Below are positions 1 to 64,000 of a DNA stretch of 64,000 nucleotides, one piece after another; position 1 is the stretch's first letter; each line of letters starts with the position of its first letter. The notes under the pieces are model-generated. The model made no database searches, was not told where the DNA came from, and saw only the letters and a program-made list of their open reading frames with translations. This DNA comes from an uncultured virus (IMG/VR IMGVR_UViG_3300006147_000010) (taxonomy: Duplodnaviria > Heunggongvirae > Uroviricota > Caudoviricetes), in IMG/VR virus record IMGVR_UViG_3300006147_000010, positions 1 through 64,000 of that record; one strand, 5' to 3'. The translations under genes were made by a program, and so were the position numbers.

Positions 1-222
1 AGCCCAGGCGCCCAGTTGGCTCATCTCCCATGGGTCACCAAAAAACTCACTCCGACCACAACCCCTTGCGCCACAACACTCACATCCGTTTTATCATCGG
101 GGAGAATGTGTTGCTCACGCCATTCTTTATAAAGGATCGTCACAGATGATAAAACGGCGTCTCGCCAAAGTAGCTTGAAACGTGACTTTAAGGAGACAGA
201 TAATTTTCTCCGAAATTTGTGC

Positions 223-250
223 TTGACATCTGGGGCGATTATGCTATAAT
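223..250 (+). promoter_or_regulatory. sigma70/SigA promoter of the recombinase gene
   Basis: TTGACA (223-228), 16-bp spacer, extended -10 TGnTATAAT (242-250). Confidence 0.85.
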
Positions 251-299
251 AGTATCATAGTCAACAATCTTTTTTGAAGTATAGAGGGAGGCACCGTTC

Positions 300-1133
300 A
301 TGGGCAAGGTTATCAATGTAGACTTCACAGCGCGGAGTGCAGACGCAAACGCAGACGCAGTCATCGACGTTAAGGCAGTAGCTCAGTCCCGGAGGTTGCT
401 CCAGGCTGGCCTGATCGCGCCGGCTGTCGAGGATACCAGTTACGAAGTAGCGGGGGAACATGCAAGCGAACCTATCAAGAACGTAGACGACATCTACGCC
501 GTGTCTAAGTGGTTCATCACCAGAGGCCGGTATCGCGACAACATGCTCTTCATCGTTGGCATCAACTTCGGCCTGCGAGTCAGCGACCTGCTGACGCTGC
601 GGTTCTCCCACCTGATCGACGAACAGTTCAGGTTCAAGACCACGTTCCCCATTCTGGAGAAGAAGACCCGGAACACCAGGAAGGTGAAGCGCAACCGCTA
701 CATCACCATCAACGACGCCGTGGTGGATGCAGTCACGCTCTATCTGGAGAACACACCAGGCGTCAAGCTCAGCGACTTCATGTTCCGTGGTGAGAGCAAC
801 CGGTGCGGCAAGGACAACAACAAGGCCATGAGCCGGAAGTCTGCCGACCGGATCTTGAAGGAAGTCGGTGAGGCGCTCGGCCTCGGCATCCACATTGCTA
901 CCCACACGCTGCGCAAGACGTTCGCCTATCACCAGATGGTAATGAGCAACAACGACCCGCGCAAGCTCCTGCTTCTGCAGAAGATGTTCGGACACAGCAC
1001 GTCCGCCCAGACGCTCGACTACATCGGTATCACTGGTGAGGAGATCGAGGAGGCGTACATGCAGCTCAACCTGGGCGGGCGCCGCTCGCTCCGGCTGATG
1101 GACAGCACCATCGTGGAGCAGCCGGCAGGCTGA
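300..1133 (+). CDS. Tyrosine recombinase (XerC/D-like, no arm-binding domain)
   Basis: GLRVSDL, HTLRKTF, FGHS, TLDYIG give the R-HxxR-H-Y catalytic set; RBS GGGAGG. Confidence 0.9.
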   Translation: MGKVINVDFTARSADANADAVIDVKAVAQSRRLLQAGLIAPAVEDTSYEVAGEHASEPIKNVDDIYAVSKWFITRGRYRDNMLFIVGINFGLRVSDLLTLRFSHLIDEQFRFKTTFPILEKKTRNTRKVKRNRYITINDAVVDAVTLYLENTPGVKLSDFMFRGESNRCGKDNNKAMSRKSADRILKEVGEALGLGIHIATHTLRKTFAYHQMVMSNNDPRKLLLLQKMFGHSTSAQTLDYIGITGEEIEEAYMQLNLGGRRSLRLMDSTIVEQPAG

Positions 1134-1142
1134 TGCGCCACC

Positions 1143-1162
1143 TGCACCTTGACAACAGAATA
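1143..1162 (+). promoter_or_regulatory. boxA-like antitermination motif (or isolated -35 element)
   Basis: TGCACCTTGACAACAGAATA resembles Firmicute rrn boxA; lies right after the recombinase stop. Confidence 0.4.
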
Positions 1163-1280
1163 GGATACTACAGTCCTTAGCTCCCTCGTTTGAAGGCTCT
1201 ATAGCTACAAGTGTTCCTACAGAGATTCTCTTTAAGGGTTACCCCCTGAAATAATCCATTTCAAGGGCCGAAATTTTCGT

Positions 1281-1313
1281 TTTACCACCTGGGTGGTGGT
1301 AAACGGTGGTAAA
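1281..1313. repeat. Three GGTGGTAAA boxes (one inverted), operator-like
   Basis: TTTACCACC 1281-1289, GGTGGTAAA 1295-1303 and 1305-1313, abutting the next RBS. Confidence 0.6.
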
Positions 1314-1326
1314 GGAGGTTTTGCTT

Positions 1327-1707
1327 ATGAGTGTGAACTGGAAGATGGACGAGACAGCGCTGGGCCGCGAGACGTTCGCCGAGGACTTCGACGACTACGG
1401 GCGCGGGGAAGACCATAAGGTTTCTATCGGCGACGAGGTCGAAGCTACGGACAAATACGGGCGTACCCACGCCGGGGTGGTGGTGGGGATCATCCGCGAC
1501 ATCAACCGCGAGCCGGTATGTTATAAGGTATGGAATGAGGAGCTGGACGACTTCGATTTCATCCAGGCGTCAGACAACATCCTGTGTGAGCCGTGCGGCT
1601 CGTCGCAGTGGTCGCTGGAGCGCATCGGGTATGTGCAGCATGGGAACGATGCAGACCGGTGCTGGTTCTACCTGAACAAGCGGACGGGGGATGTGATCTA
1701 TTGGTAA
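1327..1707 (+). CDS. Hypothetical phage protein
   Basis: ORF; RBS AAAGGAGG before ATG 1327. Confidence 0.7.
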   Translation: MSVNWKMDETALGRETFAEDFDDYGRGEDHKVSIGDEVEATDKYGRTHAGVVVGIIRDINREPVCYKVWNEELDDFDFIQASDNILCEPCGSSQWSLERIGYVQHGNDADRCWFYLNKRTGDVIYW

Positions 1708-2927
1708 AGGTATGTGACGCCATCATGGGAACCGGCAAGAGTTCCGCAGCCATTACATACATGAACGACCACCCCGAGAAGAAGTTCATCTATATCACAC
1801 CATACCTTGAAGAAGCGACACGCATCGCCACATCATGTTCCCGGCTCCACTTCTTCGAGCCCAAGAAGAAAACGGAGTTCAATGGGTCAAAGACCCTACA
1901 TACGATTGACCTCGTGAAGCGAGGGGAGAACATCGCTACCACCCATCAGGCGTTCCGGTTCTATCCACAGGAGCTTCTGGAACTGGTGAGTGGGCAGGGC
2001 TACACGTTAATCATCGACGAGAACGTAGACGTGCTGGAAACGCTGGACGAAGACCCGGCAGATATCCAGATGGCTATCGACGCCGGGTACATTTCCGAAA
2101 TCAGACCGGACGTTTTCCACCTCGTCAAAGACGTATACGATGGGAAGACGCACCGGGATCTGTTCCGAGTCCTGCGGACACGCGACCTGATTCGGATGAC
2201 TGGCGAGTCCAAGGAGTCTTTCTTCTACTGGCAGCTCCCGCCTGAACTCATCACCTCGTTCGACGAGGTATACATCCTGACGTACCTGTTTGAGGGACAG
2301 AGCCTGCACCACTTCCTCGAAATGTACGACATCCCATACCAGTTCGTTGGGGTGGAGAAAACGGGCGACAGCGAGTTCAGGTTCAGCAGCTCGACAGAGT
2401 ATGTGCCGGACTACGTCCAAAACATCCACGACATGATTGAGATCGTGGATGACCCCAAGCTGAACGATGTTGGGGAGGACGACTTCTCCCTATCTATGAG
2501 CTGGTTCGACAAGGAGAGTTCTGACACATCCAGGTTGAAGAACAACCTTTATAATTTCTTCCGCTATATGTGCGGGGCAGAGGCCGCAGACAGAATGTGG
2601 TCTACATATCGTGACGCGAAGTCGAAGATCCAGGGCAAGGGATACACCAACGGGTTCATTCCGTTCAACAAGAAAGCGACGAATGAATATAGGAATCGCA
2701 CCGCCGTTGCGTACTGCGTCAACCTATATATGAACGTCGGACAAAAACTGTTCTACCAAAACAACGGCGTGGAGGTAGACGAGGACGCATACGCCTTATC
2801 CATTATGGTACAGTGGATTTGGCGAAGCGCAATCCGTGACGGACAGAAGATCGTACTGTATGTTCCAAGCAAACGGATGCGCGGTCTGCTTACCAACTGG
2901 ATGGAGGAGGTGAGCAGACGTGGATAA
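1701..2927 (+). CDS. SF2/DEAD-like P-loop ATPase/helicase
   Basis: Walker A GTGKS, Walker B LIIDE, motif VI-like QWIWRSAIR; start re-called to TTG 1701. Confidence 0.75.
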   Translation: MVKVCDAIMGTGKSSAAITYMNDHPEKKFIYITPYLEEATRIATSCSRLHFFEPKKKTEFNGSKTLHTIDLVKRGENIATTHQAFRFYPQELLELVSGQGYTLIIDENVDVLETLDEDPADIQMAIDAGYISEIRPDVFHLVKDVYDGKTHRDLFRVLRTRDLIRMTGESKESFFYWQLPPELITSFDEVYILTYLFEGQSLHHFLEMYDIPYQFVGVEKTGDSEFRFSSSTEYVPDYVQNIHDMIEIVDDPKLNDVGEDDFSLSMSWFDKESSDTSRLKNNLYNFFRYMCGAEAADRMWSTYRDAKSKIQGKGYTNGFIPFNKKATNEYRNRTAVAYCVNLYMNVGQKLFYQNNGVEVDEDAYALSIMVQWIWRSAIRDGQKIVLYVPSKRMRGLLTNWMEEVSRRG

Positions 2928-3093
2928 GTGTGACAGATGTTTATGGGCAGGGTGCTGTCGTACAGCCATGGATGGATGCCCGGACTTTACAACGGTGGAC
3001 GAGAACGAATACATCGAGGAGTTCCACAGGGTTCGGTCAGAGGAACTGCTTCCGTATTGGATGATATATATCGGACAATACAGCGACGACTAA
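2920..3093 (+). CDS. Small Cys-rich protein (MDKCDRCLWAGCC...), not in the ORF track
   Basis: GGAGGTGA RBS, GTG start overlapping the helicase end, 57 aa, stop TAA. Confidence 0.6.
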   Translation: MDKCDRCLWAGCCRTAMDGCPDFTTVDENEYIEEFHRVRSEELLPYWMIYIGQYSDD

Positions 3094-3127
3094 TTTTTTT
3101 AGCGTATCAACAATTTTATTTGAGGCG

Positions 3128-5893
3128 GTGAGCATTATTTCCAAACAACAGTCTTGCCAGAAGTTTATCCTCAAACTTCATAGCGCACGCTTACGCAAGG
3201 CAAGGTGGAATTTGACGCTCCCTATCTCCGAGGCGCGGAGAAACGATGAAGTCATTTCCCTCAGCGACAGCCAGATGCTGCGCTTCATCGATAAGCTGAA
3301 TGGCATCGAGAACGCAGACGCGATTGCGAAAGAGATTAAGAGCGAAATAAAAATGCTCAGAAAACAAATAAATTCTCTACAAAATCGCAAGAAAATTAAA
3401 AGTTTATACGAGAAATTAGATGAAATACAATACAAACCAGATTACATGTGTTTGATCATCGACAAAGAGAAAGACTATTGGAGAGCTTGCAAGGGCTTCA
3501 AGATCAACGGGGTGAAGTACGTCAGGCTGCTGGGTACCAACGGCGGCATCAAGAACTCGACCATCGTGTTCGTCAGTGAGAGGCTGGCGCCTGAGCTGCG
3601 CCGGCGTATTGACAACGGGAGGGACAAGAGCAAGGAGCTGGTACCGGCCAAGCTGGAAGCGTATCAGGCGCTGGCCTGCAGCGGCTCCATCCCGGTGTCC
3701 TACCCCAACGGCATCGCCGTGGTCGAGGACTGCGTGACGCACTTCAAGTCCGACGTCATCAACATCGAGGACTCGGACGGTGAACCGAAGATGTGGTTCC
3801 AGGCCGGGGCGGATATGGAGCTCGACGAGTCGGACGGGTACGGCATCATGCTCCCATCTCTGGCGAGAAGGTGGTCGGAAGAACTTCAGCTCGACTACAT
3901 GGTAAGCGGAGTCAACACCCGTCTGTCCTTTGAGAAGGGGATGGTCTTCACCTTCGACTTCCTGGAGTTTGCCGACGAGGTGGCCGGCACCCGCATCATC
4001 AAAGATGCGTGGGGTAACGATGTGGATCTCTCAAACGTGGAGCTGATACTCACCACGTCCATGGTCAAGCTGTGGGACAGCTACGCGAGCTGTGAGGACT
4101 ACCTGCGCAACTGCAAGGAGAACGGGTATACCTTCGGCATCACAAAGTCCTGCCCAAAGGTTTTGGAGAATGAGCGCAGTACCAACTACCAGTTCCTCCA
4201 GGTGTACGACCTGGACGACGCACAGGTCGAGCAGCTCATCCAGCCGACCATGCAGGAGATCCATGACATCCTGGCGCTCGACTGGAGGAAGGCCGCTCTG
4301 TTCCTCAAGGGAGTAGGGCTGAACGAGGAGAACATCGACTTCATCGAGTCGGACTTCGCGAAGGCCATCATGGTGGAGCCCAGGATGATGGACGACCCAT
4401 TCGTCACGAAGAAGATCTACGGTATGATAAAGAAGCGCATCATCGACGCGAAGATCGGCGTCATCAAAGTGCGCGGCAACTACTCCATCATCTCCGGCGA
4501 CCCATACGCGCTGTGTCAGAGCATCTTCGGTCTGGAAGTCACCGGGCTGCTGAAGGCCGGCGAGATCTACAACAAGTATTGGTTAGACCACGGTGTAGAC
4601 AACGTGGTGTGCTTCCGCGCTCCTATGACCTGTGCCAACAACGTAATCAAGATGCACGTCAACGGAAGTGAGGAGGCACAGCACTGGTACAGATATATGG
4701 TGTCATGTTCGCTGCTGAATGCCTGGGACACCACGGCGGCTGCGCTGAACGGCGCGGACAAAGACGGTGATCTGATTTTCACAACGGACAATGAGATACT
4801 GGTGTCGTGCCACAGGCAGCTCCCCGCGCTCATGTGTGCCCAGAGGAAAGCGACGAAGTGCGTGCCGACGCAGGAGGACATCATCAACTCGAACATCGCC
4901 AGTTTCGGCGATGACATCGGGAAGATCACGAACCATATCACATCTATGTTCGATGTGATATCCATGTACGAGAAGGGCAGCCCGGAGTACGAGGCGCTCG
5001 ACTACCGTATCAAGTGTGGGCAGAAGTTCCAGCAGGACTCCATCGACCGGGCTAAGGGCATCATCTCAAAGCCAATGCCAAAGAGCTGGTACGACAGGGC
5101 GTATGTCAGGAACACATATGGCGACGACGAAGAGAAGGTGCAGTTCGCCATGAAGATCGTTGCGGACAAGAAGCCGTACTTCATGCGGTACATCTACCCG
5201 ACGCTGATGCGCCAGTACACTACATACGTTTCCAACACCAACAAGAAGGCGCTTCGCGAGTTCCGCCTGACCATTGACGAGCTGATAGAGAAGGAGCGCG
5301 CAGGCGGTCTGTCTGACGAAGAACGGGAGTTCCTACACTACTATCGTATCAAGACGCCGGTGGGAGTACATGACTGTGTGATGAACAGAATATGCCGGCG
5401 CTTCGAGGACGAGTTCGATGGGTACATCACCCGCCACAACTCCGACGTCGAGTTCGACTATACGATTATGAAGAGCGGCGTGGAGTATACACAGACCCAG
5501 TACAACGCAATCCTTCGGTTGTACGAAGCGTACAACAAGCGGATGCAGGACTATATGCAGTACGCAAAGAAGGAGCGCCTGGATGAAGACGAGAACATGA
5601 ACCACAGGTACGTTATGGTTCAGGACTTCCGCAGAGAGTGCCAGATTGTTTGCTCCAATAAAAGTCAGTTGTGTGACATACTGTTGGATATATGTTATCA
5701 GAAAGAAGGGTCAAAGCAGTTTGTCTGGGACATGGCAAGCGATGAAATCATCGACGCTTTGGTCAGGAACAACGGCGGCTATATTTCCTTCCCTGCCCGC
5801 GACGACAACGGAGACGTTTTGTTTGGCGGCGAACGGTTCTCGTTCGCAAGAAAGCAGATTGGAGGGGAAGCAGATGAATATAGTGCTGAATGA
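3128..5893 (+). CDS. YonO-like single-subunit DNA-dependent RNA polymerase (cellular RdRP-related fold)
   Basis: 921 aa; SDGYG motif, FRAP motif, catalytic GADKDGD (DxDGD); sits upstream of the late operon as in SPbeta. Confidence 0.85.
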   Translation: MSIISKQQSCQKFILKLHSARLRKARWNLTLPISEARRNDEVISLSDSQMLRFIDKLNGIENADAIAKEIKSEIKMLRKQINSLQNRKKIKSLYEKLDEIQYKPDYMCLIIDKEKDYWRACKGFKINGVKYVRLLGTNGGIKNSTIVFVSERLAPELRRRIDNGRDKSKELVPAKLEAYQALACSGSIPVSYPNGIAVVEDCVTHFKSDVINIEDSDGEPKMWFQAGADMELDESDGYGIMLPSLARRWSEELQLDYMVSGVNTRLSFEKGMVFTFDFLEFADEVAGTRIIKDAWGNDVDLSNVELILTTSMVKLWDSYASCEDYLRNCKENGYTFGITKSCPKVLENERSTNYQFLQVYDLDDAQVEQLIQPTMQEIHDILALDWRKAALFLKGVGLNEENIDFIESDFAKAIMVEPRMMDDPFVTKKIYGMIKKRIIDAKIGVIKVRGNYSIISGDPYALCQSIFGLEVTGLLKAGEIYNKYWLDHGVDNVVCFRAPMTCANNVIKMHVNGSEEAQHWYRYMVSCSLLNAWDTTAAALNGADKDGDLIFTTDNEILVSCHRQLPALMCAQRKATKCVPTQEDIINSNIASFGDDIGKITNHITSMFDVISMYEKGSPEYEALDYRIKCGQKFQQDSIDRAKGIISKPMPKSWYDRAYVRNTYGDDEEKVQFAMKIVADKKPYFMRYIYPTLMRQYTTYVSNTNKKALREFRLTIDELIEKERAGGLSDEEREFLHYYRIKTPVGVHDCVMNRICRRFEDEFDGYITRHNSDVEFDYTIMKSGVEYTQTQYNAILRLYEAYNKRMQDYMQYAKKERLDEDENMNHRYVMVQDFRRECQIVCSNKSQLCDILLDICYQKEGSKQFVWDMASDEIIDALVRNNGGYISFPARDDNGDVLFGGERFSFARKQIGGEADEYSAE

Positions 5894-6659
5894 GTCGGAG
5901 TATGTGGAGGGAATCCTCCGTGACCATCAACTCGGGCCGAAGCCTACGGAGACTCTGGTGCGTGTGGCTCGGTACTATTCGACGGTAGATATGATGAAGA
6001 AGTCAGACGTACGCGCCGAGCTTGAGAAGTTCATGCTCCGGTGCGACCCATCCATCAACTTGGTCAAGTGGCAGGACACGTTGGACAGAATCATCAAGGC
6101 CGCCGGCAAGTATCCGATGGTCGATATCGAGAGCGTCCCTATCACCGAGAAAGAGATTGCCCTGTGCGACGGCCTGTCCAAGGATACCAAGCGGCGCGAC
6201 CTCTCGATGTATAAGAGCTTCTCGGATAAGCCGATGCGCCGCCTGCTGTTCACCCTGATTTGTCTGGCGAAATACTCGGACCTTGTGAATAGCAAGAACG
6301 GCGGGTGGGTCAACCGGACAGACAAAGAGATCTTCAAGCTGGCTAACGTGGTCACGCCGGTCAAGCGCCAGTCCCTCATGTTGAACGACCTGCGTGAGAT
6401 GGGACATATCAAGTTCAGCAGGAAGGTGGACAACGTGAACATCAACGTCCAGTGCCTTGACCCGGGTGGCGCGGTGGCGCTTGAGATCCGTGACTTCCGC
6501 AACCTTGGCTATCAGTACATGCGCCATTGCGGAGAGGCATACATAGAGTGCGAACAATGCGGTCTGGTAATCAAGCAGCGCAACAACTCACAGAAATATT
6601 GCCCCGACTGTGCCATCGACGTGAACAGGCAAAGGTCTATTGATAGACGGAAAAGTTGA
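5874..6659 (+). CDS. Phage protein with C-terminal zinc ribbon, possible RNAP partner
   Basis: RBS GGAGGGG before ATG 5874; CEQC...CPDC at C-terminus; overlaps the RNAP end. Confidence 0.7.
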   Translation: MNIVLNESEYVEGILRDHQLGPKPTETLVRVARYYSTVDMMKKSDVRAELEKFMLRCDPSINLVKWQDTLDRIIKAAGKYPMVDIESVPITEKEIALCDGLSKDTKRRDLSMYKSFSDKPMRRLLFTLICLAKYSDLVNSKNGGWVNRTDKEIFKLANVVTPVKRQSLMLNDLREMGHIKFSRKVDNVNINVQCLDPGGAVALEIRDFRNLGYQYMRHCGEAYIECEQCGLVIKQRNNSQKYCPDCAIDVNRQRSIDRRKS

Positions 6660-6688
6660 ACTTTTTTGAATATGTTTGAAACAGAAAC

Positions 6689-6724
6689 AGCCTGTAAGTA
6701 TTCAGTCCAAGATACTTACAGGCT
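6689..6724. repeat. Perfect 13-bp inverted repeat with 10-bp spacer
   Basis: AGCCTGTAAGTAT-tcagtccaag-ATACTTACAGGCT. Confidence 0.9.
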
Positions 6725-6805
6725 ACTGTGCAGTATTTCTATATATAGAGAGAAAAGGCATAGAAAAATCACATTATATACTATAGGTTGAAAGGGTGTT
6801 CATTT

Positions 6806-6967
6806 TTGGTTGCTATCAGCGCACGAGAAAAACAGATCATTGCGGAGAGATGTCCGATGGTGCATATCCGTCGGACGGTCAAACAGAAGAGTAACAGGCA
6901 TCGGTACTACATGGAAGAGAGCAGGGAAGCCATGCGTATTCTGAGGTCGCTCCGCAGGTCGGCATAA
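6806..6967 (+). CDS. Small basic protein (53 aa), not in the ORF track
   Basis: GAAAGGGTG RBS, TTG start, MVAISAREKQ...RRSA*, ends just before the next RBS. Confidence 0.6.
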   Translation: MVAISAREKQIIAERCPMVHIRRTVKQKSNRHRYYMEESREAMRILRSLRRSA

Positions 6968-6979
6968 GAGGAGGACTAT

Positions 6980-8182
6980 ATGGACAAGCTGACGAAGAGG
7001 CCAAACGAAACAGATTTGGCGTATCATAAGCGTCTGATCTATGGGAAGTTGGTCGATGGGACGCTTGCCGACGAGGACTACTCAGAACTGGCGCCATATG
7101 TCTATGGTAGAGAATACAGTACGGACGTTGCACGCAGGATGATGTACGGCAGCAAGAGAACGCTTGAGCTGTTAAGCGAGAGCGCCGAGCAGTCTATCAC
7201 ATCCGACGATATCCTGAGCGAGCTGGACGCGAAGAGGATTGAGCTGCAGAAGGACAAGCAGAAGATGCTTGACCAGAGGTCTGCGCTCAACAAACTGATC
7301 CGTGAACGCGCACGTCAGGAAGAGATCAATGAAATCCTGATGAGTGCGGTGGAGAGGGGCAATCTTCCATCGCTTGATTACCATGGCCCGAGTGAGGGTG
7401 TCACATTGTCATCCGACAACGATATCCTGGTAAGTCTCAATGACATTCACTATGGGGCGAAGGTGAACAACTATTGGAACAAGTACGACTCCGATATCTG
7501 TCGCGATATGATGCGCCGGTACCTTGACCGTATCATTGAGATCGGTCGTTTACATAGGAGCGAGAATTGCATCGTGTGGGAGAATGGGGACGCGATCTCC
7601 GGCAACATCCACTACTCGATTGCAGTGACCAACAAAGAGAACGTAATCCAGCAGGTCATTGGTGTGTCTGAGCTGATTGCAGAGTTTCTTGCTGAACTGA
7701 GCAAGCACTTTGCCAGCGTGCAGTTTGTGAGTGTGTCAGGTAACCACTCCAGGCTTGACGTGAAAGACCGTGCCCTGCAGTCTGAGCGCATGGACGATCT
7801 GGTGGAATGGTATCTGGCTGCACGTCTGCAGAACTTCGACAACGTCTTGATTGGCGTTGGCGAGAAGGTAGACGCCACCATGTATCTGATTGATGTGCGG
7901 GGTAAGACATACTGTGGTATCCACGGTGATTACGACGGAAGCGCCACGAAGGTGCAGGCGCTTCAGACAATGGCTCGCAGGCCGCTGTACGCGGTTCTGA
8001 GCGGGCATCTTCACCACAACATGATGGATGAAGTCCAGGGGATCAAGACGGTCATGGCCGGCAGCTTCCTCGGGATGGATGATTTTTGTGTCAGTAAACG
8101 AATATACGGCCGCCCGGAGCAGATGGTATGTATCTGCGACAACAGCGGCATCAGGTGTTCGTACAATATTGATCTCAGCTAA
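6980..8182 (+). CDS. Calcineurin-like metallophosphoesterase with N-terminal coiled coil
   Basis: DIH, NGD, GNH, HGD, GHLH motifs. Confidence 0.85.
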   Translation: MDKLTKRPNETDLAYHKRLIYGKLVDGTLADEDYSELAPYVYGREYSTDVARRMMYGSKRTLELLSESAEQSITSDDILSELDAKRIELQKDKQKMLDQRSALNKLIRERARQEEINEILMSAVERGNLPSLDYHGPSEGVTLSSDNDILVSLNDIHYGAKVNNYWNKYDSDICRDMMRRYLDRIIEIGRLHRSENCIVWENGDAISGNIHYSIAVTNKENVIQQVIGVSELIAEFLAELSKHFASVQFVSVSGNHSRLDVKDRALQSERMDDLVEWYLAARLQNFDNVLIGVGEKVDATMYLIDVRGKTYCGIHGDYDGSATKVQALQTMARRPLYAVLSGHLHHNMMDEVQGIKTVMAGSFLGMDDFCVSKRIYGRPEQMVCICDNSGIRCSYNIDLS

Positions 8183-8188
8183 AGCGAC

Positions 8189-8222
8189 CGGGAGGGGTGA
8201 ACAGCCCCTCCCGCTATTTTTT
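8189..8222 (+). terminator. Intrinsic terminator-like hairpin
   Basis: CGGGAGGGG/CCCCTCCCG stem followed by a T-run. Confidence 0.7.
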
Positions 8223-8226
8223 ATAT

Positions 8227-8300
8227 CGCAGGATCGTCTAAAGGTAGGATATTTGGTTCATGCCCAAAAGATTAGAGTTCGACTCTCTATCCTGCAACCA
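8227..8300 (+). tRNA. tRNA with CAT anticodon (Met/fMet-like, atypical)
   Basis: Acceptor CGCAGGA/TCCTGCA (C1:A72), anticodon arm TTTGG-TTCATGC-CCAAA, T arm TAGAG-TTCGACT-CTCTA, encoded CCA end. Confidence 0.85.
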
Positions 8301-8329
8301 CAACTATTTTTGACTGAAAGGGTGAACAT

Positions 8330-8620
8330 ATGGTAACAAGGGACGAGTTCATCGAGCGCCTGTCGCAGAAGGGTTATACCAAGCGCGACGCCGGCATCGT
8401 GATGGACGATTTTATCAGAACATTGGAGGAGGCTCTGGTCGGCGGCGAATCCGTAATGTTCCACGGGTTCGGGACATTTGAAGTCCGTGAGCGCGCCGAG
8501 CGTGAGAGCTCCAATCCACAGACGAAGGAACGAATTGTAATCCCCTCTTATCGTGCCGCGCACTTCACGCCGGGCAAGAAGCTGAAGCGTGAAATCAAAG
8601 AGGGCTTGGTTCGGGATTGA
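8330..8620 (+). CDS. hup: HU/IHF family DNA-binding protein
   Basis: GFGTFEVRERAER..NPQT.E.I.IP....FTPGK signature. Confidence 0.95.
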   Translation: MVTRDEFIERLSQKGYTKRDAGIVMDDFIRTLEEALVGGESVMFHGFGTFEVRERAERESSNPQTKERIVIPSYRAAHFTPGKKLKREIKEGLVRD

Positions 8621-8631
8621 GGTGATACGCA

Positions 8632-9693
8632 ATGCCGAAGCAGAGTAAGATTGCAAGCACAAGGCCAAACGCGGCGGCTCCGGTCAAACAAGGCCCGGAT
8701 CGGTTTTACTGTACCAGGTGTGAGCGTTCGTTTACAAAGCAGAAGAGTAACTTCCCTGGTTCGCAGAGTCCGCTGTGGAGGAACAACAACGGGTATATAC
8801 CTGTGTGCCGGCATTGCGTCGATGAAATATATAATCATTATAAGGAGACGCTGGGCGACGAGAAGGCCGCCATCCGGCGTATATGCCTGAAGTTCGATAT
8901 CTACTGGAGCGAGAAGATCTACAAGATGTTGGTTAAAACTTGCACTACGAACTCTCGCGTCTTGAGCTACATAAGCAAGTCAAACCTATACCAGTTTGTC
9001 GGGAAGACATTTGACGACACACTGGACGAAGAATATGCGGCGGAAGCAGACAAGACCGCTTGGCAGCTCCGGCAAGGCGATGCCGACAGTTATGTGGATG
9101 GTCAGGATGATCCATCCATAGAACAGATAGACCAGGAAGTCATTGACTTCTGGGGACCCGGTATGACGCCAACCATGTATATGGAGTTGGAGCAGCGCAA
9201 GGTTTATTGGATGAGCCACTTGCCTGCCGGCGTTGAAGTCGGTATCGGGCTTGAGGCTTTGATCCGCCAGATCTGCAGTATGGAGGTTGATATCAACCGA
9301 GACCGTGCTGCGGGTAAGTCGGTTGATAAGGCGGTCGGTACACTGAACACTTTGATCGGGAGCGCTATGCTCAAGCCGAGCCAGAAATCTGACAGTTCGG
9401 ACAGCTCCCTGGAGAAGACTCCGTTCGGAGTGTGGATCAAGAAGTGGGAAGATAAGAGACCGATCCCAGAGCCCGACCCGGATATGAAGGATGTAGATGG
9501 TATCGTCAGATACGTTGAGATCTGGATGAAGGGGCATCTGTCAAAGATGCTTGGGCTCAAGAACGCATACTCTGCTCTGTACGATAAAGAGATTGCGAAG
9601 AAGCGCGTGGAGCGCCCAGAGTTTGACGACGAGGATGACGAGACCTTCTTCTCTGACGTGTTCGGAGAGGAGGGTCAGGATGACGAGAGCTGA
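8632..9693 (+). CDS. Zinc-binding phage protein upstream of terminase (possible small terminase)
   Basis: CTRC...CRHC; overlaps the terL start. Confidence 0.6.
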   Translation: MPKQSKIASTRPNAAAPVKQGPDRFYCTRCERSFTKQKSNFPGSQSPLWRNNNGYIPVCRHCVDEIYNHYKETLGDEKAAIRRICLKFDIYWSEKIYKMLVKTCTTNSRVLSYISKSNLYQFVGKTFDDTLDEEYAAEADKTAWQLRQGDADSYVDGQDDPSIEQIDQEVIDFWGPGMTPTMYMELEQRKVYWMSHLPAGVEVGIGLEALIRQICSMEVDINRDRAAGKSVDKAVGTLNTLIGSAMLKPSQKSDSSDSSLEKTPFGVWIKKWEDKRPIPEPDPDMKDVDGIVRYVEIWMKGHLSKMLGLKNAYSALYDKEIAKKRVERPEFDDEDDETFFSDVFGEEGQDDES

Positions 9694-11425
9694 GAAAATC
9701 ATGCAAGGCGCAGCGGTGTACTGCGCCTTTTATCGTGCAAATCCAGCGAGGTTTGCCAAAGACTATCTGCATCTTGACCTGAGACTCTTCCAGAAGATCG
9801 TCATCACGATGATGATCCTATGCTCGAACGCTGTGTTCATCGGCGCTCGTGGTATTGGTAAGACATTCATCAGCGCGGTGTTCTGTGTTATCCGCTGTAT
9901 CCTGTGGCCCGGTACCAAGGTGTGTATTGCATCAGGCACGAGGGGACAGGCCATCAATGTCTTGGAAAAGATTATGTTGGAACTCAAACCAAACTCACCG
10001 GAGTTGGCTGCTGAGATCGACATGAAAGAAACCAAGATAAACGGTACGGACGCGAAGATCGTTTTCCTGAACGGGTCATATATCAAGGTCGTCACCGCGT
10101 CCGACTCCAGCCGTGGTAACCGCGCAAACGTTCTAATCCTTGATGAGTTCCGTCTGATCTCCAAGGATGTCATTGATACGATTCTGCGCAAGTTCCTGAC
10201 ACAGCGGCGTATGCCAAAGTATGAGGAGCTGACCAAGGCGGAGCGCCGTGCGGAGTATGACAAAGAAAAGAACATGACCGCGTACCTGAGTTCTGCGTAT
10301 TACTCCGACCACTGGAGTTATACAAAGTGCCAGGATACGTTCAAGGCCATGCTGGATGAATCGAAGTCTCAGTTTGTGTGCAGCCTTCCATATCAGCTTT
10401 CTATCGAGGAAGGCTTGCTGGATGCTGATACTGTTCTGGACGAAATGTCGGAGACAGACTTCTCTGATATCAAGTTCTCCATGGAGTATGAGGCGCTGTT
10501 CTACGGCAGCTCTGAGGATGCGTTCTTTGATTTCGCATCTGTCTCCAAGAACCGGCGTATCAAGTACCCTATGTTCCCGGACAGGTCATCCGGGAAACTT
10601 ATGTCCAACGCGAACATCAGCATACCCCCAAAGAGACCTGGCGAGAAACGTATCCTCTCTGTCGATATCGCTCTGATGAAGAGCAAGAAGAGAAAGAAGA
10701 AAAACGACGCCACGGCAATCTTTGTGAATCAGATGCTGCCAACAAAGGCAGGCAGGTACGTGAGTAACATCGTGTACGCCGATGGCAATGAGGGTATGCA
10801 CACAGCAGACCAGGCATTGCTCGTCCGCAAATTGTTCGACGAGTATGAATGCGACTATCTGGTTATCGACGCGAACGGCGTAGGCGCCGGCGTTGCTGAC
10901 CTGCTGCTCCGCGATATACCAGACCCGGTGACCGGAGATATCTACCCGGCTATATCATGCTGCAACAACCAGGACATGGCAGACCGGTGTATATCAAAAG
11001 ACGCCAAGAAAGTAATCTGGGCAATCAAGGCAACGTCGAAGTTTAACTCCGACATTGCGTATCTTCTGCGCGAGGGGTTCAGCAGCGGCCGCGTTCGTCT
11101 TCTGGACACAGAGATCAACGGCGAGACGAGTATGAATGAGCTGCGCGGATATTCGTCACTCAACCCGTCTGAGCGCACGTTTATGTCTCTGCCGTATGTC
11201 CACACCACTCTTCTGATCGACGAGCTGACAAAGCTCCAGCATGAAGAGAAGGATGGGCTCGTCAGAGTATACGAGCGCTCCGGGAAGCGCAAGGATAGAT
11301 ACTCCAGTCTGGCATATAACTACTGGGTCGCCTGCCAAGTCGAGACAAAGATCCGTAAGAGGAGTGTGTCGGCGCAGTCAGGGAACGGCCCCCAGTTTAT
11401 GTTCCGGGCACCAAAAGTCAAGTAA
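9680..11425 (+). CDS. terL: Terminase large subunit
   Basis: ARGIGKT Walker A, RGNRANVLILDE Walker B, nuclease SVDIA, IDANG and KDRYSS; start re-called to ATG 9680. Confidence 0.92.
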   Translation: MTRAEKIMQGAAVYCAFYRANPARFAKDYLHLDLRLFQKIVITMMILCSNAVFIGARGIGKTFISAVFCVIRCILWPGTKVCIASGTRGQAINVLEKIMLELKPNSPELAAEIDMKETKINGTDAKIVFLNGSYIKVVTASDSSRGNRANVLILDEFRLISKDVIDTILRKFLTQRRMPKYEELTKAERRAEYDKEKNMTAYLSSAYYSDHWSYTKCQDTFKAMLDESKSQFVCSLPYQLSIEEGLLDADTVLDEMSETDFSDIKFSMEYEALFYGSSEDAFFDFASVSKNRRIKYPMFPDRSSGKLMSNANISIPPKRPGEKRILSVDIALMKSKKRKKKNDATAIFVNQMLPTKAGRYVSNIVYADGNEGMHTADQALLVRKLFDEYECDYLVIDANGVGAGVADLLLRDIPDPVTGDIYPAISCCNNQDMADRCISKDAKKVIWAIKATSKFNSDIAYLLREGFSSGRVRLLDTEINGETSMNELRGYSSLNPSERTFMSLPYVHTTLLIDELTKLQHEEKDGLVRVYERSGKRKDRYSSLAYNYWVACQVETKIRKRSVSAQSGNGPQFMFRAPKVK

Positions 11426-11434
11426 AGGAGGTGA

Positions 11435-12961
11435 ATGAGTTTGGCAAGAAAAATTGTCGATACAAGCGAAGACAAGACAGAAGTATATAAGGAACCGTTG
11501 TCGTTTGACGCGGATGGTTTGATTCGTATCCCGCAAAGGTTCGCGGCGCTCAATCGTTTGATTATGCGGGACTTGAATGGCAGGCTGCGCAGTCCTACCT
11601 TCTATAAATACACGAAGGATCAGATTTCACAGTACCTGTCTAACCCATATCGCTACCAGAAGAATCTGCGTAACGCAGCGATCTATCTGTGTGCGGCGAG
11701 TTCCCATTTCCGCCGTTTGATCCAGTATTTTGTTGCCCTGTCCGATTTGGCATATGTCGTGTCTCCGTATCGGATCGATACGAGTACGGCGAAGCAATCC
11801 ATGCTGAGGAAACAGTACAAGCGTACTCTCAACATGCTTTCGGCTATGGACATCAAGAACCAGTTCCCGAAGATCCTCACGGTATGTTTGCGCGAGGATG
11901 TCTTCTTCGGAACAATGTGGGTCACCAACGACAACATCACGATCCAGCAGCTCCCGTCTGACTTCTGCGAAATCGCAGTCGTTGAGGGGAACGTGCCAAA
12001 TGTGTCATTCAACTTCTCGTATTTTGACACGAACCATCAGTATCTTGAGATGTATCCGAAGGAGTTCCAGGATAAGTACGAGCTGTATAAGAGTGACATG
12101 ACGAAGATGAAGTGGCAGGAACTTGACGCACCCAACTCATTTGCCGTGAAGTGTAACAACGATATCCTCGACTACGCGATCCCCCCGTTCGTAGGTATCT
12201 TCCGTGAGATCTACGACCTGGAGGATTACCGAAGCCTGAAGATGACCAAGACAGAACTGGAGAACTATGCGCTCCTGGTCATGAAACTTGGTATCAATAA
12301 AGAAGGCGAGTGGGAGATGGACTTCGACAAGGCGCGAGATTTCTACTCCAACCTTGCTGACGTACTCCCGGAGGAAGTCGGTGCAGTTCTGTCACCAATG
12401 CCGATTGATAAGATCGGCTTTGAGAAATCGAACACCAGAGACACAGACACAATCGCTGAGGCGGAACAGAATCTGTTTACTGCTGCCGGCGTATCTACTC
12501 TCCTGTTCAATAATGACAAGGCTTCCAGTAATGCTCTGCTGCTTTCCATCAAGGCAGACCAGGCGCTTACATATGGCATCGTCAAGAGCATTGAGGAAGT
12601 GGTCAACCGTTTCATTCACAGCTACCCGTACGGGAAAAACTTCAGAGTGACTTTCCTGGATTGTTCTCCATATAACCGTAAAGAAATGGGAGAGCAGTAT
12701 TTGAAAGCGGCGCAGTATGGGTTCCCGACTCTGTCATACTTCTGCGCATCGCAGGGGTTGTCGCAGGCAGACATGGACGGCATGGACTTCCTGGAGAACG
12801 AGATTCTCAAGTTGAAGGATCGGTTCAGGCCATTGCTGAGTTCTGCCACCGTCAGCTCCGCAGACGGCGCCGGCAGGCCAACAAAGGATGACGGCGACCT
12901 ATCGGATTCTGGCGAGTCATCCAGAGAGCATGACGACGGGGACGACAGCCAGCTTGAATGA
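11435..12961 (+). CDS. Portal protein
   Basis: 508 aa directly after terL; acidic tail with GRP motif typical of portals. Confidence 0.75.
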   Translation: MSLARKIVDTSEDKTEVYKEPLSFDADGLIRIPQRFAALNRLIMRDLNGRLRSPTFYKYTKDQISQYLSNPYRYQKNLRNAAIYLCAASSHFRRLIQYFVALSDLAYVVSPYRIDTSTAKQSMLRKQYKRTLNMLSAMDIKNQFPKILTVCLREDVFFGTMWVTNDNITIQQLPSDFCEIAVVEGNVPNVSFNFSYFDTNHQYLEMYPKEFQDKYELYKSDMTKMKWQELDAPNSFAVKCNNDILDYAIPPFVGIFREIYDLEDYRSLKMTKTELENYALLVMKLGINKEGEWEMDFDKARDFYSNLADVLPEEVGAVLSPMPIDKIGFEKSNTRDTDTIAEAEQNLFTAAGVSTLLFNNDKASSNALLLSIKADQALTYGIVKSIEEVVNRFIHSYPYGKNFRVTFLDCSPYNRKEMGEQYLKAAQYGFPTLSYFCASQGLSQADMDGMDFLENEILKLKDRFRPLLSSATVSSADGAGRPTKDDGDLSDSGESSREHDDGDDSQLE

Positions 12962-12975
12962 AAGGAAGATACGGA

Positions 12976-13167
12976 ATGAACTTTATATATGTAATGAGTG
13001 TGAAGGACAAGAACAAGATGGTGTCCCTTGGGTATGACCTGATCAGGGAGGACACCAGGAACAGCATGTGGGTATTCAAGAATAAGGACACAACCACATT
13101 TGCCTGCGAGGATGAGATATCCGGCGCGGGCATTAAATTTGTGCTTTCCAACACGCTCACATTCTGA
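12976..13167 (+). CDS. Small hypothetical protein
   Basis: RBS AAAGGAAG; ORF between portal and protease. Confidence 0.65.
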   Translation: MNFIYVMSVKDKNKMVSLGYDLIREDTRNSMWVFKNKDTTTFACEDEISGAGIKFVLSNTLTF

Positions 13168-13195
13168 AGCAGCAAAGAGCTGCGTTGGGAGGTAG

Positions 13196-14779
13196 ATGCA
13201 CATGGACAAACAAATCCGGCTGCAGTTTACCGCCTCAATCGAAGATATCTGCGACATCAATGAATCATTTGCCGCCGCGAAGATCCGTGCTTTCTATGTA
13301 GGCGGGAACAGGAATGGTTCGTTCATCAGTAAGCAGAGTGCAGAAGATGCGATCCCGACTATGTTCAACTGCCCCATCGTATGCAACTATGATGTTGAGT
13401 CCGACACGATTGGCGGACATGACATCGACATTGTTGCAATGGATGACGGAGAACTTAAGCTGGTCAATCTCACTGACGCGGTCGGTGTCATCCCATCTGA
13501 TGCAATGTATAGGTTCGAAACGATTGAGGAAGAAGACGGATCAACGCACGAGTATTTCGTGGTTGACGCAATCTTGTGGAAGCGGTCTCCTGCGTATGAC
13601 AAGATCAAGCGGGACGGCATTGTGTCTCAGTCTATGGAGATTACCGTGCTGAATGGTCACATGCAGGGCGACCTGTATGTTATCGAGAAGTTCATCTTCA
13701 CCGCGTTCTGTCTTCTTGGCGATGGTATCGAACCATGCTTTGAATCTGCGTCGTTGCAGCTTTTCGATAAGGGGAACTGCAGAGAACAGTTTGCTCTGCT
13801 TATGAAAGAACTCAAGCAGAGCTTCTCAAAGGTCAATCCATCTTTACAGGATGACAATGATACAACTACTAATTTTGCAACGGAAGGAGGAGAAAAGGAG
13901 TTGGACGAGAAAAGTAAACTTGCCGTCGAGTACGGATTCGATATCAACAGTCTGGACTTTTCTGTGGAGGATCTGACTCTCGATGAGCTGCGGGCAAAGT
14001 TCGAGGAGATGAAGGCTGCTGATTCAGCGGTCACACCCGCAGATGGTGATCCCGAAAAGGACTTCGCGCTGGAGGGTCAGTTCCGAGGGGAACTCGTTGA
14101 GTCTCTGGAATCTGAGAAGATCGAAACCCCGTGGGGTATGGATTGTCACTACTGGTTCTGGGACTATGACCGCGAGGCGTCCGAGGTATACGCCACGGAT
14201 CTTACAGACTGGAATCTGTATGGGTTCCCGTACTCCACGGACGGCGACCGGGTCGTTGTGGACTTCAAGTGCAAGAAGCGCATGAAGCTCGCCGTGGTTC
14301 CATTCGATGAGGGCAGCGCCGCCGCGCAGATGAGCGAGATGTTCACTGCTGTGATGGAGAAGTTCACTGCTGCGAAGGAGGCAGAGATCCAGGCCAAGTT
14401 CGACGCAGAGAAGGCGGCTATCGAAGCAAAGTATCAGACAGCGGAGACCACCATCAATCAGATGAATACGGAACTTTCCGAACTGCGCCAGTTCAAGCAG
14501 GACAAGCTCAAGGATGAGCGTGCTGCTGACGAGGACGCAGTTTTTGCTATGTTCCCGGATCTGAGCGGGGTTGAGGCGTTTGAGAATCTCCGCAAGAGCT
14601 GCGCCGAGATGTCCATCGACGAAATCGAGGACAAGTGCTTTGCGATCCGTGGCCGCAACACATCTGTGCAGAATTTCTCTGCTCAGAAGCCGAAGGCGCC
14701 CAGGCTGCCTGTGGAAAAGAGCGGGGCGGCTGACGAGCCCTATGGCGGACTTTTCGTAGAATTTCCGCCAAACAAATAA
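13196..14779 (+). CDS. Prohead protease/scaffold fusion
   Basis: N-terminal GGNRNGS, GGH, SQSMEI, FCLLG..EPCF protease-like domain; acidic coiled-coil C-terminus. Confidence 0.75.
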   Translation: MHMDKQIRLQFTASIEDICDINESFAAAKIRAFYVGGNRNGSFISKQSAEDAIPTMFNCPIVCNYDVESDTIGGHDIDIVAMDDGELKLVNLTDAVGVIPSDAMYRFETIEEEDGSTHEYFVVDAILWKRSPAYDKIKRDGIVSQSMEITVLNGHMQGDLYVIEKFIFTAFCLLGDGIEPCFESASLQLFDKGNCREQFALLMKELKQSFSKVNPSLQDDNDTTTNFATEGGEKELDEKSKLAVEYGFDINSLDFSVEDLTLDELRAKFEEMKAADSAVTPADGDPEKDFALEGQFRGELVESLESEKIETPWGMDCHYWFWDYDREASEVYATDLTDWNLYGFPYSTDGDRVVVDFKCKKRMKLAVVPFDEGSAAAQMSEMFTAVMEKFTAAKEAEIQAKFDAEKAAIEAKYQTAETTINQMNTELSELRQFKQDKLKDERAADEDAVFAMFPDLSGVEAFENLRKSCAEMSIDEIEDKCFAIRGRNTSVQNFSAQKPKAPRLPVEKSGAADEPYGGLFVEFPPNK

Positions 14780-14808
14780 GAAAAGATTGAAATAAGGAGG
14801 AAAATATC

Positions 14809-15303
14809 ATGGCTTATACAGTTTTTCGTTCTGATCTGCTGTCTGGCACTGACGTCGCGGCTGACCTTGTCTCCGCCCGCGTGTACGACAGCGGCGAAAA
14901 GATTGCCGTGGAGAACGGCACCATCATCGAGCTCGAAGGTCTGGAGCCCGGCGAGCGCGAGGTTCACAAGGCCAAGCTGGCTACCGCTTCCAGCGAGCTG
15001 TCCAAGTGTGTCGTGGTCGGCACCCCCGAGGTGTTCTATGACGAGCGCCTGAAGAATCTCGACCAGTACATCAATGAGCCCAACAAGATCGTGCGCGGCT
15101 ACATCCTGCGCAGCCGGAACATGTTCTCTGTGACGAAGGAAGGCTTTGTCGGCGGCACCGTTCCTGCTGTCGGCGACGAGGTCGGTATCGGCGCCAAGGG
15201 CAAGCTGGACGCTGCCGGCACTGGCTTCGGCGAGTGCATGGCTATTGAGCTGGCTGGCCGCTATACCTACTACGTGATCCGTATCGCAAATACGGAAGTC
15301 TAA
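14809..15303 (+). CDS. Capsid decoration/cement-like protein
   Basis: Position before MCP; strong C-ending codon bias. Confidence 0.55.
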   Translation: MAYTVFRSDLLSGTDVAADLVSARVYDSGEKIAVENGTIIELEGLEPGEREVHKAKLATASSELSKCVVVGTPEVFYDERLKNLDQYINEPNKIVRGYILRSRNMFSVTKEGFVGGTVPAVGDEVGIGAKGKLDAAGTGFGECMAIELAGRYTYYVIRIANTEV

Positions 15304-15322
15304 TAAAGGAGGGTGAGATACA

Positions 15323-16336
15323 ATGGCTGATATGAATGAGATTGTCAGACTTGCTGTTGACGCATATCACGGCGTTACCACCAAGTATTCAGTGAACGAG
15401 TCCATGGACACTCTGCGCCAGGCTCTGGTCGCTGCCAACAACGGTTCCACCGTTATGAACTACAAAGACATCCGCGACGGCAAGTGCGTCGGTCTGTTCG
15501 CTCTGATCGAAGAGATCCTGTCCCGCACCGTCGTCGAGGGCTTCCAGGGCGACGAGTATTTCAACGCTCTGGTCGATTTCCGCAACGTCGCTCTGGGCGA
15601 CAAGAACATCTTCGAGGTTGCTGACCGTGACCTGTTCGTGGTGGCCGACGCCGCTGATGGTACTCAGGGCATCCGGCGTCAGCGGCTCGGTGGTGTGACA
15701 CAGACCTCCATTCCCACCTCCTTCAAGGTCGTGAAGATCTACGAGGAGATGAACCGCGTGCTGTCCGGTCAGGTGGACTTCAACTACTTCATCAACAAGG
15801 TGGCTGAGTCCTTCCGTCGGAAGCTGCTGGATGACATCTACGGCCTGTGGAGTACCGCTACCGCTGCCGACTTCGGCGGCACCACCTACTTCCCCGCCGC
15901 TGGTACATACAGCGAGGACGCCCTGCTCGACCTGATCAACCATGTCGAGGCTGCCGCCAATGGCGCTACCGCCACGATCATCGGCACCAAGAAGGCTGTC
16001 CGTAATCTGGCTCCTTCCATCCAGGGCACTGACTCCAAGAGTGACCTGTATAACATGGGCTACTACGGCAACTTCTACGGCACCAGTGTCGTGGTGACTC
16101 CTCAGCGTCACAAGGTCGGCTCCACCGACTTCATCTTCCCCGACAATGTCCTGACCGTCATTGCCGGCGACGACAAGCCCATCAAGTGCGTGTACGAAGG
16201 CCAGTCCACCGTCATCCTCGGCGACCTGACCAAGAACAGCGACCTTACCCAGGACTACTTCTACGGCGAGAAGTACGGTATGGGCATTGTGCTGGCCGGC
16301 GGCAATGCCGGTATCGGCCGTTACGAGATGGCCTAA
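15323..16336 (+). CDS. Major capsid protein (HK97 fold)
   Basis: 337 aa, position after scaffold, strong codon bias, followed by a stable hairpin. Confidence 0.8.
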   Translation: MADMNEIVRLAVDAYHGVTTKYSVNESMDTLRQALVAANNGSTVMNYKDIRDGKCVGLFALIEEILSRTVVEGFQGDEYFNALVDFRNVALGDKNIFEVADRDLFVVADAADGTQGIRRQRLGGVTQTSIPTSFKVVKIYEEMNRVLSGQVDFNYFINKVAESFRRKLLDDIYGLWSTATAADFGGTTYFPAAGTYSEDALLDLINHVEAAANGATATIIGTKKAVRNLAPSIQGTDSKSDLYNMGYYGNFYGTSVVVTPQRHKVGSTDFIFPDNVLTVIAGDDKPIKCVYEGQSTVILGDLTKNSDLTQDYFYGEKYGMGIVLAGGNAGIGRYEMA

Positions 16337-16350
16337 TCAAACACTACGCC

Positions 16351-16385
16351 AAGTGGCGGCCCTGTATCGCGCAGGGCTGCCACTT
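16351..16385 (+). terminator. Stem-loop after MCP (terminator or mRNA stabiliser)
   Basis: AAGTGGCGGCCCTG/CAGGGCTGCCACTT 14-bp stem with one G-T pair, weak T-tract. Confidence 0.65.
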
Positions 16386-16410
16386 ACTTTGAATGAAAGG
16401 AATGTGAATT

Positions 16411-17010
16411 ATGCCTACTACAACTACTGGCAGTAAGGTGAAGAAGACTACTGCCCCCAGGAAAACTACAGCGCGTGCGAAGAAGGATGCGACTGTACCC
16501 GTGGTTGCAGAAGCGACTGCAAATGTGGAAGCCACTGAGACTTCCAAGCCAACTTTCAAGGTCAAAAAGGATCTCAGCCCCACTATGATCGTGACTGTCA
16601 AGAACGGGTTCAACGGCACCCTTGTGTATAAGAGCAAGCGCACAGGGGAGCTGTTCATTTGGGACGCTTTCGGCAGCGAGCAGGAGATGGAGCTTCAGGA
16701 TCTGAAGGCCGCGAAGAACAGCTACAAGGCGTTCTTCATCAACAACTGGTTCCTGTTCGACGATCCTGAGATCGTGGAGTGGCTTGGTATGGAGCAATAC
16801 TACAAGCACGCTTTGAATACAGAGTCGTTCAATGAACTGTTTGTCAGCGACCCAGAACAGATCGAGGAAACAATCGGCAAGCTGTCAGCCGGACAGAAGA
16901 AGTCGGTTGCTTTCCGCGCCAAGCAGCTCATCAAGGACGGCAAAATCGACTCCATCAAGGTGATCAACGCTCTGGAGAAGAGCCTTTCCATCGAGTTGAT
17001 CGAGCGGTAA
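16411..17010 (+). CDS. Head-associated hypothetical protein
   Basis: ORF with RBS in the head-tail module. Confidence 0.7.
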   Translation: MPTTTTGSKVKKTTAPRKTTARAKKDATVPVVAEATANVEATETSKPTFKVKKDLSPTMIVTVKNGFNGTLVYKSKRTGELFIWDAFGSEQEMELQDLKAAKNSYKAFFINNWFLFDDPEIVEWLGMEQYYKHALNTESFNELFVSDPEQIEETIGKLSAGQKKSVAFRAKQLIKDGKIDSIKVINALEKSLSIELIER

Positions 17011-17021
17011 GGGGGTGTCGT

Positions 17022-17468
17022 ATGAGCATCTCTTATGATGTGTTCACCGGCGCTTTCCTTGGGAAGGTGACCGAATACGACTTCCTGCGTCTGGACGACC
17101 ATGATCGAAACGCAACTGTGGACGGCTACATGAAGCGCGCTTGCGCAGAGTTCAACAAGATATGCAAGTACGATCTGCTTGACCGGGATGACGTAGTCCG
17201 AGAGTTTGCCACCGACATCCCGGAGGAAGATCTGGACGAGATCGTAGATATCGTATCAGAGGGGATGCTCGTACAGTGGATGAAGCCGTATTTCTACAGA
17301 GCAGACAACCTTGAGAACATTCTGAACACAGCGGATTTCTCTGCCTATTCTCCTGCAGAGTTGCTGTACCGTATCACCAATGCCTACAATGAAGCGAAGA
17401 GGGACTTCAGAAATATGATAAAGGAATACTCCTACGCCCACGGAGATCTGGTGCATCTGGCGCTATGA
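17022..17468 (+). CDS. Putative head-tail adaptor
   Basis: Position and size; RBS GGGGGTG. Confidence 0.55.
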   Translation: MSISYDVFTGAFLGKVTEYDFLRLDDHDRNATVDGYMKRACAEFNKICKYDLLDRDDVVREFATDIPEEDLDEIVDIVSEGMLVQWMKPYFYRADNLENILNTADFSAYSPAELLYRITNAYNEAKRDFRNMIKEYSYAHGDLVHLAL

Positions 17469-17794
17469 AAACAGTGAACGGATACAACCTCTCATCCGAG
17501 ATGGTATCAAACTATCTGGGCGGACTCGTAAATCAGTTCTTCAAAATCCTCCCCATCAAGGAGAGTGGGGAGCCCTCTCTGAACGAGTTTATGAGGAGTC
17601 TCCAGGTTGAGCTGCTTGGGCATAAGAGTCTGATGCGATACCTGGAAAACGACTCGATGTATATGACGCTTTTGTCTATCCTTGAGTATCTTATCAACAA
17701 CGATTGTGAGACGCACGTCGTGAAGCGTGAGGTATTCAAGGCAATCTCAATCTGTAAGAAGCTGCGTAAAAAGTATTGTGACAAGGGGGCGTGA
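17465..17794 (+). CDS. Hypothetical virion morphogenesis protein
   Basis: ATGA-coupled ORF in the late operon. Confidence 0.65.
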   Translation: MKTVNGYNLSSEMVSNYLGGLVNQFFKILPIKESGEPSLNEFMRSLQVELLGHKSLMRYLENDSMYMTLLSILEYLINNDCETHVVKREVFKAISICKKLRKKYCDKGA

Positions 17795-17798
17795 TCCT

Positions 17799-18611
17799 AT
17801 GAGTGTATGGAGCACTTACGAGGCACGGTTCGCACCGGATGATCCGACTATGGACCCGAGGCGAAATTCTGTACAGGATCATATCCGGAGCAGGATGCGG
17901 CGCAAGATCACCGTGTCCCTGTCATACAAGCGCGTACAGTGCGAGGGGCGTGATATACAGCTTGCCATCGTTGATACGGCAAACGACCTGAGCGCCAAAA
18001 AGATATTCTCTATGCCGGAAGAGGAACTCCCGCACGGCTCTATCATCGAGTGGGGTGACTCCCGCTGGTTGGTCACAGAGGCCGACTTTGGGAATGATCT
18101 CTGCCAGGAAGGTAAGATGCGCCGGTGTAATTATTACCTGAAGTGGATCAACTCCAAGGGTGATATCATCGGGCGCTGGTGTGTCGTGGAGGACGGCACC
18201 AAGTATCTGATTGGTGAACGGCAAGAGGATATGCTGGCGGTTGGTGACGCCAGAATGGCAGTCACGCTCGGCAGGGACTCAGAGACAACTCAGATCAATC
18301 GTGGAAGGAGATTCCTGATTGACGATATGGACTCACAAGAAGTTCTTGCGTATGAGGTGACCAAGCCAAACAAAATGTTTAACGTCTTCAACGGCAAGGG
18401 TGTGATCCGCTTTATCATGGGCGAGTCTGAGCTGACAGATCTCGACAACCCGGAAGCGCGGATTGCAGACTACTATGGTTGGAAACCGGAGGAAGCAAAG
18501 CCCGTACCTGACACAAAGAAAGATGTTCCTTTCGAGGAAATGATTTCACAAGCTGAGCAGGAGGCAAAGGATAAGCCTGAGCAGATAGAGAAAAGTGGGG
18601 TGTGGCTGTAA
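17799..18611 (+). CDS. Putative head-closure protein
   Basis: Position; start re-called to ATG 17799. Confidence 0.55.
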   Translation: MSVWSTYEARFAPDDPTMDPRRNSVQDHIRSRMRRKITVSLSYKRVQCEGRDIQLAIVDTANDLSAKKIFSMPEEELPHGSIIEWGDSRWLVTEADFGNDLCQEGKMRRCNYYLKWINSKGDIIGRWCVVEDGTKYLIGERQEDMLAVGDARMAVTLGRDSETTQINRGRRFLIDDMDSQEVLAYEVTKPNKMFNVFNGKGVIRFIMGESELTDLDNPEARIADYYGWKPEEAKPVPDTKKDVPFEEMISQAEQEAKDKPEQIEKSGVWL

Positions 18612-19108
18612 TGCTTCTGAACGAATTTTTTGACTATAAGAACAAACTGATGGAGACGCTTTGCCGCAACGAGAATATTGTGCGGCTTGTCACGGACAGC
18701 AAAGATGCACCTGTCCCGAACTACACGCTTGCGTATAACCGTATCTTCCCGTTTGAATTTGTCCCGGATACCGTGGACGACGGCGATACCTTTATATGCT
18801 TTGATGTGGATATCGCTCGGGTGTCAGACAAGGTGTACTATAAGCCCGTGCTATACGTGTGGGTGTTTACTCATAAGAGCAAGATACGTTTGGAGGAAGG
18901 TGGTATCCGAACGGATCAGCTTGCCGTTGAGATTAACAAGGAGCTGAGCGGCAGCAGGTACTTTGGACTTGGCGAATTAGAGCTGTACTCGGTTGGGCGG
19001 TTCGCTCCCATTACAGACTTCCAAGGACGTGTTATGGCTTATGCCGCCACGGACTTCAACAGGCCAGGTATCTCCAAGAAGCCGCCAGCGAACCGTAAGC
19101 ATCCATGA
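18602..19108 (+). CDS. Putative tail terminator/completion protein
   Basis: Position before the major tail gene. Confidence 0.5.
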   Translation: MAVMLLNEFFDYKNKLMETLCRNENIVRLVTDSKDAPVPNYTLAYNRIFPFEFVPDTVDDGDTFICFDVDIARVSDKVYYKPVLYVWVFTHKSKIRLEEGGIRTDQLAVEINKELSGSRYFGLGELELYSVGRFAPITDFQGRVMAYAATDFNRPGISKKPPANRKHP

Positions 19109-19818
19109 GCCTCGGCTATTTATATGCGCGCTCTTGTCCAATCAATGACCATATCTCGATCATGGTTCCGACTGTTGGTCAGATATGGGACAGAGAGGCG
19201 GAATACTACGGACTGATTACATCCATTATCGCAACGCCATCAGACTTTATGGTACAGCTCGATGACATAGGGATCGACTTTTCGACGATCTCTCCGTTCG
19301 AGCTTTTTTTGCTGCTCTTCAACGGGTTGAAAGGCACTGATACCAGCATAGTGTTTGGTGACCTCGACCTGTCTAAGTTCAAGACGGCAATCAACGAGCA
19401 GAACGGCAAGGTCGTTCTTGTTGACACAGAGAACGATGTCGTGATCGATAGAGCGATACATGACCAGATACGTCGTACCATCCGCAAAATCAACCACCTT
19501 GAGAATATGGACAAGAAGCCGGGCAACGAAGAAGCCAAGAAATACATGATCGAGCGTGCCCGCATGAAGCAGAGAAGGTCTGCACACAGGAAGCACAAGT
19601 CGCAGTTGGAGGATTTGATCATCGCTATGGTGAACACGGAACAGTACAAGTATGGGTACGAGGAAACTCGTGACCTAACTATCTACCAGTTCCACGCAAG
19701 TGTCTACCAGATTATCAAAAAGATCAACTACGACAATACGATGATCGGATGCTATGCTGGCACGATCAACGCGAAAGAACTGAGCCAGGACCAACTGAAC
19801 TGGCTGACATCAAAATAG
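19105..19818 (+). CDS. Hypothetical tail-module protein
   Basis: Coupled ORF; LTIYQF motif. Confidence 0.6.
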   Translation: MSLGYLYARSCPINDHISIMVPTVGQIWDREAEYYGLITSIIATPSDFMVQLDDIGIDFSTISPFELFLLLFNGLKGTDTSIVFGDLDLSKFKTAINEQNGKVVLVDTENDVVIDRAIHDQIRRTIRKINHLENMDKKPGNEEAKKYMIERARMKQRRSAHRKHKSQLEDLIIAMVNTEQYKYGYEETRDLTIYQFHASVYQIIKKINYDNTMIGCYAGTINAKELSQDQLNWLTSK

Positions 19819-19831
19819 GAGGAAGATAACT

Positions 19832-20674
19832 ATGGTTAATGTGAATGACATCACCGTTACCAGTATCGAAACGATCACCGCGTTTGATATTGGCTCAGGC
19901 GCATTCAAGTGGGTCCTGGACGAGCTGCAGAATGCGAAAATCGCCAACACCCAGGAGACCACCGACATCACCGGTAAGCAGGGGCGCCTGCTGAATACCC
20001 TGAAGAAGAACAAGGCCGTGACCGTGAGCGGCAGCAACGGTCTGATCTCCGGCGGTCTGCTTGAGACTCAGGTTGGTAACGCCTTTGAGAACAAGCTGAC
20101 CAACATCATGTACCCGGACTATCTGACCGTCACTGGCAATGAAGCGACTACGTCCTTCAAGGCCGTTGGCACCGCAGGCAATGAGATCGAGACTATCTAT
20201 ATCCGCAACGCCGACGGCACTCTGGGCAAGGCTCTGACTCAGGACACCACCGCATCCGCTGGCAAGTTTGCGTATGACCCCACCACCCGCAAGATCACCT
20301 TCTACGCCGGCGATCCTGCCGCGTCTCCCGCTGTCCCTGCCGACCTGCCTGACGGGACTGAGATCGCTGTGTACTACTTCCGCAAGATCCAGGCCAACGT
20401 GCTGGAGAATATGTCTGACCACTATTCCGAGAAGGTGTCCCTGTATATCGATGCCTTCGCTGAGGACAAGTGCGCCAACATCTACCGCGTGCAGTTCTAT
20501 ATCCCCAAGGCCGACTTCAACGGCAACTTCGACCTGGAGTTCGGCGAGAACCAGAGCGCCCATGCGTTCGAGGCCCGCTCCCTGGCGGGCAATGCGTGCA
20601 ACGGCACCGGTGGCGGCGCCGCTACCCTGTGGACTTATACCATCTTCGGCGAGAATACCGAGGACGCAGAATAA
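19832..20674 (+). CDS. Major tail tube protein
   Basis: 280 aa, strong codon bias, Thr/Gly-rich, RBS AGGAGG. Confidence 0.7.
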   Translation: MVNVNDITVTSIETITAFDIGSGAFKWVLDELQNAKIANTQETTDITGKQGRLLNTLKKNKAVTVSGSNGLISGGLLETQVGNAFENKLTNIMYPDYLTVTGNEATTSFKAVGTAGNEIETIYIRNADGTLGKALTQDTTASAGKFAYDPTTRKITFYAGDPAASPAVPADLPDGTEIAVYYFRKIQANVLENMSDHYSEKVSLYIDAFAEDKCANIYRVQFYIPKADFNGNFDLEFGENQSAHAFEARSLAGNACNGTGGGAATLWTYTIFGENTEDAE

Positions 20675-20691
20675 TCTGAGAGGTGGTCGCA

Positions 20692-20970
20692 ATGCCGAAA
20701 CAGACGAAAGAGTGCCGCGTTTGCGGCAAGACGTATGAGTCCTGTCGAAGCATCAAGACCGGCAGCAGCGCATTCAACTGGAGAGAGATGTGCTGTTCTC
20801 CTGAGTGCGGTCAGATTTACTTCCAGCGCGTCCAGGAGGCCCGTAATCCGCTTCCTAAGACGAAGGCCAAGAAAGTACATACCCCGCGCAAAGGTGCCGT
20901 TGTGGAGGCTCCTACGGCCTCTGAAGATGGTTCGGCAGAACAGCCCGCTGAGGTAGCGGACGAAACATAA
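20692..20970 (+). CDS. Small zinc-finger protein
   Basis: CRVCGK..C...CCSPEC motif. Confidence 0.65.
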   Translation: MPKQTKECRVCGKTYESCRSIKTGSSAFNWREMCCSPECGQIYFQRVQEARNPLPKTKAKKVHTPRKGAVVEAPTASEDGSAEQPAEVADET

Positions 20971-20977
20971 TTCAAAG

Positions 20978-21016
20978 GGGGAGGAGGAGAAACTTTATTC
21001 TCCCCTCCCCGTTTTT
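20978..21016 (+). terminator. Intrinsic terminator-like hairpin
   Basis: GGGGAGGAGGAGAA/TTCTCCCCTCCCC then TTTTT. Confidence 0.65.
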
Positions 21017-21029
21017 GTGTGGTGAAAAC

Positions 21030-21587
21030 ATGAATATCCTCGCAATCGACCAGGCGCGTAACGGTGCTTGGTCTGTTTACAATTACGAAAAAGGTGAGCT
21101 GATCGGCTATGGTACTTACGAGTTCCCGCTTGAGAAGTATACCTATGCCAAGGCTATCATGCACATAAAAGAGTTAATCTATGCTGTCATGAAAGCGTAC
21201 GACGTTGAGGCTGTCTTCGTGGAGGATATCCAGATGCGCGCATCGGTATCTTCGTTCAAGAAGCTGGCTCAACTGCAGGGCGTCCTCGTGAACCTCTTTG
21301 AGGAGAACGAATACTTGTATGGCTATATCGCCCCGTCTCAATGGCAGAACTTTTGTAAGGCGCGTGGGCGCAACACAAAAGAGAAGAATGCCCGCATTAT
21401 TGAGCTGGAACATTCCGGGAAGAAGCAATCAAAGATTCTGTCCATCCAGTTTGTCAAGGATCAATTCGGAATCGATACGGACAATGATGATTTGGCTGAT
21501 GCAATCTGTCAGGGGTACTATATCGTGAACGCGGTAGAGATTCTGAAAACAGATAAATCTGTTAAGAAACGCGGCGAAAAGAAGTAA
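21030..21587 (+). CDS. RuvC-like Holliday junction resolvase
   Basis: ILAIDQ, VFVED, LAQLQGVL, PSQW, DDLADAI acidic motifs. Confidence 0.8.
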   Translation: MNILAIDQARNGAWSVYNYEKGELIGYGTYEFPLEKYTYAKAIMHIKELIYAVMKAYDVEAVFVEDIQMRASVSSFKKLAQLQGVLVNLFEENEYLYGYIAPSQWQNFCKARGRNTKEKNARIIELEHSGKKQSKILSIQFVKDQFGIDTDNDDLADAICQGYYIVNAVEILKTDKSVKKRGEKK

Positions 21588-21599
21588 AGGAGAATTAAA

Positions 21600-22262
21600 A
21601 TGAGCAAGAAATCCAACAAAATCTCTGTCAATAAGCTGGAGTCCACAATGCAGAACAATGTGGTGTCCATCCCGATGGCAGGCTATGAGGATATTGAGAT
21701 TGTGGTGCGGCGTGTGCTTCCTCTGCGCGATGTGATGCAGTTCGTGGAAGACGTGGTGTCGTCATGCGTTGACCGGGGCACCGGCAGCTACATCCCCGAG
21801 GTTCAGGCGTTTGCAACACGCGCCTGCGTCCTGACGCAGTATGCGAACTTCACATTGCCGAAGGACAGCGAGAAGCAGTATGACCTCGTGTATAACACCA
21901 GCGCGTTCCATCAGGTGATGGATGTCATTGACCGCGCACAGTACGACGAGATCCTGTACTCCATCAACGAGCGCATCAAGCATGAGGTGGCGATGATGGA
22001 GAGTTCTATGGCGGCTCAGATCGCTGATATCACTGCGAAGCTCGATCACTTCGTGGAGACCAGTGAGGCCATGTTCGGTTCCGTGAGTGACAAGGACATG
22101 TCTGCTCTTATCCATGGTCTTGCGAACGGCGGGCGGTTGGATGAGAAGAAAATCGTAGACGCCGTGATGGATGCGCGCCGGCAGGAAAATGCTGCAGAGC
22201 ATGAAGACCCTGTGGTCTCATCCGACGGAGAAGTGATTACGCTCCGCAAAAAGAGAGGCTGA
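21600..22262 (+). CDS. Putative tail assembly chaperone
   Basis: Position between tail tube and tape measure. Confidence 0.5.
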   Translation: MSKKSNKISVNKLESTMQNNVVSIPMAGYEDIEIVVRRVLPLRDVMQFVEDVVSSCVDRGTGSYIPEVQAFATRACVLTQYANFTLPKDSEKQYDLVYNTSAFHQVMDVIDRAQYDEILYSINERIKHEVAMMESSMAAQIADITAKLDHFVETSEAMFGSVSDKDMSALIHGLANGGRLDEKKIVDAVMDARRQENAAEHEDPVVSSDGEVITLRKKRG

Positions 22263-22267
22263 TTACT

Positions 22268-22723
22268 ATGCCAGACTATGATAACTGGGAGGAACTTTGC
22301 GAAGCTGCGCAGGGTAGATGTAAAGATATCCTGAACAGAGATGTCGCGCCTGTTGCCATCCAAATCGTGAAGAAGCATATCCAGAAGGACATCTATGATG
22401 CGTATACGCCAATCACTGGCGGATGGGTAAACGGGACAACATACAGCCGGCGCCATGTGCTGGAAGGTTCTGTGTATCACACCTTCATTCACGACGATGA
22501 AATCATGGTGACAAGCAACGCGACGGCATCCAAGTCTGTGGTGAAGGGATATAGCTTCCATAATCGCAGGCCAGGTTCCTTCCTCCAATTATTGGAGTCT
22601 GGTCATATGGGTATTTGGAGGCACGGGTTCCCGCGCCCAGCGATCGGGAACGCACAAAGTGAGATCGACCGAAGCTCGGCTATCCGCTCAGCTATACAGG
22701 CTGGTCTCGACAGATACTTTTAA
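22268..22723 (+). CDS. Putative tail-completion (HK97 gp10-like) protein
   Basis: Y.P..Y.RR..L motif, LLESG, PRP near C-terminus. Confidence 0.5.
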   Translation: MPDYDNWEELCEAAQGRCKDILNRDVAPVAIQIVKKHIQKDIYDAYTPITGGWVNGTTYSRRHVLEGSVYHTFIHDDEIMVTSNATASKSVVKGYSFHNRRPGSFLQLLESGHMGIWRHGFPRPAIGNAQSEIDRSSAIRSAIQAGLDRYF

Positions 22724-22727
22724 TTCT

Positions 22728-22757
22728 GACGGACTGGGTTTATCCCGGTCCGTTTTT
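22728..22757 (+). terminator. Intrinsic terminator-like hairpin
   Basis: GACGGACTGGG/CCCGGTCCGTT followed by a T-run. Confidence 0.6.
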
Positions 22758-22774
22758 CAAGGGACGGTGAAAAA

Positions 22775-25700
22775 ATGGCAGGTTATGGGTTTGGTGCAAA
22801 GGTAAAACTTACTGTTGACAGGTCGAGGAAGGCCGAGTTCAACAAGCAGATCAGTGACATGGTCGGTCAGATCAAAGTCAGCAATAAGTTTACGGTTCTG
22901 CAAAAGGACATGGACCGTGTGCGCAGAGAAGCGCAAGCCATGCTGAACAGCAATCCGCTGACTTTGAAGGTGAACAAGATTGACTGTTCTGCCGCCGTGA
23001 ATGATGTAAAGAGACAGCTCCAGACAATGCTCAGCGCTCTGAGTGTATCAAATGGAGTGAACATCACAGGGCTCAAAGACTTCATCGGGACTGACGGTAT
23101 GGACGCCGCTATGCGTAATACTGCGGACGCCGCAAATGCTGCTGTCGCGAAGATGAACGAAGCGCAGGCCGCTACGGCGAGACTGTCCGGTCAGATGGAA
23201 GTCCTGAACACTATTGCGAAGAGTGTAGCATCTACATACAAACGCGGCACTACCGGCAATGGGATGATTGCAGATGAAGCAGAAGTCCAGAGGATTACTG
23301 CCGCGTATAACACATGGATACAGAAAGTCAGAGAAGCTCAGGCTACTCGTTCTGGTGATATCGAGGCTCTCCAGCAGGAGGGTCTTGCCATTCAGAGGAA
23401 TATCACTGCACTCCAGAATAAGCAGACCGAGGAGCGCCGCGCGCAAGCCGCCGCAGAGAAAGCAGCCAGGGCCGCAGAGTCCGCTGCTGAAAGAGCGGCA
23501 GCCGCGAATGAGAGTGAAGTCGCCTCCTTGAAACAGGTGTCCTCACTGCAGGAGCGCATGGCGAGATTCCTGAGATCCAACAGCCGTGTCTCTGTCTCCG
23601 ATTTTGGTACACAGATACGCACCATGCTCATGGAACTGAACTCTGGTTCTACGATTACAACAGAGCGGTTGCGTGAGATGGAGGGCGCCTTTGTCAATAT
23701 CAGGTCGCAGGCGCTGCAGACCGGTGTTGTTGGGCGCACAGTCTTTGATTCTCTGCGCAGGGCGTATGAGAAGTTTGGCGGGTGGATGCTGATCACCCGG
23801 AGCCTGACTGCTGCAATCCACACTATCAAGAATATGATCTCAAGCGTCAGGGAGATCGACGGCGCGTTAACGCAGCTCAAGATCGTCACTGGCGCTACAG
23901 ACGAACAGCTTACCGCATTCCTCCAGAATGCTACCGTGTTGGCGAAGGATCTCGGTCAAAGCATTAAAGATGTGCTTGGCTCCATCGAGACATTCAGCCG
24001 ACTGGGCTACAATTTGGTTGACGCATCTGAGCTCGCGGAGTATGCGACAATTCTTTCCAACGTCGCTGCGGTGGACACAGAAGCTGCAACGACTGGTCTG
24101 ACCTCAATCATCAAAGGCTACAACATGAATGTGGCTGAGGCAGAGCATGTGGCTGATGTTTTGGTGCAGGTCGGTCAGAAATACGCGGTTTCCGCCAGTG
24201 AAATGATGGAGGCTTATGAGAAGTCCGGTGCCGCCCTGAATGCGGCGAACACCAGCTTCGAGAAGTCAGCCGGTCTGATTGCCGCTGCGAATGCTTCTGT
24301 CCAGAACGCATCCACAGTTGGTACAGCTTTGAAGACGGTCTCCGCCCGTATCCGTGGAGCGAAGTCAGATCTTGAAGCTCTTGGAGAAGAGACCCATGAT
24401 CTTGCGCAAGGGTTCTCCAAGTATGCGGAAGAGATCAAGGCGCTGACCGGATTTGATATTATGGTGGAAGGAACCACCGACACCTATAAAGATATTTACG
24501 ATATCTTTGAGGGAATCGCAAAGGTATGGGACAAGCTGTCTGATACGCAGCAGGCCCGTGTGTCAGAGATCCTTGGTGGTACGAGACAACTCCAGGTTAT
24601 CTCGTCCATCCTTGGTAACTGGAAAGATGCTGCCGGCGCCTACTCAGATGCAATGACATCTGCCGGTACAGCTACACAGGCCAACGCGACGTACATGGAA
24701 TCTATCAACGGTAAGATCGGTACGTTCAATGCGACATTCCAGGAACTCAGCACCAATATATTCAGCTCTGGTCTGGTAGAGTTCTTCGTCGAACTCGGTA
24801 CGGCGATTCTGTCTGCGCTCAATGCGCTTGCGAAGATCAACCTCTTGCTGCCGGCAATCATATCCATGGTGGTTGCTATCAATGGTATCAGAGCTGGTCT
24901 CGCTGCAATGCGCAGCGCAACTGCTGCTGCGGAAACTGCATCTACGATCAATACGATTGTGGCAAAGCTCGTGGCGGAAAAGACCGCGACGGATGCTCTG
25001 GCGGTTTCCATTGCAAATCTTACAATCGCCGAGAAGGCAGAGTTAGCCACAAAGATCCAAGCTGCTGTTGCAAGCGGGTCGCTGACTGCTGCACAGGGAG
25101 AACAGATCCTCACAACGCTTGGGCTTGCCGGGGCAGAGGGTACTCTCACTGGCGCCAACGTGACGCTCGCTGCGAGCTTCAAGGCTCTTATGGCATCCAT
25201 CCCCGTGTGGGGCTGGATCGCGCTTGGTATCACTGCTGTTATCACGGCTGTCACCGCTCTTGCTAACGGTTATAAGAGCAGCGAAGAACGGCTCGCAGAA
25301 CTGAACGAGGAGCACAATGAACTGATCCGTAGTGTCAGGACAGCCGAGAGCGAGTTCAGGAGTCTGCGTGATTCCGCGGACGATGTGATCCCAAGGTTCG
25401 CTGAGCTTGCCAAGGGTGTGAACCAGTTTGGTGAGAACGTAAGTCTGACAGACGAGGAGTACCAAGAGTTCCTGTCTCTCAACAACCGTATCGCGGAGAT
25501 GTTCCCTGAACTTAACCTCGGTATGGACAGCAACGGGAATGCAATGCTCGCTCTGTCTTATTCCGCAGATACTCTTACTGAGTCTCTGTATGCGCTCGTA
25601 GAGGCTCAGCGTCAGGCCGCTGCTGCAGAAATTGCCGAGAAGATTCCAGAAGAACTCGAAAATATTAAAGCGGCTGAGAAAGAATACGAGAAGCAGATCC

Positions 25701-28700
25701 GGCGCGCAAAGGATGTCAAGGACGTGTGGGAGGATGTCTATGATGATATCGTTAATCAAGAACTCCCAACCAACATCGGAAGATACTCGACGCTTGAGGC
25801 CGGACAGCAAGCAGCCCTCGATTTCATTGAGAAGGCACAGCGCCTTGGTATGCATGGCGATGTTATGGTGGACAACCAGAACACCACCAACAACGGTTAT
25901 GTATTCACGGTTGAATGGAACTACGATGCTATCAGCCTGCAGAACGCCAAGGCCGCGCTTGACTCCATCATCGCTGGTCAGGATAGCGTAATCAACAATT
26001 ACGAGAATCTGATCAATGCGAGATGGGAAGGTCTCAATAATATCGTTAGCTACTGGGCTGAAACGAACTTCCTGTATAACGATCTGAATGGTCAGATGCG
26101 GAATATCGCAAAGACCATGATCAGCGGGATAGACTTTGCATCGCTTGGTCTGGATACGGAAGAGAAGGTACATAACTATGTTGAGGACTACATCCTTCGT
26201 CCTCTGTTCCTCGCTTCCCCAGAAGTTAAAACGGCCTTTGAGAATCTTTTCGATCTCCAGGGTTCTCTGAAAAATGGGGATATCACACCAGAAGATTTCC
26301 AGGAACAAGTCAAGCAGATGTTCGATGGACTCTATGAGTCTGTCGATGCAGATAAGCAAGATGATTTTGTCAAAGCATTCGTTGCTGGATTCAATGCAAT
26401 GGGCATTGCCGGCGATGACTTCAACTCTGTCGTAGAGGGTATCGCAGACAACTGGGGTACTGTGACCGGTGCAATGTCAGGCGGCAATGCACTCAGCAAT
26501 GTTTCTGATCTTGCTGAGGGGATATCAGAGCTGCAGAAAGCATACAGCCTGCTGGAAACTGCGCAGAAGGAGATGCTGAATGGAGGCTTGTCCGCTGATA
26601 CGATTGCAAGCCTTGCTGATGCAACAGACGATTACCTTGACTACCTCTACGAAGAGAATGGCGTTGTAAAGCTCAACACTGAAGCGTGGAAAGAAAATGC
26701 CAATGCAAAGATGCAGAGCTCTATGGCGGACATCCAGAATGAAATCGATCTTCTGAATGAACGGAACGCGGCCCTCGCAGAGACATTAGAAGTCTATCAA
26801 ACGAACAAGCACGCAAGTGCCGGCGATAGCTCAATGACTGCTGTGTGGGATGATAAGATCCGTGAAGTCAATGAGGAGATCGAAGCGAACACAATCGCTA
26901 TCGGTGCAAACCAAGCCAAGCTCGCGCTTTACAGCGCTCTGTACGGCAATATCACCGGTGACCTGGATGCCTATACGGCAGCTCTGAGGAATTTCTCCAA
27001 TATCGCTTCAACGATAGATTCCGTAAGCAACTCCTTCCAGACGCTTGCAGATTTGCAGGCTGAGGTGGCGGACGGGTTCACCCTGTCCCTGGATAAGGCG
27101 CTGGAGTTTGCGAAGGTATATCCTGAGATTCTCAACAATGCACAGGTATCTGCAGATGGGCAGATCATTCTCAACCAAGATGTTGTGAACTCTTTCCTTC
27201 AGGGGAAGAAGGCGGAGCTTGACGCTCAGATTGACGCCCAGATTGCAGAGCTTGAAGCAGACAAGTTGGTACTGCAAGCCAAGATGGAGGCCGCTCAGGC
27301 TCAGCTTGAACTGGCTAAGAATGTTGGTGAGGGCGAAGGCCAGGTAGCCAAAGAGGTTGCAGAATATCGTATCAGGGCGTCCAACGAGATGGTGCAGGCG
27401 CTTATCGATAACGGTATCGATGAGGCTGAAGCATTCAAGCTGGCAGCTCAGGCTATGTCGCTCAACGCGGAGGAGTTCGACCGCGTTGCGAAAGAAGTAT
27501 GCACCGATGTTGACGGTAACTTTAATAACGCCGCTTATAATGCCGCGATGGGTATCTATGAGAACATGGAGCGTGCGAAGACAGATATCAACTCTGTCAC
27601 GAAGCAAGCTCATGAGGCCGCGAAGGCTGTTAGCGGTATCGGGAAAGGTGTAGTCTCCGGCGTAGTCGGTAAGATGCTTGGCTCTGGCGGTGGCAAAAAT
27701 CGCAAAGGCATTGAAACGAATGTCACAAGCGGCGAGTTCAATGGGTTTGATTACGACTTTGATTTCAAAGGCGCTTCGCTGGATGATTTCATCACACAGG
27801 TTGAGCTCGATATATCAACGTACGAAAAAGCAATATCTCAGATCGATGGGCAGATTGCGGCGCTTAAGGCGTTGAAAGATTTGCCGCTTAAAACTTTTGA
27901 AAGCACTGGTAAGAATACATCTGGAAGTTCCCCTGATGCTTCTGAGGTTGAAGAGTATATTGCATCCATCGACGAATATCGCGAGGCCATTGAACGGCTC
28001 CGCAAAGCCCAAGAGAATGTGTCGAACCTTGAGACGCAGATCGAAGACGCCGGCAGTTACGAGAAGAAGATCGAACTGCAGAAGCAGTTGATCGAGGCGT
28101 ATAAGGAGGAACAGGCCGCTCTCCATAATCTTAACAACCAGCGGGATGGTACGATTGCGTCAAGCATCGACTATCTCCGTGAGTTAGGGTTCGCCGTTGA
28201 ATATAACGCTGACACGAACGAGCTGTGGATCAGTAACCTGGAACACCTCAATGAACTGCAGGCTGATTCCAAAGGGAAGTACAAGTCGATGCAGGAAGCC
28301 ACAAACGCTCTGCGAAAAGAAACAGAGAGTTTGATCAACAGCATCGAGGATCTGAACGAGGCAAATCGTGAAGGTTCTACTACATGGCTTGAGGTGCGTG
28401 ACAGAATCTACGAGACCATGATAGCTATGCACGAGAACGCTATCAAGACCAATGAGAACTCTATCACGCTGACAGAGAACCGGATGGACAAGGCTATGGA
28501 CGATGGCTTTATCCAAGGTGTTTCTGGATATTCCAACGATATCGTTTCCTTCTATCGGCAGATGCAGGAAGCCGTCCATAGTGAAGCGGAAATATACCGC
28601 GCGTGGGGGTACGCCGAAAACAGCGATGAGATTACCAAGCTCAGTGAGCTGTGGTGGCAGTATGAGAAGGACATCAATGATGTGCGCGATAGGGTCGTTG

Positions 28701-30598
28701 ATAACCTGTTGGATATGGCGAAGGCATCGTCCGACCTCGTGGACAAGATGCAGGACGTTGATAAGACCTTGCACGATGCTGCTGAAGAGTATGCAGCAAA
28801 TGGTGGTTTTATATCCGTTGATTCGCTGCAGGCTATCTATGACCTCGGCCCACAGTACCTCCAGTACCTTGAGGACGAGAACGGGCTGCTGGTCATCAAC
28901 GAGGATCGCATCAATGCGGTAATCGCTGCGAAGACAGAACAGCTTGCTCTTGATACCGCCATGTCGTATGTCGAGAGGCTGAGGCTTGCCGCTCTCGGAG
29001 AATCCAACGAGAATCTTGACATGCTGTGCTTCGCAACAACAAACGCCACCAACGCAACGTGGGGTCTTGTGTATGCACAGCTTGAGCAGATGCGGCTTGC
29101 CGGAGAGTTGAGCGACTCGCAGTACAATGCGGCTCTGCACAACATCCAGGCAATCCAGTCGCTGGCGAAAAATGCCATAGCCGGCATCGGACGCACAGCG
29201 GACTCGGCGAAGTCCTCATTGGAGAGTCTGAAGAAAGAGCTTGAGCAGATGCAGGATGGTGTCGATGGCATCATCAAGTATGTCATGGATATGCTGAAGC
29301 ACCGCATCCAGCAGCAGATCGACGCGCTGAATGAGATGAAGAAGGCATACGCCGACATCATCAGTCTGCGGAAAGAAGCGCTCGATGCCGCCAAGGAAGA
29401 GGCGGACTATGAGGACAAGGTTGCTGAACAGATCCAGAAGATTGCGAAACTTCAGGAGCGTATCAATGCCCTGTCTCTGGATGACAGCCGTGACGCACAG
29501 GCACAGAAGATCAAGCTGGAAGAGGAGATGTCTGACCTCCAGAAGGAGCTTGCAGATACCCAGGCGGACTATGCGCGTGACGCGCAAAAGGACGCCCTGG
29601 ATAGTATGCAGGAGGAATACGAGAAGCAGAAAGATGACGAGATCGCTATCCTTGAAGAAACAATCTCGTCTTATCAGAAGCTGTACGATATGGCTATCAG
29701 CTATATCAACCAGAACTGGAGGACGCTCTACCAGGAACTGATCGACTGGAACTATGAGTATGGGAGCGTGCTGAACTCTGAAATCACTGACGCATGGGCT
29801 CAGTGTGAGGCGGCGGCACAGCGATACGGTACATCTGTGCAGGCAATGCTTGCCGGGTTGAAAGCTGAGATAGCCAGTGTGACATCACAGCTTGCAAGTA
29901 TCAGCAACGGCTCGTACAGTATTGACGGAGGTGGCACTAACAAACCGATAGTCGTCTCTCCATCCACGGGTGATACCAACGTCAAGAATGAAGACATGGT
30001 GAGGGCTATCGTGGGGAGGATGAAGCGGCTCGGGGCTCAGTGGAGCACGCTTAATCCGAAGGAGACAAACGATAAGCTGCATAAGCAGGCTGCCGTTGAA
30101 GCCGCGAAGCTGGATCAGTATGGCGTACACGCAACATTCCGTGGGTCAGACGGTACATGGTGGATCTCTCGTGATGAATTGAATCCATCTAATGTAGGTA
30201 AGAAACTGCATAACTGCTACCACGAAGGCGGGTTTGTTGACGAACAGATTCCCCTTGGACGCAGAGAAGTTCCTGCTATCCTGGAGAAGGGGGAGCTTGT
30301 GCTGGACGGGCCAAAGCAAAAGGGTCTGTATCGTATGATCGACTTCACGACTGCGCTGTCTGAAAAGCTCGGCGCCGCATTCGGGTCTGGCGGCATAGCA
30401 AGTCTGCTCCATACGTTCAAGAGCGGGCCGGATGAAACACATGCACCACTCCCGTCCGTAACGAACAACCAGAACGAGGCTATCCATTTTGGCGATGTTT
30501 ACATCTATGGGGCAAACAAAGATACTGCCAAGCAGCACAGAGAGATCAACCGGCAATTCACCAATGAGGTTCTTGCGAACCTTCACATCAAACGATAA
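22775..30598 (+). CDS. Tape measure protein
   Basis: 2607 aa, Ala-rich helical; GTALKTVSARIRG core and C-terminal YHEGG..EVPAILEKGELVL. Confidence 0.92.
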   Translation: MAGYGFGAKVKLTVDRSRKAEFNKQISDMVGQIKVSNKFTVLQKDMDRVRREAQAMLNSNPLTLKVNKIDCSAAVNDVKRQLQTMLSALSVSNGVNITGLKDFIGTDGMDAAMRNTADAANAAVAKMNEAQAATARLSGQMEVLNTIAKSVASTYKRGTTGNGMIADEAEVQRITAAYNTWIQKVREAQATRSGDIEALQQEGLAIQRNITALQNKQTEERRAQAAAEKAARAAESAAERAAAANESEVASLKQVSSLQERMARFLRSNSRVSVSDFGTQIRTMLMELNSGSTITTERLREMEGAFVNIRSQALQTGVVGRTVFDSLRRAYEKFGGWMLITRSLTAAIHTIKNMISSVREIDGALTQLKIVTGATDEQLTAFLQNATVLAKDLGQSIKDVLGSIETFSRLGYNLVDASELAEYATILSNVAAVDTEAATTGLTSIIKGYNMNVAEAEHVADVLVQVGQKYAVSASEMMEAYEKSGAALNAANTSFEKSAGLIAAANASVQNASTVGTALKTVSARIRGAKSDLEALGEETHDLAQGFSKYAEEIKALTGFDIMVEGTTDTYKDIYDIFEGIAKVWDKLSDTQQARVSEILGGTRQLQVISSILGNWKDAAGAYSDAMTSAGTATQANATYMESINGKIGTFNATFQELSTNIFSSGLVEFFVELGTAILSALNALAKINLLLPAIISMVVAINGIRAGLAAMRSATAAAETASTINTIVAKLVAEKTATDALAVSIANLTIAEKAELATKIQAAVASGSLTAAQGEQILTTLGLAGAEGTLTGANVTLAASFKALMASIPVWGWIALGITAVITAVTALANGYKSSEERLAELNEEHNELIRSVRTAESEFRSLRDSADDVIPRFAELAKGVNQFGENVSLTDEEYQEFLSLNNRIAEMFPELNLGMDSNGNAMLALSYSADTLTESLYALVEAQRQAAAAEIAEKIPEELENIKAAEKEYEKQIRRAKDVKDVWEDVYDDIVNQELPTNIGRYSTLEAGQQAALDFIEKAQRLGMHGDVMVDNQNTTNNGYVFTVEWNYDAISLQNAKAALDSIIAGQDSVINNYENLINARWEGLNNIVSYWAETNFLYNDLNGQMRNIAKTMISGIDFASLGLDTEEKVHNYVEDYILRPLFLASPEVKTAFENLFDLQGSLKNGDITPEDFQEQVKQMFDGLYESVDADKQDDFVKAFVAGFNAMGIAGDDFNSVVEGIADNWGTVTGAMSGGNALSNVSDLAEGISELQKAYSLLETAQKEMLNGGLSADTIASLADATDDYLDYLYEENGVVKLNTEAWKENANAKMQSSMADIQNEIDLLNERNAALAETLEVYQTNKHASAGDSSMTAVWDDKIREVNEEIEANTIAIGANQAKLALYSALYGNITGDLDAYTAALRNFSNIASTIDSVSNSFQTLADLQAEVADGFTLSLDKALEFAKVYPEILNNAQVSADGQIILNQDVVNSFLQGKKAELDAQIDAQIAELEADKLVLQAKMEAAQAQLELAKNVGEGEGQVAKEVAEYRIRASNEMVQALIDNGIDEAEAFKLAAQAMSLNAEEFDRVAKEVCTDVDGNFNNAAYNAAMGIYENMERAKTDINSVTKQAHEAAKAVSGIGKGVVSGVVGKMLGSGGGKNRKGIETNVTSGEFNGFDYDFDFKGASLDDFITQVELDISTYEKAISQIDGQIAALKALKDLPLKTFESTGKNTSGSSPDASEVEEYIASIDEYREAIERLRKAQENVSNLETQIEDAGSYEKKIELQKQLIEAYKEEQAALHNLNNQRDGTIASSIDYLRELGFAVEYNADTNELWISNLEHLNELQADSKGKYKSMQEATNALRKETESLINSIEDLNEANREGSTTWLEVRDRIYETMIAMHENAIKTNENSITLTENRMDKAMDDGFIQGVSGYSNDIVSFYRQMQEAVHSEAEIYRAWGYAENSDEITKLSELWWQYEKDINDVRDRVVDNLLDMAKASSDLVDKMQDVDKTLHDAAEEYAANGGFISVDSLQAIYDLGPQYLQYLEDENGLLVINEDRINAVIAAKTEQLALDTAMSYVERLRLAALGESNENLDMLCFATTNATNATWGLVYAQLEQMRLAGELSDSQYNAALHNIQAIQSLAKNAIAGIGRTADSAKSSLESLKKELEQMQDGVDGIIKYVMDMLKHRIQQQIDALNEMKKAYADIISLRKEALDAAKEEADYEDKVAEQIQKIAKLQERINALSLDDSRDAQAQKIKLEEEMSDLQKELADTQADYARDAQKDALDSMQEEYEKQKDDEIAILEETISSYQKLYDMAISYINQNWRTLYQELIDWNYEYGSVLNSEITDAWAQCEAAAQRYGTSVQAMLAGLKAEIASVTSQLASISNGSYSIDGGGTNKPIVVSPSTGDTNVKNEDMVRAIVGRMKRLGAQWSTLNPKETNDKLHKQAAVEAAKLDQYGVHATFRGSDGTWWISRDELNPSNVGKKLHNCYHEGGFVDEQIPLGRREVPAILEKGELVLDGPKQKGLYRMIDFTTALSEKLGAAFGSGGIASLLHTFKSGPDETHAPLPSVTNNQNEAIHFGDVYIYGANKDTAKQHREINRQFTNEVLANLHIKR

Positions 30599-30605
30599 CC
30601 ACACA

Positions 30606-30635
30606 GTGGAGGGGAGTCGCTATGCTCCCCTCCAC
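30606..30635 (+). terminator. GC-rich stem-loop after tape measure
   Basis: GTGGAGGGGAG/CTCCCCTCCAC perfect 11-bp stem, no T-tract. Confidence 0.55.
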
Positions 30636-30662
30636 AATCATATAAGGAAGGAGGTTGTTTGA

Positions 30663-31460
30663 TTGGCTTTTAATTCATATGAATTCTCATTTAACGGCGA
30701 GTCATCGCTGATGTATGGGTTGATGATATACGACTATGACGGGAATGGACAGGGTAATGTCAGCTTTGGGAATCAGGCTGCAATCGTAGAAACACGAACA
30801 AACAACCGTATCCAGCCTTTACATTTCGGCGTTAACTATCATCAGAAACCACTGGAGTTTAAGCTGGTCTTCGGCGCGGAGAACCCGCTGGACAGGTATG
30901 ACCTGCAGAACATTTCCATGTGGTTGACAGGTCACCAGCAGTATCAATGGCTGTCTATCGACCAGCCGGATTTGGAGCATGTTCAGTTCCGGTGCCTGAT
31001 CACCAAGCTGACTCCTCTCGCACACAGTTGGCTCCCCGTGGCTTTTGAAGCAAATATCCTGTGCGATTGTCCGTATGCCTACGGGTGTCCGTTTGAGGAG
31101 AGCTACACTATTAACGGCGAAACCAATATCCTGTTCCGCAACAACGGTTCAGTCCGTGAGTATTTTAAGCCGTATATTTCTTTCCGCCCTGCATTTGGTA
31201 CAACAGAGCTGAAGATTGTCAATGCAGATGATGGAGGCAGGGAATTTCTGCTGAGCGACATACCTACCGGCGCCGCTGTCGTGAACATTGATAATCGAAA
31301 TGGAATCATACAAGACCAAGACAACAAGTTCAATCTGTACGATGGGTTTAAGGACTGTATGAAGTTCTTCAGGCTTGTCCATGGAGATAACAATCTTGTT
31401 GTTACCGGGAATGGGACACTGACAATCTACGGTAGGTTCTTGTATAACGTGTCAGCGTAA
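30663..31460 (+). CDS. Distal tail (Dit) protein
   Basis: Follows TMP; FSFNG start, CDCPYAY, FFRLVHGDN motifs. Confidence 0.8.
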   Translation: MAFNSYEFSFNGESSLMYGLMIYDYDGNGQGNVSFGNQAAIVETRTNNRIQPLHFGVNYHQKPLEFKLVFGAENPLDRYDLQNISMWLTGHQQYQWLSIDQPDLEHVQFRCLITKLTPLAHSWLPVAFEANILCDCPYAYGCPFEESYTINGETNILFRNNGSVREYFKPYISFRPAFGTTELKIVNADDGGREFLLSDIPTGAAVVNIDNRNGIIQDQDNKFNLYDGFKDCMKFFRLVHGDNNLVVTGNGTLTIYGRFLYNVSA

Positions 31461-31471
31461 GGAGGTGCAGG

Positions 31472-34400
31472 ATGTATCTCGACTATTCAAAGATTGAGTT
31501 CGACCGGGATGGCAATCCTGAGATGCCAGAGCTGATGCTGAAAACACTAAGCGACAAAGTGATCGGCGTGATACCCGGCGTACACAAACTCAAACTGAAC
31601 ATCAAGTTTTCTGAACCAAGTGAGATTTCATTCGATGTTCCAGCCGTCATCGACGGCGTGGAGAATCCCATATACAAGTATCTGTGTGGTCATAAGCAGA
31701 TTTACACGGAACACTATGGCGTGTATGAAATCATCAACCCAAAGACATCCGCTGACGGTATCTCTGAAATCAAGCATGTCACCGGATACTCCTATGAGAA
31801 AACGCTGGAATCTAAAAAGTTCTTCCTTGAGGAAGGTACGTTCAACTTTTGGAACCCATCGTCACCAACAGATACTGTGCTTGGTCGTATTCAAGAGACC
31901 GCGATCGGATGGAGAATCGGATATGTCTCACCGACACTGATTGGCAAGTATCGTACATTCGACGGGTATGACAACTATTTGCTCCAGTTCATATACAACA
32001 GTGCGCCTGAGAAATATCGTTGTGTATTCGTATTCGATACATACGAGAGAACCATCAATGTCTATGACAGCGACCAGCGGATAGCTAACCTGCCCATCTA
32101 TCTTGACTTCGACAATCTGGTAGAGAAGCTGGATATAACCGAGAAAAGCGACGAGCTTGTCACGGCACTGAGCCCGTATGGCGCAGATAATCTGGATATC
32201 CGTGCGGTCAATCCGACTGGTACCAACTGGATATATGACCTTTCATATTTCATTGCGAACGGTGATATCAAAGGGGATCTCGCTGATAAGTGGAATAGCT
32301 GGCAGCGCAGTGTGCTGAGCAACCAGATGTACTATAAGGGTCTTGTCGCTTTGCAGGCTTCTACGACAGCGAAGGTTCTTGCAGAGCAGGCGGAGCTTAC
32401 AGACCTGAACGGTCAGCTTGACTCAATGATCAATCAGCAGAGCGTTACGATTCAGGCGTTGGCTATGGAAACAACAGCCGCCGGCAAAGCGAGTCAACAG
32501 AATTTGCTGAATACGATCAACGCGAACATCAAGGCCAAGAGGGCTGAGATTGATGCCAAACAGAATGAGATAGATACATCAAAAAGAGAACTGGCATCGT
32601 ACACAAATGAGATCAAGGCCATCGTTGACGAGCTGTCAATCAAGAAGTATTTCACCGACAGCGAATATAAGGAACTGTCAAACTACATGACAGAACAGGA
32701 TATCACTGAGAAGACATTCGTCGCGTCTACTGTAGATGCTACTGTGTCTGGTGAATCTTACTCTGTGCCAAATACGAGCGTTGCTATCAGCAGTTCGTCG
32801 ATATCTATGGTTGACCTGACGGGTAAGTTTTCAAAGCGGATGTTTGTACTCGCAGGCGGTACACTCGCGCTATCCGGCAGTACGTCTATCTCATGTGACA
32901 TTATCAGGGGAACGGTAGAGACAAAGAACAACGGTGCATTCGTTATGAGCGTGTACGCCGGGACGATCCGCGTCGGGACTAAAACGGCTTCAAGTGGTCT
33001 CATTACGATATCCGGTACGTACTCAGGGCTGTCAAGTAATGTTGCCCCTGTGACGGTGGCCGGTGTGACTACGAACGAAGGAACAACAATGAGGTTTACC
33101 GTTGCGTCCGGGTCAATGTTCCTGACCGGCAATGTCAGCGACTATCAGAAATACTCCGTTCAGATGGAGCTGTATGACTATGCGGTCAAAGTTCTCAAAG
33201 ATCTTGCAACACCCACCTATGAGTTCACCGTGGATTCTGGGAACTTCCTGTTTGAGCAGGAGTTCGCTCCGTTCCGAGATGGACTGGAGCTTGGCAAAGG
33301 CGTGTACCTGAATGTTGGGCCGTACGTTGTTACACCATACATCATTGAGTTTGAGCTGAGCTTCGAGGATCGCAGCGCATTTTCCATCGTATTCTCCAAC
33401 CGCTTCAAGAGACCTGACGAAACGAATACTCTCGCAGACATGATCGAGAAGAGCTATTCGAACAGCCGCAGCTTTGACGCCAGCAAGTATATCTACAACC
33501 AGACAACGTCGCAGGCGTCAGAGGTATCGAAGTTCATGTCAGACGCATTGGATGCTGCAAAGAATGCGGTGCTTGGTGGGTCAGGTACAGTCAAGTATGA
33601 CGCGACCGGGCTGACTGTAGGCGTTGGTTCCAGATATCAGATCCGTATGGTTGACCGCATGATCGCCATGACAGATGACAACTGGGAACACGCGAAGGTT
33701 GGTATCGGTTTGATTGCCACACCAGACGGCGGGAGCAACTTCGTTGTCAACGCTGAGGTCATCGGAGGCAAACTGATCGTCGGCAATAACCTGGTGATTG
33801 AGAACGAAAATGATACAGGTGTGATGCAGTTCAAGGTGGATGCCTCCGGCGCATGGCTGAACAACGCAACCTTTATCCTCCAAAAAGATAACGGCGGGAA
33901 GATCATCATCGACCCGAAGTACGGTATCGTGGGCGGGAATGGTAACCTGTATACAACAAGCGGGACAACGGTAACACCAGCATTCATCGACAGTAGGGGC
34001 AAGGTCACGCTTGACGCAGATGGTATGCCGACCAACTCCAACTTCTACCTGGACATCCGTGACGGTAGTGTGTACTTTCGCGGAAAGATTTTCGCACAGG
34101 CTGGTGGTAAGATCGGTGGATTCACCATCAATACAAGTGAGCTCGTATCTAACAAATCAGGGTACGAGGTTGGTATCAATGGAGACCCATTGTATTCTGC
34201 AGACAATCCAAACTATGCGTATGCTTTTTGGGCCGGGTCGTATACACCATCCCGCGCGAAGTTCTGGGTCAAGAAGGACGGGACGATTTACTCGAAGGGT
34301 GCCACGCTGGATTCTGCTACCATCAACAATGCGACTATCAAGACGGCGACTATTGATCATGCGAACATGACCAACGCGACTGTGAGCGGCGTACTGAATT

Positions 34401-35023
34401 CCCCAACAGTGACCGGGCTTATGAATGCTTCTGGCGCTACGCTGGTCGGCCCTGAGATCTATGTTCCAAATAAGGCAAACTGGAAATTCAAGGTTGACAG
34501 CAGCGGGAACGTATATATCAAAGACGGCAGCATCAGTTGGGGTGCGGTGACTGGAACATCAGAAATCGACAACCGTATCGCGTCGGCACAGAACACAGCG
34601 AACTACGCCTATTCACTTGCAGACTCTGCATATGACGCGGCAGATTACGCTCAGAGTGCCGCCATAGCAGCAGAGAATCTTGCAAGGCGTATCGCAAACG
34701 GTACGTTCAACAACGGTACATTTATCAATGGCACCGAGATATACAGCCCAACAATTTATGCAGACGAGTTCGTTGTTATGCCAAGAAACAGTTATTCAGG
34801 CCGATGGACAGGCGGGTATAGCATGTACGGGTATTTTGGCAATCAACTGTTCAAGATGCTCAACATCGGGTATGCGGATACTGGTTTCAGTCCTGAGATC
34901 GAGTTCTGGAGCCCGGCAGGGGCATACGCTTACTGGGGCTTTAACCGCACCATGTTCAGCGGGTATTGTGATTTCAGCGGGGCAACAGTGACTGGTCTTT
35001 CGACAACTGCAACATTCGGATAG
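31472..35023 (+). CDS. Tail tip/Tal-like protein with coiled coil and beta-rich extension
   Basis: 1183 aa after Dit; NPTGTNWIYDLSYF; GKIGGFTI repeat-type motif. Confidence 0.75.
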   Translation: MYLDYSKIEFDRDGNPEMPELMLKTLSDKVIGVIPGVHKLKLNIKFSEPSEISFDVPAVIDGVENPIYKYLCGHKQIYTEHYGVYEIINPKTSADGISEIKHVTGYSYEKTLESKKFFLEEGTFNFWNPSSPTDTVLGRIQETAIGWRIGYVSPTLIGKYRTFDGYDNYLLQFIYNSAPEKYRCVFVFDTYERTINVYDSDQRIANLPIYLDFDNLVEKLDITEKSDELVTALSPYGADNLDIRAVNPTGTNWIYDLSYFIANGDIKGDLADKWNSWQRSVLSNQMYYKGLVALQASTTAKVLAEQAELTDLNGQLDSMINQQSVTIQALAMETTAAGKASQQNLLNTINANIKAKRAEIDAKQNEIDTSKRELASYTNEIKAIVDELSIKKYFTDSEYKELSNYMTEQDITEKTFVASTVDATVSGESYSVPNTSVAISSSSISMVDLTGKFSKRMFVLAGGTLALSGSTSISCDIIRGTVETKNNGAFVMSVYAGTIRVGTKTASSGLITISGTYSGLSSNVAPVTVAGVTTNEGTTMRFTVASGSMFLTGNVSDYQKYSVQMELYDYAVKVLKDLATPTYEFTVDSGNFLFEQEFAPFRDGLELGKGVYLNVGPYVVTPYIIEFELSFEDRSAFSIVFSNRFKRPDETNTLADMIEKSYSNSRSFDASKYIYNQTTSQASEVSKFMSDALDAAKNAVLGGSGTVKYDATGLTVGVGSRYQIRMVDRMIAMTDDNWEHAKVGIGLIATPDGGSNFVVNAEVIGGKLIVGNNLVIENENDTGVMQFKVDASGAWLNNATFILQKDNGGKIIIDPKYGIVGGNGNLYTTSGTTVTPAFIDSRGKVTLDADGMPTNSNFYLDIRDGSVYFRGKIFAQAGGKIGGFTINTSELVSNKSGYEVGINGDPLYSADNPNYAYAFWAGSYTPSRAKFWVKKDGTIYSKGATLDSATINNATIKTATIDHANMTNATVSGVLNSPTVTGLMNASGATLVGPEIYVPNKANWKFKVDSSGNVYIKDGSISWGAVTGTSEIDNRIASAQNTANYAYSLADSAYDAADYAQSAAIAAENLARRIANGTFNNGTFINGTEIYSPTIYADEFVVMPRNSYSGRWTGGYSMYGYFGNQLFKMLNIGYADTGFSPEIEFWSPAGAYAYWGFNRTMFSGYCDFSGATVTGLSTTATFG

Positions 35024-35035
35024 GGGTGATGGGAC

Positions 35036-35704
35036 ATGGCGAGCTATACCGTATCTTGTACCACCACTTCTGTAACATTCCGTGTGACCGGGTTGACGAA
35101 AGGGCAATATGTCCAGTTGTACGTCCGTCTTGAAAGCGGAAGCAACGCGGTCATAAGTGAGTCTTATACCGCGAGCGGGTCATCATTAACAAGGTCTTTT
35201 TCTGGGCTATCACCAGGAACGGACTATGCGGCGAACGTAAAGGTTGGAGCGACCGGAAGTTCTGCAACCTGGCTTGGTAAGAAGTCGTTTACCACTAAAG
35301 GAGAGAGTAAGCCGTCAGTAGACAAATGGTCATGGAATAGATCTAATGGCAGCGCGTCAGCATCGCAGACAATGGCTGCATATTCTGCCGTCACAAGTAA
35401 AGGTCTGACAAGCAATTTCTCTTATCTTGTCTGGAACGATATGGTCGATAAGGTGGACGAGCTTGTCAGGGCGTTTGGGAAGAGCTGGAACAGCGGGTAT
35501 GCCAGTCTCGGCTCAACCAGGATGAGCAGCTACAATAAAGATATAACCGCCGTTCGATTTAATTCCCTTCGGCTTAATCTCTCCTTATCCGGGTCTCATT
35601 CGTTCTCCGCATATATCCCAACCGTCAGTAGAGGCGACACTGTTTACGGGTCGTACTTTACAGGTATCGCAACAGAAATCAACCGCTTGGTTGATAAACT
35701 TTGA
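35036..35704 (+). CDS. FN3-domain virion protein
   Basis: SGLSPGTDY FN3 signature. Confidence 0.65.
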   Translation: MASYTVSCTTTSVTFRVTGLTKGQYVQLYVRLESGSNAVISESYTASGSSLTRSFSGLSPGTDYAANVKVGATGSSATWLGKKSFTTKGESKPSVDKWSWNRSNGSASASQTMAAYSAVTSKGLTSNFSYLVWNDMVDKVDELVRAFGKSWNSGYASLGSTRMSSYNKDITAVRFNSLRLNLSLSGSHSFSAYIPTVSRGDTVYGSYFTGIATEINRLVDKL

Positions 35705-35729
35705 ACATAGAGCTAAAGGAGATTGAACT

Positions 35730-35918
35730 ATGAAAGACGAAATCATGCAACGGATCGAGGCTGTTCTGGCCGCACTCAACAATGTGTATGTCAGGGGGAA
35801 ACCAAACCTCGACAACCTGTCCGGTAGTATCGCCATCCTTGAAGGTTTGGCTGGTACCCTGTCCGGTTGCGACATTATCGAGAATGTGAGCGGTGAGGAC
35901 GCAGATCCGAAGGAGTAG
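35730..35918 (+). CDS. Small hypothetical protein
   Basis: RBS AAAGGAG; ORF. Confidence 0.65.
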   Translation: MKDEIMQRIEAVLAALNNVYVRGKPNLDNLSGSIAILEGLAGTLSGCDIIENVSGEDADPKE

Positions 35919-35936
35919 GAAAGGCGGTGATACCGC

Positions 35937-36320
35937 ATGATTGAATGCTTTAACCCATATGTGTTGCCGACCATTGAGTTTGTTGGCGGCGAGACACAGG
36001 AGCTTTTGTTCAACATGTACTTCTACCAGGGCAAGAAGCCGTTCAGTATGGTCGGCTGTATCAGCAGCTTCTCTATCGTGAGTTTCAATAATAAGAATGG
36101 CTCACCGATTCTGCGCAAGGACATGACAGTTCTGGAGAACCAGGACGGCACATCGCTCAATGTTCTGTCTGTTGAGCTTACCCCGGAGGAGACATATAAG
36201 TTGTCTGGCAAGTACATCTACCAGATATCCATCAAGGATGTGTCAGGCAATATCGAGATCCCAAAGCAAGGGCTCATGTATATCATCAACAACATCAATA
36301 AGGGCTTCATCACATCGTAA
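35937..36320 (+). CDS. Baseplate upper (BppU-like) protein
   Basis: L.PEET..LSGKYIYQI motif. Confidence 0.5.
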   Translation: MIECFNPYVLPTIEFVGGETQELLFNMYFYQGKKPFSMVGCISSFSIVSFNNKNGSPILRKDMTVLENQDGTSLNVLSVELTPEETYKLSGKYIYQISIKDVSGNIEIPKQGLMYIINNINKGFITS

Positions 36321-36377
36321 CCGGCGCGTATAGCGACCGGCTTTTATTATGCCCATTTCAACAAGGAGGAACGAAAA

Positions 36378-36776
36378 ATGACGACTACCTATTTTCTGAA
36401 TGTCGTGGCGGGCAATGTCTATGGCTCAGGCACCCTGACTCCTCTGCCGAGCAAGTATTACATCGGCCTGAGTACAACTGCTCCGAATATCAATGGCACC
36501 AACGTGACAGAACCATCTGGTTCCGGCTACACCCGTATGGAGCTGACCAGCCTGGGCGCCCCGTCCAGCGGCGTTGTGACGAACACGGCGGCTATCGACT
36601 TCCCTGAGAGTACCGCGAGCTGGGGTACTGCTACCCACTTCGTCATCTATGACGCACTGACCAACGGGAACCTGCTCCAGTACGGCCCACTCTCCACTCC
36701 GCGCAGTATCGAGCCCGCAACCATCATGTCTATCCCCGCAAACTATCTGAACCTGAGTATGCAGAATCCTGTGTAA
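36378..36776 (+). CDS. Tail fibre/baseplate structural protein
   Basis: YIGLSTTAP..GY.R..FPESTASWGT.THF.IYDA.T.GNLL pattern common in phage tail genes. Confidence 0.65.
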   Translation: MTTTYFLNVVAGNVYGSGTLTPLPSKYYIGLSTTAPNINGTNVTEPSGSGYTRMELTSLGAPSSGVVTNTAAIDFPESTASWGTATHFVIYDALTNGNLLQYGPLSTPRSIEPATIMSIPANYLNLSMQNPV

Positions 36777-36791
36777 TCACGGAGGTGGCGT

Positions 36792-37727
36792 ATGGCTAAG
36801 CAATTTGATGTCTTTCTGCGGCGCCACCTGATAGAGTGTGACATCCTTATCCAGTCTCTTCCGTATCGTGATGGTATCTCTGTGACAGATCGTATCATCG
36901 TTGACGCTGTTTTGCAGGGGTGCAAACTGATGCGTATTGCTGCTGCCCAGTCTGGTATCGAGGTAAATGCGCAGATCGACCGCCTTATCAAAACATGTTT
37001 GGAGCGTCTAAGTCTCCAGACTGTGATGGATGCGTCTGTCGATTTGAAAGCAACCAATATTGCGAAGCCAGTCAACGAACCAATCGTGATGGACGCCAAG
37101 AATCTCGGCACCCTGGAGACCGTCCTGAACCGGGCGGAAGCAGGTATGGTCATGGCGGTCAATCCGCTTGTCACAAAGATTGCGAAGTCTCTTGGGCAAA
37201 TGAATACCGGTATCGTGGTCGGCGCGAACGTGACCGATACGCTGAAGAAAAGTATCTTGACGCTACGTGCAGACACTACTCTCGATGTCGAGGTTCAGGG
37301 CGAACTGAAGAAAGGGCTTCTGGATCTCGACACCGAGATTTGCATGGACGCCACTTTGGCGAGCTTGTGTAAACGTATCGGGTTCGATGCCGTTGCCGGT
37401 ATTGAAATGGCTGTGACATGTCTTGGCACAAAGCTATACCACTCGCTTGGTCGTGGGTATAGCGGCATTTCAGTTGACGCAAAGGTTACCGGTACGAAGG
37501 CGAGGAAGATAGAGACTGCGGAGACCATCGTACAGATCATGGCAGATATGTCAGCAGTTCTGATTAAGCTGATATACCCCGAAGATGTGGACGTGTGGAT
37601 TGACGCGGAGGTTTCTGAATCTCAACTCAAACGATACAGACTTATGTCTGACCTCGGCGATACAACGTTGGAGGATCTTGGTGACATGACACTGGATGAT
37701 TTCTACTACATCATCCTTGCTGGATAG
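36792..37727 (+). CDS. Hypothetical tail protein
   Basis: ORF with RBS GGAGGTG. Confidence 0.65.
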   Translation: MAKQFDVFLRRHLIECDILIQSLPYRDGISVTDRIIVDAVLQGCKLMRIAAAQSGIEVNAQIDRLIKTCLERLSLQTVMDASVDLKATNIAKPVNEPIVMDAKNLGTLETVLNRAEAGMVMAVNPLVTKIAKSLGQMNTGIVVGANVTDTLKKSILTLRADTTLDVEVQGELKKGLLDLDTEICMDATLASLCKRIGFDAVAGIEMAVTCLGTKLYHSLGRGYSGISVDAKVTGTKARKIETAETIVQIMADMSAVLIKLIYPEDVDVWIDAEVSESQLKRYRLMSDLGDTTLEDLGDMTLDDFYYIILAG

Positions 37728-37751
37728 CGTCACATTTATAACCATCAGGAG

Positions 37752-38321
37752 GTGAAAGAGATGTTCTATATCAAACTGAATGATGATATGGAGCTTGTCA
37801 TCACAGTTCGTGAGGCGATCCACAGAGGCGATCACCTCAACCAAAAGCTCACCTTCCTTGTGCCTCTGCAAGTTGGCGATATCGATCCCGCCACTGCCGC
37901 TCTGTATCTGAGCTATATCCGCGCAGACGGAACTGCGGACATCGACTTGCTTCATCGAGAGAAGGAACTGTATAACGAATCGTACTACCAGTTCACCATG
38001 CCAGTCACCAGCAAACTGACACGGTATGCTGGCCCTGTTACCACCTTCCTCACCATCTACGCCGGCCCGACAAACTCCCCTATGGTTGTCAAGAGCGGCG
38101 AATGTATGCTGCAGGTCATGGCGTCTACCAACATGGACGACCTTGTGACAGATGAGGGTCTGTCCCTTATCTACAGTATGCAGAAACAGATGGAAGAAAA
38201 ACTTGCAGACGGTCTTGCAGAAAAGGCAGACGGACTCGCCTTCGACGACGGCACAAGGGAGCTGCAACTTAAATCCGGGGATACGATGATTGGCGAACCG
38301 GTCGTCGTATCTACAACCTAA
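37752..38321 (+). CDS. BppU N-terminal-like baseplate protein
   Basis: YIRADG..D, LTRYAG motifs. Confidence 0.55.
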   Translation: MKEMFYIKLNDDMELVITVREAIHRGDHLNQKLTFLVPLQVGDIDPATAALYLSYIRADGTADIDLLHREKELYNESYYQFTMPVTSKLTRYAGPVTTFLTIYAGPTNSPMVVKSGECMLQVMASTNMDDLVTDEGLSLIYSMQKQMEEKLADGLAEKADGLAFDDGTRELQLKSGDTMIGEPVVVSTT

Positions 38322-38345
38322 TTTATATGGAAGGAGGGTACAAGC

Positions 38346-38921
38346 ATGGCATATTGGATCGCTGGTCAATCCCCGCACGCGAAGCACTTCATGTGCGACA
38401 CAGAAGCTGACGTTGCGAATCTGCCGACCACTGTTAATCGCGGCGTTCCACAGGATGACGTTGACGACACCAATACCTATACAGTGCAGGCAGGCAGCAC
38501 GGCGAAAGTCATTGCCACTGGTGACAAGTATATCCTGCAGTCTGATATCGACACATGGATCAAGCAGCCCGCGTCTGGCGGAGGCGGCGGTGGTGGCGGT
38601 GGAGTCACTGACTATAACATGCTGCAGAACCGCCCCGTGATCAATATCACTGGGAACGGCGTTGTGATCAGCTCGCTGACATCTGGTGTGTATAACATCA
38701 ACGGAACATGGAAGATGACATCGGACGACGAGGAGCGTGCTACCGCTAAGGACGACCTGTTCTATGTGTTCAACGACGACACTGGGAGCAGGCTGACGTG
38801 GGTCAGCGCTGGAAAAATCAAGACCTTTGGCGTCCCGGATGGAGGCACCGCCGCTGACATCACTGAGAGCGAGATTGCAACAGTGGAAGATGTTACCGGA
38901 CAGTTGGTCGGTGATTTCTGA
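38346..38921 (+). CDS. Tail fibre-associated protein
   Basis: CDTEAD..LPT, poly-Gly linker, DYN.L.NRP.IN motif. Confidence 0.6.
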   Translation: MAYWIAGQSPHAKHFMCDTEADVANLPTTVNRGVPQDDVDDTNTYTVQAGSTAKVIATGDKYILQSDIDTWIKQPASGGGGGGGGGVTDYNMLQNRPVINITGNGVVISSLTSGVYNINGTWKMTSDDEERATAKDDLFYVFNDDTGSRLTWVSAGKIKTFGVPDGGTAADITESEIATVEDVTGQLVGDF

Positions 38922-38994
38922 TGCAACAGGGCGATAGCCCGTTTTGCATATATTCGTACTATTCATTATAGACAACAAGAAAGGAAGATGCATT

Positions 38995-39927
38995 ATGGCA
39001 ATCATCAGTAAGCTCGTTTACAAGGGTCTCAAGGCTAACCTCCCCGCTTCCCGCAGCGCGGACAGCTTCTATCTCTGCACGAATACCCGTGAGCTGTACT
39101 TCGGCGATGAGCTGTATACCGAGCCTGTTCGGTTCTACAACGGCACCGCCAACAAGCCCACCGCTCCTGCTCAGGGCGTGCTGTATATCGACGAGGCCAC
39201 CGGTAAGGGTGAGGCGTGGGACGGCACCGCCTGGAAGCCCGTCATTACCCCCGTGACCGTGAGCGCCAGCGACAACTCCGTGGAGATCGGCGGCACTGCT
39301 TCTGAGCCCACCGTCAAGGTGAAGCTCTCCACCAAGGACGGCAACCAGCTCCAGCTCGCGTCTGAGGCCGGCAAGGAGGGTCTGTTCGTCCCCGCCCCTG
39401 ACTCCGCTGACTCCTATAAGGTCGAGGAAGCTGCTGCCGCTGAGACCGGCTACCTGAAGACCTATGTGCTCAACCGCTACCCCAACGGCGACGAGACCAG
39501 GACTGCTGTTGAGTGCGGCAAGATCAACATCCCCAAGGACTACCTGGTGAAGTCCGCCGAGATCAAGGAAGTCGCCACCGCTGACGACCCCTACACCGGC
39601 GCGAAGGTCGGCGACAAGTACATTGACTTCGTGATCAATGTCAAGTCTGGCACCGCTACCGACGAGCATGTCTACCTGCCCGTGAACGATCTGGTGGATG
39701 TGTATACCGCCGGCAACGGTATCGACATCTCCGCCGCCAACGAGGTCAGCGTGAAGATCGACGCCGCGAATGCCAACGGCCTGGGCGTTGGTGCCGACGG
39801 CGTGAAGCTGGACGTGGCTGTTGCCAACAACAGCACCGGCGCGAACGGCAAGGCGGGCGCTATGTCCGCTGCCGACAAGACCGACCATGACGCCATGGTG
39901 GTCGCTCTGACTGTGGGCACGTTCTAA
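38995..39927 (+). CDS. Abundant virion fibre/decoration protein
   Basis: Codon bias like MCP and tail tube; INIPKDYLVKS, YTAGNGI motifs; start re-called to ATG 38995. Confidence 0.65.
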   Translation: MAIISKLVYKGLKANLPASRSADSFYLCTNTRELYFGDELYTEPVRFYNGTANKPTAPAQGVLYIDEATGKGEAWDGTAWKPVITPVTVSASDNSVEIGGTASEPTVKVKLSTKDGNQLQLASEAGKEGLFVPAPDSADSYKVEEAAAAETGYLKTYVLNRYPNGDETRTAVECGKINIPKDYLVKSAEIKEVATADDPYTGAKVGDKYIDFVINVKSGTATDEHVYLPVNDLVDVYTAGNGIDISAANEVSVKIDAANANGLGVGADGVKLDVAVANNSTGANGKAGAMSAADKTDHDAMVVALTVGTF

Positions 39928-39952
39928 TAACGGCCAACGAGACAAACTGATT

Positions 39953-39980
39953 GGAGGGAGGGGCTTTGGCTCCTCCCTTC
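39953..39980 (+). terminator. Stem-loop after highly expressed gene
   Basis: GGAGGGAGGGGC/GCTCCTCCCTTC. Confidence 0.55.
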
Positions 39981-40003
39981 GTCAATAACGGGAGGTATTC
40001 AAC

Positions 40004-40540
40004 ATGGCCTTATTTAATCCAAACGTGACAGTTGAGAGTAAGGCGCGGAACACCACGCAGCTTCCCATCAGCGAAGGCCAGTTCTTGATGACCTCGGATA
40101 CGAAAAATGTTTTCTACGATCTGGCCGGTGAGCGCATTCAGCTCACGGACATCATTGAACTGGATACTGAGGCACAGCGGAAGGCGATCCTTGCGCCGCT
40201 CAACAAGTTCTATTTCGTCAAAGACACCGGCATCCTGTGGCGGTACAACAACGGATGGCTGAGCTGGGGACATGGCGGTGGTTCGTCAAGCTCCGCCGTA
40301 CACAAAGTCCTCACCGCAGCGGGGTGGGTCAACAACCAGCAGGTCGTCAGCATCAGCGGTCTGACTGCGAACCAGAACGGTATCGCAGGTCTCTCCCAGG
40401 ATATTTCCCAGGCTGAGTTCGAGGCAGCAGCAAACGCGGAGATGCGTATCTGCGCTCAGGCCGATGGGTCATTCACGGTTGTGTATCACGGAGATAAGCC
40501 GGGGTGCGACATCCCAATCACAATCATCATTCTGGACTAA
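40004..40540 (+). CDS. Tail fibre adaptor-like protein
   Basis: C-terminal domain paralogous to the next gene (GW...GL.ANQNG...Q.DG...DIP.TI..LD). Confidence 0.6.
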   Translation: MALFNPNVTVESKARNTTQLPISEGQFLMTSDTKNVFYDLAGERIQLTDIIELDTEAQRKAILAPLNKFYFVKDTGILWRYNNGWLSWGHGGGSSSSAVHKVLTAAGWVNNQQVVSISGLTANQNGIAGLSQDISQAEFEAAANAEMRICAQADGSFTVVYHGDKPGCDIPITIIILD

Positions 40541-40556
40541 AAGGAGGCGATAGCGT

Positions 40557-40961
40557 ATGAGCACAACACCGAACTATGGCCTCTATGTGACAGACGATGT
40601 GAAGGAGAAGGTCAAGGAACTGCTGGAAAAGATGAGCAACACGACTGACTCCAACATGGTCAAGATCGATACGGCTCTCGGTGAGAAGGCCGACCACAGT
40701 TCTGACGTGACTCTGACGCTGGTGTCTTCTGGTTGGTCAGGCGTGTCTGCTCCGTACACATATGAACTGAGTGTGGCTGGACTGAAAGCAAATCAAAACG
40801 GGCACATCGAGGTGGCGCACAGCGCCACATTTGAACAGCGTCAGATGGCACGGGAAGCAATCCTATGCGTCACTGGACAGTCTGATGGCAAGATCATCAT
40901 CTCTGCGGATGGTGAGATGCCTGAACTGGACATCCCGGTCACCATCGTCATGCTGGACTAA
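40557..40961 (+). CDS. Tail fibre adaptor-like protein
   Basis: TTPNYGL..NMVKID N-terminus; paralogous to the previous gene. Confidence 0.6.
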   Translation: MSTTPNYGLYVTDDVKEKVKELLEKMSNTTDSNMVKIDTALGEKADHSSDVTLTLVSSGWSGVSAPYTYELSVAGLKANQNGHIEVAHSATFEQRQMAREAILCVTGQSDGKIIISADGEMPELDIPVTIVMLD

Positions 40962-40984
40962 TTTGAGATAAAGGAGATATCAAT

Positions 40985-43249
40985 ATGCCTATTCTTGGAA
41001 ATTTCCCCGCTGGTGGCGGTGGAGGCGGCACAGGCGGACTGGCATTGGCGGCGGTGACTAATATCGCCACCGTAACCGCGCACGAGAAAGTGTATGTCAG
41101 TTGGACTGACCCGAACGATCTGGTAGTGGCAGGCTCTACTCTGGCCGCGTGGGGAGGCACCCTGCTGGTGCGTAAGGCCGGCAGCGCTCCCGTGAGCCGC
41201 AGGGACGGCACGGTTGTTCTTGACAGCAAGACACGCAACCAGTACAGCACTACCTACTTCTGTGATTCCGGTCTGACTGACGGCGTGACGTACTACTACA
41301 AGTTCTTCCCCTACACTACAAGCAGCACGTACACAGACAGCACGGACGATGAGTTCACCGCGACTCCTGCCGCTGTCGCCCCAGGTAATGTGTCCGGCAT
41401 GAGCGCAGTCGCTGCCGGTAACGGGAAGATCACTGTGCAGTGGGGTGACCCAGCCGCCACTGTTGTGACGGACGGTATCACCGTGTCCACCTGGGCAAGC
41501 ACGCAGGTCGTGTATAAGGCCGGGAGCTATCCGACTGACCCGTCAGACGGCACACTGGCACTGAACAGCACCACACGCAACCAGTATGCCACCAACGGCT
41601 TTACCATTACCGGGCTTACGAACGGTACCACCTACTACATCGCCTTCTTCCCGACATCTACCGACGGCGCCGTGAACACCGATACAGCGAACCGCGTGGC
41701 CGGTGTTCCGAACCGGCTCGTCATCAACGATATCCCCGCGCAGAGCGGGACTCTGACATACAATAAGTCTCCGCAGAACCCAGTGTGGGACAGCGCATAT
41801 AACCCCGCCATCATGACACTGGGCGGCGAGACTGTCGGAACCAACGCGAAGACATACGTGGCTACGTTCACCCCGGATGACGACCATGTATTCGCCGGCG
41901 AGACAGCACCGAAGGCCAAGAATGTATCGTGGGTAATCGGCAAAGCAACCGGTACACTGACGCTCACACCAGCTTCTCTGGTTCTGGACAAGACCACGAC
42001 AAGCGCAACCTTCGCCATCTCCGGGGACTTCGATGGCAGCTACACTGTCACGTCGATGGATACCAGCATTGCAACCGTGGCTCTGGTGAGCGGTAAGACA
42101 TACCGTGTCAGCAGTGTGAACAGCACGACCGGCACCGCTTCTATCAAGGTGAGCTGCTCGGGCGGCAGCAACTATACCGCCCCCGCCGACAAGTCTGTGA
42201 GTGTGACAGCGAAGTTCGTTACCATCTATGGCGTGAGCTGGGATGGTTCGAGTACCACGAAGTGGTCTCGTACAGATGCATCAGCCAGCTTCACAGATCC
42301 TGTGCCTGCTGTTAGCAATGGGAACGGCAGTTCCCCGTTCGACAGCCTGCAGCCATGGGCCGGAATGGTCAAGGATACTTCTGACAGCGCTGCCGGCGTT
42401 CTGGTGAAGATTCCGAAGTTCTGGTACAAATGGACAAAGAGCGGCAATACGTTGAAGCTCCAGATTGCAGACGGTCAGGTGGACGGGTTCAATGTTTCTC
42501 CCGCGCACGCCAACAGGGGCGATGGCAAGGGTGAGCGCGACTTCGTTTACGTTGGGCGGTATCACTGCGCGAGTGGGTATAAGTCCACCACAGGCGCCGC
42601 ACAGCAGGTAAATATTACACGGTCAACAGCGCGTTCCAGTATTCACAATTTGGGTGCAACCATTTGGCAGTTCGACTACGCTATGCGCGTGACGATTCAG
42701 ATGCTCTATCTGGTCGAGTTCGCCGATTGGAACTCTCAGGCAAAGATCGGCTACGGCTGCTCTGCCGGTGGCTCCAAGGAGAACAATGGCAAGACCGATG
42801 CTATGCAGTATCACACTGGTACTACTGCGGCAAACCGGACAACCTATGGCTACACGCAGTACCGCAACATCGAAGGTCTGTGGGACAACGTTTACGACTG
42901 GATGGATGGTTGTTACTACAACGGTAACGGCATGAACATCATCATGAATCCCGCCAATTTCTCTGACTCTTCTGGCGGGACTTTGATCGGTAAGCCTTCC
43001 AGCGGTTGGCCTTCTGATATTGCTGTGGCTACCGCAAGTGGTCTGGAGTGGGCGATCTACCCCACTGCGGCAAGCGGTTCCGAAAGCACATACGTCGCGG
43101 ATTACTGGTACTATTTCGCTTCCTACCCGTGCCTGCGCTGTGGGGGTGGCTGCAACCAGGGCCAGGGCCACGGGTTGTTCTACGTGTACTGCAACGGCGC
43201 CAGCAGCGCGAACGCGTACATCGGCTGCCGCCTCCAAAAACTCCCCTAA
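40985..43249 (+). CDS. DGR target: receptor-binding protein with two FN3-like repeats and a C-terminal C-type lectin (FGE-like) domain
   Basis: Internal repeat W.DP..KAGS.P....DGT...TRNQY..GLT.G.TYY; YRNIEGLWDNVYDWMDG; ends IGCRL within VR. Confidence 0.9.
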   Translation: MPILGNFPAGGGGGGTGGLALAAVTNIATVTAHEKVYVSWTDPNDLVVAGSTLAAWGGTLLVRKAGSAPVSRRDGTVVLDSKTRNQYSTTYFCDSGLTDGVTYYYKFFPYTTSSTYTDSTDDEFTATPAAVAPGNVSGMSAVAAGNGKITVQWGDPAATVVTDGITVSTWASTQVVYKAGSYPTDPSDGTLALNSTTRNQYATNGFTITGLTNGTTYYIAFFPTSTDGAVNTDTANRVAGVPNRLVINDIPAQSGTLTYNKSPQNPVWDSAYNPAIMTLGGETVGTNAKTYVATFTPDDDHVFAGETAPKAKNVSWVIGKATGTLTLTPASLVLDKTTTSATFAISGDFDGSYTVTSMDTSIATVALVSGKTYRVSSVNSTTGTASIKVSCSGGSNYTAPADKSVSVTAKFVTIYGVSWDGSSTTKWSRTDASASFTDPVPAVSNGNGSSPFDSLQPWAGMVKDTSDSAAGVLVKIPKFWYKWTKSGNTLKLQIADGQVDGFNVSPAHANRGDGKGERDFVYVGRYHCASGYKSTTGAAQQVNITRSTARSSIHNLGATIWQFDYAMRVTIQMLYLVEFADWNSQAKIGYGCSAGGSKENNGKTDAMQYHTGTTAANRTTYGYTQYRNIEGLWDNVYDWMDGCYYNGNGMNIIMNPANFSDSSGGTLIGKPSSGWPSDIAVATASGLEWAIYPTAASGSESTYVADYWYYFASYPCLRCGGGCNQGQGHGLFYVYCNGASSANAYIGCRLQKLP
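43093..43235 (+). repeat. DGR variable repeat (VR)
   Basis: 143-bp gapless match to 43545-43687; 21 mismatches, all opposite TR adenines. Confidence 0.97.
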
Positions 43250-43259
43250 AGGAGGGGCG

Positions 43260-43283
43260 TGGGGAGGGTCGCAACCCTCCCCA
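43260..43283 (+). promoter_or_regulatory. DGR homing hairpin/cruciform downstream of VR
   Basis: TGGGGAGGGT-CGCA-ACCCTCCCCA, 10-bp stem with 4-nt loop just after the target stop. Confidence 0.8.
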
Positions 43284-43343
43284 TCATGCAGCCTAACGAA
43301 CAATTAAATGGCGGTAATCGCCATAAGCAACCATGACTTCCTA

Positions 43344-43461
43344 TGTAGACGAAGACACCATATGCTCACAGGGGGGGGTGATAGGCGTGTGCATACATAT
43401 GGTACGTTCGGCCGGACACGCTACACCCCTCCATGTGAGGCGGTGTCTTTTTGCATCTACA
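43344..43461 (+). ncRNA. Long nested hairpin upstream of TR (candidate 5' domain of DGR RNA)
   Basis: Nested pairs TGTAGA/TCTACA, AAGACACC/GGTGTCTT, CTCACA/TGTGAG, GGGGGGGTG/CACCCCTCC, GCGTGT/ACACGC. Confidence 0.55.
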
Positions 43462-43544
43462 CACAATTCAATCGCATAAACGGCATGTTTTATACATGCC
43501 ACGGGATTGCCTACGCAGCAGTCGCTGGTTCTTTTAATTGGTGC

Positions 43545-43687
43545 CGTCGCGGATAACTGGAACTATAACGCTTCCAACCCGTGCCTGCACTGTGGGGGTA
43601 ACTACAACCAGAACCAGAACCACGGGTTGTTCTACGTGAACTACAACAACGCCAGCAACACGAACGCGAACATCGGCTGCCGCATCC
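43545..43687 (+). repeat. DGR template repeat (TR)
   Basis: AAC-rich copy of VR, upstream of the RT gene. Confidence 0.97.
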
Positions 43688-43926
43688 TTGTTTTCGCCAG
43701 ACCTCACCAGAGGTAACGGGCGAGTGCTTGGTTAGCACAATTTCGGTAGAACGGGCTCCTCACCCTTTCTATAAGGGCTGTCGTGCGTATATCGCACGGC
43801 ACCCTTGGCGCGGGCAATCGCGTGCCCCTTGGCAAAGATTAACCGATAGGACATGGGTTAGTACCTCCTGTGAAAGCGGGACGTGGGAAAGCTCATGAGG
43901 TTACAAGGAGGATATTGTAACTCCTT
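43688..43926 (+). ncRNA. DGR spacer RNA between TR and RT
   Basis: Non-coding with several short hairpins; position matches the Sp priming region of characterised DGRs. Confidence 0.55.
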
Positions 43927-45042
43927 ATGAAACGTACAGCACATCTATACGAAGAACTCATTTCCCACGACAACCTGATGCTCGCACTAATTGAGGTAAA
44001 CGCGAGCCACAGGTGGCTCCCTAAGCACAGGCCAAACAAAATTGTTGCATGGGTCGAGCAGGATATGGAAGCCCGTGTGAATGAGTTGAGAAAGATCATC
44101 GAACAGATCGTATACCACAAGAGACAGCTATCCAAACCAAAGCAGAAGCAGCGTTACGATAAGAGCGCAGGCAAGTGGCGCATTATCAACGAGCCGAAGC
44201 TGTGGCCCGACCAGTATATCCATCACGCACTCGTGCAGGTGCTGCAGCCTACCATGATGCGTGGGATGGACAGGCATTGCTGCGGAAGTATCAGATCGCG
44301 CGGTATCCACTACGGCAAGAAGAAAATCGAGAAGTGGATGGATACGGATGCGCGCGGAACGAAGTATTGCGAGGAACTCGACATACATCATTTCTACGAC
44401 AGTATCGACCCGAAGTACATTATGGCTCGGCTCAGATGCCTTATCAAGGATTGGCGCGTGTTGAAAATCTGCGAGGAGATCCTGCGTTACGGCGTGCTGA
44501 TTGGTCTTTACACATCCCAGTGGTTTGCGAATACACTCCTGCAGCCACTCGACCAACTCATTCGAGACAGCGGATTCTGTACTCACTATCTCAGATATAT
44601 GGATAACTTTACCATATTCGGGAGCAACAAGAGGAAACTCCACAAGCTGAGAAAGCTAATTGAAGAATGGCTTGCAGAGGTCAATCTGTCGTTGAAGGAG
44701 AACTGGCAGGTGTTCCCGACTAAGAGCCGTATGCCATGCGCGCTTGGATACAGATTCGGTAGAGGCTATACCTTACTTAAGAAAAGGAACCTGTTCCGGT
44801 TGAAGCGGAAGCTCAACGAGTATTACAGGCGCCGGCGGAAGCACAGGAAGATCTCTGCAAAAATGGCAACAGGTCTGATCTCAAGGCTTGGTCAACTCAA
44901 GCATTGCAGCAATAAGAATGTCTATGAAAAGATCTATCACGGCAAGGTTCAAAGAGAACTGAAGCAAGTGATTCGAAATGATATGCGAAAGGAGCGATTA
45001 ACGTGGAGTATGTATTTGGAACAAACAGCTATAGCGGCGTAG
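43927..45042 (+). CDS. DGR reverse transcriptase
   Basis: GKWRII, DQYIHHAL, LDIHHFYDSI, DGR-type IGLYTSQWFAN, YMDN, LGY. Confidence 0.95.
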   Translation: MKRTAHLYEELISHDNLMLALIEVNASHRWLPKHRPNKIVAWVEQDMEARVNELRKIIEQIVYHKRQLSKPKQKQRYDKSAGKWRIINEPKLWPDQYIHHALVQVLQPTMMRGMDRHCCGSIRSRGIHYGKKKIEKWMDTDARGTKYCEELDIHHFYDSIDPKYIMARLRCLIKDWRVLKICEEILRYGVLIGLYTSQWFANTLLQPLDQLIRDSGFCTHYLRYMDNFTIFGSNKRKLHKLRKLIEEWLAEVNLSLKENWQVFPTKSRMPCALGYRFGRGYTLLKKRNLFRLKRKLNEYYRRRRKHRKISAKMATGLISRLGQLKHCSNKNVYEKIYHGKVQRELKQVIRNDMRKERLTWSMYLEQTAIAA

Positions 45043-45287
45043 AGACTCTGCGTACAAAGGGGAGCGAGCACACAAATTTCGTTGGGTTCGTTGAGACGGT
45101 GCAGGAGTTCGATGACAGCACCATCACAGATACCTTCCATGTTGTCAGCAAGACAAAGTCCGATGATGACGCAGAAGGTAACTGCTATGACTGGTACATC
45201 ATTGACAAACACAACCGTGTCATCGACAAGACCAAGCGCCTGAAGGCGAACATCGACGTGCTTGCCGCGACAATTCTGGAGGGGTAA
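45003..45287 (+). CDS. Hypothetical protein
   Basis: RBS AAGGAG, GTG start inside the RT 3' end; acidic and beta-rich, not Avd-like. Confidence 0.7.
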   Translation: MEYVFGTNSYSGVETLRTKGSEHTNFVGFVETVQEFDDSTITDTFHVVSKTKSDDDAEGNCYDWYIIDKHNRVIDKTKRLKANIDVLAATILEG

Positions 45288-45289
45288 CA

Positions 45290-45880
45290 ATGACAATGAA
45301 GATGGACAAGAATGATGTGGCGCGCCTGTATGAGAATCGTATGATCTCTGCCGTCGGCGTGCTGAACGCGATCCGCAGCAAGTGGATCACCACCGAGGAT
45401 GCGGTTGAAATCCTTGGGTCAGACAATGCACTCAGCGTCATCAGATCCGCGAAGCTCCAGGAAATCTCAGAGGCGTGCAACAATACAATCGTTGCCGGCA
45501 TCGACGTGGTGATCGGCGACCGGACTGATCACTTCAACCTCGCTCTGGAGGATCAGAGCAACATCAATAACTTGTTCCGCGTCGTGGAGCTGGGCGGTAC
45601 TGAGTACCCATACCAGGCAGACGACGGGACATGTACCGTGTATAGCAAGCAGGAAATCGTTCAGATCTATATCGCCGCCCAGACTCACATCACGGTCAAC
45701 ACCGCGTACCACAATGCGCTCAAGGCGTATCTGCTGTCTCTGGAGGACACCGATGTGATCGGCGCAATCGAGTATGGTATGGAGCTTCCTGCGCCATACG
45801 CCGAGGAGTTGGCTACCAAGCTGGGTGTCGCCGAGAATCAGATGCAGATGATCGTGGCGAAGCTGAGCGAGGTGGGATAA
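45290..45880 (+). CDS. Tail fibre assembly-like protein (DUF4376-like)
   Basis: K..EIS.AC...I.AG, HF.L..EDQ.N, Y.AD...C..YS pattern. Confidence 0.6.
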   Translation: MTMKMDKNDVARLYENRMISAVGVLNAIRSKWITTEDAVEILGSDNALSVIRSAKLQEISEACNNTIVAGIDVVIGDRTDHFNLALEDQSNINNLFRVVELGGTEYPYQADDGTCTVYSKQEIVQIYIAAQTHITVNTAYHNALKAYLLSLEDTDVIGAIEYGMELPAPYAEELATKLGVAENQMQMIVAKLSEVG

Positions 45881-45882
45881 CT

Positions 45883-46065
45883 ATGCACACCAAACTGGTG
45901 GAGATACTTTCGGATATCTGCATCAGGCAGGCGTCTGTCATCAAAGACCAAGCATTTGCTCTCGCTGCACTGGGAGCGGAAGTACGAGAGGACGAGGCGG
46001 CTGCTTTGCGCGACCTCCTCCGTTCTCTGATTGGAGATTGGAGTGATGATGATGGAAAAGAGTAA
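45883..46065 (+). CDS. Small hypothetical protein
   Basis: Coupled ORF with RBS GAGGTGG. Confidence 0.6.
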   Translation: MHTKLVEILSDICIRQASVIKDQAFALAALGAEVREDEAAALRDLLRSLIGDWSDDDGKE

Positions 46066-46501
46066 GCTGAGCAAGTGGGTGCTTTCCGGGCTTCTGTGGG
46101 TGTTCGGCGGCACCCTCTACTTCTATATGGAGGTTATGTGGAAGACGCTGAACAGCAGACCAGAGTCAATCAGTTGGACGATGCTGACACTGGCGATGAT
46201 CCTGTGCATCCCTCTTGAACGATTCGGGAGTGAACTGCCATGGAACTGCCCACTGCTTTTGCAGGCGTCCATCTGTACTGTAGCAATCACAGCAACCGAG
46301 TTTATCGCCGGGTGCATCCTGAACCTCTGGCTCGGCCTGGGGATTTGGGACTACTCAAACGTCCCGTTCAATATCCTTGGGCAAGTGTGCTTGGCGTTCT
46401 CCGGCGTATGGTTTGCGCTGTCGATCTTTGCAATCATTCTGTTTGACTGGATACGGTACATCGTGGAGGGCGGAGAGAAACCGCATTATCGCATTGTATG
46501 A
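46046..46501 (+). CDS. Membrane protein (CmpB/TMEM229-like putative permease)
   Basis: Four hydrophobic segments; EFIAG.ILN, WDYS..PFNILGQVC. Confidence 0.75.
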   Translation: MMMEKSKLSKWVLSGLLWVFGGTLYFYMEVMWKTLNSRPESISWTMLTLAMILCIPLERFGSELPWNCPLLLQASICTVAITATEFIAGCILNLWLGLGIWDYSNVPFNILGQVCLAFSGVWFALSIFAIILFDWIRYIVEGGEKPHYRIV

Positions 46502-46512
46502 AAGGGAAATAA

Positions 46513-46845
46513 ATGCCAAAATTCAACATCAATAAACTTCGGTCTGCTGGCCTGAGATACCTTGCCGCAGACACAGACGGTCAGATGTGGGCGTATGAAG
46601 CAATGCCCGTACGAGAAGATGGGCATTGGAGGCTGTCAGACAAACATATGTGCCCATCTGATTACGGTGAAGCATACCTGGAACATTGGAGAAAGGTAAT
46701 GCGATGGAGGTGGAAGGGCAGGGAGTTCTGTCTTCCAGTCTATGATACGCCCGTCAAGCTGACATCCGATGACGACCCATATGACATTGTTCAACATGGG
46801 CTCGTGGATGGGAAAGACCTTAAGGCTTGGCCGGAGTTTATATAG
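46513..46845 (+). CDS. Hypothetical protein
   Basis: RYLAADTDG..WAYE..P motif; RBS AAAGGG. Confidence 0.65.
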   Translation: MPKFNINKLRSAGLRYLAADTDGQMWAYEAMPVREDGHWRLSDKHMCPSDYGEAYLEHWRKVMRWRWKGREFCLPVYDTPVKLTSDDDPYDIVQHGLVDGKDLKAWPEFI

Positions 46846-46912
46846 AAGTCGTATTTTATTCAGCCTCGGCGGTGTGTCCTGCCAGGGCTGTTCTTGAAAG
46901 GAGGGGGACCTG

Positions 46913-47935
46913 ATGGGAAGAAAGACGACTCGGAGTATGGCTGCTACGCCTGAGAAGCTGGCAGAGGTTAACCCAGAGAACATGCGGCTTAAGAAAGAAT
47001 TTCTTGGCTACCTGAAATCTCTGAGCCGATCCAGCGAGACAATCAAGGTCTATGACTCCGACCTCAACATTTTCTTCTGCTGGGCGGTGGACAATGCCGC
47101 TAACAAGTTCTTCGTGGATGTGAGCAAGAGAGACATCGTGGCGTTCCAGAACTACATGCTGGAAGCCGGCTGCTCCGCTGCAAGGGTGCGGCACCTGAAA
47201 GCCGCGCTGTCATCTCTGTCCAACTATATCGAGAACATTCTCGATGACGAGTTCCCGAACTTCCGGCCCATCATCCGTAAGATCGAGAACCCAGCCAATG
47301 AGGCGGTGCGTGAGAAAACCGTACTCACCAAAGAGCAGGTTCAGTCCTGCCTGGATCATCTGGTCGAGCATAAAAAATTCAAACAGGCGTGCTTCTTTGC
47401 TTTGGCTGCCTACTCTGGCAGACGCAAGGCGGAGCTTGCACGCTTCAAGGTAACGTACTTCGACGACGCCAATATTATTTGCGGGTCGCTCTATAAGACG
47501 CCTGAGAAAATCAGGACAAAGGGTCATGGGAGAAACGGCAAGATGCTGACCTGCTATACGCTGTCCAAGCCGTTCAAGCCCTATTTCGATCTGTGGATGG
47601 AGGAAAGGAAGCGCCTCGGTATCGAGAGCGAATGGCTGTTCCCAGATGTGCATGACACTACAAAGCCTATCGGGGTATCAACAATGAACAGCTACGCAAA
47701 CAGCTTCTCCCGGATCATGGGCGTTCCATTCTACATGCACGCCCTCCGACACTTCATGACATCTGAACTGGCGAGAGCTAACCTGCCTGACTCCGCAATC
47801 CAGATGCTGATCGGATGGGATAGCGCAGATATGGTTGGCGTGTATAAGGACATTGACGCTGACGAGGAGTTCAGCAAGTATTTCAAAGACGGTGAGATCG
47901 TAGCGCAGAAGGCTACGAGTATTGAAGACCTATAG
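46913..47935 (+). CDS. Tyrosine recombinase with SAM-like N-terminal domain
   Basis: SGRRKAE, HALRH, IGW (W at the H/W position), VGVY. Confidence 0.88.
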   Translation: MGRKTTRSMAATPEKLAEVNPENMRLKKEFLGYLKSLSRSSETIKVYDSDLNIFFCWAVDNAANKFFVDVSKRDIVAFQNYMLEAGCSAARVRHLKAALSSLSNYIENILDDEFPNFRPIIRKIENPANEAVREKTVLTKEQVQSCLDHLVEHKKFKQACFFALAAYSGRRKAELARFKVTYFDDANIICGSLYKTPEKIRTKGHGRNGKMLTCYTLSKPFKPYFDLWMEERKRLGIESEWLFPDVHDTTKPIGVSTMNSYANSFSRIMGVPFYMHALRHFMTSELARANLPDSAIQMLIGWDSADMVGVYKDIDADEEFSKYFKDGEIVAQKATSIEDL

Positions 47936-47947
47936 GGAGGTGGGTTC

Positions 47948-49381
47948 ATGGCTATGAGTTTTACACCGAGACTGACCCGCCCAGAAGCGGGTAACAAATA
48001 CTACATCACAAAGGCTGCCGGCGGATACTCGTCCGCTATCAAAGGTAGCCCAACCGACGCACACTGTGATGTCCTGTCGAACTGCGTAGGGTACGCATAC
48101 GGCAGATTCAATGAAATCGCCGGAGAGGGTGCCTGTAAGTATCTGAGCCCAACCAATGCGGAGAACTTCATCCAGTATGCGGGTGGGCTTGAAGTCGGTC
48201 AGACACCCAGGCTCGGCGCATGTATGGTCTGGCAGAAAGGCGCGACGCTGAAAGGATCTGACGGCGCAGGACATGTCGCTATCGTGGAGCAGATCATCAG
48301 CCCCACTGAAATCATCACATCCGAGAGCGGATGGAAAGCCAAGAAACCATTCTGGACTCAGAACAGGAAGAAGGGCAACGGGAACTGGGGACAAGGCAGC
48401 GCTTACAAATTCCTTGGCTTCATCTACAACCCCGCTGTCAATGTTGTATCGACAGAGAAAGGAGATGGTGTGACGATGAAGTACACTTCTGCGAACCCAC
48501 CCATGCAATGCTTCATGCGGCAGAGTACCTGGTATCGCGAAGCAGGCAAGACTACCATCAAGGGCGTACTGTGGCATTCAACAGGGGCCAACAACAAGAC
48601 CGTGAAGCGCTACGTCCAGCCTGACGACAATGCTCCAGACCGGGAGAAGATACTTGAGATCATCGGTGTCAACAAGAACGGCAATGATTGGAACCATCAG
48701 AAGCTGAAGAAGGGTGTCCACGCTTTCATCGGTACACTCGCTAATGGGGATGTGGCGGCTGTTCATGTCGGCCCGTGGGATAAGAAAGCATGGGGTTGTG
48801 GTTCAGGGAGCAAGGGTTCCTGCAATAACGGCTGGATTCAGTTTGAAATCTGTGAGGACAATCTGAATGACCCTGTGTACTTCGAGAAAGTGTACCGTGA
48901 GGCGGTGGAGCTGACAGCTTATCTGTGCAAGCTCTACAATCTCAACCCACATGGGACTGTTACATATTGCGGTGTCAAGGTTCCTGTCATTCTGTGTCAT
49001 CAGGACAGCTACCAGCTTGGGCTTGGTTCCCCCCACTCCGATGTGCTTCACTGGTTCCCGAAGTATGGGAAGAGTATGCAGACTGTTCGTGACGATGTTG
49101 CCGCATTGCTTGCGGGATCGAATGACAATACAGGGGAGGATGAAGATATGGATAATGCACGTTTCAAAGAACTTTTCAATAATATGCGTTCTGAATGGCA
49201 GGACAATGACTGCGGGTCTTGGAGCCAGGAAGCCCGTGACTGGGCGACAAGCACCGGCCTGATTGCCGGTGGCGGGAAGATGCCGGATGGCACTCCCAAC
49301 TATATGTGGGCTGACATGCTGACCCGTGAGCAGGCTGCTGCTCTGTTCTACCGGTTCGCTCAGATGATGGGTAAGGTGTAA
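47948..49381 (+). CDS. Endolysin: CHAP + Amidase_2 + SLH-like binding domain
   Basis: NCVGYA and GHVAIVE (CHAP); WHSTG, QFEICED, CH...HSD (amidase); LTREQAA (SLH-like). Confidence 0.9.
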   Translation: MAMSFTPRLTRPEAGNKYYITKAAGGYSSAIKGSPTDAHCDVLSNCVGYAYGRFNEIAGEGACKYLSPTNAENFIQYAGGLEVGQTPRLGACMVWQKGATLKGSDGAGHVAIVEQIISPTEIITSESGWKAKKPFWTQNRKKGNGNWGQGSAYKFLGFIYNPAVNVVSTEKGDGVTMKYTSANPPMQCFMRQSTWYREAGKTTIKGVLWHSTGANNKTVKRYVQPDDNAPDREKILEIIGVNKNGNDWNHQKLKKGVHAFIGTLANGDVAAVHVGPWDKKAWGCGSGSKGSCNNGWIQFEICEDNLNDPVYFEKVYREAVELTAYLCKLYNLNPHGTVTYCGVKVPVILCHQDSYQLGLGSPHSDVLHWFPKYGKSMQTVRDDVAALLAGSNDNTGEDEDMDNARFKELFNNMRSEWQDNDCGSWSQEARDWATSTGLIAGGGKMPDGTPNYMWADMLTREQAAALFYRFAQMMGKV

Positions 49382-49385
49382 TACC

Positions 49386-49742
49386 ATGACCATCAAGATT
49401 GAGCGCGGGAGGAAGAAGCCCAGGCGGCGTAAGAAGAAGCGTCCAAGCATCGGGTTCACCAACCGGCTCGCTCTCTACCTCATGATGTTCCTGTTGGCGG
49501 GTCTTGTTGGTGGGTTCATCCTCGCTTGGAGGAGTATTGAGTTCCAGTATATGGGCGCTCTCGCGTGCTTCACCGTGGTGTTTACCCCGGTGGGTACGGC
49601 AATCGGTATCGTGCTGAACAGCATCGTACATAAGAGCGACCATGAGAACACCGGCGCTGACGGTGAGGGAATCAAGTTCGCCGCTGCAAAGGCGACAGGA
49701 TTCGTACAGGATGATGTGGTAGAGGACAGCCCTGCAATATAA
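49386..49742 (+). CDS. Membrane protein, putative holin/antiholin
   Basis: Basic N-terminus plus two TM helices, in the lysis cassette. Confidence 0.6.
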   Translation: MTIKIERGRKKPRRRKKKRPSIGFTNRLALYLMMFLLAGLVGGFILAWRSIEFQYMGALACFTVVFTPVGTAIGIVLNSIVHKSDHENTGADGEGIKFAAAKATGFVQDDVVEDSPAI

Positions 49743-49759
49743 CTTAGGAGGAAACGAAT

Positions 49760-50116
49760 ATGGAACACTATATGCAGCTTATTGTTTCTATCCTCGCAGG
49801 TCTGGCGACCGCTATTCCTCTGGCTATCAAGCTGGTGGAGTATGTCCGTAAGGCCGTGAAGGAAAAGAATTGGCCAGAGGTTGTAAGCCTTGTTATCGAA
49901 CTGATGTCAGAGGTTGAGGGTAAGATGGAAGTCGGGGCGGATAAGAAAACGTACGTCCTGGCGGTGTTGAAAGCCTCTGCTGATACTATCGACTATGACC
50001 TGGATGAAAACGATTATAAGAAAATCGGGGATCTTATCGACAGTATGTGCGACATGAGTAAAGTTCTGAATGCGAACAAGTCTGCTGCCGCTAACGGAAA
50101 GAAGGAGACAATGTAA
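49760..50116 (+). CDS. Putative holin (LL-H-like)
   Basis: N-terminal TM helix; GADKK.YV motif. Confidence 0.65.
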   Translation: MEHYMQLIVSILAGLATAIPLAIKLVEYVRKAVKEKNWPEVVSLVIELMSEVEGKMEVGADKKTYVLAVLKASADTIDYDLDENDYKKIGDLIDSMCDMSKVLNANKSAAANGKKETM

Positions 50117-50135
50117 CTTTCAGGAGGTATGCAAC

Positions 50136-50588
50136 ATGAATCTCGGAGAAATCGCCGGGTGGAGTGGGGGTGCATTGCTCTTGCTCCTCACGTTTGTCCA
50201 GATTGCACCAATCAAGATTAACCCGTGGTCTGCTATCGTGCAGAGCATCGGGAAGGCACTCAATGGGGATGTGCTAAAGAAGCTGGATGTTCTTGAGGAA
50301 GGCCAGTTAGAAACCAGGAAGCGTTTGGATAAACATATCCGGATCGACGATGATCGCAATGCAGATACACATCGTTCCCGGATCTTACATTTCAACACGG
50401 AACTGCTCCGTGGTAATAAGCACACGCGGGAAGACTTTATCGAAGCTCTTGCGGAGATTGACTTTTACGAACGATACTGTCGGGAACATCCAGACTATGA
50501 GAACAACCGCGCAGTTCTCGCCATCGAGAACATAGAACGTGTGTATAAGAAACTTATGGAGAACGGCGGGTTCTTGCAAGAGACCTAA
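50136..50588 (+). CDS. Membrane-anchored lysis-cassette protein
   Basis: N-terminal TM, IAPIKINPWS motif; start re-called to ATG 50136. Confidence 0.65.
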   Translation: MNLGEIAGWSGGALLLLLTFVQIAPIKINPWSAIVQSIGKALNGDVLKKLDVLEEGQLETRKRLDKHIRIDDDRNADTHRSRILHFNTELLRGNKHTREDFIEALAEIDFYERYCREHPDYENNRAVLAIENIERVYKKLMENGGFLQET

Positions 50589-50592
50589 AATT

Positions 50593-50629
50593 TGGGGGTC
50601 ACCTTTTACGAGGTGGCTCCCATTTTTTT
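50593..50629 (+). terminator. Terminator of the late/lysis operon
   Basis: TGGGGGTCACCTT/GAGGTGGCTCCCA then T7. Confidence 0.85.
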
Positions 50630-50632
50630 GCG

Positions 50633-50671
50633 AAAAAAATAAGGCAGGACTGAATGACTCAGCCTGCCTTA
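50633..50671 (-). terminator. Terminator for leftward (int/attP) transcription
   Basis: On the - strand TAAGGCAGGCTGA/TCAGTCCTGCCTTA then a T-run. Confidence 0.8.
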
Positions 50672-50780
50672 CTCTGGTTGCCTACTTATAACAGCGCTCC
50701 ATGCACTGGAACGATCTTATAAATGGGCACAACTATGTAATCACTCATGCCTCTGATGAGTGACCCAAATCTGTGTTGGT

Positions 50781-50801
50781 GTTGTATGAGACTCTCCCCT
50801 C
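50781..50801. repeat. 21-bp inverted repeat partner of the integrase leader (52280-52300)
   Basis: GTTGTATGAGACTCTCCCCTC vs reverse complement of 52280-52300 GTTGTATGAGACTCTTCCCTC, 20/21 identical. Confidence 0.95.
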
Positions 50802-50815
50802 TGGACGACACAAAG

Positions 50816-51062
50816 TTGACACAGTTTTTGACACAGATTTGCATGGAATTATGGGGAGCTTTGTGGATTTACATATCTGAAATGTTTTGAAAAACGAGAT
50901 ATGTTGGGCTTTATTGAGCTATATGTGGGTATGAAAAGTTCGGAAGTCCCACGATGCCAAGTTTCATAGTTAACTTCAGCTCCTTCAAAAGTCCTGATTT
51001 TTCAAGGGGTTCGGGGTTCTGTCATTCGGTGTTGACACAGAATTGACACAGTTTTGACACAG
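50816..51062. other. attP: ychF-like core flanked by five TTGACACAG arm-type sites
   Basis: TTGACACAG at 50816, 50828, 51032, 51043, 51054; core 50938-50967 between the clusters; adjoins the integrase stop. Confidence 0.85.
50938..50985 (-). pseudogene. ychF: Replacement 5' fragment of host ychF (RBS + MKLGIVGLPN)
   Basis: - strand AAGGAG..ATG AAA CTT GGC ATC GTG GGA CTT CCG AAC; YchF begins MKLGIVGLPNVGKST; similarity stops after Asn10. Confidence 0.85.
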
Positions 51063-51064
51063 TT

Positions 51065-52255
51065 TCATAGTGAGACCGTCTGTCTGTGCTGCTCGAACTG
51101 CCTGACCCCGGCTGCCAAAGACTCGTCTGTGACATGGACGTATCTGTCCATGGTGGTCTTGATGCTGGCATGTCCCAAAAGTTTTTGAAGGGTCTTGGGC
51201 TGCATACCAGACTCGATGCAGCGCGTGGCATAGGTGTGCCTGAGCGCGTGCATACAGAACCGTGCGATACCGTTTTCATCACAGACTTTATAGATGTGCG
51301 TGTCGTAGCTGCTGTTCTTTGTCGGCATCCCTGTGCGGAAGTTCAAAAACACCAGCTCCGCCATAGCAAACTCTCTCTCGTCGCCTGTGCGCCGGTCGAT
51401 GTACGTCAGCCGTTCTGACAGGGACGGAGACTGCTTGCGAAATTCTTTTGTGGCTTGGACGGCTCTTAGGATGTCATAGGCTCGATCTGTCATCGGAAGT
51501 GTGCGGTAGCTTGCTACGGTCTTGGGCGGCCCAGCTCTCCATTGCCCCTGCTTGTGACGGTACTCCAGCGTCTTGTTGACTGTGAGCGTGCGCTTCTCCC
51601 AGTCGATTGCGTCCCACGTCAGACCAATCATCTCACCGGTACGGAGTCCAGTCTCCAGAACGAGAGCATACTGGAAGTAGTTGTGGGTACTCCTGCACGC
51701 CTCCAGGAACCTGTCCTGTTCTTCCACAGTCAGGAAGTGAATGTCGTCTACGGCGCGGACAGGCTTCGTATAACGTACCCCGTCCATAGGATGCGCACTG
51801 ATCATCCCATTCATCTTTGCCGCCTTGAACATAGACCCCATAGCGATGTACGTCTGACGGATAGTTGAACCTGCATAATCGGCTTCCATCCGGTTGAGTA
51901 TCATCTTACAATGCATGGGTTTGACATCCGATAGCTTCATTGCGCCGATGACTTCCTTGATGTTGTGACAGTACCGTTCCCTATAGTTCCGCTTTGTGTT
52001 TGGTGACAGACCGCCGAGGAGTTGGTCATGCCAAAACGAGAACCACTCGTCTACCGTCATGCTGCTTGAGACAACGGGCGTCCCATGTTTCTCCTTATAC
52101 TTAACTTCCTCTAACCAGTTGCGAGCGTCTGGGAGGGAGCGGAAGTATTTCTCAAACAGTCCACCCGTCTTGCTCTCGTACCTTACATAATAGCGCCCAT
52201 CCTTTCTCTGACATATTCCTTTGCCACATTCTTTGCCTTTAAGGTTTTTGCCCAT
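51065..52255 (-). CDS. int: Phage integrase (tyrosine, with arm-binding domain)
   Basis: GICQRKDGRY arm domain; TGLRTGE, HALRH, LGH, TMDRY. Confidence 0.95.
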   Translation of the reverse strand: MGKNLKGKECGKGICQRKDGRYYVRYESKTGGLFEKYFRSLPDARNWLEEVKYKEKHGTPVVSSSMTVDEWFSFWHDQLLGGLSPNTKRNYRERYCHNIKEVIGAMKLSDVKPMHCKMILNRMEADYAGSTIRQTYIAMGSMFKAAKMNGMISAHPMDGVRYTKPVRAVDDIHFLTVEEQDRFLEACRSTHNYFQYALVLETGLRTGEMIGLTWDAIDWEKRTLTVNKTLEYRHKQGQWRAGPPKTVASYRTLPMTDRAYDILRAVQATKEFRKQSPSLSERLTYIDRRTGDEREFAMAELVFLNFRTGMPTKNSSYDTHIYKVCDENGIARFCMHALRHTYATRCIESGMQPKTLQKLLGHASIKTTMDRYVHVTDESLAAGVRQFEQHRQTVSL

Positions 52256-52307
52256 TTTAGAAACTCCTTCCCGGCGAACGAGGGAAGAGTCTCATACAAC
52301 GAATTGT

Positions 52308-52336
52308 ATTGTAGCATATCGGACATTTTTTCTCAA
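52308..52336 (-). promoter_or_regulatory. SigA promoter of int
   Basis: TTGAGA, 17 bp, TACAAT with extended TG. Confidence 0.75.
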
Positions 52337-52339
52337 GAG

Positions 52340-52543
52340 TCAAATCATCAACTTATCACTGATGAATTGCTCAAACTCCCTCCTCTTCACCAGTTTTTTC
52401 GTGCCAACAAATAGGACGAACGGGCATTCAGGTTTCTTCAACATGCTGTCGATCTTGTTGATCCCTATGTTGCTGTACTCTGATGCTTCGCGGATCGTCA
52501 ACGCTAACTTGAGATTGATTGGCACCTTCTCTTCATGATCCAT
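52340..52543 (-). CDS. xis: Excisionase (MerR-like HTH)
   Basis: KLALTIREASEYSNIGINK...CPFVLFVG.KKLVKR..FE; upstream of int. Confidence 0.88.
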   Translation of the reverse strand: MDHEEKVPINLKLALTIREASEYSNIGINKIDSMLKKPECPFVLFVGTKKLVKRREFEQFISDKLMI

Positions 52544-52615
52544 TACCTTCCTCCTATGTAGCAGCAGAGCTGCCGTCGTCTAAGACAGCAGCCCTGCTTT
52601 TGCGATAGTGCTTCA

Positions 52616-53125
52616 TCAACGGCCCGTAGAGCCCATACCGCCGTCCCTGACGGCCTTTGCGTCGTCGTTGTATGTAATCCCATACGGGATAAAGATCGCC
52701 TGCATAAAGCCATCTCCGGCGTTTACACACAGGGTTTTGTTCTCCCGTGTGTCGTTGGTAATCTTGATGAAGATGTGACCCTCATTCGAGGAGCCGTAGT
52801 AATCTTCATCGATCACGCCCACCGTGTTGTCAAGTTGAATGCGGTACTTGAACCCCATGCCGCTGCGCGGGAGGGCGGCGAGCCACCACCCGGAATCGAT
52901 CTTCACACGGATACCTGTCGGCACCTTGATCGTACAGCCCGGCGCCAAGTCAAACCTGATTGGTGACTTGAAGTCGTATCCAGCCGACCCTGACGTTGCC
53001 CTTGTCGGCAGCTCAATGCCGTCGTACAAATCACGGATAACACTGTCATCCATGCTGAAGCAGTCTTTGATGGCGGTATAGAACTGCTCATAGCTTACCT
53101 TTTCAAACTTACCTACTCGCTCCAT
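52616..53125 (-). CDS. dut: dUTPase (trimeric)
   Basis: SAGYDF, PRSG, GVIDEDY, RDGGMGSTG. Confidence 0.95.
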   Translation of the reverse strand: MERVGKFEKVSYEQFYTAIKDCFSMDDSVIRDLYDGIELPTRATSGSAGYDFKSPIRFDLAPGCTIKVPTGIRVKIDSGWWLAALPRSGMGFKYRIQLDNTVGVIDEDYYGSSNEGHIFIKITNDTRENKTLCVNAGDGFMQAIFIPYGITYNDDAKAVRDGGMGSTGR

Positions 53126-53483
53126 TGTCTTCCTCCATGTATTCTATGTGTGCCGTGCTAAGGCGAAACACTGTATCGTGAGGGAGTTGCTTCACATACA
53201 GTATGCGATGGAACCTGTGCCCTCTGATATTGTTAATGGACGCGCTTATGAACTTGATATAGCTCCCATTATTGAACGTGATGAACTGGTCATTCGACCT
53301 GTTGATATGCCCGTCAACAGCGGAGAGCATTTCGATATCTTCTTTGATCAGGTCGTATGCTTCTGCGCAGGCACACTTCGCGTCCGCGATAGTACGTGTG
53401 ACTATACCAACATGGTATCCTGGTTTGTTCACACACGTCCTGATTGCCTTGAGCAAATCAAGGAAGCTGTATTCCGCTATCAT
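53109..53483 (-). CDS. Stand-alone terminase-ATPase-like fragment lacking Walker A/B
   Basis: ITFNNGSYIKFISASINNIRGHR aligns with TerL IVFLNGSYIKVVTASDSSRGNR in this window. Confidence 0.7.
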   Translation of the reverse strand: MIAEYSFLDLLKAIRTCVNKPGYHVGIVTRTIADAKCACAEAYDLIKEDIEMLSAVDGHINRSNDQFITFNNGSYIKFISASINNIRGHRFHRILYVKQLPHDTVFRLSTAHIEYMEEDNGASR

Positions 53484-53755
53484 TTATCCATCATCTTCTT
53501 GATGACATGGTAGATGACATTGCCAAGGAGCGCGCCGGCTGTAGCAGTCAGGAGCGTTTCCAGCGGAGACACCACGATGACGCTATCCAGGTCAACACCA
53601 TACTCCACACCGTCTTCACCCTCATTGTATACAGTAGTGGTACAGGGCGGCGTCGGGTCACTAAAGGAAGTGACAGAGTGGATCTTTGTCACCCTGCCGT
53701 TCTCGTTGTATTGGTACTCAGTATCCGTGGTAGTTGTCGGTTGTACGATACACAT
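53480..53755 (-). CDS. Hypothetical protein with C-terminal hydrophobic helix
   Basis: RBS AAGGAG before ATG 53755. Confidence 0.6.
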   Translation of the reverse strand: MCIVQPTTTTDTEYQYNENGRVTKIHSVTSFSDPTPPCTTTVYNEGEDGVEYGVDLDSVIVVSPLETLLTATAGALLGNVIYHVIKKMMDK

Positions 53756-53771
53756 ATCAGTTCTCCTTTTT

Positions 53772-54320
53772 TTACACAATCCCATAGCTCCCGTATGGGC
53801 ATTTTACTCTTCTCAGGATGTCGCTCGCGAGAGTGTCATAATCCTCTTTGCAGCCATCGTATTGCGCGCAAACAACACCATGGTCGTCCAGGAACGCGCG
53901 CATTACGTTGGACAGTTCGTCACTCTCGGCTTCAGTCTGGAACCGGCCAGACGGGTTGTAGGGCTTTACCCTATTGATGAAAACATTCATGGAGTCGTAG
54001 GAGTTGAACACCTTCATGATCAGCGCGTCGAACTCCTTGCCAAGAACTTCATCATTTGCGTAGAAACTTGACAGCAGAATTGGAGAGTCGGTGATGACCA
54101 CATCCACTTTACCTTGGACACGGCTGATGCGGAAATACTGCTTACCGAAGATATATGCTTGGTTTTGGAATACGGCCTTACTTTCCTCCCACACTTTGTC
54201 CTTTGCGAACTCAGTTACCAGTTCTGCATTGATGCCGGCCATTTTGAGCTTGGAGAATATGTAGGCCGCGCCGGTTGATTTGCCGGCGCCGGGAGCGCCA
54301 AAAAGATTTACAACAAGCAT
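53772..54320 (-). CDS. NadR-like/AAA_28 P-loop kinase
   Basis: GAPGAGKST, EFAKD, ITDSP. Confidence 0.8.
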   Translation of the reverse strand: MLVVNLFGAPGAGKSTGAAYIFSKLKMAGINAELVTEFAKDKVWEESKAVFQNQAYIFGKQYFRISRVQGKVDVVITDSPILLSSFYANDEVLGKEFDALIMKVFNSYDSMNVFINRVKPYNPSGRFQTEAESDELSNVMRAFLDDHGVVCAQYDGCKEDYDTLASDILRRVKCPYGSYGIV

Positions 54321-54337
54321 TTGTCTGCCCTCTTTCT

Positions 54338-54520
54338 TCATTTCGTTTTCACATACAGCCCACAGTGGCATGTGCCACTTTCCATCTCACGGAACTCTCT
54401 GCACATACACTTGGTGTCATCTGTTCTCACCAAAGAGCATGGGCAGTATCCTCCGTTTTCCTTGAGCTGTTTACGAATCTCCTCCACAAGTTTGCTGTCT
54501 GTGTTAACTCTGATACTCAT
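54338..54520 (-). CDS. Ferredoxin-thioredoxin reductase catalytic-subunit-like protein
   Basis: GYCPC...CMC...CHCGLY motif set. Confidence 0.8.
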   Translation of the reverse strand: MSIRVNTDSKLVEEIRKQLKENGGYCPCSLVRTDDTKCMCREFREMESGTCHCGLYVKTK

Positions 54521-54528
54521 GGCAATCC

Positions 54529-54864
54529 TCACTCTTTCCCGTAATTTTCTCCTTCAGCCGCAGCCTTCTCCATCTCGTTGCGAAGTTTGTCACGGTAATA
54601 CTGATGGATGCCCATCTCTCCGTATCTCTCTGCTTCGATATCGACCCACGATTTTGCTGTCAGATGTATGATTCCCTTTTTCTCCACGTTGTCCATATAG
54701 GAAGACGCGATGATATACGGGTAGTACGGTACGCAATCCGCACGGCAACGGAGCTCAAGCGGTTCGCGGCTGTCGCCTACATACACCTTGCTGTTTAAGA
54801 TACAGTCAAGACCGAAGATATCAATCTCATCGAAGAAGTCACACTTACCTGAGAACCCGCTCAT
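54529..54864 (-). CDS. Hypothetical protein
   Basis: ORF in operon, MSGFSGKCDF. Confidence 0.65.
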   Translation of the reverse strand: MSGFSGKCDFFDEIDIFGLDCILNSKVYVGDSREPLELRCRADCVPYYPYIIASSYMDNVEKKGIIHLTAKSWVDIEAERYGEMGIHQYYRDKLRNEMEKAAAEGENYGKE

Positions 54865-54885
54865 GATTTTCACCCCTTATATTCG

Positions 54886-55371
54886 TTATGAAATTCGCTC
54901 TGCGTACTGGTTGTCACTGGCGAGAGTTACCCCCAGTATCTCGTCATATCTGCTTTGCCTGTTTGGGATGTAACGACCAAACTTGATGATGATATTATTG
55001 AACCCCTTGAGAACATCGAGCGCGTCTTTGATCTCGTCAGGGTAGTATCCGGTGTAAATCACCACGTCGTCGTCACACATAAACTCTGTGCGTAGCAGAT
55101 ATATGAAATGCTGAAGTTCCTCGAATTGCTCGAAAGGTTCCAACCCTCCAAATATGACTGCGTGTGTTACCGGGTTATTGATGTACCGTTTGCACAGGTC
55201 ACGATCGTCTAAAAAGACGGGGGCGCGTGAGCGCCACCCGTCATTTTGACATACCGACAGAGGGATACCGGCTTCGATACAGCACTTCCCTCCGCAGGAG
55301 ATTGTGCCGATAAACATAGCCGGGGTGTGGTAATCATCAAACCTTTCGTCGATGACTGTCTTCATCCTCAT
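54886..55371 (-). CDS. nrdG: Anaerobic RNR activase (radical SAM)
   Basis: CGGKC..CQN, FGGLEP, IYTGY, IKFGRY, LASDNQ. Confidence 0.85.
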   Translation of the reverse strand: MRMKTVIDERFDDYHTPAMFIGTISCGGKCCIEAGIPLSVCQNDGWRSRAPVFLDDRDLCKRYINNPVTHAVIFGGLEPFEQFEELQHFIYLLRTEFMCDDDVVIYTGYYPDEIKDALDVLKGFNNIIIKFGRYIPNRQSRYDEILGVTLASDNQYAERIS

Positions 55372-57122
55372 TAGAGCTGCACCCTATCTGAGAACTCAGC
55401 CTTCTTCCCGCGATTGAAGTTGTCCACATCGCGGAGATAGCCTGTGATACGCTGGTACTTTCTGAGCCGCTTCTTGCAGTACGGGCATTTGTCAACCCTC
55501 TCCGCAATATAGCCGTGGTCGTCGCAGTACCGTGAGATGGGGGACAGACTCATGTACGGAACCTTATAATTCTCGCACATCGCCTTCACGATAGCCTTCG
55601 CCTGTTCACCGCTGATTGCACCGTTCTCCCAGATGTGGATGACAGTGCCGCCGGTGAACTGAGTCTGCAGTTCCTCCTGGTGCTTGAAGGTGCTATCGAT
55701 ACCCTCAATCAGTTTGACGGGGATGTGACAGCTATTGGTATAGTAGCAGTCGAGGCCGCTGCCCTGTGTGATGATGTCCGGGTAGAGCTTACGGTCAGCC
55801 AACGCGAAGCGGTAGCAGGTGGACTCAGCCGGCGTTGCTTCATAGTTGTAGAGGTGACCGGTTTCCTCCTGGTAGGCCAGCAGGCGGTTGCGAATGTGGT
55901 CGCCCACCTCGACACAGAACTGCTTGGCGTCAGGATCGAGGATGTTCTTGCCCATGAAGTTCTCACACATCTCGTTCATGCCACACACACCGATGGTGGA
56001 GAAGTGGTTATTGATGGTGCCAACATACTCCATGTACGCCGGGATCATATGCGTGTCGATGATCTCCGTCTGGAGCCACTGGCGCTTGATCTCAAGGCTG
56101 TCCCTTGCGATGTCAAGATACTTGTCCAGCTCCTTGAAGAACGACTCCTTGTTCCCCTTGTTCTCGTACCCGAGCCTTGGGAGATTCAGAGTCACGACGC
56201 CGATTGACCCAGTGGAGTCGCCGGCGCCAAACAGGCCACCGTTGCGGTGGCGCAGCTCAGACAGGTCAAGCCGCAGACGGCAGCACATAGAGCGCACGTC
56301 AGAGATATCCAGGTCGCTGTTGATGAAGTTCGCAAAGTACGGGGTGCCGTACTTGCCGGCCATCTCCCACAGCATTTCGTTGTTCGGGTTCTCCCAGTCG
56401 AAGCGCTCGTGAATGTTGTATGTCGGGATGGGGTAGGCGAACAGCTTCCCATCCGCGTCACCGTTCAGCATGATCTCGAAGAAGACACGGTTGAGCAGAT
56501 CCATCTCCTGCTGACATGATCCATACGTGAAGCTCTGGAGCTTGCCGCCCACGATGACATACTCGTCAAGCATGTCCCTTGGCGGGGTCAGGTCAAAGGT
56601 GATATTAGAAAACGCCGGCTCTGCGCCGGCGCGGCTGTTGGAGTTGATACTGAAAATGAAGTTCTGCATGGACTGCTTCACTTCATCGTATCCGATCTTG
56701 TCCGCCTTGATAAACGGGGCGAGCAGAGTATCGAACCCGTTCAGTGCAACGGCGCCCATGATCTCGTTCTGGAAGATGGTCACCAGATTTGCAATCTGAT
56801 TGAGTACGGAGTCGAAGTGCTTCGCCGGCGCTGAGGTCGGAACGCTCGGGATGTGCCGCACACCCTTGAGCAGGATATCCTTGAGGGAGTAACCCACACA
56901 ATAGAGCGTCAGGCCGCCCAGGTCATGAATGTGGATATACCCATCGACATATGCCTGCGCGATGTATTCGGGGTACACCTCACGAAGCCAGTAGTCCTTA
57001 CTAACCTCTGAGCCGATGTACTTGTTCATCGCGCCGAAGCTGTATGGTGCGTTGGAGTTTTCCTTAACTCTCCAGTCCTTCTTCTCCAGATAGGACTCAA
57101 CAATGTTCTTGCTACTTTTCAT
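55371..57122 (-). CDS. nrdD: Class III ribonucleoside-triphosphate reductase, no ATP cone
   Basis: IHIHDL, YPIPTY, SMCCRL, EATPAES, RITGYLR glycyl-radical motif; start re-called to ATG 57122. Confidence 0.95.
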   Translation of the reverse strand: MKSSKNIVESYLEKKDWRVKENSNAPYSFGAMNKYIGSEVSKDYWLREVYPEYIAQAYVDGYIHIHDLGGLTLYCVGYSLKDILLKGVRHIPSVPTSAPAKHFDSVLNQIANLVTIFQNEIMGAVALNGFDTLLAPFIKADKIGYDEVKQSMQNFIFSINSNSRAGAEPAFSNITFDLTPPRDMLDEYVIVGGKLQSFTYGSCQQEMDLLNRVFFEIMLNGDADGKLFAYPIPTYNIHERFDWENPNNEMLWEMAGKYGTPYFANFINSDLDISDVRSMCCRLRLDLSELRHRNGGLFGAGDSTGSIGVVTLNLPRLGYENKGNKESFFKELDKYLDIARDSLEIKRQWLQTEIIDTHMIPAYMEYVGTINNHFSTIGVCGMNEMCENFMGKNILDPDAKQFCVEVGDHIRNRLLAYQEETGHLYNYEATPAESTCYRFALADRKLYPDIITQGSGLDCYYTNSCHIPVKLIEGIDSTFKHQEELQTQFTGGTVIHIWENGAISGEQAKAIVKAMCENYKVPYMSLSPISRYCDDHGYIAERVDKCPYCKKRLRKYQRITGYLRDVDNFNRGKKAEFSDRVQL

Positions 57123-57330
57123 CTGATGCCTCCTTATATGTATTTGCCCAGTTGATTGCTGCGCCGCAATCATAAAGCTGCCCATCCACAGACAGCACCG
57201 GGACTTTTGTAATTCCAAGAGAGAGCATCTTTTCGACGGAGGTTTCCTCCGTGTATTGGATCTTCTTCTCGTCCAGCAATGCTTTGAGCGCCCTACAGTT
57301 TGGACACCCAGTGGTATACATCGTGACCAC
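57112..57330 (-). CDS. nrdH: Glutaredoxin-like NrdH redoxin
   Basis: CPNC active site, VPVL. Confidence 0.8.
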   Translation of the reverse strand: MVTMYTTGCPNCRALKALLDEKKIQYTEETSVEKMLSLGITKVPVLSVDGQLYDCGAAINWANTYKEASDEK

Positions 57331-57340
57331 CTTGTATCAC

Positions 57341-57901
57341 CTACCTCTCGTTCGCGATCTTGCAGACCTCGATATATGCTTCATCCCAGTTCATGACCCT
57401 GACAGAGCCAAGCACAGATGCGTCTATACCGCGATTGTGTATCGCGTCCATCAGGATCTTCCTGTATGAGCCGCCGTAATGGTTGTGAACGCCATCATCA
57501 ATCAGCACATCGCCATTGATAAGCTGCTTACGACTGGTGACGATCACATCGTCCCACGTCAGGAAAGGGAAGTATTTGAACAATACCTTCTCCGCCTTTG
57601 CTCTGATGGTGACATAGGTAGAGGCGGTCACAATCAGAACATCGTGACCGTCCTCGATCATCTTCTGTAAAGCCTCCACTGCGCCGTCGATAGGCTTGAC
57701 CCAATCCCAGAAGTCATCTTCGAGCAGAGGCGCGTAGACTTGCTCCCTGGTAAGCGTTGGGAATGCCTTGGACACATCCCACTGATTCACGGCTTCGTAC
57801 GGTACGTTGGTCCCGTACTTCCAATTCAGGTACTGACACCATGCGAGGGACAGACCCTCTATCGTGTCGTCCATATCAACAAGCACAGTCAGCTTCCGCA
57901 T
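57341..57901 (-). CDS. 5'(3')-deoxyribonucleotidase (HAD, NT5C-like)
   Basis: VDMDD, IVTA, DVLIDDG.HN. Confidence 0.85.
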   Translation of the reverse strand: MRKLTVLVDMDDTIEGLSLAWCQYLNWKYGTNVPYEAVNQWDVSKAFPTLTREQVYAPLLEDDFWDWVKPIDGAVEALQKMIEDGHDVLIVTASTYVTIRAKAEKVLFKYFPFLTWDDVIVTSRKQLINGDVLIDDGVHNHYGGSYRKILMDAIHNRGIDASVLGSVRVMNWDEAYIEVCKIANER

Positions 57902-57904
57902 AGC

Positions 57905-58360
57905 TTACACCCTGTTGCTCTCTTTATGAGCCGTCATATAGTCGTCAATCGTTATCTGATTCGGATCAACATACGGCTCGTCCTGTTCTTCCTGGTGTGA
58001 TTTGCTGAGATAGTGCGGCATATCGTCAAACTGCGTCTGACCAAGTTCTTCGTGGTGGATGATCGCAAGGATGTTCCATGCGGCGGCAGACAGGTGGTCT
58101 TCATCGTCCATGCCCATAATGAACTTGTCAATATGCCGCTTCGCGGAGTCTATGTATCGGGAGAACGGCATACCCTTCTCCCAGTTGCGGTCAGCATACT
58201 TCCGGCTGCCGGCCTCATACCACATGGCAAGGCGCCTCATACCGAATGGCGTAATCAGATCATACCGACCTTTCCCTGTAGACGGCTCGCGAATCGCCAT
58301 GCCTTCGCCGTATGTCATACGCTCTCCACCATCATTGATCTTCTCATCCGTATAGCTCAT
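57905..58360 (-). CDS. dATP/dGTP diphosphohydrolase-domain protein
   Basis: GKGRYDL, G.RKYADRNWEKG, DSAKRH, EDHL.AAAWN. Confidence 0.8.
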   Translation of the reverse strand: MSYTDEKINDGGERMTYGEGMAIREPSTGKGRYDLITPFGMRRLAMWYEAGSRKYADRNWEKGMPFSRYIDSAKRHIDKFIMGMDDEDHLSAAAWNILAIIHHEELGQTQFDDMPHYLSKSHQEEQDEPYVDPNQITIDDYMTAHKESNRV

Positions 58361-59040
58361 TTTGTTTCACCCTTTCTCGGCATCAGGCCGCATGTCTTCC
58401 TCTCCTTGCAGAAGCCAACGTACTTACACTTCGGCATGAAGTAGTTGTCCACAACGTATGCCCACTCGGGCGAGTATGCGTGGAGTGCGTCACGCACATC
58501 ACCAAAGAGTCCTCTGAACTCATGGTATGCCCGTGAACACAGCCTCTGGTGTGACATATCAATCAGATTGCGGAGGTTGTGTTTGCATACGATCTTCGTG
58601 GTCATACCAAGCGGAAGACCAAGAGCGGAGTCCTCACGGGGGACACCGGCCTTCTCCAGATCCTTCAGACCGTACGCAATATCAGCCATGAGGCCAGCAT
58701 AGATATCGCTTGCCACGGGGTTGTTCTGGATACTCGGTGGTGTTACGAAGTCAAACCCATGCTCGTAGTCGATATAGCGTGTGCTTGCCTGCAGCCTGGT
58801 TGGAGCTCCGCCGACGTGCGTATACCACTCGCGGATGACCCTTGCGGAGTATCCGTCAAGGATCATATACACATCAGGGAACTCAAACGTTCTGCCATGC
58901 TCGCTTTCGAGGCAATCAAGGCCGCGCTTGTAGTTCTTCTCCTGGTTGGTGATGTCTGCACCCCAGCAGACACCGGCTTCCTCACCAATCATTGAGATTG
59001 GAGAGTGATATGTAAATCGCTGAATTGTTACTGTTCCCAT
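58357..59040 (-). CDS. thyX: FAD-dependent thymidylate synthase
   Basis: H...FE, SARVIREWYTH, QASTRY, NLRNL, RLCSRA..E. Confidence 0.8.
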   Translation of the reverse strand: MGTVTIQRFTYHSPISMIGEEAGVCWGADITNQEKNYKRGLDCLESEHGRTFEFPDVYMILDGYSARVIREWYTHVGGAPTRLQASTRYIDYEHGFDFVTPPSIQNNPVASDIYAGLMADIAYGLKDLEKAGVPREDSALGLPLGMTTKIVCKHNLRNLIDMSHQRLCSRAYHEFRGLFGDVRDALHAYSPEWAYVVDNYFMPKCKYVGFCKERKTCGLMPRKGETK

Positions 59041-59048
59041 TCAATTCC

Positions 59049-59687
59049 TCAACTTTCATATGGTGAGGGGAGACTATAATCCCATGTGGAGTAGTTCCCC
59101 TTGTAGGCATTACGGAAATGGTTATGAGATCCATCTCCATGGAAATAGGTATAGTCTTTTGGCAGCACTCTGCCGACTGACACCTCTCCGTTTCTCTCTG
59201 CATTCCACCTTGAAAGTACATCCAGAGCGAGATCATATAGATCGTCTCTGACCGGGGTATCACTGACGTACGCAAACTGGTTAGGGGCAGTCATGACATA
59301 GGCGATCGTGTCACCATCAAATTCATCACTGTCCACGCGATTGCAGACGCACCATGCAACACATGCTTTCTCCGTGTCGCTTGGAATACCACCGCACTCG
59401 CGATACAGCAGCTTCGCCATCATGACGACTTCTTCCTCGGTGTAGTACATGATTTCCGTTTCTTCCTCGATGCCAGCACTGGCTACATCGTTTTCTTTTA
59501 TTTCATACGTTGGCCTTGCTTCTTCCACCGGACGTGCCGTATGCCTGAACATCGTTGGTGCTGCAGAGGTAGCCGGCACAGCCGACGCTGTATCGCGTAC
59601 CATATTGCATCCAGCGCTGATCATAACGGACGCAGTCCATATAGCAGTGATCAACAGCAACGTAATAAAAATCAAAGAGCGTTTCAT
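59049..59687 (-). CDS. SleB/Hydrolase_2 family cell wall hydrolase with signal anchor
   Basis: MAKLLYREC, VAWCVCNRVDS..F..TI..V...NQF; N-terminal hydrophobic helix. Confidence 0.82.
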   Translation of the reverse strand: MKRSLIFITLLLITAIWTASVMISAGCNMVRDTASAVPATSAAPTMFRHTARPVEEARPTYEIKENDVASAGIEEETEIMYYTEEEVVMMAKLLYRECGGIPSDTEKACVAWCVCNRVDSDEFDGDTIAYVMTAPNQFAYVSDTPVRDDLYDLALDVLSRWNAERNGEVSVGRVLPKDYTYFHGDGSHNHFRNAYKGNYSTWDYSLPSPYES

Positions 59688-59702
59688 AGAGTACCTCCAA
59701 TT

Positions 59703-59757
59703 ACTACGGCAGCGAAAAAGACGACGCCGAAGCGCCGCCCATTCGCTGTATCGTAGT
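59703..59757 (-). terminator. UUCG terminator embedded in an extended stem
   Basis: - strand GGGCGGCGC-TTCG-GCGTCGTCT-TTTT, flanked by ACTACG/CGTAGT and CAGCGAA/TTCGCTG. Confidence 0.65.
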
Positions 59758-59779
59758 CTACTTAATGTTGTGAGCAGAT

Positions 59780-60229
59780 TTACTCCCCAGCGTTCAGGAT
59801 ATCCATAAAGCTGCTCTCGTCGATCTCGTCCGGTTCCTCATCTGGTTTCTTTGCGTCATATGTATCAATCTTGAACGACACGCTTCTTGCTGATTGCCAC
59901 TGTCGCGGTGTGTATCCTGCGGTGGTTGAGCTCATATATGGGCTCTGTACCCACCACGCATCGTAACCAGAATCGTATGTCCCATCGAACATCGGAGGAC
60001 CTGGGACGAGGTAGAACTTGTCCTGCTCTACGCCTTCAGATAAGACGATTGGTATACCGTTGTATCGTGCGATATATCCATCTCCGACCACGCCGCCTTC
60101 CGCGAGGTCGCTTGTGTTTGATACCATAGCCCGTGCTGTATCAGGGTGCATGACGATTCTATTCGGGATTCGACCTGATTGCGCGGTCATGATATCTACC
60201 ATCCGGCTTAGTTCTTGCTCAAAGTCCAT
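59780..60229 (-). CDS. Protein resembling an isolated HK97 capsid A-domain plus acidic tail
   Basis: PNRIVMHPDT...GYIARYNGIPIVLS..V..DKFYLV pattern. Confidence 0.55.
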   Translation of the reverse strand: MDFEQELSRMVDIMTAQSGRIPNRIVMHPDTARAMVSNTSDLAEGGVVGDGYIARYNGIPIVLSEGVEQDKFYLVPGPPMFDGTYDSGYDAWWVQSPYMSSTTAGYTPRQWQSARSVSFKIDTYDAKKPDEEPDEIDESSFMDILNAGE

Positions 60230-60438
60230 TCTTCCTGACCCTCTATTGGTGAGATCCGACAGCTTGGAAGAATGTGCTCTTTCATCAGCTTATCAAAGCA
60301 TTCACAGCACAGGTCGAGGTTGATTACCTCGCCGTCGAACTCGCTTCCATATCCAACATGATGGTGAAACCCAAATTTCTCTTGTGCATCCCACATGTCG
60401 AAATCCTTCCCGCACATATTACATACCAGCTTTGTCAT
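60208..60438 (-). CDS. Small zinc-binding phage protein
   Basis: CNMCGK...DLCCEC. Confidence 0.7.
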   Translation of the reverse strand: MTKLVCNMCGKDFDMWDAQEKFGFHHHVGYGSEFDGEVINLDLCCECFDKLMKEHILPSCRISPIEGQEEWTLSKN

Positions 60439-60469
60439 TCCATCTCATCCCTTTCTTCCATAGTGTTTC

Positions 60470-62125
60470 TTACGCAACTACCGACATACGCCACTCTTCC
60501 ATACTGTGGCATATCTCTGGGCGGGCGTACTCAGGCAGGTTGACCGCTGTGATCAAACCAGCAAGGTCTGGACATACTGCGTTCCCGCACTTCTCCATCT
60601 GCTCGGCGTTGGTCATCTTCCTGCCTTCGTAGTCTTCCGCGAACATGTAGTCAGGAGCGAAGCCCATAGCGCGGTACGCCTCTTTCGCCTTCAGCATCCG
60701 CAGGCCGATATCGGTCAGGAAATACCAATCCCCATCAATCATTCTCAGAAGGACTTCATCATCCTTCAGGTCGTAACCAGCCCACTTATTCAGCATGGCT
60801 CGTATCTCAGGCCAACGTCCCATATTCACGCCATCCCGATACTTTGCCACCATCGTATGTATCACAGCAAACTCACCGGCGGATGCCGTCACAGTCTGCA
60901 AAGGCTGAGACAGGTGCTGCCCTATGTTGTCGCCCTTGAACTTGCACACATGGGCGAGAACGAGACCTTCTCTATCCCGAGCCGTCACAGTATGAAGCGG
61001 CTCACGGATATCCTGTCCATGGTCGTCGTTCCCATAATACTTGGTCAGGATAGGAACCACGACGCCATAGCGATTAGATGCGTCCAGGGTCATGATAGGC
61101 TCATTGACACCCTGACCACGGACTTTCTCAGACTGCTCTGTATGATACTGAGCGAGGTATGGTGTCTTCACTCCATCGGACGAACGCACGACATATATGT
61201 CGTTGGACTTCAGGATAAACTTGTCCAGTCCTCTGGTGATACGCCTCATGGTATTATCCCTGAGAGGACGCACGGCACGTATGGAATACTGCTCCATAAT
61301 CTCCTGCTTCGTATCAAAGATACTTGGCGCCGGGATGTCGTAGTCAAGGATGTCGGCGACCTGACGCCACGGCTCAAGCTCCCCGCGCAGTACGGCTTCA
61401 CTGTCACGCTTCGCGTGTGTCTGCTTCGGCCAGACGATAGGCTTCCCATCACAGCGGAACACACCGAAGAATCTTGTGCGTGTGGTATACACACCGTAGT
61501 CTGCCGCGCATAGCTCACGCCACTCCATCTTGTACCCAAGACCATGAATCAGCTTCTGAGCTTCATCACCCCTTGGGTCGATGTGTAGAAACTCACAGCA
61601 CTCATATAGCGCCGGATGGTCTGGCTCGATACCGGTGGTCAGGATTTTCACAAACCCGTCAAAGGTTTCTCCAGCCCGTGACTGGTCGGGGTACTGTTTG
61701 CCGTCGCGTTCAATGAGCGGTCCCCATGTCCTGATTTCTGGTACGTTCTCCATAGCCATGACCCTCGGCCTTACGCTGAGCGCCCACTTCACAAGCACCC
61801 ATGACAGGCCACGGATCTCTTTCTTCACAGGGGTTCCGCCACGGGCACGGGAGAAGTGAGTACAGTCTGGTGAGAACCACGCGAACCCCATAGGGTAGCC
61901 GCCACAGAACTCCTTCGGATCAACGGCAAACATATCCTCTTTGTAGTGTTCCGTGAACGGGTGGTTGGTCTTGTGCATCCTGATGGCGGCGAGGTCGTGG
62001 TTGACCGCGCCTACCACAGGGATAGTCGTGTACCGGACGATGCCGTCCGTGCTTCCTCCGCCTCCGCAGAAGAACACGCCGGCTACCTCGTCCGTCTTAA
62101 TCTTTGCTCCGTATATGGTTGCCAC
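60470..62125 (-). CDS. C5-cytosine DNA methyltransferase
   Basis: FCGGGG motif I, SPDC motif IV, ENV motif VI, R.R motif VIII, GNAV motif X. Confidence 0.92.
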   Translation of the reverse strand: MATIYGAKIKTDEVAGVFFCGGGGSTDGIVRYTTIPVVGAVNHDLAAIRMHKTNHPFTEHYKEDMFAVDPKEFCGGYPMGFAWFSPDCTHFSRARGGTPVKKEIRGLSWVLVKWALSVRPRVMAMENVPEIRTWGPLIERDGKQYPDQSRAGETFDGFVKILTTGIEPDHPALYECCEFLHIDPRGDEAQKLIHGLGYKMEWRELCAADYGVYTTRTRFFGVFRCDGKPIVWPKQTHAKRDSEAVLRGELEPWRQVADILDYDIPAPSIFDTKQEIMEQYSIRAVRPLRDNTMRRITRGLDKFILKSNDIYVVRSSDGVKTPYLAQYHTEQSEKVRGQGVNEPIMTLDASNRYGVVVPILTKYYGNDDHGQDIREPLHTVTARDREGLVLAHVCKFKGDNIGQHLSQPLQTVTASAGEFAVIHTMVAKYRDGVNMGRWPEIRAMLNKWAGYDLKDDEVLLRMIDGDWYFLTDIGLRMLKAKEAYRAMGFAPDYMFAEDYEGRKMTNAEQMEKCGNAVCPDLAGLITAVNLPEYARPEICHSMEEWRMSVVA

Positions 62126-62131
62126 CTCCGG

Positions 62132-62371
62132 TTATCTTATTGTGACACGCAGCTCTACTGTCCTGCCATCTTTCAGCGTCCACTCATACCCGCTTGACGT
62201 TGCCTTTGAACAACTGATTCCTCCGAGAAGTTCCTGTACCATGTAATCTCTCACAGCGCACAATGCTTCATCGGTACACTCAGTCTTGTTCTGCCACAAG
62301 CCCTTATTCTTGCTGTTCAGTGTTCCGGCATAGATGGCAAACGCCCCGCATCCGACATGATATTCTGCCAC
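62132..62371 (-). CDS. Hypothetical phage protein
   Basis: ORF in the early operon. Confidence 0.7.
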   Translation of the reverse strand: MAEYHVGCGAFAIYAGTLNSKNKGLWQNKTECTDEALCAVRDYMVQELLGGISCSKATSSGYEWTLKDGRTVELRVTIR

Positions 62372-62399
62372 TTAAATCACCGATCCCTTTCGTGAGCCA

Positions 62400-63020
62400 T
62401 CACATGTTTTCGAGGCTTTCAATGAAGGCTTGCATAAATGAAGTCCTTTGCTTTGCGCGCTCCACTTCTGCCTCACATCTTTCTTTCGCGCGCTTAACAT
62501 CATCTTCAGAAAGTTTTATCAGTTCATCCATATACTTTTGGACAGCCTCATCACTTTCATCCAGCTCGCTTGCGATATCATTACGGTATGTGTCAAACAT
62601 CAATGGAGTATATACACACATACCTATTTGGCTCAGAGCGAACTCCTTAATCCCTTTATGTTCTTCAGATGGAGGAACCCACGCCTCGACCTGGCGGCGG
62701 ACATTCTCATATTTCTTGTTGATCTCTTCCATCATTTTGAGCTGCCGTTTTGCGCGCTCTACTCTGCTGGTATGTTCCGCCCGCATATGATCCCTTGCTT
62801 CTGCGAATGACATGTTCTTAACAACCTGAAGCTCTTTAACTGAGTCCTCATATCTTTTCTGGTAATAAGGGTCAGGTTCAAAATGAGTTGGCGTCGGAAC
62901 AGACAGCGGTTCATCACGAACGTCGATTGCCACTCCAAACGCCCGTGAACAAAGCATTAGAAAATCTTTCCCGGTAGTGATATCTCCATCCTCGATATAA
63001 GCTGTGTATCCAGTTGGCAT
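62400..63020 (-). CDS. Hypothetical phage protein (MPTGYT family)
   Basis: RBS GAGGTG before ATG 63020; coiled coil. Confidence 0.7.
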   Translation of the reverse strand: MPTGYTAYIEDGDITTGKDFLMLCSRAFGVAIDVRDEPLSVPTPTHFEPDPYYQKRYEDSVKELQVVKNMSFAEARDHMRAEHTSRVERAKRQLKMMEEINKKYENVRRQVEAWVPPSEEHKGIKEFALSQIGMCVYTPLMFDTYRNDIASELDESDEAVQKYMDELIKLSEDDVKRAKERCEAEVERAKQRTSFMQAFIESLENM

Positions 63021-63067
63021 ATTCTCACCTCGCACTTCAAAAATAAAAGTTATCTTTCATCATGTAA

Positions 63068-63502
63068 TTAGAATGAATCTCTGACTCTAAATTGAACCAA
63101 TGTGCAGAATTGTACGCCACTATAAAGCCTTTCTCGCTTCACCTCTCTGAGTGAAACAGAATAGTGATTTCGACCGTTGAAACTTCGTCGCAATTTCTGA
63201 ATCGCTTCTTCAACTTCGGCATCGTGTTCTTCCTTGTTGTCAGTTTCTGTAGTTATCGCATATACTGTTCCACTCCAATCCCCAGCAAGTAGCAGGTTTG
63301 GAAATGGGATTTTTGTGATCTCGACAGAGCTACCCATCGCTGGATACTCGGGCTCTTCAAAAGGTATACGGGTGATTGGTTCCGACATACTCTCCCACGA
63401 CCACCCACAGTTATGACACTCTTTGCGGTGGATAGGAGGCATAATATCTATCTGGACTCCCAACAAATCATGCCCACATTTGGGACAGGTTTCAATGATC
63501 AT
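63068..63502 (-). CDS. Zinc-ribbon protein
   Basis: CPKC...CHNC; RBS GGGAGG. Confidence 0.65.
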   Translation of the reverse strand: MIIETCPKCGHDLLGVQIDIMPPIHRKECHNCGWSWESMSEPITRIPFEEPEYPAMGSSVEITKIPFPNLLLAGDWSGTVYAITTETDNKEEHDAEVEEAIQKLRRSFNGRNHYSVSLREVKRERLYSGVQFCTLVQFRVRDSF

Positions 63503-63549
63503 ACTTCCTCCCGTCTGAATAAAAGTAGAATTTTATACACGCATTCAGG

Positions 63550-63978
63550 CTACACCTGCACGCTGGTTGCCATGCGGCCGTCTGTCACAAAGATCATAGT
63601 CATACGGTTTGCCTGTTCGCTTTCCTCGTACTCCGCATCGTCCATGATGATGTCCTCACTGACAATGCTCTGCACGAGTTCCTTGATACTTCCATGGAAC
63701 TCATTCGCGAGGATCGTTGCGAACAGGTCTAACCGTTCATAGTCTGATTTGCTCTCCAGCGTCATCATGGCAGTCTCGCCTCGCTCGAAATCCCTGTAGT
63801 AGGTATTCTGAAAACGAAGGTACGTGTATAGATCGATCTCCGCTTTTCCGAGGTTCACCCATCTTCTTGTGCCGCTCTCTCTGTAGCGAATTGTGAGTGT
63901 CGGAAACAGGTTGGACTTTGATGATATCCATCCGCCGTGCCGCACCGCCTTTACCTTATACTCAATTAAGTACCGCAC
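63550..63978 (-). CDS. Hypothetical protein
   Basis: 142-aa ORF co-oriented with the early genes. Confidence 0.6.
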   Translation of the reverse strand: MRYLIEYKVKAVRHGGWISSKSNLFPTLTIRYRESGTRRWVNLGKAEIDLYTYLRFQNTYYRDFERGETAMMTLESKSDYERLDLFATILANEFHGSIKELVQSIVSEDIIMDDAEYEESEQANRMTMIFVTDGRMATSVQV

Positions 63979-64000
63979 AGCTCACACCATCCCTAAATGC

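Follow-up and report, generated by a model that had tools for sequence, protein, structure and literature searches.

How can a prophage that sits in the 5' end of a conserved host gene keep that gene expressed by transcribing through its own integrase gene, without making an integrase for which it has no need? To our knowledge, the timing of integrase expression in temperate elements is understood for few models only (lambda with CII/PI and sib, P2, and the Pcirc promoter of ICEclc). The question is raised by a locus in a 64,000-nt stretch of DNA (hereafter the window), which is a non-integrated temperate phage of gut source with a Tn916-type Xis and Int. Integration cuts ychF from its own promoter and probably leaves the element having to transcribe through int for ychF to be expressed, so that the demand of ychF for int read-through conflicts with the lack of any demand for Int in the prophage. 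If the int leader formed a silencing hairpin, and the opener of that hairpin shared an RNA with it solely before integration, the conflict would be settled without a protein regulator. The recombination module comprises the following features:

52340..52543, minus strand: xis, Tn916-type excisionase of 67 aa (Pfam PF09035, E 2.3e-30; PHROG excisionase)
51065..52255, minus strand: int, tyrosine integrase of 396 aa (Pfam PF00589, E 5e-28, and PF14659; PHROG 1)
51032..51062, minus strand: P arm, three direct CTGTGTCAA repeats, putative arm-type Int sites
50938..50967, minus strand: attP core, equal to ychF nt 1-30 (MKLGIVGLPN), with RBS and start codon supplied by the phage
50807..50836, minus strand: P' arm, CTGTGTCAA repeats, two exact and one degenerate

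With a PF09035 xis beside a tyrosine integrase and direct repeats in both arms, the locus has the composition of a Tn916-type module, sharing with such modules the Xis and Int families and the arm-type repeats. It differs from them in being borne by a phage, or by small integrative elements, and in targeting the 5' end of ychF, where it replaces the gene start. Lineage-specific repeats occupy the P-arm position in relatives too. A second tyrosine recombinase gene was present at 46913-47935. The phage GenBank collection contained one partial match (71% identity across 16% of the query).

The attP core postulated by the sequence-only reading was located using a DNA contig from a mouse-gut run (X1) that holds both junctions of an integrated relative. 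The two junction pieces share 30 bp, corresponding to 50938-50967, and one loose end of the contig is the host's continuation of ychF, while the other is host upstream DNA. The start of ychF lies 60-100 nt past int, with an SD supplied by the phage. A promoter scan of the window revealed no strong minus-strand promoter between int and ychF, the one candidate being a 9/12 match at 51025-50997; together with the short distance from int to ychF, this makes read-through beyond int plausible. Three RNA-library contigs from one study (X15, X16, X17) covered int from 52266/52274 to 50948/50984 and left 50111-50947 uncovered, their ends (52266, 52274 and near the core) being unable to mark transcript ends. 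The samples behind these libraries probably hold lysogens.

The regulatory features surrounding this module all lie on the same strand:

52308..52336, minus strand: Pint, predicted sigma-70-type promoter (TTGAGA, 17-nt spacer, TACAAT, upstream TG; 10/12 consensus positions)
52280..52300, minus strand: copy 1, predicted int mRNA nt 1-21, with 7 free nt at the 5' end and then the hairpin's 5' (anti-SD) strand
52260..52293, minus strand: predicted leader hairpin, 12 pairs and one bulge, covering the SD AAGGAG (52264-52269)
50781..50801, minus strand: copy 2, complement of copy 1 with 20 Watson-Crick pairs and one G-U, candidate anti-anti-SD element
about 50636..50675, minus strand: predicted intrinsic terminator in int sense, hairpin then U7 (-25.2 kcal/mol, z -5.7)

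The sequence-only reading had described a 21-nt inverted repeat joining the int leader to the far side of att, and this repeat is real once copy 1 is placed at 52280-52300, within the span 50781-52336. The copies match at 20 of 21 positions and are the only two matches at up to 3 mismatches in both the 64-kb window and the whole 78.7-kb record; two matches were obtained in 0/100 shuffles. Their single mismatch is U-G in minus-strand RNA, as had been stated. The int promoter and the leftward terminator named in the same reading were also recovered, the former at 52336-52308. Copy 2 starts 5 nt beyond the last P' arm repeat, in a region that is locally unstructured (folding like shuffles, z -0.12), and the T-run of the terminator lies 138 nt past it. 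A search of Rfam 15 gave two chance-level matches only (E 0.46 and 0.95), far under the gathering score.

The proposed burial of the SD agrees with the folding of the leader, which has a predicted free energy of -15.4 kcal/mol (z -3.08; 1/200 shuffles equally stable). As modelled, SD sequestration is a trait of the family. Defined as an unpaired probability of the SD window below 0.2, it was predicted in 58 of 71 distinct int leaders, compared with 1 of 71 controls in which the 5' part of the leader had been shuffled. Stem sequences vary between lineages; as in SD-sequestering leaders, the local hairpin is stable, conserved and covarying. RNAalifold detected no consensus structure on a MAFFT alignment of 65 leaders, an alignment that was out of structural register; per-sequence folding against shuffles was used in its place because of this register shift. 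For the L038 and L079 families, an open SD is predicted from the outset, as the anti-SD strand there pairs with the region of the start codon.

The pairing suggested by the sequence-only reading proved both conserved and covarying. In 12 diverged lineages, whose int identity is 39-80%, a stretch complementary to the initial 15-23 nt of the predicted int mRNA sits just past the P' arm repeats, at 0-12 nt from the arm-type repeats in relatives. The paired sequences are lineage-specific yet match within each lineage: the mean score was 30.1 for cognate pairs and 16.1 for non-cognate pairs, and the observed diagonal sum was reached by 0/100,000 permutations. The pair begins at the predicted 5' end of the transcript, as complementarity starts 4-7 nt past the -10 hexamer in 11 of the 12 lineages, where +1 is expected, and stops 22-28 nt ahead of the ATG. 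A -35 hexamer, 17-nt spacer and -10 hexamer occur at the equivalent place in 12/12 lineages, with Pint between xis and int in all 12. The resulting long-range complementarity of 5' and 3' regions, for which the transcript ends are predicted, is of the hok fbi type. An origin of the repeat as a duplication relic was rejected, since position and complementarity persist though int is only 39-80% identical.

Terminator-like sites were absent between the int stop codon and copy 2 in 9/9 attP-form lineages. Past copy 2, a strict rule identified an int-sense terminator in 6 of the 12 lineages; by eye, a strong GC hairpin is also seen in L221 and L139, where a T-rich tail follows it, and in L189 (paired with L105), where none does. 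As a terminator would also be needed against read-through from the host, its presence is not specific support for an int transcript ending there.

The distribution of copy 2 follows the att state. It was found in 34 of 40 attP-like loci (truncated ychF start) and in 3 of 111 integrated loci scored alike, one of the attP-like loci above the cut (L036) having been scored through an off-target alignment, with its copy 2 seen separately. The six attP-like misses comprise two tandem-lysogen hybrids carrying the P' arm and copy 2 of another lineage, three loci that lack P' arm repeats and one locus that had been misclassified. In the two hybrids (L218, L168), copy 2 travels with the P' arm of its own phage, an arrangement predicted alike whether copy 2 acts in cis or in trans.

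Of 14 lineages with both ends known, two fit poorly: the copy 2 of L120 (genome G016) fits the leader of another lineage, with its own leader ranking 52/97, and L100 has a weak copy 2 match (score 18). When attL was searched for in five genomes, a clear cognate copy 2 was recovered in two; the match was weak in L100 and non-cognate in L120, and L094 had no attL within 38 kb. A degenerate pattern for the ychF start revealed a second, truncated start in 3 of 15 genomes, with a cognate copy 2 in L189 and L178, not in L170. The records behind L005-L013, which are fragments (16-58% complete), hold the leader copy only. Integrases of the L034/L016 type (40-43% identity, other target site), whose loci may be in either att state, had no copy 2 within 0.8-2 kb downstream.

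These observations are best accounted for, at a probability we put at roughly 0.5, by a copy 2 that acts as an RNA element pairing with the 5' end of the int mRNA, so that the SD would be freed in the circle and Int made while attP is intact. The reading builds on observed sequences, conservation, covariation and architecture and on predicted thermodynamics; from these we infer where transcription starts, that it continues across attP, which way the effect goes and that action in cis is preferred to action in trans. Copy 2 would base-pair with the first ~20 nt of the int mRNA, that is, with the free 5' toehold and the anti-SD strand. Left to itself, the leader of the Pint transcript would fold, hide the RBS and allow little Int to be made. 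In a circle, whether infecting or excised, the transcript would continue from int across both arms and the intervening 30-bp core into copy 2 and stop at the terminator, and copy 2 could then invade the hairpin from the toehold, freeing the SD for translation of Int. Integration would shift copy 2 by about one genome length, to a place behind the host ychF promoter, and the Pint transcript would from then on enter ychF, with RBS and start codon from the phage.

Cofolding of leader and element, the check on hairpin opening that the sequence-only reading called for, predicted that the cognate copy 2 opens the hairpin in most lineages modelled. Modelled SD accessibility rose from 0.17 to 0.40 in the window and from 0 to 0.38 (L012), 0.13 to 0.75 (L014), 0 to 0.93 (L020), 0.05 to 0.63 (L142), 0 to 0.82 (L221) and 0 to 0.31 (L105) in relatives; in L139 the SD stayed closed (0.00 to 0.01). 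The distance of 1.5 kb counts against this reading, as the hairpin forms long before copy 2 is transcribed. Moreover, in the attL of lysogens copy 2 lies at the far end of the element, separated from int, and between the host ychF promoter and the terminator it may be made as a separate RNA acting in trans, which would blur the dependence on att state.

Three features of the sequences speak for pairing as RNA rather than for an operator bound by a protein: the copies are bulged relative to each other, Xis hardly varies, and the complementarity begins at the predicted +1. Indels of 1-2 nt occur between copies whose two flanks are each lineage-specific (L142, L221, L038, L019, L150), and RNA duplexes tolerate such bulges where a rigid protein site would not. 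The further argument that the G-U/A-C asymmetry of the mismatch favours RNA pairing does not hold in general, as seven mismatches fit an int-sense G-U wobble, four fit the opposite strand and three fit neither; in the toehold part, 4 of 4 are int-sense G-U, a small number (n=4).

A wider form of the RNA-pairing reading, which we advance tentatively and regard as possible without leaning towards it, makes the first ~20 nt of the int mRNA a three-way RNA selector that senses the topology of the element. Paired with the SD, the 5' end would keep Int off while the Pint transcript of the prophage drives ychF. Pairing with the copy that most relatives have within their promoter spacer would terminate xis transcripts, with the SD open in any RNA that reads through. 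Paired with the copy across the att crossover, it would switch Int on only with attP intact. Such a sensor of recombination state, made of RNA only, would occur widely, both in phages that target ychF and in integrative elements of 8-15 kb from gut Clostridia.

The same pairing could instead work mainly in trans: in the lysogen, the ychF promoter would drive a small RNA running from the truncated ychF start through the P' arm and copy 2 to the terminator, and this RNA would open the int leader. Int supply in the prophage would then track ychF promoter activity, which could matter as excision needs Int together with Xis, and whatever cis action takes place in the circle would be supplementary or incidental. 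The order at attL junctions (host promoter or SD, core, P' arm, copy 2, terminator) suits such an RNA. So does the window itself, which lacks the upstream 'copy 3' hairpin able to open the SD in the xis-int read-through RNAs of relatives (accessibility in the window stays at 0.17) and nevertheless has the longest duplex between copies 1 and 2 (21 nt). The enrichment in attP forms, the covariation and the start of pairing at +1 fit action in trans equally well. A constant supply of Int in trans would, however, leave the sequestering hairpin little point, and we consider this version unlikely. Another possibility is that both copies serve as operators on the DNA: a protein, for instance a phage repressor, Xis, Int or a host factor, would repress Pint at +1 and also bind beside the P' arm, with a third site in the promoter spacer of relatives. 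Copy 1 spans +1 to +21 of Pint, a classic operator position, and copy 2 adjoins the arm-type repeats at 0-12 nt. In relatives, an inverted partner in the -35/spacer region completes a dyad that brackets the -10, and a short GTNGYR motif is common to many leaders. For Tn916, binding of Xis close to the arm sites of Int has been reported at each of the two ends. Here the helix-turn-helix and wing region of Xis is near-identical (73-95% overall) where the lineage repeats differ strongly, which makes binding of both copies by Xis, an outcome that had been named as refuting the RNA switch, unlikely; a repressor or other protein stays a rival. An operator also sits poorly with internal 1-2-nt indels whose flanks both covary, with only two copies in the 78.7-kb record, and with a 15-23-nt match that invariably includes the anti-SD strand, something for which a binding site of a protein would have no cause. 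In the promoter dyad, the arms (10-15 bp, 9-18 bp apart, followed by a U-run) resemble an RNA terminator, and altogether an operator function appears improbable.

Were the pairing negative, as in lambda sib, the 5'-3' duplex of the attP-form transcript would be an RNase III site at which cleavage takes off the terminator hairpin or the leader and makes int mRNA less stable in lytic growth. The geometry is that of sib, with an element across att from int that is lost upon integration, and the 21-bp duplex of the window is close to the minimal length of an RNase III substrate. In most lineages, however, the duplex is 14-19 bp with bulges, a poor substrate; the SD is closed already without copy 2, so a negative element would repress a repressed message, and cleavage that removes the anti-SD strand would itself activate translation. 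This makes a negative role very unlikely. Finally, the repeats might be recombination sites of an invertible segment containing int and attP, with Pint outside. The inverted repeats do flank int and attP, with the promoter just outside, and the recombinase gene at 46913-47935 is nearby. Against this, the promoter precedes copy 1 in every distinct attP-form locus shown and in 12/12 lineages, and no strand-change joint was seen at the repeats in contigs of one DNA and three RNA-library runs, which rare forms could escape. In the integrated state the copies lie at opposite ends of the prophage, whose entire length an inversion would flip, and an invertible segment is scarcely credible.

With RNA pairing across attP as the preferred reading, one close known system is lambda sib, a self-contained hairpin that is cleaved by RNase III and acts negatively on int. 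In both cases a cis element lies downstream of int beyond att, as the positions of the core (50938-50967) and copy 2 (50781-50801) show here, can be on the int transcript only in the non-integrated state and is detached by integration, and in both, here as a proposal, post-transcriptional control of int is coupled to att state. Unlike sib, copy 2 forms no self-contained hairpin (z -0.12) and has the distant 5' leader as its partner; the cofold models predict SD opening, an effect opposite in sign. No relation of copy 2 to sib was found by sequence or in Rfam. In hok, pairing between the 5' and 3' ends keeps the mRNA inactive until its 3' end is processed. As in this fold-back inhibition and in the long-range pairings of RNA phages, the 5' end of the int mRNA would pair near the 3' end, over more than 1 kb, and set RBS availability; in contrast to hok, the predicted effect is activation, and whether the pairing can occur is decided by DNA recombination. 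Site-specific integration also rewires phage gene expression in mycobacteriophage integration-dependent immunity and in Mx8 intP, where attP lies inside a gene and integration cuts the coding sequence and alters the C-terminus of the protein. In the window the int ORF remains intact, and only the RNA partner is separated.

Circles of IS elements carry junction promoters. In these and in ICEclc Pcirc, as here, a signal from the far end is joined to int in the circular form; theirs are promoters upstream of int that exert transcriptional control. In the window att follows int, and circularisation brings no far-end promoter upstream of it; with int upstream of att, the joined element is downstream and could act only via RNA or as a DNA site. 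The claim of novelty made from the sequence stands in part: we found no published RNA mechanism in which an int leader is opened according to att state, but positive coupling of integrase to att state is known at the transcriptional level from ICEclc, where integrase expression is higher in the circular form through Pcirc, by a far-end signal joined to int over the recombined att (PMC5812530). If confirmed, the arrangement would be a positive counterpart to sib and a natural case in which toehold-type strand displacement is coupled to DNA recombination.

The module is common in reference genomes, metagenomes and viral contigs. Relatives were encoded by at least 476 among the 600 candidate stretches listed for reference genomes, by at least 540 among the 598 listed metagenome stretches and by at least 292 among the 487 listed viral-contig stretches. 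The Xis motif, counted as a check on whether xis and int are always adjacent and set aside as over-strict, occurred in 127 of 219 loci.

The record was linear and 78.7 kb long, the window comprising its first 64 kb, in which phage genes for tail and lysis functions, carried on the + strand, converged on a - strand block encoding an NrdD-like reductase, a dUTPase, a Tn916-type Xis and a tyrosine integrase (int). The features of the int/att region were as follows:

52543-52340 (-): Tn916-type Xis
52308-52336 (-): predicted int promoter
52280-52300 (-): copy 1 of the 21-mer, at the start of the predicted int mRNA
52255-51065 (-): tyrosine integrase
50938-50967: attP core
50781-50801 (-): copy 2, the complement of copy 1, beyond the core

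Downstream (3') of int, the - strand carried three CTGTGTCAA repeats (P arm), a Shine-Dalgarno (SD) sequence with the first ten codons of ychF, three further repeats (P' arm), the 21-mer and a strong terminator, in that order. The ychF-like start comprised ten codons (MKLGIVGLPN), beyond which the sequence diverged. Both junctions of an integrated relative were found on a single DNA contig from a mouse-gut run (X1), flanked by host ychF (VGKSTLFNAI...) on one side and upstream host DNA on the other. As the two junction pieces overlap by 30 bp (50938-50967) with host DNA on either side, attP is intact in the window and its core consists of the first 30 nt of ychF; once integrated, the element provides ychF with its RBS and start codon. 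Upstream of this phage-supplied start codon (50968-51030, -), a conserved CC(A/C)TTGAAAA motif and AAGGAG were present, and occupied the same position in L139, L142, L221, L108 and L134; in lysogens, this could serve ychF expression as a promoter -35 element or within a regulatory hairpin. In pneumococcus, a prophage that integrates between dnaN and ychF is described as reducing ychF expression (PMC6375853).

The sequence-only reading had proposed that copy 2, when carried in int mRNA, pairs with the leader and opens a hairpin sequestering the int SD (AAGGAG) in the excised circle. The elements it described were recovered: the two copies formed an inverted repeat with 20/21 identity, the promoter-like site (TTGAGA, 17-nt spacer, TACAAT with a TG) ended 7 nt 5' of the repeat, and the predicted leader hairpin buried AAGGAG with 12 pairs and one bulge (-15.4 kcal/mol; z = -3.08 in folding against shuffles). 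Across the whole record, no match to the 21-mer beyond these two was found at ≤3 mismatches, and two matches arose by chance in 0/100 shuffles. A weaker second inverted repeat (50723-50740 and 52183-52200; 18 nt, 83%), spaced almost like the main repeat and with one arm within int codons 19-24, may be due to chance.

SD sequestration was also predicted in integrase relatives, taken from among the matches listed for viral contigs, reference genomes and metagenomes. The unpaired probability of the SD window was below 0.2 in 58 of 71 distinct leaders, compared to 1/71 after shuffling of their 5' part, and stem sequences varied from lineage to lineage. The exceptions were int families with 42-44% identity (the L036-L080 family, L079, and the L016/L024/L033 leaders), where the predicted partner of the leader's pyrimidine strand was not the SD but the start codon together with the first codons (ATGGGNAAAGA).

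Conservation of copy 2 was assessed by aligning each leader locally with the reverse-complemented 700 nt 3' of int, with a cut at score 22. This score was reached in 34 of 40 attP-like loci (truncated ychF) but in only 3 of 111 loci with an intact ychF after int. Two of the six misses (L218 and L168) were tandem-lysogen junctions, where int came from one lineage and the P' arm with copy 2 after it from another (in L218, both were those of the window), three (L134, L108 and L224) were without P' arm repeats, and the sixth (L197) was a misclassified locus. For L036, the alignment that exceeded the cut was off-target, copy 2 being seen separately. The attL (far junction in lysogens) with the cognate copy 2 was located for integrated elements in four genomes (L105/L189, L144/L178, L150 and L092). 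For L094, a search across 38 kb turned up no attL. Hybrid junctions, in which int and the P arm belong to one lineage and the P' arm with copy 2 beyond them to another (L218:2180-2700, L168:1713-2050, L278:5387-5650), point either to module exchange or to tandem lysogeny at ychF.

Copy 2 fitted its own leader in 12 lineages with int identities between 39% and 80%. The mean score was 30.1 for cognate and 16.1 for non-cognate pairs, no other partner scored as high as the cognate one in 9 of 12 rows, and the observed sum was reached in 0/100,000 permutations. Two more lineages fitted poorly: copy 2 of L100 had two mismatches to its own leader in the toehold (the free 5' end of the leader), both G-U in int-sense RNA, and fitted another leader type better, while copy 2 of L120 was of a different type, its own leader ranking 52/97. 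The feature is real, conserved and covarying.

In 11 of 12 lineages, the complementarity started 4-7 nt past the -10 hexamer, as expected for the transcription start. It ended 22-28 nt 5' of the ATG, therefore spanning the anti-SD strand as well as a free 5' end. Copy 2 lay 0-12 nt past the last P' arm repeat, and in 9/9 attP-form lineages the stretch from the int stop to copy 2 held no terminator-like site. After copy 2, a hairpin with a T-run was present in 6/12 lineages under a strict rule; by eye, strong GC hairpins were seen in L221, L139 and L189, with a T-rich tail in the first two and none in L189. This terminator is no specific support for the proposal, as it would also be needed in the lysogen to halt transcripts from the host ychF promoter.

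Cofold models had the SD strand displaced by the cognate copy 2 in 7/10 lineages (not in L139, while the L038 and L079 families had nothing at the SD to open), although these values largely follow from the complementarity itself and carry no kinetic information. The best reading is that RNA pairing would couple Int translation to the att state; we infer both its sign and a preference for action in cis over trans. Both copies could still be an operator for some fast-evolving protein. Base pairing is favoured by the sequences because internal 1-2-nt indels separate the copies while both flanks stay lineage-specific, because the anti-SD strand always falls within the match, because the recognition region of Xis hardly varies between lineages with strongly different repeats, and because the record holds two copies only. 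The wobble argument of the sequence-only reading did not hold, as mismatches across lineages were G-U-compatible in the int sense in 7 cases, in the opposite sense in 4 and in neither in 3; for the toehold alone, the counts (4 int sense versus 0 opposite) were too few to decide. In a full-text literature search, no account was found in which sequence across attP opens an integrase leader. The ICEclc Pcirc promoter, described as driving the integrase in the circular form only, is a transcriptional analogue of the RNA-level coupling proposed here (PMC5812530).

In most relatives, the -35/spacer region of the int promoter held a further complement of copy 1 (the first 10-15 nt of the leader). Together with a U-rich tract, this third copy formed a strong hairpin whose loop holds the -10 box (-14 to -37 kcal/mol), just upstream of int in L221 (430-500), L092, L120, L009, L122, L079 and L038, which looks like a putative intrinsic terminator for xis transcripts. 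With 45 nt of upstream RNA added, the models opened the SD (L221, 0.85; L092, 0.81; L120, 0.92), which suggests a three-partner switch in these relatives. The window (52300-52345) is without this hairpin (-6.7 kcal/mol; SD remaining at 0.17), and any Int translation in its prophage may therefore depend on copy 2, in trans or after excision.

In metatranscriptome contigs from one study, whose samples probably hold lysogens, int had a greater depth than its neighbours. The contigs ended within the leader hairpin and near the core, none covered copy 2, and contigs cannot show RNA ends; they bear neither for nor against int read-through. No strand-change joints were seen among the contigs compared with the window. 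The contig ends inside the leader hairpin (52266 and 52274; two runs), one of them continuing into 22 letters matching nothing on the stretch, could reflect processing, a reverse-transcription stop or an assembly artefact.

The xis-int-attP module was also carried by small integrated elements of about 7.5, 13.5, 8 and 15 kb, this phage being at least 78 kb:

Contig X1: element matching the window at 49894-50967 and 50938-52506
G020:C1:724763-738252: integrated element
G021:C22, ~161.7-169.7 kb: integrated element
G009:C6, ~38.6-54.1 kb: integrated element

The X1 element and the window had a gene at 50070-50588 in common, and these small elements may be satellites or degraded prophages. Elsewhere in the window, a second tyrosine recombinase (340 aa; 46913-47935, +; PF00589, E = 2e-14), located between the tail genes and the endolysin, could be a dimer resolution or inversion system, and a nucleotide-metabolism block (52616-57218, -) encoded the dUTPase, a thymidylate-kinase-like AAA protein, a 4Fe-4S activase-like protein and the anaerobic ribonucleotide reductase NrdD (E = 1e-161).
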